Origin: a virus
Lineage: Duplodnaviria; Heunggongvirae; Uroviricota; Caudoviricetes
IMG/VR virus record: IMGVR_UViG_3300034082_002445
Coordinates: 1 to 10,139 of that record
DNA length: 10,139 nt
Reading direction: 5' to 3' (one strand)
The position numbers and the translations under genes are program-made. A model generated the notes under the pieces. It did not search any database and had not been told where the DNA came from. It was given only the letters and a program-made list of their open reading frames with translations. This document shows, piece after piece, positions 1-10,139 of the stretch. Numbering within the stretch: the first letter of the stretch is position 1; every line of letters starts with the position of its first letter.

Positions 1-1557
1 GGTGCAACAGGTGCTCAAGGAGCTAAAGGTGACTTAGGTGCTCAAGGAGCAAAAGGTGATTTAGGACCTCAAGGTAATATTGGAAATACAGGTGCTCAAG
101 GAGCAAAAGGTGATCTAGGACCTCAAGGTAATATTGGAAATACAGGTGCTCAAGGAGCAAAAGGTGATCTAGGACCTCAAGGTAATATTGGAAATACAGG
201 TGCTCAAGGAGCTAAAGGTGATCAAGGAGCAACTGGGATTGGAATAGATGGTGCTCAAGGAGCTAAAGGTGATTTAGGTGCAACAGGAGCTCAAGGAGCA
301 AAAGGTGATGCTGGAATTGGAACTACTGGTGCTCAAGGAGCAAAAGGTGACTTAGGTGCAACAGGAGCTCAAGGAGCAAAAGGTGACTTAGGTGCAACAG
401 GTGCTCAAGGAGCAAAAGGTGACTTAGGTGCAACAGGAGCTCAAGGAGCAAAAGGTGACTTAGGTACAAAAGGAGATCAAGGAGCCAAAGGTGACTTAGG
501 TACAAAAGGAGATCAAGGAGCAACAGGAATTGGAATTGATGGAGCTCAAGGAGCTAAAGGTGACTTAGGTGCAACAGGTGCTCAAGGAGATAAAGGTGAT
601 ACTGGAATTGGAACTACTGGAGCTCAAGGAGCTAAGGGTGAAATCGGTGTTACAGGTGCTCAAGGAGCTAAAGGCGAAATTGGTGTAAAAGGAGATCAAG
701 GAGCTAAAGGTGACTTAGGTACAAAAGGAGATCAAGGTGCTCAAGGCGATTTAGGACCACAAGGTGCTCAAGGAGCAACAGGACCCGCTGGTTTATCTGG
801 AGTTGATGGAGCGCAAGGTGCAACTGGAACTGGAACTACTGGACCAACTGGACCAACTGGACCAACTGGAACAACTGGACCGACAGGTGCTCAAGGAGCT
901 AAAGGTGACTTAGGTACAACAGGTGCTCAAGGAGCAAAAGGTGAAGTTGGTGTAAAAGGTGCTCAAGGAGCAACCGGAGCAGGAACACCAGGACCAGGTG
1001 GAACACCAGGATCTGATGGAGCTCAAGGTGCAACTGGACCCGCTGGTGCAGGTGGAGGTGTTTCAGGTTACGTTCAACTAGTATTAGCAGCTAACATTCC
1101 AAACCCTGTTAATTTATTTTTACCAATGACACTTAGTACTGAACATGATACATTAAATAGAGTAACAAGTCCGGGTGGACAATACACTGCTATTAACATC
1201 TTATCTGGTGAAATATGGGAAGTTGAAGCGCATGTAACTTCATTTAATAACGCGCTTCAACATGGTATAACACTAGCATGGGTCACAGGAGCTGGAACAT
1301 TAAACGAGGATTTTGAGCCAATTAAAACAGCTCAGATACCTGGTTTTCAAGATCATCCAGTAACATGTCATATTAGTGCTATAATAAGACCTAATGACAA
1401 TCGACAATTGGCATTAATAAATTTAGTCGCATCTAGTAATTGTACAATTTTAGCACAAGATTATCCACTGGTCCAATTAGGTGGTAATAGTTTCACGAAT
1501 GAAGATTGGAATGGCAAAGGAAAAGTAACTTGGTTATATGCTCATAGAATATCTTAA
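1..1557 (+). CDS. Collagen-like (Gly-X-Y) fibre protein, 5'-truncated, with ~165-aa C-terminal globular domain (possibly C1q/BclA-CTD-like); likely virion fibre/adhesin
   Basis: Frame +1 translated by hand is open from base 1 to TAA at 1555-1557. About 350 residues of G-X-Y (GAQ, GAK, GDL, GAT, GPT) run to ~1050, then GGGVSGYVQLVLAAN... continues in frame into the track ORF 1126..1557. The C1q/BclA-like fold is inferred from the beta-strand pattern only. Confidence 0.9.
   Translation, partial: GATGAQGAKGDLGAQGAKGDLGPQGNIGNTGAQGAKGDLGPQGNIGNTGAQGAKGDLGPQGNIGNTGAQGAKGDQGATGIGIDGAQGAKGDLGATGAQGAKGDAGIGTTGAQGAKGDLGATGAQGAKGDLGATGAQGAKGDLGATGAQGAKGDLGTKGDQGAKGDLGTKGDQGATGIGIDGAQGAKGDLGATGAQGDKGDTGIGTTGAQGAKGEIGVTGAQGAKGEIGVKGDQGAKGDLGTKGDQGAQGDLGPQGAQGATGPAGLSGVDGAQGATGTGTTGPTGPTGPTGTTGPTGAQGAKGDLGTTGAQGAKGEVGVKGAQGATGAGTPGPGGTPGSDGAQGATGPAGAGGGVSGYVQLVLAANIPNPVNLFLPMTLSTEHDTLNRVTSPGGQYTAINILSGEIWEVEAHVTSFNNALQHGITLAWVTGAGTLNEDFEPIKTAQIPGFQDHPVTCHISAIIRPNDNRQLALINLVASSNCTILAQDYPLVQLGGNSFTNEDWNGKGKVTWLYAHRIS
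64..222 (+). repeat. 54-nt coding tandem repeat x3 (GPQGNIGNTGAQGAKGDL)
   Basis: Near-identical units start at 64, 118 and 172. Confidence 0.9.
328..465 (+). repeat. 36-nt coding tandem repeat x~3.8 (GAQGAKGDLGAT)
   Basis: Units start at 328, 364, 400 and 436; the complete units differ only at a synonymous site. Confidence 0.9.
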
Positions 1558-1578
1558 AATTAAAGAGATACATATTAT

Positions 1579-2034
1579 ATGAAAATTACAAAAATAGCTT
1601 CGAAAGGTTTGGATTTAATCAAATCCTTTGAAGGTTTAAAACTAAAACCATATTTATGTTCTGCCAACGTACCAACTATCGGTTACGGCAATACATTTTA
1701 TGAGAACAAAGCCAAAGTCACTTTAAAGGACTCGGCTATTACAGAACAACGTGCAGTAGAACTACTAGCCTGGTCATTAAAGGGCTTTGAGCAATACGTT
1801 GATTCATATTGTATAGATACTATTACTCAAAATCAATTCGATGCGCTAGTCAGCTTCTGTTACAATCTAGGACCTGCTAACCTAAAATCAAGTACATTGC
1901 TTAAAAAAGTTAATGCTAATCCAAACGATCCAACTATTAGAGCTGAGTTTTTAAAATGGAACAAAGCTGGAGGTAGAGCACTTACAGGTCTAACCAGACG
2001 AAGAACAGCTGAAGCTAATCTTTATTTTTCATAA
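1579..2034 (+). CDS. Phage lysozyme/endolysin, glycoside hydrolase family 24
   Basis: FEGLKLKPYLCSANVPTIGYG gives the GH24 E-x8-(D/C)-x5-T catalytic spacing. QNQFDALVSFCYNLG and LTRRRTAEANLY match typical GH24 C-terminal motifs. No signal or SAR segment is visible. Confidence 0.95.
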   Translation: MKITKIASKGLDLIKSFEGLKLKPYLCSANVPTIGYGNTFYENKAKVTLKDSAITEQRAVELLAWSLKGFEQYVDSYCIDTITQNQFDALVSFCYNLGPANLKSSTLLKKVNANPNDPTIRAEFLKWNKAGGRALTGLTRRRTAEANLYFS

Positions 2035-2037
2035 TCC

Positions 2038-2066
2038 TGAAACATAGAGATCTTTGGTTGTATAAT
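2038..2066 (+). promoter_or_regulatory. Putative promoter TGAAAC-N17-TATAAT upstream of tRNA-Arg
   Basis: GAAAC 2039-2043 and TATAAT 2061-2066; the same spacing recurs at 2871 and 6487. Confidence 0.6.
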
Positions 2067-2072
2067 CAATAT

Positions 2073-2146
2073 GATCTCGTAGCTCAGCTGGATAGAGCAA
2101 CTGCCTTCTAAGCAGTAGGTCACAGGTTCGAATCCTGTCGGGATCA
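2073..2146 (+). tRNA. tRNA-Arg(UCU), CCA not encoded
   Basis: Acceptor GATCTCG/CGGGATC, D stem GCTC/GAGC, anticodon stem ACTGC/GCAGT with loop CT-TCT-AA (anticodon 2107-2109), T arm ACAGG-TTCGAAT-CCTGT, discriminator A2146 followed by CAA. Confidence 0.97.
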
Positions 2147-2172
2147 CAACTAAATATAAATATAATATTAAT

Positions 2173-2766
2173 ATGGCTCGTCAAAATTTATTAATTATAG
2201 ATAATTTCTATAATGATGCAGAACAGGTTAGAGAATTAGCTCTAAAACAAGATTTCTGTGTTAGGGGTAATTACCCAGGACAACGTACAGTTCCCATGAC
2301 AAATGATTCTGTCAAAACACTGCTTGCAAATGCAGTTAGACCAATGGCTGGTGAAATTATTTATTGGCCGACAGAAGAAAACAGTTATAATGGAGCATTC
2401 CAATATACTACTCAAAGAGATCGTAGTTGGATTCATGCAGATCATACTACAACATGGGCTGCAGTTTGCTATTTAACACCAAATGCACCAATCACAGGAG
2501 GTACAGGTTTATTTAGACATAAAGAAACTGGACTTTTCTCGGCACCAAGATTGGCAAATGGCAAAATGGATGATATATGGATGAGCGATATTTATAAAGA
2601 TTCTCAAGACATGACTAAATGGGATCTTGTTGACTTTGTCGGCAATAAATTTAATCGTTTAGTAATGTACCGTGGAGATTTATTTCATACGTCAATGGAC
2701 TACTTTGGACGTGATATATACGATGGAAGATTATTCCAAACGTTCTTTTTTAGCACTGAAAGATAA
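2173..2766 (+). CDS. 2OG-Fe(II)-dependent oxygenase-like protein (DUF6445-like)
   Basis: N-terminal IIDNFY, H-x-D (H 2434, D 2440), distal His (2686), conserved Arg in GRL (2728), plus GGT and FNRLV strands typical of the double-stranded beta-helix fold. Family assignment is from recall. Confidence 0.8.
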   Translation: MARQNLLIIDNFYNDAEQVRELALKQDFCVRGNYPGQRTVPMTNDSVKTLLANAVRPMAGEIIYWPTEENSYNGAFQYTTQRDRSWIHADHTTTWAAVCYLTPNAPITGGTGLFRHKETGLFSAPRLANGKMDDIWMSDIYKDSQDMTKWDLVDFVGNKFNRLVMYRGDLFHTSMDYFGRDIYDGRLFQTFFFSTER

Positions 2767-2772
2767 TAATAC

Positions 2773-2860
2773 GGAAGGATGGCAGAGTTGGTCGATTGCG
2801 TCAGACTTGAAATCTGATGTACCCTAGCGGGTACCGTGGGTTCGAATCCTACTCCTTCCG
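2773..2860 (+). tRNA. tRNA-Ser(UGA), class II long variable arm, CCA not encoded
   Basis: Acceptor GGAAGGA/TCCTTCC, anticodon stem TCAGA/TCTGA with loop CT-TGA-AA (anticodon 2808-2810), variable arm GTACCC-tagc-GGGTAC, T arm GTGGG-TTCGAAT-CCTAC, discriminator G2860, then CAC and a T7 run. Confidence 0.97.
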
Positions 2861-2869
2861 CACTTTTTT

Positions 2870-2898
2870 TGAAACAAAGATAATATCTACAGTATAAT
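2870..2898 (+). promoter_or_regulatory. Putative promoter TGAAAC-N17-TATAAT upstream of the small lipoprotein
   Basis: GAAAC 2871-2875 and TATAAT 2893-2898. The 3' part (aatatctacagtataat) also resembles the promoter class at 5157. Confidence 0.6.
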
Positions 2899-2928
2899 AA
2901 ACTCAATTAACAACTAAAACAAACAAAG

Positions 2929-3093
2929 ATGAAAAAAGCAATTTTCGCAATCGCAGCAGTATTGACATTGGCTTTCACGGCATGTTCAACTACTCCAACA
3001 ACGGAAACTACGTCAACAACTGACAGTACTACTGTTATCGTTGATTCACTTGCAGTTGACTCAGCTATCGTAGCTGATACTTTAAGCAAGTAA
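2929..3093 (+). CDS. 54-aa lipoprotein (SPase II signal, Cys19), Ser/Thr/Asp-rich mature peptide; not in the ORF track
   Basis: MKKAIFAIAAVLTLAFTA-C-STTPTTETTSTTDSTTVIVDSLAVDSAIVADTLSK*. It has a basic N-region, a hydrophobic H-region and lipobox F-T-A-C, with an A-rich leader and promoter upstream and a terminator downstream. Confidence 0.88.
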   Translation: MKKAIFAIAAVLTLAFTACSTTPTTETTSTTDSTTVIVDSLAVDSAIVADTLSK

Positions 3094-3099
3094 TTATCA

Positions 3100-3138
3100 A
3101 GAAGGAAAAGGTCCATAGGGCCTTTTCCTTTTATTTTT
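3100..3138 (+). terminator. Intrinsic terminator after the lipoprotein gene
   Basis: Stem AAGGAAAAGGTCC (3102-3114) / GGGCCTTTTCCTT (3118-3130) with one G-U pair and loop ATA, followed by TTATTTTT. Confidence 0.85.
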
Positions 3139-3142
3139 AAAG

Positions 3143-3159
3143 AATATTGGGTGCCCACC
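3143..3159. repeat. Left copy of inverted repeat (core GGTGCCCACC, 3150-3159)
   Basis: Perfect 10-bp reverse complement of 4033-4042; 15/17 Watson-Crick pairs with 4033-4049 when extended. Confidence 0.65.
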
Positions 3160-3164
3160 AATTT

Positions 3165-3220
3165 GAGGTCCTGAGTCAATAATGGCTTTAGAGTTGTCAT
3201 AACGGCAACAAGAGGATTTT
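3165..3220 (+). ncRNA. Candidate cis-regulatory three-way-junction RNA in the 5' leader of 3241..4026
   Basis: P1 GAGGUCCU(3165-3172)/AGGAUUUU(3213-3220); P2 GAGUCA-AUAA-UGGCUU (3173-3188); P3 GUUGUC-AUAAC-GGCAAC (3193-3209). Folded by hand; it relies on several G-U pairs. Confidence 0.45.
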
Positions 3221-3240
3221 AATAAAAACCAACAGGTATC

Positions 3241-4026
3241 ATGAATAATACAACAACAGCGTTTATTACGCGAAGTAAAAGCCGTCTTAAGATCTACGGT
3301 GAAAACGTCTACATGAAAAGTGGAGAGAATTTCGAAATAGAACTTTTTAATGGTCATACAGACAATGTAATGGCTAAAATTTGGATCAATAATAAATTGA
3401 TCTCAGAAAGCGGTTTAGTTCTTAAACCAGGACAACGTTACTTTTTAGAACGTTTTATCGATTCCAACAACAAATTTAAATATGAAACCTATGCAGTAGA
3501 TGGTTCTGGCGATACAAGCAGAGCTATTGCAAATAATGGTTTAGTCAAAGTTGAATTTTACAAAGAAACATGTTTTAATTCGATCTTTTCAAAACCTCCT
3601 ATTTTTGGAGGTTCATGGACAACATATCCAAATTGGAATCAACCATATTACCAACAACCAATTGGCGCACCGATAGGCGTACCAAATATTTGGTGTGGTA
3701 GTTCACTAACAGGTGGTACTGTAAATAATGCAAACTTAACTGTTACAAACAGTTCAAATGCTAATTTTTCTTTTACGTCAAGTGTATCTCAAGATAGTAT
3801 AGAAACTGGTAGAATTGAAAAAGGTGGAGCATCAGATCAAAGTTTTGTTTCTATAAACATGAATTTTGAATCAATTCCATTTGCAACTTCAAATTGGCAC
3901 ATATTGCCACATTCGATCCAACCAATGGAAGTCTCTCAATTGAGAAACTACTGTGCTGGATGTGGAACAAGAGTTAAAAAACAGTCATGGAAATTCTGCC
4001 CATCGTGTGGTGAGAGTCTAGACTAA
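3241..4026 (+). CDS. Hypothetical protein: N-terminal beta-rich domain, Q/P/N/T-rich linker, C-terminal zinc ribbon
   Basis: 261-aa ORF ending in CAGC-x11-CPSC (YCAGCGTRVKKQSWKFCPSCG). Confidence 0.85.
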   Translation: MNNTTTAFITRSKSRLKIYGENVYMKSGENFEIELFNGHTDNVMAKIWINNKLISESGLVLKPGQRYFLERFIDSNNKFKYETYAVDGSGDTSRAIANNGLVKVEFYKETCFNSIFSKPPIFGGSWTTYPNWNQPYYQQPIGAPIGVPNIWCGSSLTGGTVNNANLTVTNSSNANFSFTSSVSQDSIETGRIEKGGASDQSFVSINMNFESIPFATSNWHILPHSIQPMEVSQLRNYCAGCGTRVKKQSWKFCPSCGESLD

Positions 4027-4032
4027 AATTCA

Positions 4033-4049
4033 GGTGGGCACCTAATTTT
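4033..4049. repeat. Right copy of inverted repeat (core GGTGGGCACC, 4033-4042); can also form a local hairpin before a T-run
   Basis: Reverse complement of 3150-3159. Local alternative fold: AAAATT-c-AGGT-gggc-ACCT-AATTTT. Confidence 0.65.
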
Positions 4050-4071
4050 TAATATATGGCAAAGAAACAAC
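4045..4071 (+). repeat. 27-bp direct repeat, copy 1
   Basis: ATTTTTAATATATGGCAAAGAAACAAC, identical to 4863-4889. Confidence 0.95.
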
Positions 4072-4091
4072 TCAATAAAAATATAAAATAA
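4056..4091 (+). pseudogene. 11-codon remnant/minigene MAKKQLNKNIK*, a duplicated start of gene 4874..5086
   Basis: The first 5 codons are identical to those of 4874..5086. TAA 4089-4091 overlaps ATG 4091 (TAATG). Confidence 0.7.
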
Positions 4092-4861
4092 TGCAAAATA
4101 CAAAAACATATATTGACATTTTAAAAGATGTTAAAAAAGAATATTTAGAAGATACTAGAAGAAATGAAAGTTGGAGATGTAAAAACATTATAACTTCAAT
4201 GCCATTTTATGAAACAAAATTTTATAAAGATTATTACGATTATGCATTACATATTTATAATAAATTAAAATTTAGTAATATACTTAAATTTAATACTTGG
4301 AAATTAGCAATGATTCCAAGTACCGAAGGATTTAATAATTATGATATATGGAATAAATTTACATTTAAATTAAATGATATTATATCATCAACATGGCATA
4401 TAAAACAATCACACCATTATTTTAAATATGAAGAATATACTGGAAAATCAATAAATGACTTTGATAGAATTGTTGAATTTGGCGGTGGCTGTGGTGATAT
4501 GTGTAAGTTTATTAAACAAATGGGGTTTGATGGTGAATATATTATCATAGATCTTCCTGAAGTTCATGAAATACAAAAAAATAATCTTATAAGTTATTAT
4601 AATATAAAATTCGAGACTAATCCAATTAAAGGGGATGAAAACAAAAGAACATTATTTATGGCAACATGGTCTATATCAGAAACAACATTAGAATTAAGAA
4701 ATGAAATTATAAACACACTTCAACCAAATGAATATCTAATAGTATATCAAAGACAATTCGAAAATATTTCTAATGTTAAATGGTTTAAAGATTGGAAAGG
4801 ATATAGGGAGGAATTGCCGTGGATCGTATGGGATGGCGGTAGTGAATATATTTTAAAATAA
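4091..4861 (+). CDS. Class I SAM-dependent methyltransferase, resembling putative sugar O-methyltransferases
   Basis: Motif I IVEFGGGCG, acidic motif II YIIIDLPE, motif IV LFMATWSISE. Hand count gives about 24% GC. Confidence 0.85.
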   Translation: MQNTKTYIDILKDVKKEYLEDTRRNESWRCKNIITSMPFYETKFYKDYYDYALHIYNKLKFSNILKFNTWKLAMIPSTEGFNNYDIWNKFTFKLNDIISSTWHIKQSHHYFKYEEYTGKSINDFDRIVEFGGGCGDMCKFIKQMGFDGEYIIIDLPEVHEIQKNNLISYYNIKFETNPIKGDENKRTLFMATWSISETTLELRNEIINTLQPNEYLIVYQRQFENISNVKWFKDWKGYREELPWIVWDGGSEYILK

Positions 4862-4862
4862 T

Positions 4863-4889
4863 ATTTTTAATATATGGCAAAGAAACAAC
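4863..4889 (+). repeat. 27-bp direct repeat, copy 2
   Basis: Identical to 4045-4071; contains the ATG of 4874..5086. Confidence 0.95.
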
Positions 4890-5086
4890 AAGAACCATTA
4901 GAACCAGCAACAAAATTCACACGAGTTTATGTTAGTGAAGATTCAACTGCCACGTGGCATTTTGATTTAACAAAGTTTCAGAATGGCCCAATCAAGGTAG
5001 AAATAGAATACTCTAAGGAATACATAGCAAAGTTATTTCCCAAGCCGGTCAAGAAGACAAGAAAAACCAGAACAAAAGTTAAGTAA
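4874..5086 (+). CDS. Small hypothetical protein with basic C-terminal tail
   Basis: 70-aa ORF ending KPVKKTRKTRTKVK; followed by a hairpin/T-run. Confidence 0.75.
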   Translation: MAKKQQEPLEPATKFTRVYVSEDSTATWHFDLTKFQNGPIKVEIEYSKEYIAKLFPKPVKKTRKTRTKVK

Positions 5087-5103
5087 TTGTTCGTAACTTT
5101 TTT

Positions 5104-5139
5104 AAATCCGGGTGAAAATACTTTCGTCCGGATTTTTTT
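5104..5139 (+). terminator. Terminator-like hairpin
   Basis: AAATCCGG(5104-5111)/CCGGATTT(5128-5135), extended by two G-U pairs and GAAA/TTTC, loop ATAC; T7 run at 5133-5139. Confidence 0.65.
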
Positions 5140-5172
5140 ATGTCAAATATTTGGTGTATATTTACAGTATAA
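5133..5172 (+). promoter_or_regulatory. Repeated promoter module A (TATATTTACA, similar to the Bacteroidota -7 element TAnnTTTG)
   Basis: 36/40 identical to 8230-8269; lies 17 nt upstream of ATG 5190. Confidence 0.7.
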
Positions 5173-5189
5173 TTAAAAGAAAGAAGAAT

Positions 5190-5417
5190 ATGATTTACAA
5201 AACTCTTAAAAACATCGATTTTCAAGCAGCTCAAGAGCTTTTTTATGGCAAAGAAGTTTTAACAGCTGAAGAAGCTCAATTGGTTAAAGAATTTATGCCT
5301 AAGGCAGCTAAAGAATATTTGTTTCATAATGATTGGAACAATACTTGGTTAAACCTTAACGTTTATTCTGAGGTTGAAAAAGAAAAGCGTGACTTAGCAA
5401 TAGAAATGGGATACTAA
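5190..5417 (+). CDS. Hypothetical protein, 75 aa (start revised from GTG 5112 to ATG 5190)
   Basis: ATG 5190 follows promoter A and an A-rich leader; the track's upstream extension runs through the terminator and promoter. Confidence 0.75.
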   Translation: MIYKTLKNIDFQAAQELFYGKEVLTAEEAQLVKEFMPKAAKEYLFHNDWNNTWLNLNVYSEVEKEKRDLAIEMGY

Positions 5418-5554
5418 TCCAATACAACCAGATTGCACCCAATTCTTTTAATCTTAGTTATTATAAGTTAACTAAGCAAAGAGACTTAAAGCGCCAGAGA
5501 GCTTCTAATGACTTCTGAAACAAAACAGCAATTTAACCATAAGATAATAAAAAG

Positions 5555-5809
5555 ATGAGCAAAGAAATCGAAACATTTGACCAAATTTGGGATCAACACA
5601 TTAAACCAATTCTTAAGAATCAAGAAGACTGGAAATCACCAATCGATGGTTTAATACCCGAAAATCAATATAATAAAATCAATGAAGTAGTTGAGTTTCT
5701 TACTGGAACTTCTTTAGAGATTACCAATACATTTAGCACAGAAGAATCTGAAACGCTATATGAAGTTAAATCGCCAGGATACTCAAAGGGTCCAGCATCA
5801 AATTTTTAA
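5555..5809 (+). CDS. Hypothetical protein, 84 aa
   Basis: ORF with A-rich leader and codon usage like its neighbours; no recognisable motif. Confidence 0.75.
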   Translation: MSKEIETFDQIWDQHIKPILKNQEDWKSPIDGLIPENQYNKINEVVEFLTGTSLEITNTFSTEESETLYEVKSPGYSKGPASNF

Positions 5810-5813
5810 AACC

Positions 5814-6047
5814 ATGGAAAATCATTTCGATAAACTTATTAAGATCGTAGAATCTTGTGAAACTCCAGATCAAATGAATGTTAGATTCATTAATTGGTCT
5901 TTTAGAGCCCTAGAGCACATGAAAACTCTTTTTAATGATGAAGAGTATGATAAAAAAGTAAGAACACTAGCAAAAACAATTCAAAATAGAAGTATAGAAG
6001 TATATGCACAAACGAATCATATTAGCAGGACCGGGAGCATCGGGTAA
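5814..6047 (+). CDS. Hypothetical protein, 77 aa (start revised to ATG 5814)
   Basis: ATG lies 4 nt after the upstream stop; the 3' end overlaps the kinase gene by 44 nt. Confidence 0.6.
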   Translation: MENHFDKLIKIVESCETPDQMNVRFINWSFRALEHMKTLFNDEEYDKKVRTLAKTIQNRSIEVYAQTNHISRTGSIG

Positions 6048-6483
6048 GGATCACATGAGAAAGCTATTGGAATCTAGAGGTTTCAAATACGCTGTAAGTT
6101 ACACAACAAGACCACCAAGACCAGGTGAAATAGAAGGAGTCGACTATTACTTTTTAACAAAAGAACAATGTCAACAAATGAAAGATGCTGGTCTATTTTA
6201 TGAAGTGATAGACTTTAATGGTTGGTCTTATGGAACTTCTTTGGCCCAATTTTATAATGATGATGTTTTTATCATGACACCTTCAGGTTTAGAACACTTA
6301 AAGACTGAAGATCGCGCGACCTCATTAGTTATGTTCTTTGACATTGAAGAATCAATAAGAATGGAACGATTAGCAGCCAGAGTAATGCCAGGACATTCAG
6401 TCGAAGCCAGATTACAAGCCGACAGAGATTTATTTGCCGGATTTACAAACTATGACGTTAGGATTTCTGATCCTAACTTTTAA
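6004..6483 (+). CDS. gmk: Guanylate kinase-like nucleoside monophosphate kinase
   Basis: P-loop ILAGPGASGKD, Gmk signature SYTTRPPRPGEIEGVDYYF, and YGT motif. Confidence 0.9.
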   Translation: MHKRIILAGPGASGKDHMRKLLESRGFKYAVSYTTRPPRPGEIEGVDYYFLTKEQCQQMKDAGLFYEVIDFNGWSYGTSLAQFYNDDVFIMTPSGLEHLKTEDRATSLVMFFDIEESIRMERLAARVMPGHSVEARLQADRDLFAGFTNYDVRISDPNF

Positions 6484-6486
6484 AAA

Positions 6487-6514
6487 GAAACTTTCAAGTC
6501 GAAGGATATATAAA
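6487..6514 (+). promoter_or_regulatory. Putative promoter GAAAC-N17-TATAAA upstream of the 6542-8185 unit
   Basis: GAAAC 6487-6491 and TATAAA 6509-6514; same spacing as the 2039 and 2871 sites. Confidence 0.5.
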
Positions 6515-6541
6515 AAACATAATTTCTTAAAATTTTAAAAA

Positions 6542-7099
6542 ATGAAAAAAATCGAAGATTTAAAATCACAACTAGCTGAATTAGAGGTAAAAGCTGAAGC
6601 AGCTCAAAAAGAATCATCTGAAACTTTGTATGATTTGGTATTGGAAAGTCCAAAAACCATCAAACAAATTCAAGATAGAATTAACAAAGATTACGAATGG
6701 GAGTCTCGTACTGCTGCCGTAGTTGTACATTTACATGATCGTTTGTCAGAAGAACGTAAACGTATTAGTGTAGCAGAAGCTAGTGAAGATGGCACAATTA
6801 CAATCCAAATGAAAGGAATTGAATTGAATGGTCTTTACCAAGCAATGTTAAACATGAAAGGCACAGGAGTTGAAAATGCTCGTACTTTCGCAAGATTATT
6901 AACAAGTATTGGTAAACAAGTTACAGAGGCAATGCAATCTATGGCTGTTGTTAACCAAAAAGTGATGGAAATTCACAAAGAAATTTCAGAAGTTGAGAAC
7001 GAGATCGCAAGAATCGAAGATGCTGAACTAGCTGAAAGATTAGAAGCTCAAGATCGCGCTAACAATCCAGTTGAGATTGAAGCAGATCAAAAAGCTTAA
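6542..7099 (+). CDS. Hypothetical helical/coiled-coil protein, 185 aa
   Basis: Heptad-like E/K/L/A-rich segments at both ends (IEDLKSQLAELEVKAEA; IHKEISEVENEIARIE); no catalytic motif seen. Confidence 0.8.
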   Translation: MKKIEDLKSQLAELEVKAEAAQKESSETLYDLVLESPKTIKQIQDRINKDYEWESRTAAVVVHLHDRLSEERKRISVAEASEDGTITIQMKGIELNGLYQAMLNMKGTGVENARTFARLLTSIGKQVTEAMQSMAVVNQKVMEIHKEISEVENEIARIEDAELAERLEAQDRANNPVEIEADQKA

Positions 7100-7115
7100 A
7101 ACATTACTTTAAACG

Positions 7116-7652
7116 ATGAAGAATACAAGCAAGAGCAAGAATAGATTAGAACTTTTGGACATGGTGACTGAAGCAGTTACTAGTGACCGTATATTTGAAA
7201 CAATTAATTATCAGACTCAGTCTGAAGATAAAATCAAGCAATTCATGTATCCTAACATTTTATCTTCTTTTAAGAAGTTTTTAATGGAACAAAGAGGATA
7301 TGACGCAAATGTAGCTGATATGAAATCCAAACAAAGTTTACTTTGGGAAGGTAACAAGAAAACTACAGTCAAAAACATGATGTTTATGGGCACTCAAAAC
7401 CGACCAGACATGGTTGTTGAATTGGGTGACGTAAGAATTGCTATTGAAATTAAACGTGGAGAAACTGGTTCTGATTTAAGATCTGGCTTTGGTCAATCAA
7501 TGGTTTATGCAACTGTTTATGACTTTGTATTGTATCTCTTCATCGATACCAGTAAAGACAAGAAAATCCTGAACTCAAGTACAGGTGGAAATGAAGTTGA
7601 TTTCGTAGAAACAATTTGGAAGAATTGGAACATAAGATTCGCAATAGTTTAA
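7116..7652 (+). CDS. PD-(D/E)xK superfamily (restriction-endonuclease-like) nuclease
   Basis: RPD (D 7407) ... IAIEIK (E 7446, K 7452) ... GFGQSMVYA (Q-x3-Y helix seen in Mrr-like/type IV nucleases). Confidence 0.78.
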   Translation: MKNTSKSKNRLELLDMVTEAVTSDRIFETINYQTQSEDKIKQFMYPNILSSFKKFLMEQRGYDANVADMKSKQSLLWEGNKKTTVKNMMFMGTQNRPDMVVELGDVRIAIEIKRGETGSDLRSGFGQSMVYATVYDFVLYLFIDTSKDKKILNSSTGGNEVDFVETIWKNWNIRFAIV

Positions 7653-8185
7653 TGAGCAAAATTTTTGTAACAGGCAACTTACAGTTTGGCCGACCAAGTA
7701 TTATCAAGAAGATGAAAAGACCCTTTGAGTCTCTTGAAGAGATGCACGAAGAGTTGATTAAAAAATGGAATGCGGTTGTCGCCATAAACGATACAGTGTA
7801 CCATTGTGGCAACTTTGCATGGGATCCTGATACTGCAGAAACTATGTTAAACAAACTTAATGGTAACATTTATTTAATTCCAGGCGAAGATGACAATGCC
7901 ATTTTAGATCTTGTTAAAAACAAAAGCGTGCCTAAGCATGCAGTTGTTATTGACACAATCAATGAAATCAGTGAATTAGAATCAGTATTGTCTTATTGGC
8001 CCATGACTGTGTGGCCTAAACAAAGTAGACGTTATTACAATGTGCATGCTTACCCAAGCAAAAAGCACTTATCAAATCACAAATCTAAAAGCCTAAATGT
8101 GGCATGTGATTTCTGGGGCTACAAGCCCATCGAATTAGAAACAGTTAAAGAGTTGGTAAATCTCAACGAAGAATTTACTGATTGA
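7652..8185 (+). CDS. Calcineurin-like metallophosphoesterase homologue with degenerate active site (start revised to ATG 7652)
   Basis: Family scaffold is recognisable: IFVTG..FG..IIK..RPF..EEM..LI..WN.VV..DTVYH.G.F..LNG..LI.G..D..P..W..NV..D.W.YKP. Metal-ligand motifs are substituted. The start overlaps the upstream stop (TAATG). Confidence 0.85.
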   Translation: MSKIFVTGNLQFGRPSIIKKMKRPFESLEEMHEELIKKWNAVVAINDTVYHCGNFAWDPDTAETMLNKLNGNIYLIPGEDDNAILDLVKNKSVPKHAVVIDTINEISELESVLSYWPMTVWPKQSRRYYNVHAYPSKKHLSNHKSKSLNVACDFWGYKPIELETVKELVNLNEEFTD

Positions 8186-8201
8186 TTACCAACTCTTTAA
8201 C

Positions 8202-8236
8202 ATTTATTTTCAAAAAAACTGAAAATAAATTTTTTT
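8202..8236 (+). terminator. AT-rich terminator-like hairpin
   Basis: Perfect 11-bp stem ATTTATTTTCA(8202-8212)/TGAAAATAAAT(8220-8230) followed by a T-run; weak because it is almost all A-U. Confidence 0.45.
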
Positions 8237-8269
8237 ATGTCAAGTTTTTTGTGTATATTTACACTATAA
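8230..8269 (+). promoter_or_regulatory. Repeated promoter module B
   Basis: 36/40 identical to 5133-5172; lies 12 nt upstream of ATG 8282. Confidence 0.7.
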
Positions 8270-8281
8270 CTTAAAAACAAT

Positions 8282-8521
8282 ATGAAACAATCGGAAAAGT
8301 ATTTGAATCTTATCAACGAAGATTATCAATTGGATCCAACCCATCCAGAGTATTATGGTTTTTTAAACACAAATCCTTCTGACTCTGGTGAATTTACAAC
8401 GATAGCTACATATATTGCTCAGAATCCTGAAAAATATAAAGATGTCTTGAATAAGCTTAATTTAGAGATTGGGTTCAATTCATGTAAAGAAGAAATGGTC
8501 TTTGTTAGAAAATGTTCGTAA
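8282..8521 (+). CDS. Hypothetical protein, 79 aa
   Basis: ORF directly downstream of promoter B; no motif recognised. Confidence 0.75.
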   Translation: MKQSEKYLNLINEDYQLDPTHPEYYGFLNTNPSDSGEFTTIATYIAQNPEKYKDVLNKLNLEIGFNSCKEEMVFVRKCS

Positions 8522-8560
8522 CTTTTTAAAATAAAAGTGTCCGGTTTAAAAAGAATGTAT

Positions 8561-8576
8561 TATATTAGCAGTATGA
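8561..8576 (+). promoter_or_regulatory. Variant of promoter A/B core (TATATTAGCAGTATGA) upstream of the sigma gene
   Basis: Aligns with TATATTTACAGTATAA at 5157 (13/16); followed by an A-rich leader to ATG 8603. Confidence 0.45.
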
Positions 8577-8602
8577 ATAACCAAAATAAAAACAGCAAAC
8601 GT

Positions 8603-9223
8603 ATGAAAGTAAAAAACAATAACCTAAGCTATCGTGAATTAGCAGAAAATTTTGTAGCAACTAAATCTGAATCAGATTATGTGCAATTGTATAAAAAAGT
8701 TAAACCAGGTTTAAGATCTTATATCTTTAAAACTGTTAAGGACTCTGCTGCAGCTGAAGATATTTTGACTAATACATTGACTAAGTTGTGGACCAAGATT
8801 GATCAGTATGATCCTCAGTATCAAATTACAACATGGTTATATCGCATTGCATTCAACGAGTGTCTTGGTTGGATTCGTGAACGTAATCGTAAGTATTCTT
8901 TGGATTCTATGCAAGAATTTGGTTTAGACATTGAAGAATCAACTGGTAAACTTACAAGTAACATTTCTGATTTGATGGAAGATTACGAAATGAAATCTGA
9001 AGCTGATTATTTAGCTGAAGATGCAGAACTTGATAGAGTTTATGAATCTACTTTGATGGCAATGGATAAGTTGAAACCAATATATAAGAATATACTTGTT
9101 GATCGAATCATCAATGAAATGAAATACGAAGATTTGGCTGATAAGTATAAATTACCTTTGCAAACTATCAAAAATAGAATTCGTCGAGGTCGCTTATTGG
9201 TGATCGAGATGGTCGAAGCATAA
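8603..9223 (+). CDS. ECF-type (sigma-70 group 4) RNA polymerase sigma factor
   Basis: Region 2 AEDILTNTLTKLW...YDPQYQITTWLYRIAFN and region 4 HTH LKPIYKNILVDRIINEMKYEDLADKYKLPLQTIKNRIRRGR. ATG 8603 is preferred; ATG 8573 is an alternative start. Confidence 0.92.
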   Translation: MKVKNNNLSYRELAENFVATKSESDYVQLYKKVKPGLRSYIFKTVKDSAAAEDILTNTLTKLWTKIDQYDPQYQITTWLYRIAFNECLGWIRERNRKYSLDSMQEFGLDIEESTGKLTSNISDLMEDYEMKSEADYLAEDAELDRVYESTLMAMDKLKPIYKNILVDRIINEMKYEDLADKYKLPLQTIKNRIRRGRLLVIEMVEA

Positions 9224-9429
9224 TGGAACAACCAAACAAACAAAGAAGCATGCAAATGTACCACATCATGAGCGAGGGCAATGCATTAGAAACTTGCATG
9301 ACTAGTGAAACTGCTTTTAAAAAGGCAAAAGATCTTAATGCAGATAAAATTGAGTTAGTAAACATAGCATGGGATTCAACTGGAGAATCTACAATTAGTA
9401 GGCAAACCATTTGGTCAAAAAAGAAATAA
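9223..9429 (+). CDS. Hypothetical protein, 68 aa, translationally coupled to the sigma gene
   Basis: TAATG overlap at 9221-9225. Confidence 0.7.
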   Translation: MEQPNKQRSMQMYHIMSEGNALETCMTSETAFKKAKDLNADKIELVNIAWDSTGESTISRQTIWSKKK

Positions 9430-9432
9430 ATT

Positions 9433-10089
9433 ATGGAACCAGAAAAAGACATATTCGACCAATGGGCTGAAGAACGTGAAAGTAAATCATGGATCATTAG
9501 AAAACTTGAGTTCATTCCAATGTGGTGGAGCAATGATGGCATGTATTTACATAAGACTATTTGGACTGGACTAAAGAATCTTTGGTATTGGTTTCCTATT
9601 ATCTGGAAAGATCGCCATTGGGATGACCATTATATCTTTGAAGTTATGATGCACAAACTTAAAGCCCAATCTAAATATATTGGTGACAGAGATTGGCATA
9701 CAAGGTCACAAAGAGATGCTGAAATTATGATGACTTGTGTTCGTCTAATGAAATTAGTTAAAGACGAGCATTACAGTTCAGAATATATGGATTATCATGA
9801 AACTAAACATTGGTTTGAACCAGTACCTGACAAAGAAGGTTATAGTTCATGGGAGTCAAGACAACTTAAAGAAAACTTTGATGACTTCTTTAAGAAACAT
9901 CCATCAGCTTATAAAAAGGTTTTAGCAGATGAAAAACTACAGATCTTTGGAATAGAACCAAGAGATGGTGAAACTGAAACTGATGCTAAACAAAGAATCG
10001 CAATGAATATTGGTCACTATAATCATAACAGAGCAAGAAAATTACTCTTTAAATTGATGGAAGAAAACATCGAAAAATGGTGGGACTAA
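9433..10089 (+). CDS. Hypothetical Trp-rich phage protein, 218 aa
   Basis: Long ORF with an internal WFPIIWKDRHWD segment; no function recognised. Confidence 0.85.
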   Translation: MEPEKDIFDQWAEERESKSWIIRKLEFIPMWWSNDGMYLHKTIWTGLKNLWYWFPIIWKDRHWDDHYIFEVMMHKLKAQSKYIGDRDWHTRSQRDAEIMMTCVRLMKLVKDEHYSSEYMDYHETKHWFEPVPDKEGYSSWESRQLKENFDDFFKKHPSAYKKVLADEKLQIFGIEPRDGETETDAKQRIAMNIGHYNHNRARKLLFKLMEENIEKWWD

Positions 10090-10139
10090 AATTTGATTCA
10101 GCTGAGTTATATATGTTACGCATCAACGCGCATAAAATA

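Follow-up and report, generated by a model that had tools for sequence, protein, structure and literature searches.

A degenerate metallophosphoesterase retained under selection beside an ECF-type sigma factor gene in a lineage of large uncultured phages

An extensive lineage of large uncultured phages carries a conserved, selected and apparently non-enzymatic descendant of the metallophosphoesterases, whose gene is tied to that of an ECF-type sigma factor. The sequence comparisons presented below give good support to the view that catalysis was lost while the gene was retained by selection, and the functional tie to the sigma factor that we propose rests on genomic association. The case is described here for a stretch that we call the window, bases 1 to 10,139 of a 75,410-base IMG/VR record. 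CheckV puts the completeness of this record at 34%, so the full phage genome probably exceeds 200 kb; nearly all genes of the record lie on the + strand. One related contig has been binned in a Flavobacteriaceae MAG.

The gene under study (Table 1) is open throughout, with no stop inside its 177 codons. Its start codon, ATG, overlaps the stop codon TAA of the preceding ORF (TAATG at 7650-7654), and because the start Met occupies the same position in all homologues, we take this ATG as the start rather than the TTG at 7616. An initial annotation, made from the window's sequence, had described the product as a metallophosphoesterase stripped of essentially every metal ligand. The residues it named all map correctly: N9 at 7676, Q11 at 7682 and N54 at 7811, as well as the segments G78-E-D-D81, Y115-W-P and H132-A-Y-P-S136 listed in Table 1.

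Table 1. Features of the degenerate phosphoesterase gene and its surroundings in the window
Feature	Position	Strand	Basis or remark
Promoter-like motif GAAAC-N17-TATAA	6487..6513	+	Starts 55 nt before coiled-coil ATG
Coiled-coil protein, first gene of the local unit	6542..7099	+	Near lineage only
PD-(D/E)xK-like ORF, 178 aa	7116..7652	+	Stop overlaps start of the degenerate phosphoesterase
Degenerate COG4186/PHROG 547-type metallophosphoesterase homologue, 177 aa	7652..8185	+	PHROG 547, AF2, Foldseek, dN/dS
Former motif I (DxHxxH): N9-L-Q11-F-G-R14	7676..7693	+	Alignment
Former motif II (GD): G53-N54, then clade-specific F-A-W57-D58-P59	7808..7828	+	Alignment
Former motif III (GNHD): G78-E-D-D81; only Gly and last Asp retained	7883..7894	+	
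Former motif IV His: Y115-W-P	7994..8002	+	Alignment
Former motif V (HGHxH): H132-A-Y-P-S136	8045..8059	+	Alignment
79-aa ORF between phosphoesterase and sigma genes; variable	8282..8521	+	
Phage ECF-type sigma factor (regions 2 and 4)	8537..9223	+	Pfam, NCBIfam, PDB profile

Kinship of the product with the metallophosphoesterases is real and not a chance resemblance. A Pfam search gave no match at E values up to 0.1, and NCBIfam and PADLOC gave none; PHROG 547 ('phosphoesterase') matches residues 1-174 with an E value of 1.2e-23, and a profile built from close relatives in the clade matches PDB entry 1xm7 (E 3.2e-10). The gathering cut-off of Pfam Metallophos (PF00149), 21.5 bits, is passed by the phage's own canonical paralogue (30.3) and by the canonical representative P0040 (38.4), and the window protein misses the gathering scores of Metallophos and Metallophos_2, as do five other members of the degenerate clade. 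The degenerate clade and the canonical sequences alike conserve non-catalytic residues of the family, namely Arg23, Met31, Trp39-Asn40, Asp47, Leu69-x-Gly71, Asp81, Trp121 and Pro159.

Structure prediction, which the initial annotation had suggested as a check, yielded a confident phosphoesterase fold: the AF2 model, computed from an alignment of 117 sequences, has a mean pLDDT of 95 and a pTM of 0.90. Its first-ranked PDB match in Foldseek is 1xm7 (E 4.9e-8, TM 0.70), followed at lower ranks by MJ0936, Mre11, LpxH, GpdQ and Vps29, and the best structural matches in BFVD are phage COG4186 phosphoesterases (TM 0.74-0.82). Given the quality of the model and these matches, the scaffold is intact, and the claim of a preserved frame and scaffold is borne out by the uninterrupted 177-aa ORF, the pLDDT of 95 and the top rank of 1xm7. 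In T4 the gene of the Mre11/gp47 nuclease lies near gene 55; kinship with that nuclease was considered and rejected, as the Mre11 matches reach a TM of 0.32-0.43, far below that of 1xm7.

The metal site, by comparison, is gone. An exhaustive HMMER search returned 9032 relatives, most of them canonical among the matches listed. We aligned the best 150 of the 9032 as representatives, together with five phage proteins and the phage's own paralogue. In this alignment, 103 canonical sequences carry the motifs DxHxxH, GD, GNHD, H and GHxH, where the window protein reads N-L-Q-F-G-R, GN, GEDD, Y and H-A-Y-P-S. The seven metal ligands have all been exchanged, as has the catalytic His, and only the non-ligand residues Asp81 and His132 survive. 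With none of the eight scored ligand and catalytic positions kept relative to the 103 canonical relatives, the reading of a protein in which essentially every metal ligand has been substituted holds.

What has become of the old pocket can be followed in a set of 43 clade sequences. Five positions of one face are conserved in the clade only: Arg14, Asn54, Trp57, Asp58 and Pro59. Arg14 is found in 91% of the clade, at a position that is His in 96% of canonical sequences, and position 54, the bridging Asp of canonical enzymes, is Asn in 93%. Directly behind motif II, Trp57-Asp58-Pro59 (WDP) is conserved at 79%, 91% and 77%, respectively, and is absent from canonical relatives, which have Asp at 54. 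Conservation has been lost at the former His positions 11, 80, 134 and 136 and at the Asn of GNHD: Phe, Trp or Tyr now predominates at 11, 80 and 134, and no residue is favoured at 136. Throughout the clade, the catalytic His of GNHD has disappeared.

Variable, mostly aromatic residues at the former His positions across the clade point to a site that has been filled or remodelled rather than to one precisely tuned polar pocket, and these patterns give the impression of an old site that has been reshaped and still functions as a surface, with no tuning for metals. The initial annotation had seen in the isosteric changes (D to N, H to Q) a sign of selection on a metal-free pocket. Selection on the pocket is indeed apparent, part of it being newly fixed (R14, N54, W57-D58-P59). 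The isosteric pattern itself holds within the window's own subclade, where N9, Q11 and E79 do not vary, and Y115 hardly does, among members down to about 43% identity, and does not extend to the clade as a whole.

The degenerate sequences form, for the most part, one clade. In a maximum-likelihood tree (LG+G4) computed after removal of the 13 motif columns, a single branch takes 49 of the 53 degenerate representatives, with an SH-aLRT support of 96 that comes from a quick search and needs caution. The 4 others are placed singly among canonical sequences, which suggests separate losses. Within the clade the loss was stepwise: the Asp of motif I, the His of motif IV and in some cases the GH persist in basal members and in LR756500, an uncultured phage of 462 kb, and the window's subclade has lost the ligands completely.

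Nei-Gojobori estimates of dN/dS for the gene are 0.11 (0.036/0.340) against a 92%-identical homologue (L185) and 0.08 against a 99%-identical one (L014); for 19 non-overlapping pairs from other loci they range from 0.03 to 0.21, with a median near 0.10. Neighbouring genes give comparison values of 0.12 (sigma factor) and 0.16 (guanylate kinase). These ratios indicate strong purifying selection on the degenerate phosphoesterase. Decay into a pseudogene is ruled out by intact ORFs in well over 100 loci and by a dN/dS of about 0.1. Alignment with active homologues had been put forward as a way of telling a selected pseudoenzyme from a decaying one: the substitutions define a conserved clade whose dN/dS is not neutral (0.11 against L185), in agreement with the proposed selection.

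The same record encodes a canonical paralogue at 36273-36914, in which all five motifs are present. It is followed by an AAA_33 P-loop kinase-like gene, and its wider surroundings, with two RNA ligase genes, a DNA ligase gene and a gene for an 'RNA-binding protein' of PHROG 850, look like an RNA-repair neighbourhood. A third phosphoesterase, of a different type, is encoded at about 48.8 kb of the record.

The degenerate gene keeps a different company. Profile matches identify the downstream gene of Table 1 as that of a phage sigma factor of the ECF type: Pfam detects Sigma70_r2 (2e-11) and Sigma70_r4_2 (5.7e-7), NCBIfam sigma70-ECF scores 66.7 bits against a cut-off of 42.9, and the closest solved relatives by profile are SigW, SigH and SigE. 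The second-best NCBIfam match is Sig70_bacteroi1, below its own cut-off. In all contexts inspected at the outset, the next gene downstream encodes a sigma factor with Sigma70 regions 2 and 4. Of 87 other loci with a degenerate phosphoesterase gene, 85 have a co-directional sigma gene downstream of it, usually at a distance of 30-120 nt, and one of the two loci without it ends with almost no DNA beyond. Among the 35 loci left after dereplication, 34 have the sigma gene at +1, +2 or +3, with genes upstream and farther downstream varying. The pairing persists in deep members at 31-36% identity, whose upstream genes encode ATP-grasp, PhoH or ThyA proteins and sometimes a methyltransferase; in two loci (L094 and L096) the phosphoesterase stop and the sigma start overlap by 4 nt. 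A reverse search seeded with the sigma factor recovered the degenerate phosphoesterase upstream in 77 of 80 loci, and in three near-identical sigma loci it is absent within 2.5 kb upstream.

Canonical phosphoesterases show no such association. As a control, 80 IMG/VR loci of canonical phosphoesterases contained no sigma gene of the same kind within 3 kb. No sigma gene adjoins the canonical sister P0083, the phage's own canonical paralogue, or the canonical homologues in the uncultured huge phages LR756504 and LR756508 and in a Vibrio phage. The sigma HMM also detects distant ECF-like sigma factors in Lak, other huge and crAss-like phages (E 1e-17 to 1e-24), and relatives of the sigma factor occur in Prevotella Lak phages and in crAss-like phages. 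The idea that the pairing is a general trait of Bacteroidota-phage sigma factors was discarded: those of Lak phages, of LR745206 and LR756502 (two other uncultured huge phages) and of a crAss-like phage have no phosphoesterase-like neighbour.

Two further analyses of the pair gave no signal. A mirror-tree (distance-matrix) test revealed no co-variation of the phosphoesterase and sigma proteins beyond their shared phylogeny (r 0.79, partial r 0.16), the partial r being lower than for other neighbour pairs; this result says little about direct binding to regions 2 and 4 of the sigma factor. A fused phosphoesterase-sigma form was not found among longer proteins, which is weak evidence. A literature search for a dead metallophosphoesterase beside a phage sigma factor, or for the function of COG4186, retrieved nothing relevant; we found no published description of the link.

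The local gene unit is less constant than the pair itself. A block of guanylate kinase, coiled-coil and PD-(D/E)xK-like genes lies upstream in the near lineage only, in 25 of the 35 dereplicated loci. Its last member has a weak AHJR-like match in Pfam, an AF2 model with a pLDDT of 86.5, and weak Foldseek matches that are nearly all PD-(D/E)xK nucleases. A fixed three-gene unit of coiled-coil, nuclease and degenerate phosphoesterase is thus a feature of the near lineage (25/35) and breaks down in deeper relatives, which replace the upstream coiled-coil and nuclease genes by ThyA, PhoH, ATP-grasp or methyltransferase genes. We also looked for homology between the ORFs flanking the gene in the window and the PDDEXK_1 nuclease encoded downstream of the deep-lineage sigma factor, and found none. 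The 79-aa ORF between the two genes has a dN/dS of 0.137/0.365, above that of its neighbours, and its place is taken in other lineages by nothing or by unrelated small ORFs. Since such small ORFs are inserted between the pair in the window and in several lineages, tight translational coupling is not required.

A promoter-like motif precedes the unit. Where 0.07 matches would be expected, the window contains 3 of GAAAC-N17-TATAA; the count for the 75-kb record is 20, with every copy on the + strand, and the copy in Table 1 has a counterpart at the equivalent place in at least 8 related loci. The Table 1 copy likely starts the transcription unit to which the degenerate phosphoesterase gene belongs. 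The interval between the phosphoesterase and sigma genes contains no copy, and the presence of the motif ahead of the unit together with its absence between the pair fits co-transcription from a phage-type promoter.

Phages that encode no RNA polymerase use sigma factors of their own to capture the host enzyme, and to our knowledge the timing and control of phage sigma factors are understood for few model phages only. An ECF sigma factor usually shares a transcript with its cognate regulator. We propose, with about an even chance of being right, that the degenerate phosphoesterase acts as a non-catalytic partner or regulator of the phage sigma factor. The protein would descend from COG4186/PHROG 547 phage phosphoesterases by loss of the two-metal centre with the fold kept, would be made together with the sigma factor, and would act with it in redirecting the host RNA polymerase, either as a sigma-binding regulator (an anti-sigma-like or licensing factor) or as a co-factor. 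The remodelled face of the former active site would then serve as a binding surface, for which Vps29 and the B subunits of DNA polymerases, as scaffolds, provide a precedent. Speaking against this proposal are the negative mirror-tree and fusion results, the small ORFs inserted between the pair, the three sigma loci that lack the gene, and the different folds and gene position of known anti-sigma factors.

The protein may instead bind a phosphorylated ligand or nucleotide independently of the sigma factor, as a sponge or sensor that holds, for instance, an immune signal or alarmone without cleaving it, in a metal-free pocket with Arg14, Arg23, Asn40 and Asn54. The replacement of His14 by Arg preserves a positive charge at a conserved His of the family, Arg23 and Asn40 are shared with the active family, clade-specific conservation is strongest on the pocket face, and purifying selection on the gene is strong. 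Against such a role, four former ligand positions vary widely in the clade, a poor fit to one defined ligand, and the sole conserved neighbour is the sigma factor. The initial annotation had thought of a sponge for CBASS, Thoeris or Pycsar signals; this idea found no backing, as PADLOC gave no match, no defence or counter-defence genes are conserved nearby and the neighbour that is conserved is an ECF-type sigma gene. The structural matches listed are phosphoesterases and DNA-repair nucleases, with no known sponge fold among them, and neither these matches nor the Pfam, NCBIfam and PADLOC searches showed homology or fold similarity to Tad1, Tad2, Acb1, Acb2 or Apyc1. We regard this explanation as unlikely, if still worth keeping in mind.

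Phages may retain a gene order simply through common descent, with no need for a direct functional link, and the proximity of the sigma gene might accordingly reflect inherited order only. The protein would then have a non-catalytic role outside transcription, such as the binding of nucleic-acid ends or of another phage protein, at the edge of a conserved early/middle block. The lack of special co-variation with the sigma factor, the free insertion of small ORFs between the pair and the conservation in the near lineage of the upstream guanylate kinase, coiled-coil and nuclease-like genes as well would all fit. Yet the phosphoesterase-sigma adjacency is the only one to survive to 31-36% identity, where all else has changed; stop and start overlap in several deep lineages, and the reverse search recovers the pair in 77 of 80 loci. 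Inheritance of gene order as the whole explanation therefore strikes us as quite improbable.

Partnership with the sigma factor could also take a more elaborate form, in which the protein is a new kind of sigma regulator whose metal-free pocket senses a phosphorylated small molecule, for example a nucleotide reporting replication or host state, and which holds or licenses the sigma factor so as to time transcription from GAAAC-N17-TATAA. We advance this as a speculative and rather doubtful elaboration.

Finally, the protein might still be an enzyme with a changed chemistry, using a hard metal (Mg, Ca or Fe(III)) bound by the oxygen donors of the window's subclade, Asn9, Gln11, Asn54, Glu79, Asp81, Tyr115 and Tyr134, or working without metal through Arg14. 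The near-invariance of positions 9, 11, 79 and 115 within that subclade speaks for it, and purple acid phosphatases, in the same fold, have a Tyr metal ligand. In sister subclades, however, these positions are occupied by F, W, Y, L, M, K, G or P, although these subclades share the fold, R14/N54/WDP and the sigma neighbour, and the clade-wide loss of the GNHD catalytic His, together with the bridging Asp being Asn in 93%, further weighs against catalysis, which we consider very unlikely.

For annotation, the practical consequence is that genes of the degenerate clade should not carry an active-phosphoesterase label. The lineage that holds them consists of large phages probably infecting Bacteroidota, a host assignment that is plausible and weakly indicated by the Lak and crAss-like relatives of the sigma factor, the Sig70_bacteroi1 match and the contig in the Flavobacteriaceae MAG. 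If the two proteins do work together, as the preferred reading of a non-catalytic partner or regulator has it, they would represent a new class of sigma-factor partner.

Among known systems, the nearest in descent are the COG4186/AQ1575-type phosphoesterases (PHROG 547; 1xm7 from Aquifex aeolicus), with which the window protein shares ancestry, size, fold (TM 0.70-0.82) and non-catalytic residues. It differs from them in having neither metal ligands nor catalytic His and in the added R14, N54 and WDP; its clade has a constant sigma partner, whereas canonical members occur in replication, repair and RNA-repair contexts. In its genetic organization the system recalls ECF sigma/anti-sigma operons, which likewise form a co-directional unit with a conserved small partner and sometimes overlapping stop and start codons, and the promoter-like motif ahead of the phage unit adds to the likeness. 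Known anti-sigma factors have other folds and are usually encoded downstream of the sigma gene. The window protein, in contrast, has a phosphoesterase fold and not a helical anti-sigma domain, its gene lies upstream, and its product appears cytoplasmic, with no membrane segment evident; no anti-sigma domain occurs among the PDB matches listed, nearly all of which have the phosphoesterase fold.

The strategy would be that of T4, where the sigma factor gp55 works with the co-activator gp33 and AsiA is a further accessory protein: a sigma factor and small accessory proteins redirect the host polymerase. No relation in sequence or fold links the window protein to these accessory proteins, and the sigma factor here is of the two-domain ECF type and not of the minimal gp55 type. 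Phages without their own polymerase pair a sigma factor with accessory proteins, as reviewed for jumbo phages (PMC7824862).

As for the protein itself, the closest parallels are in the window protein's own superfamily fold, with a degenerate metal site as in the phage protein. Vps29 of the retromer and the B subunits of the eukaryotic DNA polymerases alpha, delta and epsilon are pseudoenzymes of the phosphoesterase fold that serve as protein-binding scaffolds, and Vps29 and a DNA polymerase zeta chain are among the weaker Foldseek matches. They are distant relatives from another branch of the family (TM 0.34), are eukaryotic and were inactivated independently, and they work with a trafficking coat or a DNA polymerase rather than with a sigma factor. 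Should the proposed partnership be true, the phage protein would be a clear example, from a prokaryotic virus, of a regulatory scaffold derived from an enzyme fold.

The dead phosphoesterase (the degenerate COG4186-type homologue) and the ECF-type sigma factor downstream of it occur in several arrangements among related loci. In deep lineages (L010, L094, L096 and L098), the pair stands at the head of an extended conserved block that runs from the dead phosphoesterase through the sigma factor and one or two small ORFs to a PDDEXK_1 nuclease; the window's lineage is devoid of this longer, PDDEXK_1-containing block. Three near-identical loci (L112, L113 and L114, from IMG/VR contig 3300031705_000001 and relatives) each carry the sigma factor, with no phosphoesterase-like gene within 2.5 kb upstream of it in any of the three. 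They represent naturally occurring loss or relocation of the dead phosphoesterase, and could be used for comparison.

The gap between the two genes is an insertion hot spot, both in the window and at the equivalent position in related loci: it harbors small ORFs of 57-245 aa that are unrelated from one lineage to another. The window's own 79-aa gap ORF evolves faster than its neighbor genes (dN/dS 0.37). A relative at 77% identity, L186, presents a minus-strand cassette of four small ORFs, one of them Cro/YdaS-like, directly 3' of the dead phosphoesterase and at the expected position of the sigma unit.

On its upstream side, the dead phosphoesterase is translationally coupled to a 178-aa ORF for which family searches returned no match. 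Its AF2 model (pLDDT 86.5) gave weak Foldseek matches, nearly all of them to PD-(D/E)xK nucleases (restriction enzymes, Cas4, Card1, XPF). Pro97 and Glu111 are invariant, and the corresponding segments of the window protein read PDM and IAIEIK.

Elsewhere in the window, a DUF6445 gene separates two tRNA genes; the tRNA-Arg shares 98% identity over 61 nt with that of Synechococcus phage syn9. The truncated collagen-like ORF probably encodes a tail fibre, and further along the record there is another collagen-like gene for a tail fibre. Also beyond the window is a possible RNA-repair island, where the AAA_33 gene directly follows the canonical COG4186 phosphoesterase.

Features of the window and of related sequences (G000:C1, the whole 75-kb record)
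Feature	Coordinates	Strand	Content
5'-truncated ORF	1-1557		mostly collagen-like Gly-X-Y repeats, globular C-terminal domain
GAAAC-N17-TATAA	2039-2065, 2871-2897, 6487-6513	+	
tRNA-Arg(TCT)	2073-2147		
DUF6445 gene	2173-2766		
tRNA-Ser(TGA)	2773-2861		
178-aa ORF	7116-7652		
Insertion hot spot	8186-8536		
Possible RNA-repair island	G000:C1:32230-37338, 45208-48360		two RNA ligases, canonical COG4186 phosphoesterase, AAA_33 P-loop kinase-like, PHROG 850 'RNA-binding protein', DNA ligase
Second collagen-like gene	G000:C1:65053-67911		
L186 cassette	L186:1669-2480	-	

A promoter-like motif, GAAAC-N17-TATAA, is found in 20 copies across the record, all on the plus strand. Placement was inspected for the three window copies, all of them intergenic relative to called ORFs; the other 17 are spread as far as position 60562. 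The copy 5' of the coiled-coil gene, which heads the local unit, keeps the same position in related phages. The motif appears unlike the Bacteroidota sigma-A promoter consensus, and is therefore a candidate for the promoter class read by the phage's ECF-type sigma factor.
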